Source: a virus (lineage: Duplodnaviria; Caudoviricetes). From it: a stretch of DNA of 42,941 nucleotides. Of this stretch, positions 1-42,941 are shown piece by piece. The translations under genes and the position numbers were made by a program. Below the pieces are notes generated by a model, which did not search any database, had not been told where the DNA came from, and worked only from the letters and a program-made list of their open reading frames with translations. The stretch's first letter is position 1; every line of letters starts with the position of its first letter. The stretch is from the IMG/VR virus record IMGVR_UViG_3300029825_000016, positions 1 through 42,941 of that record; one strand, given 5' to 3'.

Positions 1-168
1 CCGTTTCTTCTGATTGTCTTTTAGGTATCTGTTGATCTCATCGGTTGAAATGCGCCATTGTCCTCCAACCTTAGAAGCTATTAAAGAACCTCGATTAATT
101 AAACGGTACAGGGTGCGCTCTGACACTTCCAGATGCTCCGCGGCTTTTTGAACACTAATCAACCCCAT
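1..168 (-). CDS. Excisionase/AlpA-like winged-helix DNA-binding protein (HTH_17 type), 3' end runs off the window; not in ORF track
   Basis: Hand translation MGLISVQKAAEHLEVSERTLYRLINRGSLIASKVGGQWRISTDEINRYLKDNQKKR; RBS GGGAGGGGGTG before ATG at 168; typical A..L.VS..TLYRLI..G.L.A.KVG.QWRI pattern. Confidence 0.85.
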   Translation of the reverse strand, partial: MGLISVQKAAEHLEVSERTLYRLINRGSLIASKVGGQWRISTDEINRYLKDNQKKR

Positions 169-262
169 CGATTCACCCCCTCCCTTTTTTCTTCTGTAAC
201 CACTCCGGTTACGGAAGGATGTAAAACCGATTTACACCCCCTTTTTTAACTGTTATGTCATG

Positions 263-291
263 ATTGTACCAGTTTAAACATGACAAGTCAA
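263..291 (-). promoter_or_regulatory. Sigma70/A-type promoter for the excisionase-like gene, overlapped by TGTCAT/ATGACA boxes
   Basis: - strand TTGACT-17 bp-TACAAT with extended TG; TGTCATG at 256-262 and CATGACA at 279-285 and 299-305. Confidence 0.7.
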
Positions 292-433
292 GTCAAAACA
301 TGACAAAAAAGGACAAAAAATATAACCGCCATCTTCCTCGCGGGTTTGGGGCGTAGGCCACACCTTGCTTCCTTGCAGGCGTGAACACCGCCGTTTGTAG
401 GGAGGCTGTAACTTACCGCCCCCTTGCAATGCG

Positions 434-487
434 CTGTCATCTGTCATCTGTCATCTGTCATCTGTCATCTGTCATCTGTCATCTGTC
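434..487. repeat. Tandem heptamer array (CTGTCAT)x7 + CTGTC
   Basis: Read directly; perfect copies, no spacers. Confidence 0.98.
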
Positions 488-500
488 TTTGATGACGGTT

Positions 501-532
501 AAAAAGAGGGCATCGGCTGCGCCTGATACCCC
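501..532 (-). terminator. Intrinsic terminator just downstream of the left portal copy
   Basis: - strand GGGGTATC(A)GGC-GCA-GCCGATGCCCT followed by CTTTTT. Confidence 0.65.
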
Positions 533-553
533 GACATAGTCCTATAATCTATA

Positions 554-1804
554 TTATGAATTCCCGCCCGGATTTTGACGCGGCTGCTGTTTTGATGCGG
601 TTTCTGTGCTGATCATGTTGCCGTTGACGAGGTACGCATCGCCTGAAACGCCTTCGATGGGGTTCGCTTCCTCCATCTCGCGCCATTCGTTGGCATTGAT
701 GATGCCGTTTTGACGCTGAATCCCAAGCCCTTCCTGACGCGATTTGTAATCGCCGCGCAAAAGCCCCTCAACATTGAACTTCACATAAAGCCCTTTCGCG
801 CGTTCGCTGTCGCCGAACAGCTTCCAGTTCAGGGTTTGCTCCCATCTTGTGATCCACGGCAGGATGGTGTATTTCACGAATTCGAGTGATTGATGCTCGA
901 TGTTGTTGTTTGTTGAGCGCTCCAAGTTGGCGATCATGTGCGGCGGTACGCGGAACAGTCCGCAGATTTCATCGCGCGTGAATTTGCGGGTTTCGAGGAA
1001 TTGCGCATCGGTTAACGGCATGGGAATCCGGCTCCACTTCATGCCCTCTTCAAGGACGAATGGCCGCCATGAGTTGGCAAGACCGGAACCGCGTTCATCA
1101 AGTGATTTTTGCAGGTTTTGTTTTGCTGGATCCGATAATTTACCGGGATGCTCCAATACGCCGCCGATATTCATGCCCTGCCCGAAGAATCTTGCTGCGA
1201 ATTCGGTTGATGCAAGCCCCAAGCCGATTGCTTCCCGCGCCATGCTGACAGGTGAATAGCCCATGATGCCGTCATAACCCAACCCTGGGATGTGCAGGAT
1301 TTTACGGGGTACGAGCGTTTCCATAGTGCCGTCATCATTGGTGATGCGGTACATCAGGCGTTTGGTTTCTCTGTCCCTGAACGGCTCAACTCTCTGCCAA
1401 TCGAGGGGTTCGAGTCCAAGAAGCCCCGCATTTCCGTATCTGCGTTCGTCATCTCTCAGGATCCTGCTGTACCCGTTGCCCGACAGCGCAATATGCCCCA
1501 TAATGGTTTCGCGCCATGTCTGCGAGGTCATCTCGTCGTTAGGTGCGTTGTGCAGCAGGTGATAAGCCGGATGGCTATGCACCTTGTCAGCCCCGCCACC
1601 TGCACGCGCTTGATAGACGAACAGCGGCAGACTACCGATTGTTTCAGCAAGGACGCGCACACAGGAATAGACTGTAACGTATTTCAGGGCGCTCGATTCG
1701 CTGACTGTTACGCCTGAATTGACGTTAACGCCCCAAAACCGCTCAACAATTTTGGTGAAAGGATCATCGATGCTCTGATTAAACACCCTGCTGATGAAAC
1801 TCAT
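554..1804 (-). CDS. Phage portal protein, HK97 family (with alternative 3' end)
   Basis: VYSCVRVLAETIGSLPL, GLGYDGIMGYSP, LEEGMKW, DAQFLETRKF..EICGLFRVPPHMI, NNIEHQSLEF motifs; follows terL. Confidence 0.97.
   Translation of the reverse strand: MSFISRVFNQSIDDPFTKIVERFWGVNVNSGVTVSESSALKYVTVYSCVRVLAETIGSLPLFVYQARAGGGADKVHSHPAYHLLHNAPNDEMTSQTWRETIMGHIALSGNGYSRILRDDERRYGNAGLLGLEPLDWQRVEPFRDRETKRLMYRITNDDGTMETLVPRKILHIPGLGYDGIMGYSPVSMAREAIGLGLASTEFAARFFGQGMNIGGVLEHPGKLSDPAKQNLQKSLDERGSGLANSWRPFVLEEGMKWSRIPMPLTDAQFLETRKFTRDEICGLFRVPPHMIANLERSTNNNIEHQSLEFVKYTILPWITRWEQTLNWKLFGDSERAKGLYVKFNVEGLLRGDYKSRQEGLGIQRQNGIINANEWREMEEANPIEGVSGDAYLVNGNMISTETASKQQPRQNPGGNS
561..994. repeat. Diverged direct repeat of portal 3' end, copy A (pairs with 42508-42941)
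   Basis: Hand alignment at offset 41947: 31 mismatches in 434 bp, no indels; 915-994 identical. Confidence 0.95.
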
Positions 1805-2010
1805 CTCCGCACCCCCTTAGAGAAGCCGAAGTATGAGAACATGAGCAAGACGCCGCAGATCAGCCACATGAGCGGCGGCCATATTAGCCATAACCCGCGC
1901 CCGAACATGACAAAACCCGCCACAAGGCAGGTTTCGCGGACGATTTCGTCTATTTTCTGCTGGCTGGGCAGGCGTATTTTGGGCAGTTTTAGCGGTATTT
2001 TTAGGTTCAC
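1801..2010 (-). CDS. Small membrane protein between terL and portal
   Basis: Two hydrophobic stretches; overlaps neighbours by 4 nt; usual position in HK97-like Bacillota phages. Confidence 0.75.
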   Translation of the reverse strand: MNLKIPLKLPKIRLPSQQKIDEIVRETCLVAGFVMFGRGLWLIWPPLMWLICGVLLMFSYFGFSKGVRR

Positions 2011-3680
2011 AGTGAGATGATCCCCCTTTCCTCGTAAACACTTGTATTGTCAATATTCAGCATCGCCCTTACATGCGCATTCATCATTGCGGCTACGGGG
2101 TCAATGCGCTCGACCGATTTCTTTTTATCGAGCATGAAATTGCGGTTGTGATCTTCCCTGGTGACAGCGTTACTCATCGCCCAAGTCGAAACAGGGTTTT
2201 TGTCGTGAATAACGCGGCGGTTATACACCATATCGCGGAAGTCTTTGGTCGGCTCTGACAAGGTTTTCATTCCCTGCACGATTTCAATCGGCGTGTAACC
2301 CTCGTCGATCAGGTCATTTCCGATCTGCCCGAACCCCCATGAGTCAACGCATATTTCTTTGATCGTCCACCCATTTTCAATGGCGGTGTCGAGGAGGTAT
2401 TGCTTTACAAATCGGTAATCAACCGCGCCGCCTGGTGTGGCTGTGATCCAACCGTCTTTAATCCACATCTCGTAAGGGACTTTATCGGTTTTGCGTTTGC
2501 GCTCGACGGTTTCCTCCGGCATGAACGAGTGCGATTTGACGATGTAATTTTCATCAAAGGGAAATTCAAAGGTTACGCTTGTTAGGTCGATCTTCGATGA
2601 CAGGTCAACGCCAACATAGCACTCGCGCCCGGTCAGGTCAGGCAGGATGTCAACGCCGCAGGCGTTCCATTTCTGCATCTCCATGTAGCCGCATTCCCGA
2701 TGATCTACCCACTTGTTCATGTTCTTGGTGAGAAAGTTCCGCATTTTGCGCGGATCGTCCAGCGCCGCGCGGAGTTCACCTTTGAGGTAATCCATCATGC
2801 GCGGGGTGGAGTAAAGGATCGGGTTGGCCTTGTACCAATTGCGCGGTTTTTTGATGTCGTCATCCTCGTCCAATTCGGCGATGTAAATGAAATACTCATC
2901 GTTTTCAAGGGTGCCTTCGAGAATTTTCCGGCAGTATTGGTATTCGGCGTAACACGGACTCGAAAGGTTAAAGCCGGATGTCGTGATGATAAACAACAGC
3001 GGCTGAGTGCGCTGACCCATGCCGCTGACAAGAACATCGTACATTTCGGAGGTTTTATGAGCGTGATACTCGTCAATGATGCCAAGATGCGGGTTAAAGC
3101 CGTCTATGCTGTCTACGTCTTTGGAGAGCGGCCAAAAGATTGATTCCGTCTTTTCGTGATAGATTTCAGAAACGGAATCGCGAATCCGGAAACGCTTTTT
3201 AAGGTCGGAACTGGTCTTGATCATCCGTTTGGCGATCTTCCAAACAATTTTCGCCTGGTCCTTTTTGGTGGCGGTCGCATATACCTGCGCTCCGTATTCA
3301 CCATCGAATCCGGTCATGTAGGTACCAACACCGCCAAGAATGGTCGATTTCGTGTTCTTGCGCCCAAGTCCGACATAGGCTTTGCGGAATCTGCGTCTAC
3401 CGGTAGTTTTGCATACCCATCCAAAAATCGAGCCAAGGATAAACTGCTGAAAGTCAACGATTTGGATGTATTCCCCGGCGAGTTCGCCCTCTACGTGTTT
3501 CAGATAGCCGAAGTATTTGAATATGCGCTGCGCCTTCGATTCGTTAAACACATACGGGAAATTCTTTGTTCCCTGTCGCTTCAGGTCATTGACGTGCCGT
3601 TTGCAGGCGAGTTTGACAAGCTTACCGGCAACGATTTTGCCATTCAGAACATCGTTCGCGTATTGTGTTACCGGATCCAC
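2007..3680 (-). CDS. terL: Terminase large subunit (Terminase_1 type)
   Basis: Walker A-like GRKNTKST, Walker B IIDEYH, ITTSG motif III, nuclease GVDLS..DLT and C-terminal IDPVAA. Confidence 0.97.
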   Translation of the reverse strand: MDPVTQYANDVLNGKIVAGKLVKLACKRHVNDLKRQGTKNFPYVFNESKAQRIFKYFGYLKHVEGELAGEYIQIVDFQQFILGSIFGWVCKTTGRRRFRKAYVGLGRKNTKSTILGGVGTYMTGFDGEYGAQVYATATKKDQAKIVWKIAKRMIKTSSDLKKRFRIRDSVSEIYHEKTESIFWPLSKDVDSIDGFNPHLGIIDEYHAHKTSEMYDVLVSGMGQRTQPLLFIITTSGFNLSSPCYAEYQYCRKILEGTLENDEYFIYIAELDEDDDIKKPRNWYKANPILYSTPRMMDYLKGELRAALDDPRKMRNFLTKNMNKWVDHRECGYMEMQKWNACGVDILPDLTGRECYVGVDLSSKIDLTSVTFEFPFDENYIVKSHSFMPEETVERKRKTDKVPYEMWIKDGWITATPGGAVDYRFVKQYLLDTAIENGWTIKEICVDSWGFGQIGNDLIDEGYTPIEIVQGMKTLSEPTKDFRDMVYNRRVIHDKNPVSTWAMSNAVTREDHNRNFMLDKKKSVERIDPVAAMMNAHVRAMLNIDNTSVYEERGIISL

Positions 3681-3693
3681 ATCACCTCACCAC

Positions 3694-4179
3694 TCAATCA
3701 AATTCCTCTCCGAATTCGTCTTTCGGCTTTTCTTTGCCGGAGTTTTTCTCGTAGCTCGCCAATGCTGCAGGAGTTAAATAAAACTCTGTACAGTAGGCTT
3801 TGATAATGCCCGCCATTTTGTGCATGACAAGCAGAGCGGGGTTTTGAACATCCCTCGAACCGGTCTGCGTGTGTTGCTCGATTACAATTCTGTTCGTCCT
3901 TACGTTGTCCGACGCTTCGCGGTACTTCGCCCAGGCGTCGCAGAGGATGGCGAAGGCGGGCGCGGTGAAATTGTTCAGGAGTTTTGCTTCGATGAGTTGC
4001 GGCGAAAGATGCTCCCACAGGGCGTAAGCCGCTTCTTCGTCAAGAACAAAATCGGGAACAAGGATATTGTCGCTTGGAATCTGCAGCTGATTTTCCCGGC
4101 GCTGCTCTTTTTCGGCTTTGGTCATGTGTGAGCGCCCGGATGCTTCGAGGTCGTCGACGGGTCTGGCTTTTCTGCCCAT
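3694..4179 (-). CDS. terS: Terminase small subunit (P27-like)
   Basis: MGRKARP start, LCDAWAKY, QNPA, EFYLTPA motifs; immediately upstream of terL. Confidence 0.9.
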   Translation of the reverse strand: MGRKARPVDDLEASGRSHMTKAEKEQRRENQLQIPSDNILVPDFVLDEEAAYALWEHLSPQLIEAKLLNNFTAPAFAILCDAWAKYREASDNVRTNRIVIEQHTQTGSRDVQNPALLVMHKMAGIIKAYCTEFYLTPAALASYEKNSGKEKPKDEFGEEFD

Positions 4180-4307
4180 GTTTGATCCCCCTAAACGGGT
4201 TTGCGGATAAACGGAGATTTATTCACGCGAGCCTGCCAGCGCGGCACGGGTCTAGATAGCCCCAAGGATTTTAGGGGGCCTAGGTACCCCCCCGTCGGGC
4301 TAGCCTG
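4180..4307. other. Probable cos/packaging initiation region
   Basis: Non-coding gap between HNH and terS with G/C runs (CCCCCCC, GGGGG) as in HNH-associated cos phages; exact cut site not determinable. Confidence 0.55.
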
Positions 4308-4664
4308 TTATGCCTTATTAATTTTACCTCCGAACCTCTCATGCCTTGCATTATGGCACCTATGACAGAGGGTCATTAGGTTCTCTGTGTCGTCTGAGCC
4401 GCCTTCGCTCTTGGGTTTGATGTGATGCACTACCGTGCCTGGTGTTACATCTCCACGCTCTAAGCAATCATGACAGAGGGGGTTCTGCGTTATAAACCAT
4501 TGCCGGAGTTTATCCCACGACGATGAGTAACCACGCTCCCGGAAGTTACCCCGTGCTTTGTCGTATCGCTGAGCTCGTTCTCTCTTGTGCTTCTCACAAT
4601 ACCCTTTCTCTACGAGTTCCCGACAACCGGGGTGGTTACAAGAACGCTTAAGACGCTGAGCCAC
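4308..4664 (-). CDS. Terminase-associated HNH endonuclease (HK97 gp74-like)
   Basis: CNHPGC..YCEKH, RERGY..W, PLCHDC, VHHIKP..GG, NLMTLCHRCHN. Confidence 0.93.
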   Translation of the reverse strand: MAQRLKRSCNHPGCRELVEKGYCEKHKRERAQRYDKARGNFRERGYSSSWDKLRQWFITQNPLCHDCLERGDVTPGTVVHHIKPKSEGGSDDTENLMTLCHRCHNARHERFGGKINKA

Positions 4665-4756
4665 GTTGCTTCACTCCTTGGACGGGAGCGGAGCGGGGAA
4701 ACGTTGCCGTTTGTCTCCCGCTCACCTGTCAGTAGCAATAGCCCCCGATAAACGCT

Positions 4757-4839
4757 AAAAGGCGGCTCGGTTAAGAGCCACCTTTTGACACTAGCATTAT
4801 ACTACGGTTTTACCCCTCGTGCCTGCCATCTTTCTGCCA
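4757..4839 (-). promoter_or_regulatory. Probable activator-dependent late promoter with downstream hairpin
   Basis: - strand TGGCAG direct repeats 11 bp apart (4834-4839, 4823-4828), TATAAT at 4796-4801 with no good -35, then inverted repeat 4757-4786; sits directly after the RinA/ArpU-like gene. Confidence 0.6.
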
Positions 4840-4840
4840 A

Positions 4841-5239
4841 CTAATTTTCAAGCCCCATTTCACGCCCAACTGCCATGACTAATTCCTGCCGCATCCTGAA
4901 ATAAGTCCTTTCGCTGACGGGTATCATGACACACACCTCATGCCACGGCAGCGCTTGCTTATACCGCAGTTCGAACAATGCGCGGTGGTTCTCGTTCAGC
5001 CTGCACATTGCCCGATCTATCGCCGCAACAGTGCGGGTCATGCGGGTTAGTGCGGTGTTGGTCATCAGTCTGATTGCTTTTCTGGCGGTGGTGTCGCTGA
5101 TATGCCCTGCACTTGGTATGCTATCTCTTGGCGCGGAAGAATCGCTGATAATGTCCTCGCGTAGTTCCTGGATCTCTCGTTTAGTGCGCTCGTAACTGAA
5201 TAATTCATGCTCAATGAATCGGAATACTGCTCTTTCCAT
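4841..5239 (-). CDS. Late transcriptional activator, RinA/ArpU family
   Basis: FIEHELFSY..., ISDTTARKA, LFELRY, C-terminal HTH VSERTYFR; last gene before the packaging module. Confidence 0.85.
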   Translation of the reverse strand: MERAVFRFIEHELFSYERTKREIQELREDIISDSSAPRDSIPSAGHISDTTARKAIRLMTNTALTRMTRTVAAIDRAMCRLNENHRALFELRYKQALPWHEVCVMIPVSERTYFRMRQELVMAVGREMGLEN

Positions 5240-5316
5240 GTTCCCACCCCCAAAAATAAAGGCCGCCCCAATTAAGGGACGGCCTCCTGTCTGTTCAGGT
5301 CAGCCACGAACAGGAA

Positions 5317-5574
5317 TCAATCTCCCTGCCCGTATTTTTGAATATACTTCTGTTGAAGTTTTAACCTCCGGTAAAGTTCAGATTCCGGAATGTACCAACG
5401 CCCTCCCAATTTGGTGCCTGGTATTTCGTTGTTCCGCAAATAATTTCTTATGCTCTGGCCACTTAAACCAAGTATCTTCCCCGCCGCATCTGGCGTTAAA
5501 AGCCTGTCCCGCAATTTCCTTCCCTCCCCCTTTTTTTCGCGCATTACTGACTCATGACATACAGCGGAGGTCAT
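5317..5574 (-). CDS. HTH_17/excisionase-like DNA-binding protein
   Basis: LLTPDAAGKILGLSGQSIRNYLRNNEIPGTKLGGRWYIP. Confidence 0.8.
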   Translation of the reverse strand: MTSAVCHESVMREKKGEGRKLRDRLLTPDAAGKILGLSGQSIRNYLRNNEIPGTKLGGRWYIPESELYRRLKLQQKYIQKYGQGD

Positions 5575-5768
5575 TTTCCATCGTTCCTCAATCTTATTGC
5601 CGCTCTATAGCGTTCGAACAACCGCTGCTCCTTCCAATCCTTCTGCGTAACTCCGAACCATATTTTCTTCCACCATGGCATCTTGCACCATTTGATTTCG
5701 ATTTGTTCGAGCGGGTCGGTTGTTGGTTTTGAATGCGTTCCAAACGGCTGTTTGCTCCAATCGATCAT
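5571..5768 (-). CDS. Hypothetical protein
   Basis: RBS GGAGGTG; overlaps both neighbours in the operon. Confidence 0.65.
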   Translation of the reverse strand: MIDWSKQPFGTHSKPTTDPLEQIEIKWCKMPWWKKIWFGVTQKDWKEQRLFERYRAAIRLRNDGK

Positions 5769-6058
5769 TCATCATCACCTCCGCAACTCGTTTTTACCCC
5801 TTTGTTTATCGCCTTTGCCAAATCGATTATGGCATCAAGCACATCAATTTCGTTCTGCACTAATATGCTATCCACCCTGTTTCCTTCAACCGCTATGAGT
5901 TTGAATCGGAGAGCGACTCTTAATTTTATCAACGTATTAATGGGGTGGATTTGAACAAAGTTGCTTGTCGTTTCCAAGAAATTGTTAAGATCGTTGACGA
6001 CATATTTTATTTCTTCGGGTGTCATGACGGGTTCAATCTGCGCTGTTTTAGTGCTCAT
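5765..6058 (-). CDS. Hypothetical protein (start trimmed to MSTKTAQ)
   Basis: RBS GGGAGAGG upstream of ATG 6058; operon context. Confidence 0.65.
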   Translation of the reverse strand: MSTKTAQIEPVMTPEEIKYVVNDLNNFLETTSNFVQIHPINTLIKLRVALRFKLIAVEGNRVDSILVQNEIDVLDAIIDLAKAINKGVKTSCGGDDE

Positions 6059-6072
6059 CCCAACCTCTCCCA

Positions 6073-6204
6073 TCACTCGATCTTTATGTTTTCTTCGCGT
6101 TTGATCCACCTGATTTTGTTGTCCTGAATGTTTACGGTTACTGAGCCAAAATTCAGTCCGCGAATTGTTTGAATCAACCTGACTTCAGAGGGATTTAGGG
6201 TCAT
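6073..6204 (-). CDS. Small DUF2292/YezD-like protein
   Basis: LIQTIRGLNFGSVTVNIQDNKI..I.REE.IK pattern. Confidence 0.65.
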   Translation of the reverse strand: MTLNPSEVRLIQTIRGLNFGSVTVNIQDNKIRWIKREENIKIE

Positions 6205-6310
6205 TGACTCGCCTTTCAATTGCCTCCTCCCTCCTTGGCTCCCGCCCTGACACGAACAGGCAGGCATACATTACGCCGCCAAAGATAAACGCTAGTATCA
6301 GCCAAAACAT
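6185..6310 (-). CDS. Small membrane protein (41 aa), not in ORF track
   Basis: Hand translation MFWLILAFIFGGVMYACLFVSGREPRREEAIERRVNDPKSL; TAATG coupling to upstream gene. Confidence 0.6.
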   Translation of the reverse strand: MFWLILAFIFGGVMYACLFVSGREPRREEAIERRVNDPKSL

Positions 6311-6708
6311 TACGAATCCCTCCATTCGGTGAGGAATAATCCCACATCATCCATGTCCCGCATAACCCGGATGCCCATGTTCTCGGCGATCATCAGTTCC
6401 ACGTCCGCGCCCGGCGAGCTGCCGATGAAGTAAACAGCATCAACCTTGCCCGACATCAACAGGGAGAGGTATGCGCGCATGTAATGGTATTCGTTCTGCA
6501 TGACTTCGACTTTACGAATAATGTTGATCAGCCACCCGCCCGTTTCAGCGTGCGGGCAGAAGGTAATGACCTGCATGTTCATCTCGTGCGCTGTGCGCTG
6601 TATTTCAAATGCAATTCCTTTTGCCAGCACAATGTTCGCCTTAATTCTCTCTACACTCTCTGCGTGCAACGGCCCAATGATATAGATAAATGGTGCATGA
6701 TTAGGCAT
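6310..6708 (-). CDS. Nucleoside deoxyribosyltransferase-like fold protein (DUF4406/DUF1937-like)
   Basis: IYIIGP, FCPH, DAVY, SPGADVE..IA..MGI motifs. Confidence 0.65.
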   Translation of the reverse strand: MPNHAPFIYIIGPLHAESVERIKANIVLAKGIAFEIQRTAHEMNMQVITFCPHAETGGWLINIIRKVEVMQNEYHYMRAYLSLLMSGKVDAVYFIGSSPGADVELMIAENMGIRVMRDMDDVGLFLTEWRDS

Positions 6709-7141
6709 TGTCGGTGTCCTCCACTTCCCCTTGAACTACTACCGCCACAATCCAAAACCCGCCATAATAGCCATTATGCTCGTTGTGGCTCGCCATTGTA
6801 AAAACGCCTTTGTTGGTTGTGATTTCAAGGAACTGAATTTCGTGTTTTTCGTCATATTCGCCGGTGGTGGTCGGCCCATCCTTGATCGCTATGTCCGTAA
6901 AATTCGCCCCCACGAAATACGGCAGGTCGTCGTCTGTCTGCATATACCGATCTTCGCAGCAGCTTTGGCCGTCATCGAAGATTTTGATCTTATAGCCGTC
7001 TGCGAAGTCCAAATGCAGCGCATCATCCTCCAGTTTGATTCCGGCAATCTCTTTTCCCAGCGCTTTTTGCAGTGTTTCTACAGTTTCCTTATTGCCGCCC
7101 AGCATATTAATCATTACTCCAAGTCCAAGGCTACCCATCAT
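6701..7141 (-). CDS. Conserved-looking phage hypothetical protein
   Basis: Acidic; QSCCEDRY and HNEHNGYYGG motifs suggest a metal site. Confidence 0.7.
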   Translation of the reverse strand: MMGSLGLGVMINMLGGNKETVETLQKALGKEIAGIKLEDDALHLDFADGYKIKIFDDGQSCCEDRYMQTDDDLPYFVGANFTDIAIKDGPTTTGEYDEKHEIQFLEITTNKGVFTMASHNEHNGYYGGFWIVAVVVQGEVEDTDNA

Positions 7142-7179
7142 CCCTCAACCTCCATCACTCTTATTTCTGTCCTCCGTGG

Positions 7180-8148
7180 TCAATCTTCCCAATTCGGGAT
7201 CATCCTGCTGAGCTTGTTTTTCAAGTCTTTGTAATACGGCTCGTCGATTAAAACCACTTTTTCGTTCGGGTAATACCGTTTCATTCGGTCAAGTTTCGTC
7301 CGGCTCTTTTGATCCATGTACCCTTTGACTTCGTGGTACTCGTATTTCTCTGCGCTTGTCCATACCTTGAAGTCGGGAGTGTACGACCGGCAACCGCGCT
7401 TGATCTTCTCGAACCAAAAGGTATCGGGTTCATACTCGAAACGAAGGATCTGTTTGCGCTCCTGAAGGAATTTCAAATACCTGGCATAATTCGCTTCCCA
7501 TCTCGACCGGACGAAAAAACCTAGATCCGGGCGGGTGCCTCTTTTGGCATTTGAGTAGATTGATGACGGGTGTTCTCTTATTCTTTCGAGCATCATTTTG
7601 CGGCTCCGTTCGCTTAGTCTTTGTCGATGTTCTTCGGAATTTAAAGGCGAGTCCGGATCCCGCCACATCTCTTTAGCGCGTTCACTTACTTCGCGTCTGT
7701 ATTTCTCACTATGGGTTTTGCCCAACATCCCACGCGGGTGACCATTTTTTTCAACGTACTCTTTGAACTTTTCGCACATGTTTTTGTTGAGTCGGGCATA
7801 TGTGCCGTTCGTTTTAAGCCTTTCTATGGTTCTTTTGCGGGATTCAAGCCTGCGAGGCGTTTCTTTGCCTCGAATAGTCAATCCATAACGACGCGCAACC
7901 CTGCAAACGTTTGATTCCAAACGCCCGAATTTGGCGGCTAATTCTTTGAGATCGCTGTCTTGATAGTGTTTTTTCAAGTAATCAATTTCTTCTTCGGTCC
8001 ATTCGTTTGGATTTGTGATTTTGAGTTCATACGCCCGATTTCTTATCGCCGGACCGGACCTGTTGATCATGTTTTGAATCTCTTTAACGGGCATCTTTTT
8101 GGCATAACAATCGCGGAGAATTTGCATTTCTTGTTCCGTCCAATTCAT
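7180..8148 (-). CDS. PD-(D/E)xK endonuclease with N-terminal Myb-like HTH repeats and NUMOD3-like segment
   Basis: WTEQE/WTEEE repeats, GMLGKTHSE, RSRWEANYA, YTPDF...EVKG. Confidence 0.75.
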   Translation of the reverse strand: MNWTEQEMQILRDCYAKKMPVKEIQNMINRSGPAIRNRAYELKITNPNEWTEEEIDYLKKHYQDSDLKELAAKFGRLESNVCRVARRYGLTIRGKETPRRLESRKRTIERLKTNGTYARLNKNMCEKFKEYVEKNGHPRGMLGKTHSEKYRREVSERAKEMWRDPDSPLNSEEHRQRLSERSRKMMLERIREHPSSIYSNAKRGTRPDLGFFVRSRWEANYARYLKFLQERKQILRFEYEPDTFWFEKIKRGCRSYTPDFKVWTSAEKYEYHEVKGYMDQKSRTKLDRMKRYYPNEKVVLIDEPYYKDLKNKLSRMIPNWED

Positions 8149-8221
8149 TCATCGTTCACCGCCCAATGCATCCCGAGCAGTTTGTTTTGTGACGGGTGAA
8201 TCTTGCCGGGGATGATGATGG

Positions 8222-8629
8222 TTATTTGTCGCATGGTTCGGTGCCGTTTGAGTAAACGACCTCATTGATCTTCGCCTTGATTTTGTTGTAGTCACACTCT
8301 TCGCATTCCGCAGGCGGCGCATTGCATTCCTGGGCGCAATAACAAGCAACTAGATCTGAACATTTCACAAGCATTCCTTCCGCTTCCATTGCCCGCTTAA
8401 TCCAATACGGCAGGGCTTCGCGGGATTCGGCGAGGAGTCGAGCATCCGCTTCTGCGTTTTCGTTGTTGTCCTCGTCAATATCCGCGATAAACCCTCCGCA
8501 AGTCATTTTGCCGTTGGTGTATTCCACTTTTCCGGCGACAATGCTGAGCGCGTTTGTTTCCTCCGCGCTCCACGGCCCTGGTGTCGCCCTCTCGCACATC
8601 TCTAAATCCGCTTTAGGATTGCGCTTCAT
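8222..8629 (-). CDS. Ead/Ea22-like hypothetical protein with Cys-rich tail
   Basis: CERATPGPW...DARLLAESREALP motif. Confidence 0.65.
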   Translation of the reverse strand: MKRNPKADLEMCERATPGPWSAEETNALSIVAGKVEYTNGKMTCGGFIADIDEDNNENAEADARLLAESREALPYWIKRAMEAEGMLVKCSDLVACYCAQECNAPPAECEECDYNKIKAKINEVVYSNGTEPCDK

Positions 8630-9249
8630 GAGTTTACCTCCTTCAATCCCCGGTAAATCCCCATCACTCTCTTAACATGCACCTGCGTTTCGGGGATCCC
8701 CGGAATCCCTTTGGCTTTATACACATTACCCGGCCCGGCATTGTACGCCGCCACCATCAGCTCGTCTTTGCCGAACCTGTCACGGTTCAGCGCCAAGTAC
8801 CACGCCCCTGTGTCGATGTTGCCCTCGATGGTCTTGAGGTCCGCCCGCCATCCATGGCAGGGCATCACCTGCATCAGACCAATCGCCCCGCAGCTCGAGC
8901 GGGCTTTGATGCGGAACGACGACTCTGCTGCAATCACCGCCGCGATCATTAGCGGATCAAGCTCGTATGTGTCAGCCGCTTGCAGTATCGCGCCCACAAT
9001 TGCCCTCTGTTCGTCGTTTGTCAGCCTCGGGTTATATTTGACCATGACTCGCTCCAAAGTCGGCGCATGGGTCAGCTCTGCCTTTTTCGCGCGAACTATT
9101 TTGGGTTCCGGCATGTCCGGTTTCAGGTCCGGAGTCAAGCGCACGGAAACGCAGGTGGGTTTCTCAGGTGCGGCATATACTGCCGGTTGTGTCCATACGC
9201 CTGCAAGAAAGACGAGGACGAGGATCAAAACGGTTAACAGGTTTTTCAT
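8626..9249 (-). CDS. Exported lytic transglycosylase (SLT domain)
   Basis: Signal peptide; ESSF, GAIGLMQV, NIDTGAWYL, AAYNAG motifs. Confidence 0.9.
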   Translation of the reverse strand: MKNLLTVLILVLVFLAGVWTQPAVYAAPEKPTCVSVRLTPDLKPDMPEPKIVRAKKAELTHAPTLERVMVKYNPRLTNDEQRAIVGAILQAADTYELDPLMIAAVIAAESSFRIKARSSCGAIGLMQVMPCHGWRADLKTIEGNIDTGAWYLALNRDRFGKDELMVAAYNAGPGNVYKAKGIPGIPETQVHVKRVMGIYRGLKEVNS

Positions 9250-9264
9250 GGGTTCACGCCTCCT

Positions 9265-9537
9265 TCAGCTTATCGCCCTTAGTGGATCCGGCGCGTATTT
9301 AGCGTACAGGTCAAGCATCATCTGCTGGCGCTCCGCGCGCGTCAGCATGTGTCGTTTGCGGTGTTTGGGGTATGCTTTCGGCTCGATCTTGCGCCCCTCG
9401 CAGATTTTGTACTTGATCGCCCTAAGATTTCTGCCCGGCATGTGCTGTTCGTGAATTTCCGTTGGCGTCAGCCCCGCCATGCAGAGCTGTTTGAGTTGCA
9501 TCAATTCTTGATCCGACCACGGAATATTACCGCTCAT
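9265..9537 (-). CDS. Small HTH (Myb/GcrA-like) protein
   Basis: WSDQELMQLKQL..AGLT..EI...GRN..AI. Confidence 0.6.
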   Translation of the reverse strand: MSGNIPWSDQELMQLKQLCMAGLTPTEIHEQHMPGRNLRAIKYKICEGRKIEPKAYPKHRKRHMLTRAERQQMMLDLYAKYAPDPLRAIS

Positions 9538-10568
9538 GTGATCGCCTCCGTAACGTTAAATAGTCCCATCGTTTCGCCGATTCGCGCCTCTGCTATTTGC
9601 GCATATTCCGGGTTGAGTTCGATTCCAATATAATCCCGGAAGTTCTTTGCCGCTACAACCCCCGTTGTTCCGGCTCCGAAAAATGGATCGAGTACGATGC
9701 CGCCTTCGGGACACCCGGCCAAGATACAAGGCTCGATCAGCTTTTCCGGGAACATCGCAAAGTGCGGAATGGTTGATCCTTGTGTTGCCACCGTCCAGAC
9801 ATCGCGCTTGTTTCGGGTTTTTGGATTCTCTCCGACTCCCTCTTTGGCATCCCATCGGTCATTGAATCCCTTGACGGTTCGGTTTTCGTGGTCGTCAGTT
9901 TTCTTTCTGCGGCGGTCATTCATGTGTCCGGTGAATCCTTTATCGGGGCGTGGCCCAAATTCTAATTGATCCGGTCTTGTTGTTGACGCAGGTTCCTTGA
10001 TCGCTTCGTGGTCGTAATAGTACCGCTCTGATTTTGAGAGCAGGAAGATGTATTCGTGGCTTTTTGTCGGTCTGTCGGTCACGCTTTCAGGCATCGGGTT
10101 TGGTTTGTGCCAAATGATGTCTGATCTTAAATACCAACCATCTGCCTGTAAAGCGAAGGCCACGCGCCAAGGGATGCCGAGAAGGTTTTTGGATTTGATG
10201 TCTCCAAAATTTACTTCTGTTACGGCGGGTTTTCCGATTGACCCGCGATTGGTGCCTTGTTTGTAACGCCCTGCGTTTTCTGGATATTTTGCGCCGTCTT
10301 TACCGCTTCCGGCATAACAATCGCCCAAGTTCAGCCAAACAGTTCCGTCATCCCTCAGCACCCGCCAAACCTCGCGGAACACTTCCACCAAACTTGCCAC
10401 ATATTCTTCCGGAGACCGCTCCAACCCGATTTGTCCGTCCACTCCATAGTCGCGCAGTCCGTAATACGGCGGGGATGTTACGCAACAGTTAACCGATTTT
10501 TCGGGGATGGTTTTTAAAAGTTCTTTGCAGTCACCTATGAGGATTTGATTCATTGTCAACCCCCGCAT
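9534..10568 (-). CDS. Orphan DNA methyltransferase, beta class (N4-C/N6-A)
   Basis: TSPPY catalytic motif precedes LDPFFGAGTT SAM-binding motif; IIWHKPNPMPESV; no adjacent restriction gene. Confidence 0.93.
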   Translation of the reverse strand: MRGLTMNQILIGDCKELLKTIPEKSVNCCVTSPPYYGLRDYGVDGQIGLERSPEEYVASLVEVFREVWRVLRDDGTVWLNLGDCYAGSGKDGAKYPENAGRYKQGTNRGSIGKPAVTEVNFGDIKSKNLLGIPWRVAFALQADGWYLRSDIIWHKPNPMPESVTDRPTKSHEYIFLLSKSERYYYDHEAIKEPASTTRPDQLEFGPRPDKGFTGHMNDRRRKKTDDHENRTVKGFNDRWDAKEGVGENPKTRNKRDVWTVATQGSTIPHFAMFPEKLIEPCILAGCPEGGIVLDPFFGAGTTGVVAAKNFRDYIGIELNPEYAQIAEARIGETMGLFNVTEAIT

Positions 10569-10610
10569 AATCCATCTTTGATCCGGGTATCATAGCCTTG
10601 CACCCTGCGC

Positions 10611-11126
10611 CTAATTCCCGGTTAACAGTTTTTGCGCTCCTGTTAACTCTGCCAAGTGTTGATCCTGCTTGTCCGCTATTGCCCGACTGCGAATCGTTTC
10701 GTAGAAGCGCAGAAACTGTGTCCGGTCGTAGCTGATGTTCTCGCTCATGAGTAGATCATCAAGTCCTAACTGATTGACCGCCTGTTCGATCTCAGGACGG
10801 GAGAATGTTGGCTTTTCGTGTTTATATTTCAGCTTGATGTAAGTGTCGCCAGTCAGCTTGCCCCTAACTTCCTCCCACGCTTCTTCAGGTGTCGGAAGTG
10901 ATGTTGTGCATCTTAGCGCAGCTTCGCGCAATTCCGCGACAGTCGGGAAATACTTGTTGGTGGTTAGGAGTTTGATCAATGCCGCCTTTGCCACCTCGAA
11001 CGGAATATCGGCTAATAACTGATGCCACGCCTGCACGGTCAGCTTCATATCCCGCTCCTGGTACTGCGGGAAAGCCGCTATTGCTATCGCCACAAGTCCT
11101 GCTACCTCATTCTTTGTCACGGTCAT
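10611..11126 (-). CDS. Replicative helicase loader/inhibitor (SPP1 G39P-like)
   Basis: AW..LLADIPFE.A..A....TNKYFPTVAELR, P.PEEAW.EV; follows initiator. Confidence 0.75.
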   Translation of the reverse strand: MTVTKNEVAGLVAIAIAAFPQYQERDMKLTVQAWHQLLADIPFEVAKAALIKLLTTNKYFPTVAELREAALRCTTSLPTPEEAWEEVRGKLTGDTYIKLKYKHEKPTFSRPEIEQAVNQLGLDDLLMSENISYDRTQFLRFYETIRSRAIADKQDQHLAELTGAQKLLTGN

Positions 11127-11928
11127 TCACCCACTCCTGAAGGCTGATGATGCCTTTTGGTATTTTGCCTTTTGGTGGTTCCGGCGGGTGCAGGTAGTCC
11201 TCATAATGTTTGGATGGGCCAAGGAACGTCGCCGGATGTTTGATGTATTTTTCTTCTGTGTCCCTCTGCACGCAGGCCATCGCGTAGTGTCCCGCCGCCG
11301 CTATCAGTACCGAAGGGATCGCCCCTTCTTTTAGTCGTGCTTGCCATTTTGCATACGCCTCGCGCTTCGCAACATGCCGTGGATAGCGCATCCAGAATTC
11401 CTCAAAATCGTCGGTGTAACCGTCTGGGTGGGAGGCTTTTTTGGTCTTGGATGATGATCTATTATCCGAAGGTGAAGGTGAAGGTGAAGGTGAAGGTGAA
11501 GGTATGTTTTCTCGCGCACCTTCGCGCACCTTCGCGCAATCGCTCGCATCCTCGCGCTGTTGTGGTGGAACCGGAAACCTTGAACCTTCGGGGTTGTCGC
11601 GCTTTTCCCGCCTGATATGAGTCTGATATTCGAACCACTTTTCGGGTGGTATCGCCATATAACTCTTGCCGCTTTCCTCGTAAAGCCACATTAAGCCAGC
11701 TTGTCCATATAATTCAATCGCTTGCTCAATAACCTCGCGCGTAACAAGTTCGTTAACTGGAAACACCTTTACGCGCAATTCCCAGGAATCCGCTTCTGCC
11801 CGTCCCCAGTCATCGAATGCGGTCAAGAACCACGGCCACAGCAAAGCGGCTAATTGATCTGTTTCAGCAATAATCCCCAGTTTTTTATTGATGCTCATAT
11901 CACTTGAAATAAAAACCTTTCGGGCCAT
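11107..11928 (-). CDS. Phage replication initiator (lambda O-like)
   Basis: N-terminal DDWGR domain, repeat-rich linker, C-terminal FEEFWMRYPR..K..A..KW and YIKHPATFL. Confidence 0.85.
   Translation of the reverse strand: MARKVFISSDMSINKKLGIIAETDQLAALLWPWFLTAFDDWGRAEADSWELRVKVFPVNELVTREVIEQAIELYGQAGLMWLYEESGKSYMAIPPEKWFEYQTHIRREKRDNPEGSRFPVPPQQREDASDCAKVREGARENIPSPSPSPSPSPSDNRSSSKTKKASHPDGYTDDFEEFWMRYPRHVAKREAYAKWQARLKEGAIPSVLIAAAGHYAMACVQRDTEEKYIKHPATFLGPSKHYEDYLHPPEPPKGKIPKGIISLQEWVNDRDKE
11468..11557. repeat. Probable replication-origin repeats inside the initiator gene
   Basis: (GAAGGT)x6 at 11468-11503 followed by roughly 10-bp-period TCGCGCACC-like units at 11511-11557. Confidence 0.7.
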
Positions 11929-11945
11929 GCCGCCATCCCCTAACC

Positions 11946-12449
11946 TCAGTCCTCTAAAACTTTGTCGATTAATTCCACCATAGCTTTCAGTACAGGCTTT
12001 GATACCGCCCTTGTGAATGGCGTTTCCGGATTACACACATCTCTGATTCTGCGCAGCGCATCCCGCGCCTCAAGTGCTTTCTGAGCGGCGAATGGGGCTT
12101 CTGTACGGGCTTCAACGATGAGTTTCCCATCCTCTACGCTAGGGAATTCCTCAAACCATGCCGCGCCGTCATCGTCTTCATTGCAGTGATCAGGGAAAAG
12201 AACCTCCGCATTATCTTTGCCTGTGATTCCGCTATAACCGCCGTGATAATTATCTACATTCCATTCCCACGGTTCGGGCGTCGCTTTCTCGCACACTTCT
12301 AAAAACGCCTTCAGCCTCTCATCTGTGTTAGCCACGTTCATTTTGTCTTTAATCCACTGCGGGGCTTTTTCTGCCGCGCTATCAACCGCATTCCACATTT
12401 CACGCGCCGACTCGGTTGATGTATTGCGTTTTAAATCTGTGTTAGCCAT
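11946..12449 (-). CDS. Ead/Ea22-like hypothetical protein (start trimmed to MANTDLK)
   Basis: CEKATPEPW motif; RBS GGAGG upstream of ATG 12449. Confidence 0.65.
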   Translation of the reverse strand: MANTDLKRNTSTESAREMWNAVDSAAEKAPQWIKDKMNVANTDERLKAFLEVCEKATPEPWEWNVDNYHGGYSGITGKDNAEVLFPDHCNEDDDGAAWFEEFPSVEDGKLIVEARTEAPFAAQKALEARDALRRIRDVCNPETPFTRAVSKPVLKAMVELIDKVLED

Positions 12450-13395
12450 TTTGTACCTCCGGATATTCGTTATACTCCACGCCATCAAGCAAGCGGCCAG
12501 CGGCTTTCTTGCCAACCTTCCATACTACCTCATCGTCACTTAATTCTTGTTCAAAATCGCAACTCACTGAAGCTGGGATCGTATCCAGGAAATTTGAACC
12601 GGGTGCCCACTCTCCCCACTGCTTGAACATGAAAGGCGTTCCCGCTGCTTTACATTGATCTCTCAGGCTTCTTGCCCAATCCGGATGCATCGGACGTGCA
12701 TTGGGGCCGCTTTCGCCGCCGCAGATGACCCAATCGAGATGTGGGTATTCCCTGTTCTTTTCACATGCTGGGATGTGATAGGGCTTCAAGCAATCCCCGA
12801 ATAATCCGCGTCCCAAATTACGTTGAATTCCAGTCAAATTCACCGCTCCCAACATCGGCTCCACGCTCGCAAACCTAACCGCCGCAGGTGTCTGCAAAAG
12901 CAGAGGTATGCGCTCATCGGCAGTCTGTTGGTTCTCGGCTGTTACGCCAAGCCAGACGTTGGGAAGAGGGAACACAGTCGGTTCGCTTTCGCCAGTTAAC
13001 CGCATCATCGCCGTCGGCCAGCGGTCCGCCCAAAAATCTTCGGGATCCCCTGTGCTAAAATACCCCAGCATCCATTTGGGACGTTTGGTCAAAACCATGT
13101 ATGTAATATGCGGAGTCAACGCCATTACCGCGAAAACGCGGTCAATAAAAGAGAAAGGCACATCGGGATGAAAGAGATCGCTCATGCTGTTCACGAACAC
13201 CTTGCGCGGTTTGCGCCAATGAAGCGGTTCTTCGAGCTTATGCTCATGGCATCTGACTTCTGTGAAGGGTCTATTGCCCCAAAACCGCTTTGCATTTTGC
13301 TCGGCATAGCAGTTCCGGCAACCTTCTGACACTTTGGTGCAACCTGTAACCGGATTCCATACGTCAGTTGCCCATTCGATGGTTGTCTTAGCCAT
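12442..13395 (-). CDS. DUF5131 / phage Gp37Gp68 family (radical-SAM-like CxxxxxxCxxC)
   Basis: WNPVTGCTKVSEGCRNCYAE, FVNSMSDLFH, LTKRP, SVEPML, WVICGGESG, FKQWG. Confidence 0.92.
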   Translation of the reverse strand: MAKTTIEWATDVWNPVTGCTKVSEGCRNCYAEQNAKRFWGNRPFTEVRCHEHKLEEPLHWRKPRKVFVNSMSDLFHPDVPFSFIDRVFAVMALTPHITYMVLTKRPKWMLGYFSTGDPEDFWADRWPTAMMRLTGESEPTVFPLPNVWLGVTAENQQTADERIPLLLQTPAAVRFASVEPMLGAVNLTGIQRNLGRGLFGDCLKPYHIPACEKNREYPHLDWVICGGESGPNARPMHPDWARSLRDQCKAAGTPFMFKQWGEWAPGSNFLDTIPASVSCDFEQELSDDEVVWKVGKKAAGRLLDGVEYNEYPEVQNG

Positions 13396-13573
13396 CCTTA
13401 CCCCTCCCAAAAACCCTATTTAGCAACCTGTCAAGCCGCCTTGAAGTGGCTTCTTCCTTTCGCCTCGTTTTCCACTGGATTCCATATTCCGGTGGCATCG
13501 GCCAAGGACGGTTTCGCCATACCTTGTGGCGTCTGCGAGGCGGTTTGTTCGGGATGCGCTTGTAAAGTCCCAT
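13388..13573 (-). CDS. Small basic hypothetical protein
   Basis: Fills the operon gap; RBS GGAGGG. Confidence 0.5.
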   Translation of the reverse strand: MGLYKRIPNKPPRRRHKVWRNRPWPMPPEYGIQWKTRRKEEATSRRLDRLLNRVFGRGKDG

Positions 13574-13575
13574 CC

Positions 13576-13767
13576 TTACCCCTCCATCTCTTTCAGGACT
13601 TCCTCAGCCTTCTGTTGAGCGGCTTCGAGAGTGGGGAAATCGCCAATAAATTTAATTAACCCTTCTCTGCGATATACACACAAATCGTATGTATCCTTCG
13701 CCTTGAGAATCTTGAACAACATACCGTTGTGCTCAGCCGTCGCCCTGTGAATTGTCCATTCCAACAT
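13576..13767 (-). CDS. Hypothetical protein (start MLEWT)
   Basis: RBS AGGAGGGG; FPTLEAAQQKAE motif. Confidence 0.65.
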   Translation of the reverse strand: MLEWTIHRATAEHNGMLFKILKAKDTYDLCVYRREGLIKFIGDFPTLEAAQQKAEEVLKEMEG

Positions 13768-13769
13768 CT

Positions 13770-13970
13770 TTACCCCTCCTTGCCCTTGTCGGGTATTGTT
13801 TCGGGTTTGAGGGCTTCGCGGATGCACTGTTCGCATTTATTGGCGGCGAAATAACAGAGCCTAACGTACCCGCTAAATCCTATGGTTTTCGGGCAAATGC
13901 TTGCAGTTTCTAGTGCTGTAACCAGAAGTTCATACTGTTCTTCGGTCATCTCGATCCTAATCACGCTCAT
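13770..13970 (-). CDS. Small Cys4 protein (start MSVIR)
   Basis: RBS AGGAGG; CP...C...CxxC. Confidence 0.65.
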   Translation of the reverse strand: MSVIRIEMTEEQYELLVTALETASICPKTIGFSGYVRLCYFAANKCEQCIREALKPETIPDKGKEG

Positions 13971-14209
13971 TCCTCCTTTTTGCGGGTGGGTTGCTCGATT
14001 TTCCGGATGAATACCGGGCGAAGAACTTTGCGCCAGCAATCTTTGCAATGTCTGTTGTCTGGAGAGTTTCTGCCGCAACTTGCCGAAAATAAATGATCAC
14101 CATACCCATACATTCCGGGACAGGCACTGGCTGTAAGCACATAAAGGATTTTGTCAAACCGCTCTTCTGTCGCTTGAATCTTGACTTCGGTCGTTTCGTG
14201 TTGGCTCAT
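13967..14209 (-). CDS. Small Cys4 protein (start MSQHE)
   Basis: CP...C...CxxC pattern like the downstream gene. Confidence 0.65.
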   Translation of the reverse strand: MSQHETTEVKIQATEERFDKILYVLTASACPGMYGYGDHLFSASCGRNSPDNRHCKDCWRKVLRPVFIRKIEQPTRKKEE

Positions 14210-14210
14210 G

Positions 14211-14453
14211 TTACCACCCCTTCCTACCCACAAACCGCGAAGGGTAAAAGCCACATTCCGAATCAGCTTTTGCACCGAATATGGATTTGCAGCGGGTAAA
14301 ATGACCGCATTCTACGCACCGCTTACCAATCTGCTCAGGTTTGATTCCCTCGGTCGCTCCACAAAAGCAACCGCTAACGGGATTGTCCGGATGTGAAGCG
14401 GAACAGTTGCGCTCTTTGGTGCGAATACAATCTGCACATTTCACGAATAGCAT
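14211..14453 (-). CDS. Cys-rich small protein
   Basis: RBS AAGGAG; CADC, GCFC, CVEC and further Cys in 80 aa. Confidence 0.65.
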   Translation of the reverse strand: MLFVKCADCIRTKERNCSASHPDNPVSGCFCGATEGIKPEQIGKRCVECGHFTRCKSIFGAKADSECGFYPSRFVGRKGW

Positions 14454-14525
14454 GTTACCGCTCCTTTCTGCCCCAGCGGGGCAGGCCGTCCGTGGCCTTA
14501 CGATGGGAGGAAATGCTATGCGATA

Positions 14526-15446
14526 TTAGCTGTTTTGCTGATTCAGCCCGTTTTTAAGGGCTTCGGCTTTCGCCCTGGTCTTCGCGGCTGCGTTTGTTCC
14601 TGCGGGATTGGCATCCGTTACCGGCTTTTCAATGTAATCGGACCATTTGGCCTCGCCGTCTTTAATCGCCGCGTGAATCGCTCGCAGGTCGTTGAGTTCT
14701 GCCGGCTGTATGTTGTCTGTGGGATGCCCCAAATACTGTTCAAGGTCGGTCGGCATAATGCCAATATTGGCGAAGGCATCAAGGATCTTGTGTTTAGCCG
14801 CCGCCGGATCTTCTTTGGTCTTGTCGCTGGCTGTTTTTCGAGCGACTTCAAGGGCTTCTTCGATGATGTCCGTCGGGATAAGCCGCAAGCCCTCGTTCCT
14901 AACCACCTTTGACACCAACGCCGCTTCTTTGGTATTTAGCTCGTCATCTGTGGCACGGACAATGAAAACGACTTCACCCTGCGAATTAATGCGTTCGCCA
15001 ATCTTCTCACGCCCTGTGATGTTTTTGCGCTCAACCGTCTTTGACAGGGTGATTTCCTTGGCGAACATCGCATTGGTTTCAAGGTCAGTGCAGAACACTT
15101 TGACGCGCCGGACGTTGTCGTCCTCATAAACCGTCTGCGTTTCGGTGGTCACGTTGCCCCATTCGCGCAGGGCAAGCTCGGCCAGCCTGATCGACGGCCC
15201 TTTAATCGTCGTGCCGCCAACGGGCTTCTTGTACTCTGCTTTTTCGGCGAATACCGGGCGTTTGCACGCTTGCAGGATTCGGATGCGTGATTCCTCAACG
15301 TTACGCGGATTCTGAAACGCCATGAAATAGGCCGCCTGTATGCGTGATTTCTCGCGTTCCCCCGCCGCCACCGCAGCGGGATCTGGTTTTGCTATTGCGC
15401 GGTGCTGATTTGGCGCGGGTATCAGGTTTTGCTCGGTCATACTCAT
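14526..15446 (-). CDS. Probable recombination protein, candidate single-strand annealing partner of YqaJ
   Basis: Directly downstream of yqaJ-like gene, in the slot normally held by RecT/Erf/Sak; GPSIRLAE..WGN motif; family not recognised with certainty. Confidence 0.6.
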   Translation of the reverse strand: MSMTEQNLIPAPNQHRAIAKPDPAAVAAGEREKSRIQAAYFMAFQNPRNVEESRIRILQACKRPVFAEKAEYKKPVGGTTIKGPSIRLAELALREWGNVTTETQTVYEDDNVRRVKVFCTDLETNAMFAKEITLSKTVERKNITGREKIGERINSQGEVVFIVRATDDELNTKEAALVSKVVRNEGLRLIPTDIIEEALEVARKTASDKTKEDPAAAKHKILDAFANIGIMPTDLEQYLGHPTDNIQPAELNDLRAIHAAIKDGEAKWSDYIEKPVTDANPAGTNAAAKTRAKAEALKNGLNQQNS

Positions 15447-15452
15447 TATTGA

Positions 15453-16424
15453 TTAAGCCTCCTGTTTAAGGTAATACGCCCGCAAAGAGCGGTACGGCTT
15501 GCCGGTCTTATAAAACTTGTCCAATGCGATTTCTGGATGCGCTTTTTTGAGCGCGTCGGCATCGAACGTGCGCCGTCCGGCCTGCATCGAACAGTAGATC
15601 CTCGCCCCGGCTCCCTCGGCAATTTCCGCTTTATGCGCTTCCATGATGTTTTGAATGTGCAGTTTCGCCTGAGCTTCGAGTTCCTCTGCCTCCTTGCATA
15701 GTTCCTGCGCTGCCCTCAAGCTGCTGACCGCTGCCTGCCATTGGTCGTTTTCGATGCGAATCAGCTTGCCGGGTTCCACTGCCGGAGCAACGATTTCGGC
15801 GGGTTGGTTATTTTCGGCGGGTGGCGTGTCGAGCGTCACCATATTCCAAAATTGTTGGCACCGACTAACGATCTGCTCTTGTAACTCCGGATCTGCCGGA
15901 ACATCAAAGTGGAGCAATTCCCACCGCTCGGCATTGAATACCGCTAATGATCCCCACGATGCACCCATGACGAGCATTTCCGCTTGAAGCTGAACGTAAT
16001 AGTACTGCGGAACACCCTCGCGCTGGATTTTCCCGAACACCGAAAGGCGCGGGCATTTGATTTCAACCGGAGCGGCACCAGACTTGTCGGGATTACCGGG
16101 TACACTCGTTTTCCGGTCGAGATTAGCTAATAAAAACGGGTATTTCGGATGCTGCAAAATGGCATTGACCCGCCGAACGATGCGCCCTGTTTTCTCGGCA
16201 TAAATATCAGCGATAATCGGTTCAAGTGTCCTGCCCCTCTGCATGTCGGGGCTGTCCTGCTGTTCAAGGGTACTGCGTCCGGTTTTTTCCTCCCACAATT
16301 CCGTGATGGTCTTGAATTTGCTGACACCAAGGATGATCGGAACGTCGGAACAGCCAATCCCTCTGCGTCTTTGTCTGAGCCATTCCTCGTGGCTCATGTC
16401 CTTTGTCGATACAAGGGTCTGCAA
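15453..16424 (-). CDS. YqaJ-like viral recombinase exonuclease (start trimmed to TTG 16424)
   Basis: EEWLRQRRRGIGCSD, G..LEP, ANLDR, VEIKC, YYVQLQ; RBS GAGGGAGG before TTG. Confidence 0.9.
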   Translation of the reverse strand: MQTLVSTKDMSHEEWLRQRRRGIGCSDVPIILGVSKFKTITELWEEKTGRSTLEQQDSPDMQRGRTLEPIIADIYAEKTGRIVRRVNAILQHPKYPFLLANLDRKTSVPGNPDKSGAAPVEIKCPRLSVFGKIQREGVPQYYYVQLQAEMLVMGASWGSLAVFNAERWELLHFDVPADPELQEQIVSRCQQFWNMVTLDTPPAENNQPAEIVAPAVEPGKLIRIENDQWQAAVSSLRAAQELCKEAEELEAQAKLHIQNIMEAHKAEIAEGAGARIYCSMQAGRRTFDADALKKAHPEIALDKFYKTGKPYRSLRAYYLKQEA

Positions 16425-16448
16425 ATGGTTTCCCTCCCTCAAAAATAA

Positions 16449-16533
16449 TCCACAGCGGGCAGGATTCGAACCTGCTTTGCGCTTGCCTAATCCGCTCAGA
16501 GCTTTCGGGCTGCTCGTCACGCCGCCCGCCCCC
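16449..16533 (-). ncRNA. tRNA-like / structured RNA upstream of yqaJ
   Basis: Perfect T-arm GCAGG-TTCGAAT-CCTGC; imperfect acceptor stem; no clear D or anticodon arm, no CCA. Confidence 0.4.
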
Positions 16534-16641
16534 TGACTCCTCGGCTACGGGATGGCTTTTTATGACTTTGCTAGGCTCTGCACGTGCGCTTGAGTATGCT
16601 ATCAGCGTGTTCCCACCACGCCGCCGCTGTGGAAAGGTTAA

Positions 16642-16953
16642 TCAATCCTCGATCTTGCGCTCGCGCAGGTCGTAGACAAACAGTGTTGTCACGGACACTT
16701 GGGGCTGGCCGTACATCTCCATGTTCTCGGTCGTCACGGTTCCGTTGTTCATGCACTTCTGCATATCATCGATCTGTTTAATCGCGGCTTCTTTGGTTTT
16801 GTACTCTGCCAGCGGAATATAAGCAGCAACCTTGCCAGCTACGTATCTCAAAGCCGAAACAAGCCTCCAACCTTCTCCATCAGGAAACCACGCTGCGCAG
16901 AGATTGTGAACCTCTCCCAAAAACCGCCCGTCCTCGCTCCTGACAACAATCAT
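16642..16953 (-). CDS. Hypothetical protein
   Basis: RBS GAGGG; LAEYKTKEAA motif; abuts upstream gene. Confidence 0.7.
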   Translation of the reverse strand: MIVVRSEDGRFLGEVHNLCAAWFPDGEGWRLVSALRYVAGKVAAYIPLAEYKTKEAAIKQIDDMQKCMNNGTVTTENMEMYGQPQVSVTTLFVYDLRERKIED

Positions 16954-17205
16954 TTAGTTCCCCTCCCTCTCCGTCTTGAGGTTCATCGCCCGCTCGATCA
17001 CACCGTGCAGGTCGTTGATTCGTGCCTGTGCTTCGCGGACAACCGCATCGAGATCCTGCGAGCAGGTGACGGCATCGAGGTCTTTCGGGCTGACCAAAAA
17101 CAGGTTGGTGAGGTCAATCACATTGCCATCGACTGTGCAGGCGAACTCTTTGCCGAGCAATCCCGCCCTCGGGAACGGACAATTCACGCACTTCAGCGTT
17201 TCCAT
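16954..17205 (-). CDS. Hypothetical protein with CxxC
   Basis: RBS GGTGGAAG; operon context. Confidence 0.65.
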   Translation of the reverse strand: METLKCVNCPFPRAGLLGKEFACTVDGNVIDLTNLFLVSPKDLDAVTCSQDLDAVVREAQARINDLHGVIERAMNLKTEREGN

Positions 17206-17213
17206 CTTCCACC

Positions 17214-17296
17214 TTGCCTTTCTGCGCCAAACCTGCTATAATACAGGTGTTTGGTGCCTTATTTCGCGGGAGCGGGCTGTTAGCAAGCCCGCTTTT
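17214..17296 (+). promoter_or_regulatory. Antisense promoter plus terminator (candidate ~50-nt small RNA)
   Basis: TTGCCT-17 bp-TATAAT with extended TG, then AGCGGGCT/AGCCCGCT stem and T run. Confidence 0.6.
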
Positions 17297-17297
17297 G

Positions 17298-17474
17298 CTA
17301 TTTACCGCCCATCGCGCTCTGCTCCAGTATTCTACTAATCTTCTCAAGCTGTGTACTCAGCAAAGCACCGATCGTCGCCGTCGCTACCAGTTTCGCTGAT
17401 TCTAGGCTGATTTCGCCCTTGTCGATCGCTTCAAACAGCTTGTCGATGTCGCGGACGCATTCATCAAAGGTCAT
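17298..17474 (-). CDS. Hypothetical protein (58 aa), not in ORF track
   Basis: Hand translation MTFDECVRDIDKLFEAIDKGEISLESAKLVATATIGALLSTQLEKISRILEQSAMGGK; RBS GGGAGG. Confidence 0.7.
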   Translation of the reverse strand: MTFDECVRDIDKLFEAIDKGEISLESAKLVATATIGALLSTQLEKISRILEQSAMGGK

Positions 17475-17754
17475 TGGCTCTATCCTCCCATTCAGAACTG
17501 CGGCCGCTCAAACAGCACGTTGAGCATGGTTCTTCGTGGATTTGCTTCGCCAAATGCTTGCAACTCCAACACTTCTCCACATACCGCCTATACCGCTTCT
17601 CAACCCACCTTGCTATGCAGGACATGCTCGCGAAACAGAACAGGGTTATCGCCATGCCCCATTTGATTGTCGGCGGCACTAACTGCGGATCGGCAAGCGA
17701 GAGAAAAAGAGCGTAAAGCAAGCCACAGGCGAGATAGACGAGTAAGTAAAACAT
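17464..17754 (-). CDS. Membrane protein with C-terminal Cys cluster
   Basis: Two hydrophobic helices, CWSCKH...PCSTC. Confidence 0.65.
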   Translation of the reverse strand: MFYLLVYLACGLLYALFLSLADPQLVPPTIKWGMAITLFCFASMSCIARWVEKRYRRYVEKCWSCKHLAKQIHEEPCSTCCLSGRSSEWEDRANDL

Positions 17755-17954
17755 GGAATCACCCCCACATCTTGATTTTTTTCGACCAAACGGATAATCT
17801 GCCGAAACCCCTGCAAATACTCCTGCGGCGTGAGTTTCTGCGGTTGTGGCAGTCCACGCATTGCAGGACGGTTGTATTTCGGGCGGTAGTAACTAGGCTT
17901 GTCCGGCTTGTAATACTCCCGGTGTCTGTTGACATGCCTGATCTGGTAGTCCAT
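17679..17954 (-). CDS. Hypothetical protein
   Basis: RBS GGAGGGAG; overlaps neighbours. Confidence 0.5.
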   Translation of the reverse strand: MDYQIRHVNRHREYYKPDKPSYYRPKYNRPAMRGLPQPQKLTPQEYLQGFRQIIRLVEKNQDVGVIPCFTYSSISPVACFTLFFSRLPIRS

Positions 17955-18147
17955 CCAACTCCCTCCTATACCCCATCCACTGCTCCAAGGCGCGAATGTC
18001 TGCCCTGTAAATCGCCTGAACGCTGTTTGGCGGGATTATTTTAATGATTGGCGCGCCTGCCGCTATGAGCGGGTCGATTTTGTTCGGGCTGGTTTTGAAG
18101 TATCGGGCTATCTGCCCCTTTGTGGTAAGCATGTTTTCGTCAGCCAT
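17893..18147 (-). CDS. Winged-HTH protein, candidate phage excisionase
   Basis: LTTKGQIARYFKTS..KI..LIAAGAP; early-operon position; RBS GAGGTG. Confidence 0.55.
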   Translation of the reverse strand: MADENMLTTKGQIARYFKTSPNKIDPLIAAGAPIIKIIPPNSVQAIYRADIRALEQWMGYRRELDGLPDQACQQTPGVLQAGQA

Positions 18148-18162
18148 GATGTCACCTCGCGA

Positions 18163-18420
18163 TCAAGTCCATTCGATATTGTCTTTTGTGATTTTGACCC
18201 CCGTCCAGCCGTTAAGCGCTAACTCGATGCAATCGTCGTACATGTCAAACTTGACTGCGGTAATTAACTCTACGGGAAACTCCGTCAGTCTTTCCTGGCC
18301 CCTATAGAACCGAATCGTGTCGTCTTGGATATAACCCTTGACTTCCGAGTCGCGGTTGAACTGGTCTAAAATGATAGCCAAAAGCAGGTCAGCATTCATC
18401 AGCATCCACCTCCGTAACAT
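18163..18420 (-). CDS. Hypothetical protein (start possibly MNADL at 18399)
   Basis: RBS GGAGGTGG; operon context. Confidence 0.65.
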   Translation of the reverse strand: MLRRWMLMNADLLLAIILDQFNRDSEVKGYIQDDTIRFYRGQERLTEFPVELITAVKFDMYDDCIELALNGWTGVKITKDNIEWT

Positions 18421-19136
18421 CTTCCAGAACCATTCAGAAGCTTGTCCATCACCCTGATGCCGTCCTCAACTTGCCCGACGGCTTCAAGATACTCTGGTCT
18501 GCCGATGTCCTTAATCCTCGCGCGCTTTGCGTAGTTATTGCGCCGCGCGGTCAGATTCGTCCGGTATGCGGTATTAAAGGCATCATCGAACAGGTGCCAC
18601 GCCGCAGGAAACGAAATGCCTTTGTCTTGCGCGAGCCTTTGCGCCATTTTAGCCAATACGTGACGACGGTCGCCTTGCACGTCGATGGAGTCAAGGTTAT
18701 TAATGCGGTGATTAATCACGGTGATTTGTTCCTGCTGATGGTTCAGCTTGCGATCTTGCTCTGCAAGAAGCTGAACGGCTTGGAGAAGGGCTTCTGCGTG
18801 AGTTTTGGGCGCTTGGGAATATGTTCCGGTCTGCCGAATCCGCGGCAGAACCTCGTCAAACACCCAACGTTCGAATTCCTGAGCCTTGGGCATGTTGGAA
18901 CGGATGATCAGGCGATAGAGATCACCTTCGGGGATGACTTTGATAGTCTGGATGCCGCCAGGGGTGGGGGTGCACGATTCGTTCACCCCTTTGCAGTGAT
19001 CGCGAATTGCTTTTTGCGGGTTGGTATACCCCAGAATTCCCGCGCACTTCGCTGCCGGGAAATGCGGTTTCCCATCGATCTCGTAAACCTCTAATCTGCC
19101 GAACTCGATGTTTTCGAATACCTGTAGGTTGTTCAT
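18399..19136 (-). CDS. BRO-N domain antirepressor (start trimmed to MNNLQVF)
   Basis: LQVFENIEFG, ILGYTNPQKAIRDHCK, IPEGDLYRLI, FERWVFDEVLP.IR.TG.Y. Confidence 0.9.
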   Translation of the reverse strand: MNNLQVFENIEFGRLEVYEIDGKPHFPAAKCAGILGYTNPQKAIRDHCKGVNESCTPTPGGIQTIKVIPEGDLYRLIIRSNMPKAQEFERWVFDEVLPRIRQTGTYSQAPKTHAEALLQAVQLLAEQDRKLNHQQEQITVINHRINNLDSIDVQGDRRHVLAKMAQRLAQDKGISFPAAWHLFDDAFNTAYRTNLTARRNNYAKRARIKDIGRPEYLEAVGQVEDGIRVMDKLLNGSGRCYGGGC

Positions 19137-19155
19137 ATCTCTACCCTTCCCTTCG

Positions 19156-19365
19156 TCAAATGGTACTGTTTTGAACATCTTCGGGCAAAAAAAGATCCTC
19201 GATGCTGACGCCCAATTTGCGAGAAAAATCGACAGCCGCCCTGAATGACGGTCGCCTGCCGTTCTCAATCTGCGTGTACGCCGGGCGGGAGATGCCGAGC
19301 AATTCTGCCATCTGCGCCTGTGTCATGCCCTTCGATTTCCTGATTTCTTTTAGCGGGGATGCCAT
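19156..19365 (-). CDS. Cro-like XRE repressor
   Basis: LKEIRKSKGMTQAQMAELLGISRPAYTQIENG; first gene of the lytic operon. Confidence 0.9.
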   Translation of the reverse strand: MASPLKEIRKSKGMTQAQMAELLGISRPAYTQIENGRRPSFRAAVDFSRKLGVSIEDLFLPEDVQNSTI

Positions 19366-19407
19366 TGGTAAAACCTCCTTGGTGTTACTTGTCTGAACTA
19401 TATTTTT

Positions 19408-19436
19408 ATTATATGGTCATATTTGGAACATGTCAA
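19408..19436 (-). promoter_or_regulatory. Early lytic promoter
   Basis: Perfect consensus TTGACA-17 bp-TATAAT on - strand upstream of cro. Confidence 0.9.
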
Positions 19437-19516
19437 GCATAATAGTTAAACTTTTGAACAAAATAACCGATATATGTTGTAGGAATGAACAATTCCATAT
19501 ATACTAAGAGTCGGGG

Positions 19517-19879
19517 GTGCTTAAATTGCATATAGGTAGGCGAATTCGTTTTCTGCGGGAGCAAGCAGGAATTACACAGGGAGAACTTGCGAAAATCATT
19601 GGCGTTTCGAGGATGTCGGTAACACATTGGGAGACCGAAAGGGCAGAGCCTTTTTACGAAGCTGTCATCAAAATGGCAGATTATTTCAAAGTCACAGCTG
19701 ATTATCTCTTAGGCCGTGACAACCCGCCACCGACACCCACCGACACTGTAGTGACGTTCACGGACGGACGGCAGGTGCCTTTCAGCAAATTGACACCAGA
19801 GGAACGGGCGGCGATTGAAAGCGTTTGGAGGCTGGTGTCGGCAAGGCTCGCCAAGGAGGAACAGGGTAAAGGAAAGTAG
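19517..19879 (+). CDS. CI-like XRE immunity repressor (no S24 peptidase domain)
   Basis: IGRRIRFLREQAGITQGELAKIIGVSRMSVTHWETERAEP...ADYFKVTADYLLGR; divergent from cro. Confidence 0.9.
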   Translation: MLKLHIGRRIRFLREQAGITQGELAKIIGVSRMSVTHWETERAEPFYEAVIKMADYFKVTADYLLGRDNPPPTPTDTVVTFTDGRQVPFSKLTPEERAAIESVWRLVSARLAKEEQGKGK

Positions 19880-19946
19880 TATTCCCCCGCCACGGATGAA
19901 ACGGGCGGGGTTTACTATACCACATCAAAGGGAGGATATTGAAGAA

Positions 19947-20096
19947 ATGATAGAATATACCTCTGGTACTTCTGCCGTCCGCGTTATTTCGATGTCCGTC
20001 CATGCCCAAATACTCATGATCCGTTTCGAGAGTCAAAATGGTACAATCATTGTGGAGAATCTGAATAGAGGTGGTAAAAGTGGCACCAAAGTCTAA
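19947..20096 (+). CDS. Small hypothetical protein between cI and integrase (49 aa)
   Basis: RBS GGGAGG before ATG 19947; overlaps integrase start. Confidence 0.5.
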   Translation: MIEYTSGTSAVRVISMSVHAQILMIRFESQNGTIIVENLNRGGKSGTKV

Positions 20097-21270
20097 GCCC
20101 GGCCAGCGTATGGCAACGGGCATTTACCGACAGGCAGACGGTTCCCTCTCCATCAGATTCAGCACCGGGCGCAGAAACCGCGAAACCGGCAACTATGAGA
20201 TTTTTGTGGAGACATTTCGCGGCAGCGTGGAGGATGCCAAAAAACGCCGATCAAAGCTGATCAGCGAACACGCCGAAGGCAGACTCAAGCCCGTGGACAA
20301 GCATAAGAGTTTTGGGGATTACATGGAAGCGTTTTTCAGGTATAACGATCAACGCGTGGCGATGAAAAAGATCAGGCGCAGCACAGCCGATTATTACGCC
20401 GTAACCATCAAGCCGTATTTTGGCAAACTATGGGACAAGCCCTTGACCAAAATCACAGCAGACGACATCCTGCAGGTGTTCGCGCAGATAAAAACCAAGA
20501 ATGGCCGCTCCTGTTCAACGGATTATGTCCTGAGCGTCTACCGGGCATTTCGGGCGGCGTGGAAAAGCAGTGTGGATCTGAAAATACCTGTGCCGGACAT
20601 CCTGAACGACATCAAGAAAATGATGCCCGATCCGCTCAAAAAGCGGCGAACCGTGCTGGAACCGTATCAGTATAGAAAATTGCTTGCGGCGACAGATGAT
20701 CCTATCACCCACGGCATCCTAACCTGCTTAATGCACACGGCGATGCGTTTGAATGAATGCCTAGGCTTGCGATGGTCCGACGTTGATTTTAACCGGATGC
20801 AGATCACAGTCGAACAGCAGGTACTCAAAAAACCGGACGAAAACGGGAGCAGGTTCGGGCCGCACAAAACGTATGCCGCTTACGGTCCGCGCATCATCAA
20901 GATGACAAAAACACTTGCCGGTGAGTTAAAATCCTTACGCCCAGTGCTTGCCGTCATGAAGCTAAAAGCCGGACAAGCCTGGCAAAACTTTGATTTATGC
21001 TTCCCAACTTCCATCGGTACGCCTATTGCCTATAGCCGATGGGAAAGGAATAAAATCAAACCTCTTTTTGCAAAGGCTGGCGTACCGCCGATCAGAGTGC
21101 ATGACATTCGGCACAGCACAGTCACCTACCTGCTGGCCGAAGGAGTTTCTCCGGCCATCGTGCAAGAAATAGCGGGACATTCCGACATCAAAACGACGAT
21201 GGTTTATAAGCACTTAATCGCCAATGCGCAAAGCGAAGCAATGGACAAGCTCGACAAGGCGATGAGATAG
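20071..21270 (+). CDS. int: Tyrosine integrase
   Basis: TAMRLNE (R), HDIRH (HxxR), GHS, terminal Tyr in TTMVY; adjacent attP. Confidence 0.96.
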   Translation: MVKVAPKSKPGQRMATGIYRQADGSLSIRFSTGRRNRETGNYEIFVETFRGSVEDAKKRRSKLISEHAEGRLKPVDKHKSFGDYMEAFFRYNDQRVAMKKIRRSTADYYAVTIKPYFGKLWDKPLTKITADDILQVFAQIKTKNGRSCSTDYVLSVYRAFRAAWKSSVDLKIPVPDILNDIKKMMPDPLKKRRTVLEPYQYRKLLAATDDPITHGILTCLMHTAMRLNECLGLRWSDVDFNRMQITVEQQVLKKPDENGSRFGPHKTYAAYGPRIIKMTKTLAGELKSLRPVLAVMKLKAGQAWQNFDLCFPTSIGTPIAYSRWERNKIKPLFAKAGVPPIRVHDIRHSTVTYLLAEGVSPAIVQEIAGHSDIKTTMVYKHLIANAQSEAMDKLDKAMR

Positions 21271-21271
21271 C

Positions 21272-21298
21272 AAAAGCCCCGATTTGACGGGGCTTTTT
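21272..21298 (+). terminator. Intrinsic terminator after int (possibly bidirectional)
   Basis: AAAAGCCCCG-ATTTGA-CGGGGCTTTTT. Confidence 0.85.
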
Positions 21299-21313
21299 CA
21301 ATGCTCATTTTTG

Positions 21314-21564
21314 TTTATCAAAAGTTTTATCAAAAACCGGATTTTATCAAAAGTGTTGTTTTTGCTGAACCCTTGTCATTGCTAGTTTGGTGCGAAAGGG
21401 GGGACTCGAACCCCCACGGTTGCCCACTAGATCCTAAGTCTGATTTTAGGTGATCCAGAGCGATCCAGAGAGATCCGGAAAGGCGATATAGCAGGGTTTT
21501 TCTCTGTCAAGTGATCCGGTGGAATCCAGATTAATTCGGATTGTTTATCAAAGATTTATCAAAA
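21314..21564. other. attP: core plus arm-type and accessory-factor repeats
   Basis: TTTATCAAA(A/G) at 21314, 21326, 21343, 21544, 21555 flank the tRNA-derived core; GATCC(A/G)GA 10-bp-period repeats at 21452-21480 and similar units near 21513-21530. Confidence 0.88.
21388..21441 (-). other. attP core = 3' half of tRNA-Leu(UAG)
   Basis: - strand AGACTTAGGATCTAGTGGGCAACCGTGGGGGTTCGAGTCCCCCCTTTCGCACCA: anticodon arm (TAG), long variable arm, T-arm, CCA; 5' half absent. Confidence 0.9.
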
Positions 21565-21581
21565 CCATAAAAAAGAGCGGG

Positions 21582-21752
21582 TTATTTGCCCGCCTTTTCC
21601 CGTCTGTCGAGTTCCTTTTCGATTGCCTTGAGAGCGATGTCGGTAACGGTCTCATTTTTGCCTGCCAGCTTGGAGTCTATGGTCAGCGACAGCATCCGCT
21701 TCCACATCTCAAAGGGCAGACGGAGCGTGATGCGCTTGTATTCGTCGGTCAT
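21582..21752 (-). CDS. Ribbon-helix-helix (Arc/CopG-like) regulator, 56 aa, not in ORF track
   Basis: Hand translation MTDEYKRITLRLPFEMWKRMLSLTIDSKLAGKNETVTDIALKAIEKELDRREKAGK; KRITLRLP beta-ribbon; RBS GGGAGG. Confidence 0.75.
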   Translation of the reverse strand: MTDEYKRITLRLPFEMWKRMLSLTIDSKLAGKNETVTDIALKAIEKELDRREKAGK

Positions 21753-21758
21753 TGCGCC

Positions 21759-21980
21759 TTATTCTTCCTCCCATTCATTCATCAATTTTCTGCCGGGGCC
21801 GCACTCTGTGTCGTAGTTTTTTGCTTCTTCACGGGTTTCGATTGCTCGTATCTCGCGATCTGAGTACCCGTCCCCTGAGCAACCTTCCCGATCCTCGCGA
21901 AGACATTGCTCTGCTGCCGCGAGAGTTTTGTGGGCGTGGCCGCAACCTTGCCGCGCAGATCCCCAAGTCGTGTAATACAT
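21759..21980 (-). CDS. Small acidic hypothetical protein with CGHxH/Cys motif
   Basis: RBS AAGGAG before MYYTTWG; GCGHAHKT...C...C. Confidence 0.7.
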   Translation of the reverse strand: MYYTTWGSARQGCGHAHKTLAAAEQCLREDREGCSGDGYSDREIRAIETREEAKNYDTECGPGRKLMNEWEEE

Positions 21981-21982
21981 TT

Positions 21983-22450
21983 TCAGCTCTCCTTCCACGT
22001 GTTAATCTCGTTAATCAATGAGTCTACAGTTACCGGGCATTCCTTCAACGTTTTCCCCTCTGCCTTAATCCCCGTGACAACCGCGGCGTAAGCATACGGC
22101 AGTTGGTCGATGCCAATGCGACGCTCCCGCATGTGTTTGAAACAAGCTACGATGTCTTCCGGGTCTACGCTGAGCGAACGGAGCTTTCCTTCGCGTTCAT
22201 AAATGACGCGATACTCCTTTTCGTTGTGTTCATTGACTTCCCATACCCCTTCGGCGATTTCGTGAGTTTCGATCCAAGTACCCTTCTGCCGCTGGGGTTT
22301 GTAGTCCGACCAATCAATCTCAGTGGCTTCCGAAAATTCACGCTCAAAGGCACCGCTCGGGGTTAGTCCAATTAATTCCGCAACCCATGACGGCAAGCCT
22401 GTTTTGCCAGAATATCCCTTACCCTTTTCAATCTGCACCTTTATGGCCAT
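21983..22450 (-). CDS. Hypothetical protein (start trimmed to MAIKVQ)
   Basis: RBS GGGAGG; own promoter upstream. Confidence 0.75.
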   Translation of the reverse strand: MAIKVQIEKGKGYSGKTGLPSWVAELIGLTPSGAFEREFSEATEIDWSDYKPQRQKGTWIETHEIAEGVWEVNEHNEKEYRVIYEREGKLRSLSVDPEDIVACFKHMRERRIGIDQLPYAYAAVVTGIKAEGKTLKECPVTVDSLINEINTWKES

Positions 22451-22489
22451 TTTTCGTTCCTCCCGCAACTGTTTTCTTACCTTGATTAG

Positions 22490-22518
22490 ATTATAGCACA
22501 TATCTATATATATGTAAA
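22490..22518 (-). promoter_or_regulatory. Promoter of the three-gene accessory operon
   Basis: TTTACA-17 bp-TATAAT with extended TG; inverted repeats TATGTA-TT-TACATA and ACATAT-N6-ATATGT overlap it. Confidence 0.8.
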
Positions 22519-22552
22519 TACATACTGACACATTTCTTTAAAAAAGAAACCC

Positions 22553-23128
22553 CTATCTAGCAGGGGTTTTAAAAATATTTTCAAATTCTTTTAGGGAAGT
22601 GTCTAAAATTATGACCGCAAACTCCGTTTTAACCTCAACCTTGCGATCGGTGATTATGACCACTCGGGGGAACACCTTCCACGGCCACGCCTCCGCATCA
22701 TGCAGCACGATGTACTTGCCGATGTTCGGATAGTTCCGTTCGTTCTGCACTTCGAGAGCGAAGTAATAACGCTTGTGATTTATCTCGTAAATGCAAAACG
22801 CATCAGCTCTCAATCCTTCAACCGCATACTCACATGCAAAAGTCTTAATCAGACCGCCTTGTTCCTTCAGCCTTAGATAAAATTCCGTCCGCAAAAGCCT
22901 GTGTTGCAACTGTTTCAGCCCCGCCAAATGGTAAATGTATTGCCCGGTATAAGGCTCTTTTGACCGCTTGACATAATCCGTTTGGTTGACGATCTCCCTC
23001 AGCCTGCGATTGGCAATGATCCGCTGATATTTCTGCCCTGTAAAAAACAGCCTTTCGATCTGGCTTCTGCTGGCCGCCCCGAAGTCCTCAACGAATCGAA
23101 TGATAGCATTGTCACGCTTTGTCAGCAC
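22553..23128 (-). CDS. Replication-relaxation (Replic_Relax)-like protein
   Basis: LTKRDNAIIRFVEDFG...QIERLFF winged helix, HRLLRTEFY, RADA...ALEVQ nuclease-like core; follows FtsK. Confidence 0.75.
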   Translation of the reverse strand: MLTKRDNAIIRFVEDFGAASRSQIERLFFTGQKYQRIIANRRLREIVNQTDYVKRSKEPYTGQYIYHLAGLKQLQHRLLRTEFYLRLKEQGGLIKTFACEYAVEGLRADAFCIYEINHKRYYFALEVQNERNYPNIGKYIVLHDAEAWPWKVFPRVVIITDRKVEVKTEFAVIILDTSLKEFENIFKTPAR

Positions 23129-23766
23129 AGCTCGACACCCTTGCTGTTTCTCGCTTGAGGTTCGGACTTGCGGCAGAAGGGTTTGATCAAAGACCGGGCT
23201 TTGCTGTCGGGCAGAAGCATCACTTGCACTTCTTTGTCCTTCGACCCTTGCTGATAGATCGCACGACCGGGAATCTCAATATCAGCCGCTTTGTCATTGT
23301 CTAAGAGTATCCTTGAGTTGACCTGATTCTTTACCGCAAACGCTAAAACAGCTTGGGTGTTCGCCTTGATCAAGCCCGGCACGGTTTCAGCAGAAGGCCG
23401 TTGAGTACAGATAATGAAATAGATCCCAACCGCCCTGCATATCCGCAGCAGTTTATCAACTTTGGCCTGAATCTCCTTGTTTTCTCGGAGGTTTGCATAT
23501 TCGTCAATTACTACAAGATGGTGGTTCATCTTCGTCCTGCGCTTATTGTATTCTGTAACGTTTACCACCCCGGCCTTGCCGAGTGTGTGGTATCGCTCTA
23601 TTGTAAGTTGTTCCAACCGATTAAATAATTTCAGCGCCCCGGTTTCATCCTTGGCGAATCCGACCACATGCTCGACTTTGCGGAACATCTCAAACTCCAC
23701 GCCGTTTTTGAGGTCAACGAGGTGTAATTGCAAGTCTGCCGGTGACTTCGTGAGGATCAAATTCAT
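23122..23766 (-). pseudogene. 5'-truncated FtsK/SpoIIIE-like ATPase
   Basis: VDLKNGVEF, Walker B VVIDEY, RAVGI..IICTQRP, PGRAI present; Walker A and N-terminus absent; no clear RBS. Confidence 0.7.
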
Positions 23767-23855
23767 ATATCTTCGGATATACCCGTTACGCTATCATCCT
23801 ATTCCGTCAGCAGGATAACGTGCGTGTCCACCGAAAGAATGCTTGAGGTGGTTTT

Positions 23856-24170
23856 ATGTTAGGCTATCGTGTCGGCATGTTGCTTCTGGAACGCAATCTG
23901 AGCCATGAACAGGCGGCGGCCATCGCGGGTTTGTCGCGTGCTACAATCACCCTGATCTGCGAGGGTCAGAATGAAAATCCGAAGCTGTCGACGATTCAAG
24001 CATTGGCGCAGGGCTTGCGGGTTCCGATTGGCTATTTTGTGGGCGAAAGCGAGCTGGAGGACGCGGAATGGTTGCGGGTGGTCGAGAGATGCAAAAAGGC
24101 GGGGATTGGACCGGGGTTGATTGGGGAGATTGCGGGGTTTTTGCAAAATAAAAAACCCCCGACCGATTAA
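23856..24170 (+). CDS. XRE-family HTH regulator
   Basis: ERNLSHEQAAAIAGLSRATITLICEG...NPKLSTIQALA; RBS GAGGTGG. Confidence 0.85.
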   Translation: MLGYRVGMLLLERNLSHEQAAAIAGLSRATITLICEGQNENPKLSTIQALAQGLRVPIGYFVGESELEDAEWLRVVERCKKAGIGPGLIGEIAGFLQNKKPPTD

Positions 24171-24181
24171 GGCCGGGGGTT
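24150..24181 (-). terminator. Terminator ending the late/lysis operon (convergent with XRE gene)
   Basis: AACCCCCG/CGGGGGTT stem with A run on the left. Confidence 0.75.
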
Positions 24182-24289
24182 CGTTACCACTACATATTGT
24201 GTTCAGTTTATACTTAACCTCTTACAAGGCAATCCCCTCCCTCATTACGCCGCCATTCCCCGGCAGCCTGGGAGATTCGGATCACCTCC

Positions 24290-24844
24290 TTAGAACAATA
24301 TGATTAATCCTGCGTTAACGCCCCACCCTTGCGGAGTCCATGATCCGCCGCCCATTACGCCGATCTTGGGACGCTTCAGGCTTTCGATATACGCCTGCTG
24401 ATCCTGGATGATCTGCTGCAGGCGCTCATTTGATTCCCGCAAAGTCTTGACCGATGCTTCCGCTTCCTGGTACAGTTGCCGATATTCCTCGCTCAGATCC
24501 CACAATTCGATATAGTATTCCCTGAGTTCGGCGTAATTATCAGGAATGAACAACTCACCCGCCGCCTTGACCGGCATAATTGACCATAGCAAGACGAAAA
24601 GCAGGATGGGCAATATAAATCTATTCCGCTTTTTCTCCGCTTGTCCTGCGCGATTCTGGCGGCTCACAGAGGCATTCTGCTCTTTTTCCGCTATTTCCCG
24701 CTCGTCCTCTGCTCGTTCTCGCGCGTCATCGCATACGTTAGACCCGGAATGCTTGAGGGAGAGCGTCCACAGCAGAGCAAAGATTGCCGCCAAGAGATAG
24801 CCACCGATGGTAAGGAAGAAGTCTTTAACTTTCCGGAGGAACAT
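24290..24844 (-). CDS. Spanin-like lysis accessory protein (TM, coiled coil, second hydrophobic segment, coiled coil, beta-rich C-terminus)
   Basis: Last gene of the lysis cassette; hydrophobicity and heptad pattern; function inferred. Confidence 0.55.
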   Translation of the reverse strand: MFLRKVKDFFLTIGGYLLAAIFALLWTLSLKHSGSNVCDDARERAEDEREIAEKEQNASVSRQNRAGQAEKKRNRFILPILLFVLLWSIMPVKAAGELFIPDNYAELREYYIELWDLSEEYRQLYQEAEASVKTLRESNERLQQIIQDQQAYIESLKRPKIGVMGGGSWTPQGWGVNAGLIILF

Positions 24845-25010
24845 CTTTGATCACTCCTTTCTGTGCCACGTTCGCCCCGACATACAGCCCCAGCGCGATA
24901 TTGACCGCCGCGATCCACTCCCCGCCGCCCAGCTTGCCCAGAAATAGCGCCACGCTTGCGATTACGATGACCACTACCGCCGCGATGAATTTGCGACTTG
25001 TGTATTTCAA
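24825..25010 (-). CDS. Holin-like two-TM protein
   Basis: SRKF start, two TM helices, LYVGANVAQK end. Confidence 0.7.
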   Translation of the reverse strand: MKYTSRKFIAAVVVIVIASVALFLGKLGGGEWIAAVNIALGLYVGANVAQKGVIKDVPPES

Positions 25011-25786
25011 GTCACTCCCTCCTTCCTAATCAACTCTAGCGGAATGCTTGCCGTCTGCAGCGTTTCCGTAAGCCTGCCCCTTGCCACTGCAGCATAATAC
25101 TCATCTTTTTCAATCCCGATCACCCGAAAACCCTCTAACACTCCCGCCGCTAGTGTCGAGCCGCTGCCGGCAAATGGATCGACAATCACCCCGCCCGCCT
25201 CGCAGATGTTGACCAGTTCGCGCATCAGCGTCAGCGGTTTCTCGGTTTGATGCAGGCGTTTGGGTGCGGCTGTCATGCTGTACGAAAACAGCCCTGGCAG
25301 GAAGGGCGCGTTGCGTTTTATATCCAATGGGCCATTGCTGCCCCAGACAACGAATTCACACTGTTGCCTAAACCTGCCCGGTTGCGGACGCGAGGCCTTT
25401 TTATCCCAAACGGCTATGCCACGCCAAATCCAGCCCGCCCATTGCAATGCATCACACAGTGCACATAGTTGCCGCCAATCAGAAAATATGGCAACAACCC
25501 CGCCTTTTTTTGTGATCGCCCGCCCTAATGTTAACCAATGCGCCGTCCACGCCATCCACGAATGCTGATCGCGGGTGTCTCCCTCGAAATCGTGCTTCGT
25601 ATATTCTGCCTTGCTATCATTATTCAAATATTTGATTCCCGTACTTTGCGTCCGGTCGCCACGAAACAGCCCGCCGCTACTATAGGGCGGATCCGTGATA
25701 ATAGCGTCGACGCTGTCCGGCGCTATTTCGCTAAGCGCCTGTAGCGCGTCGCCGTGAATAACAGTGTTGATAATGTTTTTATTCAT
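25007..25786 (-). CDS. DNA adenine methyltransferase, beta class (start trimmed to MNKNII)
   Basis: TDPPYSSGG, WDK, HQTEKP, DPFAGSGST; RBS AGGAGG. Confidence 0.92.
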   Translation of the reverse strand: MNKNIINTVIHGDALQALSEIAPDSVDAIITDPPYSSGGLFRGDRTQSTGIKYLNNDSKAEYTKHDFEGDTRDQHSWMAWTAHWLTLGRAITKKGGVVAIFSDWRQLCALCDALQWAGWIWRGIAVWDKKASRPQPGRFRQQCEFVVWGSNGPLDIKRNAPFLPGLFSYSMTAAPKRLHQTEKPLTLMRELVNICEAGGVIVDPFAGSGSTLAAGVLEGFRVIGIEKDEYYAAVARGRLTETLQTASIPLELIRKEGVT

Positions 25787-25802
25787 TTTGTTGCTTTGCC
25801 TC

Positions 25803-26231
25803 CTACAGCCTTTTGGCAATACTTTCTCTCAGCGCAACAAGCGGGAACAGCTCGCCCGGACAGGTTTTTACCGCGTACTTACTATGCGGCTCGATTTTTT
25901 CTACCGGGATGCCGTGTCGCTTGCAGATGTTGCAGCAGAGCAGATCCAATAAAAAAAGAGCCTGCTTGTCCGGCTGCTCCTTGTCGAAATTGCCCACTAC
26001 GCAGATTCCGATTGACTCATCGTTCTTTCCTTTGGTGTGCGCTCCAACCTCGTTTTCTGCCCTGCCCGTCAGGATTGCCCACTTGCCATTGATGCGCTCG
26101 ATGCCGTAATGATAGCCAATATCCCGATAACCCAAGGTGTTTCGATGGTAGTTTTCGATGGCTTTCCAGTCGTGGACTTCGCCGTCTGCGGTTGCAGAAT
26201 GATGGATTATGATGCGTTTGGGTTTGTTCAT
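25803..26231 (-). CDS. Endolysin, N-acetylmuramoyl-L-alanine amidase (T7 lysozyme-like, catalytic domain only)
   Basis: IIIHHSA, DIGYHY, GAHTKG.N..SIGIC..GNF, H...KTCPG. Confidence 0.93.
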   Translation of the reverse strand: MNKPKRIIIHHSATADGEVHDWKAIENYHRNTLGYRDIGYHYGIERINGKWAILTGRAENEVGAHTKGKNDESIGICVVGNFDKEQPDKQALFLLDLLCCNICKRHGIPVEKIEPHSKYAVKTCPGELFPLVALRESIAKRL

Positions 26232-26240
26232 TTCCTCACC

Positions 26241-26603
26241 TCACGTTAACAACTTAATGATCTCTGCGCCGCCTAAGATGGCAAAGGCGATGCCAAGGAT
26301 TTTGATCAACTCCGCGACAATCGGCTGCCATGTTGCGGTCTGTTTCTTTTCTTCGGGTGGCGTGTTTTTGTTTATTTGGCTGATGTCGCGGTTTATCAGA
26401 TCGATCTTTGCATCAATTTTTGTCAGCGTGTCCATGATGTGCTTAATGCAGATTTGCAGCTCTGCGGCGTTTACCTCCAAGGTTCTTGTCCGATTTTCAA
26501 TGCCGTCGAGTTCTTTTTTTAGTTCTTCGATTCTCACGCTGAGATTGCTAAACTTTTCTGCCTGTGTGCATATACACTGTTGCGATTCGTTCAACCTGAC
26601 CAC
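26241..26603 (-). CDS. Coiled-coil protein with C-terminal TM (XhlA/holin-like)
   Basis: Coiled coil then hydrophobic C-terminus; precedes endolysin. Confidence 0.65.
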   Translation of the reverse strand: MVRLNESQQCICTQAEKFSNLSVRIEELKKELDGIENRTRTLEVNAAELQICIKHIMDTLTKIDAKIDLINRDISQINKNTPPEEKKQTATWQPIVAELIKILGIAFAILGGAEIIKLLT

Positions 26604-26616
26604 CCCCTAAATAAAA

Positions 26617-26675
26617 TAACACCCCGATGGGTGTTAAAGATGGGCATAAGAAAACACCCTCGTTTGAGGGTGTTT
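26617..26675. terminator. Two tandem hairpins downstream of the lipoprotein gene
   Basis: TAACACCC/GGGTGTTA (26617-26636) and AAACACCCTC/GAGGGTGTTT (26652-26675). Confidence 0.7.
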
Positions 26676-26694
26676 AGTGAGCGCAATTTACCGG

Positions 26695-27063
26695 CTAAAG
26701 GCGTTCTAATCGGAAAATAAGCGACAAGGTGTCATTGATTTCTTCTACATCTATTGTTTGTGGTTGGTATCCTTCGGATTCAGCAATAAACCTGAGCATT
26801 TCGGCATCGTTGAATGTATGAATGTTTAGCCTAAATCTGCCCTCTGCGTCTGTAGATGTAAAACAAGGGCATAATCCTCTGTCAGTGTATATGTATATCT
26901 TGATTTCAGCAGGTATGCCGCCTGATGTGTCGCGATCAATCACTTCTCCCAAAACCGCAACCGATATTTCCTTAGGCGTAGTTTTGGAGATACCGCAACC
27001 GCACAATGCCGCAAGCGCAATTATAACCATTAAGAAGGTAATCGCCTTTTTCATTTTTATCAC
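26695..27063 (-). CDS. Lipoprotein moron (beta-sandwich-like)
   Basis: MKK..hydrophobic..LCGC lipobox; AT-richer than flanks; own terminators. Confidence 0.8.
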   Translation of the reverse strand: MIKMKKAITFLMVIIALAALCGCGISKTTPKEISVAVLGEVIDRDTSGGIPAEIKIYIYTDRGLCPCFTSTDAEGRFRLNIHTFNDAEMLRFIAESEGYQPQTIDVEEINDTLSLIFRLERL

Positions 27064-27103
27064 CCTCTTTTATTTTAACATACTATTAAATTAATTTAAA
27101 GGG

Positions 27104-27526
27104 TTAGGATATGTAAGCTGCTTTTATATAAATCGTAACTGCGGAACTGCTCTGATTGGTTATTAGAATCGTATCTTTTGCCCCGGTTTTACCTTGTCTT
27201 AAATGCCAGGTCACAAAACCCGGCAATTCTGCGGCGGTTTCAGCAACCGTCTCTGTCGGTGAATAGATGGATATAAGATAAAAGCAATGCCCTGATGAGG
27301 ATTGAAGTGGTTGCGATACCGTATTCCCTACCGCCACCACTATAGATGTGGGAATGCTCTCGATAAAAGTTATCTTGGGTATTCCCCCCGCTTGTATGGC
27401 GTCGACTTCTACTGCTAACCCATCCACCCCCTCCTTTAACTCCTTCACATCCCCCTCAATCCGGTTAAAATCCCCTGGCAAAGGCACATCCTTGCTCGTC
27501 CAGTTCGTCTTAGGATCAATCCACAT
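27104..27526 (-). CDS. Tail fibre/baseplate-associated protein (start MWIDPKTNW)
   Basis: W..PKTNW...DFNRIEG N-terminus typical of tail-tip proteins. Confidence 0.75.
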   Translation of the reverse strand: MWIDPKTNWTSKDVPLPGDFNRIEGDVKELKEGVDGLAVEVDAIQAGGIPKITFIESIPTSIVVAVGNTVSQPLQSSSGHCFYLISIYSPTETVAETAAELPGFVTWHLRQGKTGAKDTILITNQSSSAVTIYIKAAYIS

Positions 27527-28764
27527 CAAGTAGCCCTCCCGTCTAAAGTCGCCTGTAATGCGCCGTCCCAAGTGAATTCATTGCGCACCACATGAAAATC
27601 TCTCGTTGCCCCGTTGTAATCCGGTACCGTGATGCGATGCCCGAGCAAAAGCGCAGGGTTCCCGCGCCAATTCAGTGACAGGTCGCGCCTTGGGTTGCCG
27701 CAGATTGCCACGATCAGATCCGCGATTCTCTGCGCTGTTTCCGGCGTTTGGATCAGCGGATTGTCGGGGAAAATGTACCGCCGTTCGCCGTTCTCGCGGA
27801 TTGAACGGCTGTCTGATGCAACCATCTTCTGCCTGCCCGATGACCGCAAAGGTTTGCCCATGACCACAAGCTCTATTTCGCCCGCTTCGGGACTGCTGAC
27901 CTGTATGTCTGCGCCCCATGCGTAATATTTGGCGCTCGCAATTGTTGCGCCTGTTGGGGCAGATGCAAGTGACGCAACCGCTTCGATGACAGGCTTCTCG
28001 TTGTAGAGAGCGGTATAAGTCCGCACGCCTGCCGGAATTTCTTCGGTTGCCCTGTAAACCTCTTCCGCCGCCTGTGCCGGACGCAAGGGATTAGCAAACA
28101 CTTCCACGTAGTTTGCGACTGCGCCGGAATTGGTGGGGTTGTTTTTGTCGTAATAATCCGTTTTGGTCAGGTACAGCGCGATTTGCTCCTGCTCCCTGCT
28201 GAGATAGGTCGCGCCCTCAACTCTGATAATGCCGTTCCGGTCAGTGTAAACCTGCGCCAAACCCGCTTCAGCGATTGTTCGCAGTGCTTCGCGGTGAGTT
28301 TGTTTTTCGAGCCACGCATAAGGCAACATAAAAGATTCAAGCTCCGGATCTACCCAATACTCTTCGGGCTTCAGCCCCGCATCCTGCAATACCATAACTG
28401 CAAGCGCGGCAAGAGTGACTGACTGCCGAATGATGGTTGTCATACCGCCCACGTTTGGCACCACATTGACCGGATCGGTCGTGCTGAGTGTCAGGCGGAC
28501 GCTGATGTTTTCGTTTCCGGCATCGAGCCGAGTGACGTTGACCGTGACGAATTCGCCGTTTTTGAGTGTCACCCATTCGCCTGCGGATACGCTCGCCGCT
28601 TCTGCCACCACTGCAGTATTTGGCGGGATGCTCGCCGTCCATGCCCCTCTAACCGCAACCGCCATGCCCGGCTGATAGGCTATCGCGATGGGGATTATGC
28701 GCGTGCCAATGACAGCAGGGCGGGAGTATGCACCCCCGCCATATGGTGCATTGCCGTAAATCAA
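27526..28764 (-). CDS. Tail tip/hub protein, C-terminal part
   Basis: LA..VLQDAGL, HREALRTIAEA...YTDRNG, DNPLIQT, WRGNPAL.LG. Confidence 0.75.
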   Translation of the reverse strand: MIYGNAPYGGGAYSRPAVIGTRIIPIAIAYQPGMAVAVRGAWTASIPPNTAVVAEAASVSAGEWVTLKNGEFVTVNVTRLDAGNENISVRLTLSTTDPVNVVPNVGGMTTIIRQSVTLAALAVMVLQDAGLKPEEYWVDPELESFMLPYAWLEKQTHREALRTIAEAGLAQVYTDRNGIIRVEGATYLSREQEQIALYLTKTDYYDKNNPTNSGAVANYVEVFANPLRPAQAAEEVYRATEEIPAGVRTYTALYNEKPVIEAVASLASAPTGATIASAKYYAWGADIQVSSPEAGEIELVVMGKPLRSSGRQKMVASDSRSIRENGERRYIFPDNPLIQTPETAQRIADLIVAICGNPRRDLSLNWRGNPALLLGHRITVPDYNGATRDFHVVRNEFTWDGALQATLDGRAT

Positions 28765-28769
28765 TCAGA

Positions 28770-29810
28770 TCACCGCCATTTGCCGATGGCTACAAAATCG
28801 ATATGCCGTGTAGCCGATGACGATGTGATCGCACGTGCCAAAAATATGCCGTTATGTCCCGTGGCGGTTGGCTTGTTATAGCTCAGCAAGAATAACGGCA
28901 TAGCATCCGTGACGGGTGTGTAATTCGCTTGCGGGCTCTCACCAGTTCTAAAAGCAGCAGGCCACACCGGACTAATCACGGGCGATATGTATATGCTGCC
29001 CGTTGCTTGATCAATGGCACAGGTCACACTATACCGTCCCCGCGCGGTCTGCACGTTGCCAACGCGTTCCCACGCGCCGAGCGAGTCCTCGCCAGTTTCC
29101 TCTCCGTCCTCGCCACAGTTGATGATGTACCAACTGGATGACGACACCCTGTAAATTGCACCGATGATGCGCTCTGAGGCGTTGTAATAATACCCGCCTT
29201 TGTCGTGGATGTACCCCGACCATTGGAAATATGAGTCGGTCGGGCGCTCGTTGGCGTTGCCTGTAGCGTTGCGGATATTGACTGCGCCTGTGTTGTTGAC
29301 CGTGACATATTTCCACCCGGCGAGAGCGGATTCGCCCGCCAGCAGGGTTTCCGTGTCGGTCTGGAGGTAATGATCGCGCCCGTTGTTGACGTGCAAGAAT
29401 CCGGGCGTGATGCGCAGATCATCAGAGCCGGCGAGATAAATTTCCATGCCCACCTTTGCCCCTGTCAAGCATTTGATGGCGTTGATGTCGTCAGTGGCAG
29501 CGTAGTCTGCGACGGCTTTGTATGTGAAATACAATGTGCCGCTTTGATAGGTGGCATTAACGATCTGGATAGCGGTGTAAACGGTCTGCCCAGCTTTAGC
29601 GGTCAGGTCTGCATCCTCGTTGAGTAGCACATAATCCGTTGTTTCGGTCAGCTTCGTGCCGGCCTTGCCTGCCCCGGTGTAAATCTCCATTTCGCTGTTG
29701 CCGAAAAACGCATCATGCCCGAGCAGGAGGACACCTGCCCCAACGTCGCTCCATAGTTCGTCGGTGACTGCCTGCCCTGCTAACGTAAGATTGATTTTAG
29801 GTATAAACAT
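28770..29810 (-). CDS. Tail fibre / receptor-binding-like protein
   Basis: C-terminal W...G...Q.G...WPAAF...FVAIGKWR pattern of fibre tips; tail context. Confidence 0.65.
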   Translation of the reverse strand: MFIPKINLTLAGQAVTDELWSDVGAGVLLLGHDAFFGNSEMEIYTGAGKAGTKLTETTDYVLLNEDADLTAKAGQTVYTAIQIVNATYQSGTLYFTYKAVADYAATDDINAIKCLTGAKVGMEIYLAGSDDLRITPGFLHVNNGRDHYLQTDTETLLAGESALAGWKYVTVNNTGAVNIRNATGNANERPTDSYFQWSGYIHDKGGYYYNASERIIGAIYRVSSSSWYIINCGEDGEETGEDSLGAWERVGNVQTARGRYSVTCAIDQATGSIYISPVISPVWPAAFRTGESPQANYTPVTDAMPLFLLSYNKPTATGHNGIFLARAITSSSATRHIDFVAIGKWR

Positions 29811-31280
29811 TTATGACACCCCCGATATATTGAGGATTAAAGCATAACTAACGGCTTTGGTATGCACATGTACGCCCTCCGCCCAATCGCTTTCGCGGGC
29901 ATCGAGCCGAGCCACGTGCGGCGGCGCGGTTGTTACTACTGACGTGCTGTACTCTGTTGTCCGCAGCATATCAAGCCTGTCGCGCCCCGATGTTTCGGCG
30001 TAGACATCCGCTTCTGGCGTGCGCCAATCGCCGCTCCAAAACACGCCGAGCGGAATCCACTCAATTATGCCATCTGGCAATTCCGCGCCCAAATACGGTC
30101 GGATGCGTCTGCCGGGTTTGACCAGTCCATAAAGCGGGCTGTTCATGTTCCCGGGATCAAAACGCCCCTCGATATTGTTCAGTTGCACGTCGATTTCCGC
30201 TGCGCTGATAGTGCCGAAAGGCAGGGAGTTATTGTCCACTTCTCTTTCTTCGAGCAGGTGGATCTGGAACAGGTCGCGCCCCTCATAGGTTTCTTGCACT
30301 GAGGTAAAAAACTCAATGACTTTGGCGCATCGCCCGGCGTGTGACCATCTGAGGATTTCGACGCTGATCAATGCCGCATTTGGCAGGGGTTCGTCCTCCA
30401 ATGATTTGCGCCATTTGATCGTACGGTTGTCCGTCACCTGCTCGATGTAAATCTGCGTGCCTGTGGTGTCGAACACGCGCAGAATAAAGTCTGTTGGGTA
30501 CTCGCCCCTTTTGCTGTCGCCAATGACTTTGAGGTTGCGGACAGGTCTGCCGCTGAACGACATAAACAGCATGGGCTTATGCGTCGGTGCTTCGTAGCAT
30601 AGCCCCTGCCCGTAAACAGGTTTGCCATCGCCATAGACGCGCCCCGCGCGCGCGTGAAACATGCCTGTGCGGTCGCTCTGCTGCCCACCCCACCAACCCA
30701 TCTCATTGAGGATCGCATCCTCTGCTGTTACAGGCGGGAATAGCCATGTGCCGTCAAGTTCCCAAGTGCCATCAAGCGAGAGCCATTTTTCTGTCGGATC
30801 TTCGCGGTTGTTGTGGGTCTGCTCCACATGATGGACTTGCGCGTATTCGTTGGCAAAGGCGAACACCGACTGATCCAAAAACGGATCGGTGTAGTCGATA
30901 ATGACGCGCCCCAAAATGTGCCTGTTGCGCAGTTTTTCGAGCGCATTGAGTACAGGCGCAGTCACGCCAATCGACAGCGGAAAATAGTTTAGTTCGGCGT
31001 ATTCGAGCAGCGGCGATGTGCCGTCATCCTGCCGCGCAAAACTCCATTCAATCTGCACGATCTGCCCCTTGTCGCGTGGGGTGGCATTGCTGTTGCACCA
31101 TTCGCGCCACGTTCCGTCAGCATAGCCAACCCTTGCCTTGCGGGTCAGCCCTGCCGCCGCTGCTGATTTCAGCGATGTGCAAACCGTCAGGGGTTTAGCT
31201 GTGTCAAATGTGACGGTCAGCTTGCCCTCTGAGCAATACCCCGCTTCAAGCGTGCCGCTTAGACTGTAGGTGTAATCCAT
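29811..31280 (-). CDS. Tail tip/hub protein, N-terminal part
   Basis: LPFGTISA.E..V.L.N...RFDP.N, PYLG, WIPLGVFWS.DW, GRDRL. Confidence 0.75.
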   Translation of the reverse strand: MDYTYSLSGTLEAGYCSEGKLTVTFDTAKPLTVCTSLKSAAAAGLTRKARVGYADGTWREWCNSNATPRDKGQIVQIEWSFARQDDGTSPLLEYAELNYFPLSIGVTAPVLNALEKLRNRHILGRVIIDYTDPFLDQSVFAFANEYAQVHHVEQTHNNREDPTEKWLSLDGTWELDGTWLFPPVTAEDAILNEMGWWGGQQSDRTGMFHARAGRVYGDGKPVYGQGLCYEAPTHKPMLFMSFSGRPVRNLKVIGDSKRGEYPTDFILRVFDTTGTQIYIEQVTDNRTIKWRKSLEDEPLPNAALISVEILRWSHAGRCAKVIEFFTSVQETYEGRDLFQIHLLEEREVDNNSLPFGTISAAEIDVQLNNIEGRFDPGNMNSPLYGLVKPGRRIRPYLGAELPDGIIEWIPLGVFWSGDWRTPEADVYAETSGRDRLDMLRTTEYSTSVVTTAPPHVARLDARESDWAEGVHVHTKAVSYALILNISGVS

Positions 31281-31281
31281 C

Positions 31282-31554
31282 TCATGCAGTCACCTCCACG
31301 GTGACATCGGCGATAAACAGTTCCGCGCCAATCTCATAGCTGAATCGCACGGTAAAAATCCCCGTTTCAGCCGCTTCGAATGCCGCACTCATGATTTGCC
31401 CTTCGAGTGTCGCAGGGGTGGCGGGTTTGACTGTTTCGCCGCGCCGATTCAGGGTGATGTATTCGGGGTTTAGAATCGCACCCAAATCATCAGAGATGCG
31501 GATCTCCCTGATTTCACCGATACGCAAAGGTTCAGGGGCGAATAATTGTTTCAC
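31282..31554 (-). CDS. Small Ig-like tail protein (start GTG 31554)
   Basis: RBS GGAGGTGG; G.FTVRFSY.IG.E beta pattern. Confidence 0.65.
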   Translation of the reverse strand: MKQLFAPEPLRIGEIREIRISDDLGAILNPEYITLNRRGETVKPATPATLEGQIMSAAFEAAETGIFTVRFSYEIGAELFIADVTVEVTA

Positions 31555-31924
31555 CTGGTGCCACCTCCAACCGCACGTTATGCGCACTCATCGCAAGGTC
31601 TGCATTGCTCTCCCCGACAACCGCAGGGAGCCAATCGAGCGACATCGCGGAGATTTCAGGGGTAACGGTGCCATTCCCCGCAAGATACATGGTAATCTCA
31701 ATGTACCTGCCCCTTGGTGGTAGGCAGCCGCTATACTCCGCGCTCCAATGGATCAAGTCGTAACTACTGCGGGCAACGAATCTAAGCTGACCGTGGTTGA
31801 CGGCATCAATGTTTAGCGCACGCCATGCCGCTATTGTCACAACCGCATCAAACACGCCCTGCCATGTGCCATTAGGGGCATAATCTGCTTCAAGGGTGCC
31901 GCTCAGCGTGTAAAGCGCATCCAT
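31532..31924 (-). CDS. Minor tail protein (start MDALY); paralogous to the N-terminus of 29811-31280
   Basis: MDALYTLSGTLEADY vs MDYTYSLSGTLEAGY; PRGRYIEI vs DKGQIVQI. Confidence 0.7.
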   Translation of the reverse strand: MDALYTLSGTLEADYAPNGTWQGVFDAVVTIAAWRALNIDAVNHGQLRFVARSSYDLIHWSAEYSGCLPPRGRYIEITMYLAGNGTVTPEISAMSLDWLPAVVGESNADLAMSAHNVRLEVAPGETIIRP

Positions 31925-32568
31925 TACCCCACCACCATTCGCAGGTTGCCGACCGTCGTACCCGCCTGATACGTCCCTGTCGCACTGCTGAGTGGATACG
32001 CCCTGCCCCAACCGGAGGGTAGTTTGGGTTTAGTTTCGGGAGTGCCGTTGCCAATCTGCGCAATCGGTTGCCCATCGCAGTACAGGATGACTGCGGTTAG
32101 GGTTTGCCTGATTTTTAGTTCGCGCGTGCCGTTGGGGATTAGGCTGTCGGCAACGTTCACCCGCGTTTCCTCGTTGGCATCGTTTCTCGTTAAAAACGCA
32201 AACAGGGCGGCACTTGGCGAGTGCGTAATGGTTAATCCGGTGCCGCCATTTGCACGTGCCATTGTGATAAGCGCCGGGTATTGATTGGCCACCTGCCGCT
32301 TGCAGGCGTCGTTGACCTCAACGATAAACGATATTTCCCCACCCTGCGCCGGGGTGAATGGAACCGGAGCGGAGATGGCTTCGGCTAAATGCACTCCCGG
32401 CACCGCTTCCTCGATCCATATCCCCACGCCGCCATAGCGCATTTGACCGGCGGGGGAGAATTGGGCGGGTTCCGGGCGGGCAAGTTTTACGCCTGCGTCT
32501 GTGATTTCAAGGTTTTCGGCGATGCCCGCCTGCCAATCTGCTTTTGTCTGCCATGTTTTACGTGCCAT
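31924..32568 (-). CDS. Minor tail protein, lectin/LamG-like beta sandwich
   Basis: TKADWQAG start, GIWIEE, ILYCDGQ; tail context. Confidence 0.65.
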   Translation of the reverse strand: MARKTWQTKADWQAGIAENLEITDAGVKLARPEPAQFSPAGQMRYGGVGIWIEEAVPGVHLAEAISAPVPFTPAQGGEISFIVEVNDACKRQVANQYPALITMARANGGTGLTITHSPSAALFAFLTRNDANEETRVNVADSLIPNGTRELKIRQTLTAVILYCDGQPIAQIGNGTPETKPKLPSGWGRAYPLSSATGTYQAGTTVGNLRMVVG

Positions 32569-32940
32569 TTAAACTTCCTCCAGTTCCAACGTCACGCCTG
32601 CCCATATCCAACCGCCTAAAACAGTAACGCGGTCGCGGCGCAAGGGTTGCAATTTGACAGTGTAAGAGCGCTCCGAGCCATCGCGGTCGTACAGGATCAG
32701 GTTAAGGTCGCTGTGCAGGTTGTACAGGCTGAGGATCGCTTCGAGGTCTGCGCCCTTGAGCAATTCATAAGCAATCGAAACTTGCTTTTTGGTTGCAACC
32801 AAGTCGCTAACAAGTGTTTTGTCAGCTGTCCGGTTCTCGCGGGCAAATTCGAGGTCATTTTCTGAGACACGCCGACCGGCAGAGGTGAGCGCGATTTCTG
32901 AGCCTTTCAAGCCTAAATAAACATCGCCTGGATTCGGCAT
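32569..32940 (-). CDS. Distal tail (Dit-like) protein
   Basis: Directly after tape measure; RTAD..LV.D, W.GVTLELEEV. Confidence 0.65.
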   Translation of the reverse strand: MPNPGDVYLGLKGSEIALTSAGRRVSENDLEFARENRTADKTLVSDLVATKKQVSIAYELLKGADLEAILSLYNLHSDLNLILYDRDGSERSYTVKLQPLRRDRVTVLGGWIWAGVTLELEEV

Positions 32941-35900
32941 TACTCACCCCTCCTTGCTTTTTCGTCCATTAGTGCTTTATCAATTTTGCGAGCAAGTTTT
33001 TTCACGCCGATTTCGTCCGCAATGACTAAATCGTGGAAATGCAGATGCACGCCGTCTGCACTGCCCGACGAGGATTCAGAGAGCATTGTCGAGCCGCCGC
33101 CTGCTGCTGTCGCGTGCGCGGGTAGTGCGAATTTGGCTAATTGAGCAATGATGCCCTCTGCGATGCTTGCGAACACCTGCTGATTCAAGGGCAGGATCGC
33201 TTCATCGTCCACGCCCTCGCCGATGATCGCCTGTGTCGCGCTTGTGGCAAGACCGCCTTTAGCGAGTTCGGGCAGAGGTTGAGCGGCGATTAATCCGGTT
33301 TGCACTACGCCCAACCCGCCGACGACTCCCGCCATGACAAAGTTTCCGGGAGGCGGCAAGGAGGCCAAAGCCTTCGTTACTGCGAGCGCGGTATTGACGA
33401 CTGAACCGAATATAGCCGTCGCTTTCTCGTATTTGGCTTGTTTGCGCGCCAATTCGCGCTTGCGCCGTTCGGCTTCTTCGTCGAGTGCTTTTAATTTTTC
33501 CGCGCGTTTTTTCTCGTCGGTGACGGATTTTTCAATGGCTCGCTTTTGGCTGCGATACCAATTATCGATTTCCTGTGATTGGTTGGTGTAGAGCTGATTG
33601 TAAATCGCCGTAACGCGGGAAACGATGTCATTCGCCATGCTCACCCATTCCTGCGCAAGTTCGTGGATCAGTTTCTGTTCTGCTCGCGCGTAGTAGGTCA
33701 GGATGTTTTCGCGCCCTGCCCCGAGCTGATCAGCCATCGCAAGGGCGTTGTCTTTTTCCTGTTGCAACAGCTTTCTGCGCGATGTCGTTTCGGTCGCGAG
33801 TTTGTCCGTCCATTCTTGATCGAGTGTAATGCGGTTAAGTTCGGCTTGTATGCCCTGCTCGATCAGCCCAATTTCGTCCTCGCGCTGTTCGGAGATAGCC
33901 TTCATTGTCCGTTCGAGTTTGGCGGCGGCTTCTTCTTCGGCGGCTGTGAGGTCGTAGGTTTCCACTGTGACTTCCTTGGTCGCTGCCTTGAGTTCTCGCA
34001 GTTTGGCGATCAAAAGCCCGCATTGCTCAGTTTCGCCTTCGCCCGCTTCGATCAGGCGGTTGATTTCGGCTTCGTAGGCAGATATTAACGCGGTGTTTTC
34101 GTCAAAGTCATCGCCGAGCAGGTTTTCTTTTGCTTGGATGTCGATCAGGGTTTTGTAAAAGTCAACCATAGCTTGATGCGCGCCGGTCAGCTCCATGGTG
34201 GTTTGTTTAATTTCCTCTGTTGTTTCGGCGGCGGCCTGAGCGAATTCCGCCTGTGTTTCGGTGGATTTTTTCTGTGCCTTTTGCCATGCGACGGACTGTG
34301 CCTGCGCTTTTTTCATGAGGGCGATCAGTCCCTTGATGGTTTCGCCTTCGGCTTTCATACCCATGTTGATAAGTTCATCGATGGTGGCTTGATAAGTCTG
34401 AGCCTTTGCGCCCCATGTGTCGAACGTGTTACCGTAGACTTTGCCCTGTTCCTCAACGGCTTTAAGCTGTTTTTCGAGTTCTTCAAGCGCGATCGTGACA
34501 GGCGATTTTTGAATGATGCCCCTTTTTCGGTCGTTGAGGATCATCTGCTCTTTGGTCAGCTTGATATTGTCGCGCAAGGCATCGTTGGATTCGCGCTGCC
34601 GTTTGATCAGCCAAGCCAACCCTGCGGCGAGTGCCGCAGCTGCCCCGACGACAAGGGCAATCTGCGGGGCTGCGAAAGCCATCGCTTCGCCCATTGTTGC
34701 TGCTCCGCCCGCGACTGCCTTGAATGCAAAAACGACTTTGCCCAATGTTGCCGCAACGCCGACAAACGCCACTTTAAGCGCGGCGAGCAGCGGGATTAAT
34801 TTTGAAGCCGCCGTTACCGTCTTGCCGAGGATCAGCAAGGCGGGGCCAAGCGCGGCAGTAAATGCAAGTACCGAAACGATATTCCTTTTGGTGCTGTCGT
34901 TCAACCCATCGAACCATTCCGCAGTTTCGCGGATGCGTTCGGCAACACCGCGTAAAACGGGGATGACGTTATTCTTGATTATCGGGATCAGTGATTCGCT
35001 GAGGGTTAGCGCGATGTCGATAAATTCATCTTTGAGCAGTCCGAACTGCGCCGAAAGGGACTGCAGTTGTTTTTCCGCTACTTCTTGTGTGGTGCCTGAG
35101 GCCGCCCGCAGTTGCTGCTCGTATTCACGGATCGCCTGCGATGTGCCGAGTAGCGCGGCGGTGGCTGAGACGCTTCTGTCTTGCATCCCGAGTGCCATTA
35201 ATGCAGCACGTTTTTGTTCGTCCGACATGTTGCCCAGGTATTTTTCAAGGTCGGCGACAACATCCGCCATGTTGCGGAATTTGCCGTTCGCGTCATAAAC
35301 CGCGACGCCCGCCTCTTCCCATGCGGCGCGGTTGTTGATGTTCGCTCGCTGCAGGTCGCGCAGGACAATATTTAATTGATCGCCTGCCGCTGCGCCCTTT
35401 ACGCCCTGATTGGCGTAGACGGCGAGAACAGCCGCGCCCTCTTCGATGTCTTTGTTTAGCAGTCTGAGAGCCGCGCCCGCTTTGTTCTGCAGAGATTCGG
35501 AAAACTGTTGAACTGAGGCGTTCGCGAGGACGTTGGCCTTGACCAAAACGTCTGACACGCGGGTCATATTCTCCATGTTTTTGACTACATCGTTCTGGAC
35601 GGTTAAGCCGAGCGCGGACTGAGCATCGGCTAACAGGTTAGTTGCCTGCGCTAAATCGAACGCGCCTGCCTGCGCAAACGCCGCGACAACGGGCAGGGTT
35701 TTAATCGAGTTAGCCGCATCATAGCCTGCGGATGCGAGGAAATAGTATGCCTGCGCCGCTTCGGTTGCGCTGAATTTCGTGGTGCGTGCCACATCGCGGG
35801 CGGCCGCCTCCATATCCTTCCGCATCGTTTCGGAGAGTTGCCCCATGATGGCGGTTGATTCGGTCATTGTCTGCTCGAAGTCTGCGCCGAATTTAAGAAC

Positions 35901-36092
35901 TGCGCCGGTGGCGAGGGCGATGGGTGCGGTTACGTAAGTCGTCAGGCTGCGTCCGGCTTCGCTGAGGTCGCGCCCGATCTGTGACATCGTTTTCTGTAGC
36001 CGCTTGCCTTCTTTTTCGATGTTGCGGAATGTTTTTTGAAGCTCTTTATCGCTGCCAAATATTGAAACGCCAATTTTGCTGAGATAGCCCAA
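32940..36092 (-). CDS. Tail tape measure protein (TP901 family)
   Basis: 1050 aa Ala-rich helical; TKFSATEAAQA, LANASVQQFSE, GVKGAAAG; C-terminal LAKGG...GE...EAILPL. Confidence 0.95.
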   Translation of the reverse strand: MGYLSKIGVSIFGSDKELQKTFRNIEKEGKRLQKTMSQIGRDLSEAGRSLTTYVTAPIALATGAVLKFGADFEQTMTESTAIMGQLSETMRKDMEAAARDVARTTKFSATEAAQAYYFLASAGYDAANSIKTLPVVAAFAQAGAFDLAQATNLLADAQSALGLTVQNDVVKNMENMTRVSDVLVKANVLANASVQQFSESLQNKAGAALRLLNKDIEEGAAVLAVYANQGVKGAAAGDQLNIVLRDLQRANINNRAAWEEAGVAVYDANGKFRNMADVVADLEKYLGNMSDEQKRAALMALGMQDRSVSATAALLGTSQAIREYEQQLRAASGTTQEVAEKQLQSLSAQFGLLKDEFIDIALTLSESLIPIIKNNVIPVLRGVAERIRETAEWFDGLNDSTKRNIVSVLAFTAALGPALLILGKTVTAASKLIPLLAALKVAFVGVAATLGKVVFAFKAVAGGAATMGEAMAFAAPQIALVVGAAAALAAGLAWLIKRQRESNDALRDNIKLTKEQMILNDRKRGIIQKSPVTIALEELEKQLKAVEEQGKVYGNTFDTWGAKAQTYQATIDELINMGMKAEGETIKGLIALMKKAQAQSVAWQKAQKKSTETQAEFAQAAAETTEEIKQTTMELTGAHQAMVDFYKTLIDIQAKENLLGDDFDENTALISAYEAEINRLIEAGEGETEQCGLLIAKLRELKAATKEVTVETYDLTAAEEEAAAKLERTMKAISEQREDEIGLIEQGIQAELNRITLDQEWTDKLATETTSRRKLLQQEKDNALAMADQLGAGRENILTYYARAEQKLIHELAQEWVSMANDIVSRVTAIYNQLYTNQSQEIDNWYRSQKRAIEKSVTDEKKRAEKLKALDEEAERRKRELARKQAKYEKATAIFGSVVNTALAVTKALASLPPPGNFVMAGVVGGLGVVQTGLIAAQPLPELAKGGLATSATQAIIGEGVDDEAILPLNQQVFASIAEGIIAQLAKFALPAHATAAGGGSTMLSESSSGSADGVHLHFHDLVIADEIGVKKLARKIDKALMDEKARRGE

Positions 36093-36389
36093 TCATCGCC
36101 CACCTCCCGGTCGTTTGATTTTGTCGCCGTAGTGTTTATAAAAACCGGCTATGTCCGGCTTGTCGTTAAATGCTCTGGGTGGTTTGCCGGAATAATAAGA
36201 GATCGCGTAATCGTAATAATAAAAAATCTGTTGGAGAGAGTAATTTTCCAACAGATGATGGGGTGATGCCCACGGATATAACATCCCCATGTGCGCAATT
36301 ACGCGGCCCAACTGGTTGAAAAGTTCTTCGGTGGTCAGGCTTTTGGACTCGCCGCCATTTTTGCCAGTTGAGCCAGATGAGGGTTTTTT
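36093..36389 (-). CDS. Tail assembly chaperone, post-frameshift (GT-like) segment
   Basis: Overlaps chaperone G in the -1 frame from the slippery site. Confidence 0.75.
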   Translation of the reverse strand, partial: KKPSSGSTGKNGGESKSLTTEELFNQLGRVIAHMGMLYPWASPHHLLENYSLQQIFYYYDYAISYYSGKPPRAFNDKPDIAGFYKHYGDKIKRPGGGR

Positions 36390-36703
36390 TCGAATGAATT
36401 GCGAATTTGAAATATTAGCCAATACGCGCAGTTTGTGATATCACCCATGTCGACGTTGTGCATCAGCCAATCGGCAGTAATTTCATCGTCGTAGTGGCTG
36501 CAAACAACGGCGCAAACCTCGCATAAAATTGTCAGCATTTCTCCGACATCGTCACCTGCCGCCGCCATGCGTTCAACTGCCTTGAGAACATCGATAGCAA
36601 TTGCCGCGGGGATGATTTTGAATTCAATCCGCTTTGATCCGAGCGTTATGATTTTTCTTTCAGGAGCGATGGGATGCTCTTTTTTCAGGATATTTGTCAA
36701 CAT
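36335..36703 (-). CDS. Tail assembly chaperone (G-like)
   Basis: Between major tail and tape measure; RBS AGGAGAG. Confidence 0.85.
   Translation of the reverse strand: MLTNILKKEHPIAPERKIITLGSKRIEFKIIPAAIAIDVLKAVERMAAAGDDVGEMLTILCEVCAVVCSHYDDEITADWLMHNVDMGDITNCAYWLIFQIRNSFEKNPHLAQLAKMAASPKA
36383..36389 (-). other. Programmed -1 frameshift slippery heptamer A AAA AAC
   Basis: Codons GAA AAA AAC (E-K-N); -1 frame continues as KKPSSGS... to 36093. Confidence 0.8.
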
Positions 36704-36737
36704 TTTGGCACTCTCCTAAGCTTTATTCTCCAAACGG

Positions 36738-36790
36738 TAGCGGGCAGGCGGTGGAGTGAGCCGCTTTTCGGGTGCGACCCTAGCCCGCCA
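36738..36790 (-). ncRNA. Three-way-junction structured RNA in the chaperone leader (c4-like)
   Basis: P1 TGGCGGGC/GCCCGCTA, P2 GGGT-CGC-ACCC, GAAAA linker, P3 GCGG-CTCACTCCA-CCGC. Confidence 0.6.
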
Positions 36791-36798
36791 AGGATCAT

Positions 36799-37593
36799 TT
36801 AGGCAGACTGTTCGTCATAAATTTCAAACAGTTGATCTCCTGCTTCGCGGACGGTGTCTACCACGCCAACGAGGTTGATGGGGACAGTCATCAGCTCGAC
36901 GTCCTCATCGCCGGGGAACTCAAATTTGATGCCCGCTTCGTTGGTGGCCTTGTAAACGGTGATTCTGAATATTTTGCCTGCGTCGTTGGTATTGGTGATA
37001 CGAACCACCTTCGGCGCAATGGTGAATTTGCCGCCGCTGGTCAGCTTTTTAGCCGCAGCAGGTGTGTGGGTGTAGTCAACATGTACGGTCGCCTTGTCTG
37101 TGATGGTGCCGCCTGCGACGCGCGCGATGCAGGTATAGCCCTGAGAATCGACTGCCATCACATAATCGGTGTTGCGAGCATAGGTGGTCACGCCGGTGAT
37201 GTCAGTGACGGTGATCGCGGTCACTTCGGACTTGTTGCCGTTTTTATTGGCTAAGCGGACGAAGTTGGTTCCGTTCAAAACGACTGCTTCATTGGTCACG
37301 GCAACGGGTGCGGCGGCGACGGTTTCATAGTTGTCGATGCCGCCACGGATGAGGTTGAGGTTGGAAAGGTTGATCTCTACAAGGTTTCCTTGCACCCCCG
37401 CTTTGTGGTTGCGGATGCCAAGATCCACTTCCCCGCCGTTGTCGGTCATTACCTTGGCGCGGTCAAAGGTTTCCTCAAAATTGACGTCGTTCATTAATCC
37501 AAGATTGACGAGCGTTCCGACGTCATCCCCGACTTCGAGCATGCCGGAGCCAAGGCGCACGGTGTTGCCGTCCTGCACTAAGGTTTGACGCAC
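36799..37593 (-). CDS. Major tail protein
   Basis: Position after tail terminator; LGSG.LEVG, NLG, GDQLFEIYDEQ. Confidence 0.85.
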   Translation of the reverse strand: MRQTLVQDGNTVRLGSGMLEVGDDVGTLVNLGLMNDVNFEETFDRAKVMTDNGGEVDLGIRNHKAGVQGNLVEINLSNLNLIRGGIDNYETVAAAPVAVTNEAVVLNGTNFVRLANKNGNKSEVTAITVTDITGVTTYARNTDYVMAVDSQGYTCIARVAGGTITDKATVHVDYTHTPAAAKKLTSGGKFTIAPKVVRITNTNDAGKIFRITVYKATNEAGIKFEFPGDEDVELMTVPINLVGVVDTVREAGDQLFEIYDEQSA

Positions 37594-37595
37594 TT

Positions 37596-37979
37596 TTATA
37601 CCCCCTCGTAAATGATTTTGATATCTACTGTACGATGGTAAACGGGTTCGTCGGGATCGCGCCCGAGATCGATCTCATTCTCGAACACGCCCTGAATAAC
37701 GGGAACGCCTTCCATCACGCCCTTGTAGCGTTGCAGGGCGTGTCTGATTTGTTCGGCGACTGCTGCCGTTTCTCCGGGCGATTTGCCCCAACAGTCAAAC
37801 TGATAACGCGGCCAAGCGATATCTACTTGATGGTGGCGTGGAGAACTGACCGCAAAAAACGAAACAGCCGGATATACCGACTGTTCGGGGAGGTGGTCTC
37901 TGTATACCCGGTCTCCGACAAGCGCGGCAAGCCCCGGATATTTTTTGAGATAATCGCGTAATGCTTCTTCGATATGCAT
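37596..37979 (-). CDS. Tail terminator/completion protein (DUF3168-like)
   Basis: LVGDRVY...P...YPAV, RYQFDCWG, A..IR.AL. Confidence 0.85.
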   Translation of the reverse strand: MHIEEALRDYLKKYPGLAALVGDRVYRDHLPEQSVYPAVSFFAVSSPRHHQVDIAWPRYQFDCWGKSPGETAAVAEQIRHALQRYKGVMEGVPVIQGVFENEIDLGRDPDEPVYHRTVDIKIIYEGV

Positions 37980-38390
37980 TTAACCACCTCGCAATTCTTT
38001 GTCAATCGCGGTTTTCAGAGCTTTCTCAACGTCATGTATAAACCGTTCCCGGTTCTCATCAATAGCAGGGCGCAGGTAAGGCTTGGCTTTGATCTTCTTT
38101 GTGCCTAAACACAAAAACGGCATGTAAAATGCTTTACCGCCGCCCGCTGTGATGAGCGCGTAAATGTCGCCGTCCTCGTTTACGCCGACTTTGACACCGA
38201 TTGACTTAGCCCCTTCGCCTGAGTGTTGTTCGTAGTTTGCGATGAATTTTTCCCGCGCGATTGCCGCTATTTTTTTGGCGGCTTCGCGAATTGCCTTTCG
38301 CAGCTCCTTCTGCAACTCCATGCGCAGCCTTTTCATGTCGGCAATCATTTCGTCAATCCCGGTCACTTTCATTTCGATTAAGCCGGTCAT
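37980..38390 (-). CDS. HK97 gp10-like tail component
   Basis: VTGIDE, FY..F..GTKK..AKPYLRPA. Confidence 0.88.
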   Translation of the reverse strand: MTGLIEMKVTGIDEMIADMKRLRMELQKELRKAIREAAKKIAAIAREKFIANYEQHSGEGAKSIGVKVGVNEDGDIYALITAGGGKAFYMPFLCLGTKKIKAKPYLRPAIDENRERFIHDVEKALKTAIDKELRGG

Positions 38391-38707
38391 GTCAACTTCT
38401 CCCGCACCATCAGGGTCAGCTCCTCGTTGCGCTCGTTGACGTTGATAACGGCTAGGATCTCATAGATGCGGGTGCCGAATTTAACGCGCATGGTTGGGTT
38501 GATGTCCGACAAGTAGCGGATGCGGATTTTACCCGCGACTTCGCTATTAACCTGCTGTGCGCCCCAATATTCGCGCCCTGTCAGCGGTTCAATCGCCGCC
38601 CAAACGGTGGCGTGTTCGCCCCAATCATCGTAAGGGTCGCCGTAAGGATCGGTTTTTTTGACGATCTTTTCGATGGTCACGCGGTGGCGCAGATTGCCGA
38701 TGTTCAC
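38387..38707 (-). CDS. Head-tail adaptor/head closure (SPP1 gp16-like); start GTG 38707
   Basis: GNLRHRVTI, VWAAIEPLTGRE, IRIRY, MRV...YEI. Confidence 0.9.
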   Translation of the reverse strand: MNIGNLRHRVTIEKIVKKTDPYGDPYDDWGEHATVWAAIEPLTGREYWGAQQVNSEVAGKIRIRYLSDINPTMRVKFGTRIYEILAVINVNERNEELTLMVREKLT

Positions 38708-39300
38708 CAGCTCACCACCCTGTCCATCGTCAGCAGGGCGGTCACGGCGAACGGGATTTCCTGCGGTGTGCTGTTGGTGCCGGTGAATACTATCGCCTGC
38801 CGATTCTCGTACCAATGACCGATCAGGACTTTCATCGCCTGTTTGGTCATATCCGGCACGTCTGCGGCTGTGTCGCCATACCCTGCGGTAAACGTGATTT
38901 TTACGCCGTTGATGGGGCGCAAGGTGACGGACGGCCAATATTTGCCGAACGCGTGATCAATGCGGCCGAGAAAAGACGCAGTGTCGACCACGTAATCAGC
39001 GGCATCGATTACGGTCGTATTGCCTGCATAATCGGTATAGCTGATTTCGTCCACTGATTGCAGTGGTGGCAACGGCAGTCTGAACGGCATGGCAGGGAAA
39101 TGATCAAGCGTCAGTTCCCACGTCTGCGTCAGGAGCGCCCTGCTCTGAAACTTCTCCGCATACTGCCTTGCTGACAGGATCAGCGAGTTGATCAGGCTGT
39201 CGTCCGCTTCTCCGTCCACCCTTAGATGTGTTTTTACTTCTTGGAGTGTCAGCGGTTCGCTTGTTGGTGGGGTTATCAGCCGCAAGCCCATCGGTATCAC
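38704..39300 (-). CDS. Head-tail connector (HK97 gp6 / phiE125 gp8-like)
   Basis: EPLTLQEVKTHLRVD, AR.YAE, FTAGYG, KQA...IGHWYENR. Confidence 0.92.
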   Translation of the reverse strand: MIPMGLRLITPPTSEPLTLQEVKTHLRVDGEADDSLINSLILSARQYAEKFQSRALLTQTWELTLDHFPAMPFRLPLPPLQSVDEISYTDYAGNTTVIDAADYVVDTASFLGRIDHAFGKYWPSVTLRPINGVKITFTAGYGDTAADVPDMTKQAMKVLIGHWYENRQAIVFTGTNSTPQEIPFAVTALLTMDRVVSW

Positions 39301-39424
39301 CTGCCTTTGCTATGCCCATCCGGATCCAATGGTTGGCGAGCGAGTCATTGACGTTGACTGTATCGCCTGCCGCATACGGGAAAGAGGGTGATTTCAGGGC
39401 ATCGCTTTTGATTATGACGCGCAT
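39104..39424 (-). CDS. Small head-region protein
   Basis: GD.V.V.D.LA..WI..GIA motif; RBS GAGGTG; 3' part overlaps connector. Confidence 0.55.
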   Translation of the reverse strand: MRVIIKSDALKSPSFPYAAGDTVNVNDSLANHWIRMGIAKAGDTDGLAADNPTNKRTADTPRSKNTSKGGRRSGRQPDQLADPVSKAVCGEVSEQGAPDADVGTDA

Positions 39425-39709
39425 TCAATCACCTCTGCTCAGTTCCGCTAATGCATCAAGCGCGGCTTGTTTCCCGTGTATCTTTGAGCCGTCCGGGAGG
39501 ATGTAATAGCCGCCGCCGACGTGTTTCGGGAATTCATCCTCGGGTTGATCTGGTTCGGGTTTTGGATCCGGTTTCTGTAGTTCGGTTGTCGCCAAATTCC
39601 ACGGAGGATTGCACCAAATTTTAGCGAGATCGTCCGGGATTTCGACCACTTTTCCTTCTGATTCGTCTTTGCCGTTCAGCCGAACAGGTTTCAATGTTAA
39701 GACTTTCAT
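39425..39709 (-). CDS. Small head-region protein
   Basis: G.VVEIPDDLA and PKHVGGGYY.LPDG.K..GK..A motifs. Confidence 0.7.
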   Translation of the reverse strand: MKVLTLKPVRLNGKDESEGKVVEIPDDLAKIWCNPPWNLATTELQKPDPKPEPDQPEDEFPKHVGGGYYILPDGSKIHGKQAALDALAELSRGD

Positions 39710-39751
39710 GGGTTTACACCACCTTAAAAGGGAGGGTTGCCCCTCCCGTGT

Positions 39752-40456
39752 TTATGATGTCGCCATCTGCTGTACCGGTTCAAAACGCCCGTCGGCACGC
39801 ACCAAAAACGCGGCGGTCTGCGATGCAGCCCCGTTGGTGATAGTTACGCCAACATGGGTAAAACCGCCGTCAACGTCGAGATCGGAGGCTTCAAACTCAA
39901 CCGCTCCAAGTGCGCTGGTTGTGGCAACGGTGATGGTTGCATCCGGAGATGACGCGGTGAGAGTCAATTCGCCGGGAACATCGATTGCCAAGGTCACGAC
40001 TCCGAGTGCAGAGGTCGCAGTCACGCCGGGAACGCCTGCGGCTGCATGATTGATGGCTTTTACTAAACTGGCGGCGCAGGCAGTGTCGTTAGCGCCAACT
40101 GCGAACACGCGATTAGGCAAATCCTCAGCAGCAGCAGCGGCAAATGTAATGCCGTTGATAGTCACTGCATTGGTGGCGATGACAGTCGCGCAGGTGATGG
40201 TCATTCCGATTACTTTGGTGTTGGCGGTGATGGTGGCGAGTTTACCCGCTATCGCTTTCGCGTCGGTTCCGGCAGCGTCTTTCGCCTGCATAATCTGCGC
40301 GATGGAGGTTACGGCGGCGGCCATAGCTCCGGTCTGCCACGGAACTGCGCCCTTGCGGTACATGCTCATGTCGTAATAGTTGCTGGTTGCCGCGCCATTG
40401 AGGGATTGGGAGAGGATGGCAATGTCCAATTTCTCCCGCTTTGCTAAAGGTTTCAT
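39752..40456 (-). CDS. Capsid decoration/accessory protein
   Basis: Ala/Thr-rich, immediately after capsid gene, flanked by hairpins near 40490-40511 and 39729-39747. Confidence 0.65.
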   Translation of the reverse strand: MKPLAKREKLDIAILSQSLNGAATSNYYDMSMYRKGAVPWQTGAMAAAVTSIAQIMQAKDAAGTDAKAIAGKLATITANTKVIGMTITCATVIATNAVTINGITFAAAAAEDLPNRVFAVGANDTACAASLVKAINHAAAGVPGVTATSALGVVTLAIDVPGELTLTASSPDATITVATTSALGAVEFEASDLDVDGGFTHVGVTITNGAASQTAAFLVRADGRFEPVQQMATS

Positions 40457-40517
40457 GCGTTTATCGCTCCTTTTTAATCAAATTTGAGAAGGCCGGGGAT
40501 TATCCCGGCCTGTTTTG

Positions 40518-41738
40518 TTATCTCAGGATGACAACTGGGGAAACGGTGATGCCGCTTTCGAGTTTGAGCGGCTCCTTGACCCAAAGCTGCCCATCGATGT
40601 TGGCGACGATGCGGAACTGGGTCTGGAAGTTGGCGAAACGCGAATGCTCAGAAATGGCGATGAACGGGCCACTACCCGGTTTGATCATGTAGTAGTTGAG
40701 TTTGGCGAGAACAATGTCGCCTTCGTTTCCGAGCGTCGGGGTCTTGCCGTTCCACTTGACCGGGATGCCGAGCAGGGTTGCAGGTACGCCCTTGGTTGCA
40801 TCGCCACCGTTGTAGATATAATTGTTGTTCGGGTCGGTCATGGTCATGATGGTCGGCATCAGGCTCTGGTTGATGGTCCAAAGCGGTTCGCCGGGGCCTG
40901 CATAAAGCACGGCCAACATGTTCAGGAAATCGCGATATACGACGGTCGCGGCAGTGTTGCGGGCGATTCTGATCGCGCCAGGAGACTTTAACAAACCAAG
41001 CGGGCATCCCGCTCCTGAGCCTTGCAGGAATTTAGAATCGCGTCCGTCAAGCCATGCAAGACGCATCAGTCTGTCTACAAGCGCGCCCGCCGCCTTCCAG
41101 TTGGCAAGAGTCTCGTTGTTGATGGTGGCGAGTCCGGCGCACTGATACGGGGTCAGGGTCAGATCCTTGATTGCCGGATCGTTGACGGGGTTAATCGGCT
41201 GCCCTTCGCCCTTCCATGTGAGAGCCACGCCGCCCAAATACCCGTCATTGCCCTGCTGCAGGTATGGGATCGAGAACGGGGCATCAGGCGGATCGCCTGC
41301 CGGGATGACGTTAGCGCGGGGCATGACAATCTCATCCTCGCCGTTCAGGGAAAGGATGTTCTCAGCGAAACGCGGAGGAATCATGATGCCGACATCGGTT
41401 GTGGACAGGTTTTTCATCCTGCCTTTGCTGTCGCCGTTCCTGACGCAGTGGAGGAACTCGCCAAAGTTCTCGAATCCGCAATTATCAAGGTCTTTGTTGT
41501 CTTTCGGGGGTTCGGGGTCGCGTTTGTCTGCCGGGCGCGCTGAATCCTCAAGGCGTTTTTCAGCAGCTTCGGCGGCAATTACGGTTTTCTGCCATGCGTC
41601 GATCTGAGAGTTGAACGCATCGTAAGCGGTTTGCTCCTCTGCGTTCATGGGTCTGCCTTCAGCAAGGGCTTTCTGCAATACAGCGTTCTGCGCATCGCAG
41701 ACTTCGCCAAGCTTATGGCGGGCATCGATTAAAGTCAT
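40518..41738 (-). CDS. Major capsid protein, HK97 fold, with N-terminal delta domain
   Basis: Coiled-coil N-terminus, G..IP, W.GEG, TLLGIPV, GDI. Confidence 0.93.
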   Translation of the reverse strand: MTLIDARHKLGEVCDAQNAVLQKALAEGRPMNAEEQTAYDAFNSQIDAWQKTVIAAEAAEKRLEDSARPADKRDPEPPKDNKDLDNCGFENFGEFLHCVRNGDSKGRMKNLSTTDVGIMIPPRFAENILSLNGEDEIVMPRANVIPAGDPPDAPFSIPYLQQGNDGYLGGVALTWKGEGQPINPVNDPAIKDLTLTPYQCAGLATINNETLANWKAAGALVDRLMRLAWLDGRDSKFLQGSGAGCPLGLLKSPGAIRIARNTAATVVYRDFLNMLAVLYAGPGEPLWTINQSLMPTIMTMTDPNNNYIYNGGDATKGVPATLLGIPVKWNGKTPTLGNEGDIVLAKLNYYMIKPGSGPFIAISEHSRFANFQTQFRIVANIDGQLWVKEPLKLESGITVSPVVILR

Positions 41739-42490
41739 TGTTTACCCCTCCAAATATTGTTTTTATTGGCTTCGATTTTGGCCTGATATAAAGCAAAAAG
41801 ACCGTCGTAATCGGTCTTTTCAGCTTTTTCCGGTTCTTTATGGGGCTGCGCGATCAGTAATTTGGGCGGGTTTTTGTACCGCGAGAAGTCCATCTCCTGA
41901 TCGTTGATAAACACTTTGCCGTCCTTGACACAGGCTGCGATCTGTTTTTCCTGCTCGATCTCGTCTGCAAACCCCTTTTCCACGGCTTCCTCGGCGGTCA
42001 ACCACGTTTCCGCGTCCATGATGGCGATTACGTCATCACGCTTAACCCCTCTGCTCTCGTAAACCGCGATGATTGACTCCCTGATCCGTTCAAGGTCATC
42101 GGCGGTTTTACGGAAGTCGTCCGCGTAGCCGACTGCCCAAGTCCACGGGTTGTGGACCATCATCATCGCGTTTTTGGGCATCGTGATGGTGTCGCCCGCC
42201 ATTGCGATGACTGAAGCAATCGACGCCGCCACGCCGTCCACGTAGACGTGTATTTTTGCCTTGTGGCGCTTTAATTGGCTGTAAATCGCATGACCGGCGA
42301 ACACATCCCCGCCGTAGCTGTTGATGTACACATTGATTTCGCTGACATCGCCGAGCGCGTCAAGGTCTTTTTTAAACTGCTTTGGAGTGACTTCATCGCC
42401 CCACCAAAGAATGTCAGAGATTTCACCGTAGATCAGAATTTCGGCGGGTTTGTCCTCTGCGGCGGCTTTGAAAGTCCAGCATTTACTCAT
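41735..42490 (-). CDS. ClpP-type prohead maturation protease (start MSKCW)
   Basis: INSYGGDV, DGVAASIAS, MMVHNPW, ETWLTAEEA..GFAD; RBS GGAGGTG inside the portal 3' end. Confidence 0.95.
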   Translation of the reverse strand: MSKCWTFKAAAEDKPAEILIYGEISDILWWGDEVTPKQFKKDLDALGDVSEINVYINSYGGDVFAGHAIYSQLKRHKAKIHVYVDGVAASIASVIAMAGDTITMPKNAMMMVHNPWTWAVGYADDFRKTADDLERIRESIIAVYESRGVKRDDVIAIMDAETWLTAEEAVEKGFADEIEQEKQIAACVKDGKVFINDQEMDFSRYKNPPKLLIAQPHKEPEKAEKTDYDGLFALYQAKIEANKNNIWRGKQ

Positions 42491-42941
42491 TCCCGTTCTC
42501 ACCTCCGTTCCCGCTCGGATTTTTGCGCGGCTGCTGTTTTGAAGCTGTTTCTGTGCTGATCATGTTGCCATTGACAAGATAGGCATCGCCTGAAACACCT
42601 TCGATGGGGTTCATTTCCTCCATCTCGCGCCATTCGTTGGCGTTGATGATGCCGTTTTGACGCTGAATCCCAAGCCCTTCCTGACGTGATTTGTAATCAC
42701 CGCGTAAAAGCCCTTCGACGTTGAACTTCACGTAAAGCCCTCTTGCGCGTTCGTTGTCACCGAACAGCTTCCAGTTAAGGGTCTGTTCCCACCTCGTGAT
42801 CCACGGCAGGATGGTGTATTTCACAAATTCGAGTGATTGATGCTCGATGTTGTTGTTTGTCGAGCGCTCCAAGTTGGCGATCATGTGCGGCGGTACGCGG
42901 AACAGTCCGCAGATTTCATCGCGCGTGAATTTGCGGGTTTC
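42483..42941 (-). CDS. Portal protein 3' part, copy B (5' part outside the window); overlaps protease start
   Basis: Near-identical to the last ~145 residues of the 554-1804 portal; stop overlaps protease ATG region. Confidence 0.92.
   Translation of the reverse strand, partial: ETRKFTRDEICGLFRVPPHMIANLERSTNNNIEHQSLEFVKYTILPWITRWEQTLNWKLFGDNERARGLYVKFNVEGLLRGDYKSRQEGLGIQRQNGIINANEWREMEEMNPIEGVSGDAYLVNGNMISTETASKQQPRKNPSGNGGENGNE

Follow-up and report, generated by a model that had tools for sequence, protein, structure and literature searches.

The stretch of DNA analysed here (the window) is one whole contig of 42,941 bp, IMGVR_UViG_3300029825_000016 (Caudoviricetes), which encodes small and large terminase subunits (terS, terL), an HK97-family portal, a ClpP-type protease, a capsid protein, tail, lysis and replication functions and a tyrosine integrase. 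The phage in the window, referred to below as the helper, is a temperate, long-tailed phage of HK97 type. Once positions 1-994 are taken off the window, a helper circle of 41,947 bp remains. The features of the helper and of the portal region are listed here, with "satellite" denoting a second element to which window 1-914 belongs and L084 a metagenome contig of that element:

554..914, minus strand: copy A, the 3'-terminal part of the portal gene that the satellite itself carries (408 aa; window 903-488 is 100% identical to L084 1-416)
915..1302, minus strand: portal middle, identical in helper and satellite, with 915-994 repeated at the contig end; probably the stem and clip, from an HK97 alignment
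1303..1804, minus strand: helper-specific portal 5' part, diverged in the satellite counterpart
4198..4664, minus strand: helper HNH gene and downstream cos-like stretch preceding terS (called cos from its position), homologous to the satellite HNH gene (71% amino acid identity) and the stretch that follows it
5281..5531, minus strand: helper HTH_17 gene, 96% identical in DNA to the second HTH gene of the satellite
20071..21441, plus strand: helper tyrosine integrase (phrog_1)
21388-21441, plus strand: attP resembling a tRNA 3' half and adjoining the helper integrase, with a T-arm match
27104..27526, minus strand: last gene of the helper tail module, the first 35 residues 59% identical to a 179-aa C1q-like protein of the satellite
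41735..42502, minus strand: helper ClpP-type head maturation protease
42483..42941, minus strand: copy B, the authentic 3' end of the helper portal gene (422 aa)

ARAGORN found no whole tRNA at the attP, whose half-tRNA we read as a putative tRNA-Leu. Because this site lies beside the integrase within the 41,947-bp circle, the helper was probably assembled in its excised, circular form. The helper also has two DNA methyltransferase genes (window 9534-10568 and 25007-25819) and, between the lysis genes and the integrase, a gene pair of FtsK-like and Replic_Relax type (22553-23766, minus strand). An Rfam int-alpA RNA motif scores above the gathering score at 36727-36790 (minus strand), directly downstream of the major tail protein gene.

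The original prediction started from the two portal 3' ends, and recomputation returned the same figures: 561-994 and 42508-42941 align without gaps and with 31 mismatches in 434 bp. Its picture of five residue changes, about 25 silent differences and purifying selection on both copies also stands, since 25 of the 31 mismatches are silent and the other 6 fall in 5 codons (S/N, K/R, A/M, Q/K, G/S; dN/dS 0.056, Fisher p 6e-13). The copies are identical across the last 80 bp (915-994), which is probably an assembler overlap. Copy B runs directly into the protease gene, now confirmed as ClpP-type; the match of copy A stops at 554-556. The helper arrangement recurs in contigs of individual runs (labelled X1 to X6), where record 10 of run X3 has the letters of copy B over 561-2827 and record 23 of run X6 has them over 561-1225, each followed by the protease gene. 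A search for other phages with a duplicated portal 3' end, as had been proposed, came back empty: none of 80 other portal loci in the viral contig scan has a second portal match.

Beyond copy A, the left end of the window contains the following:

1..168, minus strand: satellite HTH_17 gene (MerR-like/excisionase-like; phrog_66, E 3e-10), first of an HTH-parA-RHH operon
256..305, minus strand: extended -10 promoter-like site (-35 at 291, -10 ending at 263) with three TGTCAT/ATGACA boxes
323..333, minus strand: downstream arm of an 11-bp terminator-like hairpin with its upstream arm at 491-501, a long-range stem in the window fold
336..487, minus strand: 152-bp insert in the hairpin loop, made up of ~45 bp without assignment, ~58 bp of a BRO-N antirepressor remnant (~380-437) and a heptad array (434-487)
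488..553, minus strand: spacer and hairpins after the satellite's last gene, from the fold; run X3 has sequence other than portal ahead of 488-548

A terminator, hairpins, a heptad array and an excisionase-like gene had been described here, and all were recovered (fold z -4.2 for the hairpins; an HTH_17/excisionase-like ORF) except the terminator, which a simple minus-strand scan did not flag in the window. An intact terminator-like hairpin with a T run lies at L084 403-429, and it exists only in the variant that lacks window 336-487. This insert is absent from the related contigs L083 and L084 and from runs X1, X3 and X5, the joint 335>488 being present in three of four runs; without it the flanks pair perfectly into an 11-bp hairpin with a T run behind it, so that the heptads and the BRO remnant look like a later insertion. 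Rfam gave no match of note in window 1-1000. The HTH_17 gene is cut by the contig end one codon before its stop, and its L084 copy matches PF12728 (E 1.5e-15). The gene next to it in L084, and in the same place in a further contig, L082, is ParA; a serine recombinase hinted at in this position by loose letters of run contigs proved to be the same ParA gene. The promoter-like site at 256-305 is likely to be an autoregulated promoter of the partition operon. The heptad unit holds the same hexamer that is found three times around this HTH-parA promoter, and the array could be an operator or a parS-like array, most variants being without it.

A search with the HTH protein returned three near-identical metagenome contigs among 19 loci. 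In L084, copy A is followed by the HTH_17 gene, ParA (PF13614, E 3e-36), a small ORF, an RHH-like protein (a weak RHH_1 match, below the cut-off), a second HTH_17 gene and an O-like Rep (phrog_270) with five internal 22-bp iterons. After Rep come a DnaC-like loader (IstB/DnaC match), the HNH gene and a stretch homologous to the helper's HNH-terS spacer, an HK97-type capsid protein (PF05065, 456-476 aa, 32% identical to the helper capsid; its predicted model is poor, pLDDT 57), a 67-aa ORF, the 179-aa protein with a predicted C1q-like fold (TM 0.72) and a complete portal, whose ORF runs on into copy B and the helper protease. In the cos-like stretch after HNH, ~45 bp differ between L082 (~9690-9740) and L084 (~5635-5685) with identical flanks, the L084 version being the better match to the present helper; retargeting to different helpers is a possible explanation. 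Short direct repeats within the RHH-like ORF (L084 1843-1945) make a second parS candidate.

Forty-nine of the 64 ORFs of L084 were scanned in Pfam and the 19 main ORFs in PHROGs, the remaining 15 overlapping scanned genes or lying in the helper part. No integrase, recombinase or resolvase was found among the 49 scanned in Pfam, and no terminase, protease or tail module among the ORFs scanned, which do include one tail-tip-like gene. The claim that 1-914 is one end of a second, satellite-like element is borne out by the linkage of copy A to the HTH gene in X1 contigs, L083 and L084. Extension to the left, where an integrase and a primase or Rep had been anticipated, gave the Rep, the DnaC-like loader and ParA in L084 but no recombinase. 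The idea of integration into the portal gene, with a replacement 3' end brought along by the element, is not supported, given its full portal of its own and the lack of a recombinase among the 49 L084 ORFs scanned, and any attachment by integration is further disfavoured by its encoding ParA and Rep and appearing to close on itself. What fits best is the alternative that had been held in reserve, an independent satellite with its own portal that the assembler joined to the helper.

We consider it probable that a separate element with a period of 9,539 bp, most likely a free plasmid-like satellite circle, ends in window 1-914, and that the join is probably only an assembler crossover at the identical portal stretch. 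The period is the distance from copy A to copy B in L084. For the 408-aa portal as for the RHH protein, the longest contig measures 9,666 bp (9,539 + 127), and 127 bp is a usual assembly overlap; this fits a closed circle plus overlap, by a length arithmetic that assumes both proteins on one contig. (Another locus of the same length as the satellite circle, L158, was set aside as a chance match with a GC of 0.67.) Two k-mer contigs of run X1 agree with L084 with 0 differences, record 1 joining copy A to HTH and ParA and record 5 linking the 179-aa gene with the 5' end of the satellite portal.

The way in which the two crossed contigs begin and end points in the same direction. The window begins 80 bases ahead of the first A/B difference, goes once round the helper loop and exits into A; L084 begins 55 bases ahead of its own first difference, goes round the satellite loop and exits into B. 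In each, the crossing falls at the point of expected self-closure, and the branch taken is the one still unused. A figure-of-eight graph would result from two circles with one identical stretch in common, an assembler walk through it would yield crossed contigs of this kind, and we infer that the window junction is such a walk, the length of the lead changing with the assembly. This evidence on the junctions is drawn from assembled contigs. Contig depths, which are not copy numbers, were ~5-7 for the element against 50 for the helper in run X1, 4 against 5 in X2, 3-4 against 6 in X4 and 11 against 32 in X5; these four runs come from two studies (2014, 2024), and the window's own source is possibly among them. 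The element never exceeded the helper in depth in the four runs, which a co-integrate would also give. In run X6 the helper is present with no depth on window 1-300, the HTH gene.

The satellite portal is optional and 86% identical to that of the helper. It is diverged up to the equivalent of window 1303, identical over 454 bp (window 1302-849, compared with the portal in L084) and then ends as A or B. Over codons 23-115 of the 5' part, dS between helper and satellite is 0.70 and dN/dS 0.06, and purifying selection (dN/dS ~0.06) is evident on both diverged parts of the satellite gene. Thirty-two of the 48 residues at 113-160 differ from the helper, as against 0 of 160 at 161-320. All four portal combinations occur in the protein collection: the helper 5' part with B occurs on 9 contigs (six B-ended helper-type proteins), the satellite 5' part with A (408 aa) on 5 contigs (P0145 and P0146 join this 5' part to the copy A end), the helper 5' part with A on 1 contig, the window, and the satellite 5' part with B on 2 contigs.

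If the crossed contigs were real, homologous recombination through the shared 390-450 bp would have fused both elements, reversibly and with no need for an integrase, into a co-integrate of 51.5 kb in which both portals are intact hybrids (416 and 414 aa). Both reciprocal junctions do exist as contigs (window and L084; three contigs in all), residues of A and B are mixed in one portal protein (P0153), a gene for a RecE-like exonuclease is present in the helper, and the portal middle lacks silent differences between flanks with dS of 0.4-0.7, which implies recent exchange. Some of that DNA identity, however, could come from the collapsing of a bulge in assembly, and two circles with one shared repeat would give exactly these crossed walks without any supporting read. 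Fourteen of the 17 contigs with a full-length portal are uncrossed, no contig with both junctions was seen, and 51.5 kb amounts to 123% of the helper length with two cos-like sites. We regard such a co-integrate as unlikely.

Variants of the element bear on whether it is instead a reduced temperate-phage derivative or PICI-like island, the full form of which would carry an integrase arm and of which the 8.3-9.5-kb circles would be deletion products, with the portal as passive cargo that plays no part in hijacking. L082 holds, in one contig, the order int-cI-cro-ant-BRO'-HTH-ParA...capsid; its integrase-repressor arm, joined through the BRO remnant, matches the helper along 2.9 kb at 99.8% identity, and may be a second assembly crossover or a real integrative form of the satellite. 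Only 17 bases follow the 179-aa gene before L082 ends, and they contain no portal start. In a 220-base contig of run X3 (record 9), the promoter and 488-548 are linked to a further 72 bases, of which the 30 bases shown overlap the end of L082 by 5 (30 + 12 + 30 = 72), and this short overlap suggests that a portal-less circular variant of ~8,329 bp is likely to exist. The portal-less variants make the portal dispensable. The absence of the portal from L082 and the X3 variant, and the phage type of Rep and DnaC, would suit a phage derivative. The 152-bp BRO-HTH link, on the other hand, looks derived, for it occupies the loop of a hairpin that is perfect without it, and three of four runs lack it; the BRO remnant has about the length of a k-mer, so that a second crossover in assembly could arise there; the X6 depth is as expected if another replicon has a matching stretch; and both diverged parts of the satellite portal are under purifying selection, though that signal may predate capture. 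On balance a phage derivative seems improbable. Separately, L082 1-4533 has the helper's integrase with a different cI N-terminus, cro and antirepressor, which we read as an immunity-module swap with its boundary inside cI. A 375-aa integrase that grouped in an HTH cluster (P0466) was treated as a clustering oddity.

The reading closest to the original prediction, a site-specific helper-embedded satellite (HES) in the portal gene that supplies a replacement 3' end, is very improbable, for although the duplicate 3' end is silently diverged, an HTH_17 gene adjoins it and HESs with portal-gene sites are described in enterobacteria in passages of 10.1101/2022.07.18.500453, the gene after HTH is ParA and not an integrase, L084 has no recombinase, a whole portal is present in place of a 3' piece, the identical leads of the two contigs differ in length (80 and 55 bp), and the second portal match is missing from all 80 other portal loci.

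The capsid gene places the satellite, probably a free circle, among other small elements. A capsid profile search gave 37 viral loci, all without a match to the tape-measure or the major tail protein of the helper; direct terminal repeats occur in four, of 8.3-9.8 kb, and those annotated (10 of the 37, scanned in Pfam) include integrase-primase-capsid loci, HNH-terL-capsid-portal loci and circles without an integrase hit. In a FastTree phylogeny of 72 capsid proteins, which is partly circular in that satellite rows were fetched by likeness to the satellite capsid, the satellite capsid falls in a clade of 31 rows (support 98) with no full-phage row, apart from the helper capsid. Within the same clade, L122 and L126 are 8-10-kb circles with a primase and an IS110-type recombinase, L126 also with an Imm11 gene, and no integrase among the ORFs scanned; L129, L121 and L140 are small elements with a tape-measure-like gene adjoining the capsid gene, L129 being a circle without an integrase hit. 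L123 and L124 have the capsid gene twice, ~7.5 kb apart.

A Bacillota host is likely, as suggested by named portal relatives in Moorella, Brevibacillus and Paenibacillus at ~60%. The attP was found in 0 of 3 and 0 of 401 genomes (404 in all), and the capsid profile matches 2 of the 401. In viral contigs no portal relative exceeded 45% identity, and scans there gave 1 distant locus for HTH, 2 distant loci for ParA and none for a single capsid query or the attP pattern; HTH matches in genome contigs were all distant. The satellite DNA had no match in plasmids or phages, and capsid matches in plasmids reached at most 33% identity among the best 30 of 65.

Tailed-phage satellite-plasmids, PISP (TG93) and cf-PISP (TG54), were described in 2026 with relatives only in Vibrio, according to the main passages of PMC13230959. 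The present satellite would work most like these, but corresponds to neither gene list. As portrayed in those passages, the likeness to both lies in a small circle (a probable one here, by length arithmetic), ParA and Rep, the lack of integrase and tail, and a capsid that groups with satellites; a MerR-like regulator is shared with PISP, and a PF05065 capsid, portal and HNH with cf-PISP (PMC13230959). L084 has ParA and Rep and lacks an integrase and a tail module; L082 carries the integrase arm. The satellite differs from both in its probable Bacillota host, its lambdoid O-like Rep with DnaC, its optional helper-like portal and its C1q-like tail-tip homologue, and no TerS, TerL, protease or head-tail genes were found in it. 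PISP proper (TG93) is outlined with a PF03864 capsid E, a protease and a small terminase, whereas the satellite capsid is PF05065, with no protease or TerS hit.

The cf-PISPs and cf-PICIs, as those passages present them, have a full head and packaging set, and the satellite has only capsid, portal and HNH (PMC13230959, PMC10085698). With cf-PICIs it shares its own capsid, portal and HNH, and its capsid clade includes HNH-terL-capsid-portal loci; it differs in being without terminases, protease, adaptors and integrase. Lacking terminases, protease and adaptors, it cannot form filled heads alone. The SatelliteFinder model for PICIs, in the part of PMC10085698 that sets it out, requires an integrase and forbids a portal; L084 has no integrase and does have a portal, and standard screens would likely miss such satellites, since the model forbids the portal. 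Capsid redirection was shown for Ccm of SaPIbov5, whose helper is the cos phage phi12, and the relevant passages mention no satellite portal, unlike the present case (PMC8569155). HESs integrate into late genes, the portal included, by a tyrosine integrase; the satellite resembles them in its association with helper late genes, its HTH_17 gene, BRO fragments and captured late genes, as the corresponding sections describe them (10.1101/2022.07.18.500453). HESs have an integrase at the end and attL/attR in a late gene, however, and the satellite has ParA after HTH, no recombinase and is probably not embedded. No Bacillota satellite-plasmid or portal co-integrate was found in the part of the literature searched. 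With a capsid, an optional portal and no terminase or protease, the gene set falls between the PICI and cf-PICI models and would be a probable Bacillota variant.

The free satellite circle would be kept as a partitioned plasmid through ParA/RHH and copied from the iterons by Rep and DnaC. When the helper enters lytic growth, the satellite HNH and cos-like site would recruit the helper terminase, and the satellite capsid protein would build or reshape heads by analogy with Ccm of SaPIbov5, which is an integrated island. The captured, optional portal could act as an adaptor, its divergent wing suiting the satellite scaffold domain, while a stem and clip identical to the helper's would let the helper terminase and neck still dock. 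The scaffold domain of HK97 binds a groove in the portal wing, with eight contact residues named in the relevant passage of PMC10275583, and the portal clip meets the terminase and later the adaptor in the part of 10.1101/2023.02.24.529869 that deals with it. Six of the eight scaffold-contacting residues map by alignment to satellite 113-160, the stretch with 32 of 48 residues changed, as an adaptor would have it. The adaptor role is only suggestive, because sibling phage portals differ from one another in the same wing segment too, in some cases more than anywhere else (0, 15, 24 and 25 of 54 residues in four comparisons). The helper would supply tails, protease and terminase, and the C1q-like protein may replace the helper's tail-tip protein. 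Alternatively, the satellite may be packaged as multimers in helper-size heads, where 4 x 9,539 would be 91% and 5 x 8,329 would be 99% of the helper length. It is doubtful that the captured, chimeric portal has a double use, both as a structural adaptor between the satellite capsid protein and the helper's terminase and neck and as a homology arm for reversible recombination, with no integrase, into the helper portal that leaves two working hybrid portals; if it did, the satellite, with and without its portal, would represent a living stage in between satellites that redirect capsids and those that form them.

For work with viral contigs, the case is a caution that duplicated late-gene ends can be assembly crossovers between helper and satellite. 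If the free-circle reading is true, the range of satellite-plasmids would widen from Vibrio to a host that is probably of the Bacillota, in a case where the same samples also yielded the helper, and the portal-plus and portal-minus variants, together with a portal that departs from the helper's chiefly in the scaffold-facing wing, would make it testable how satellites gain head genes and how portal and scaffold are matched.
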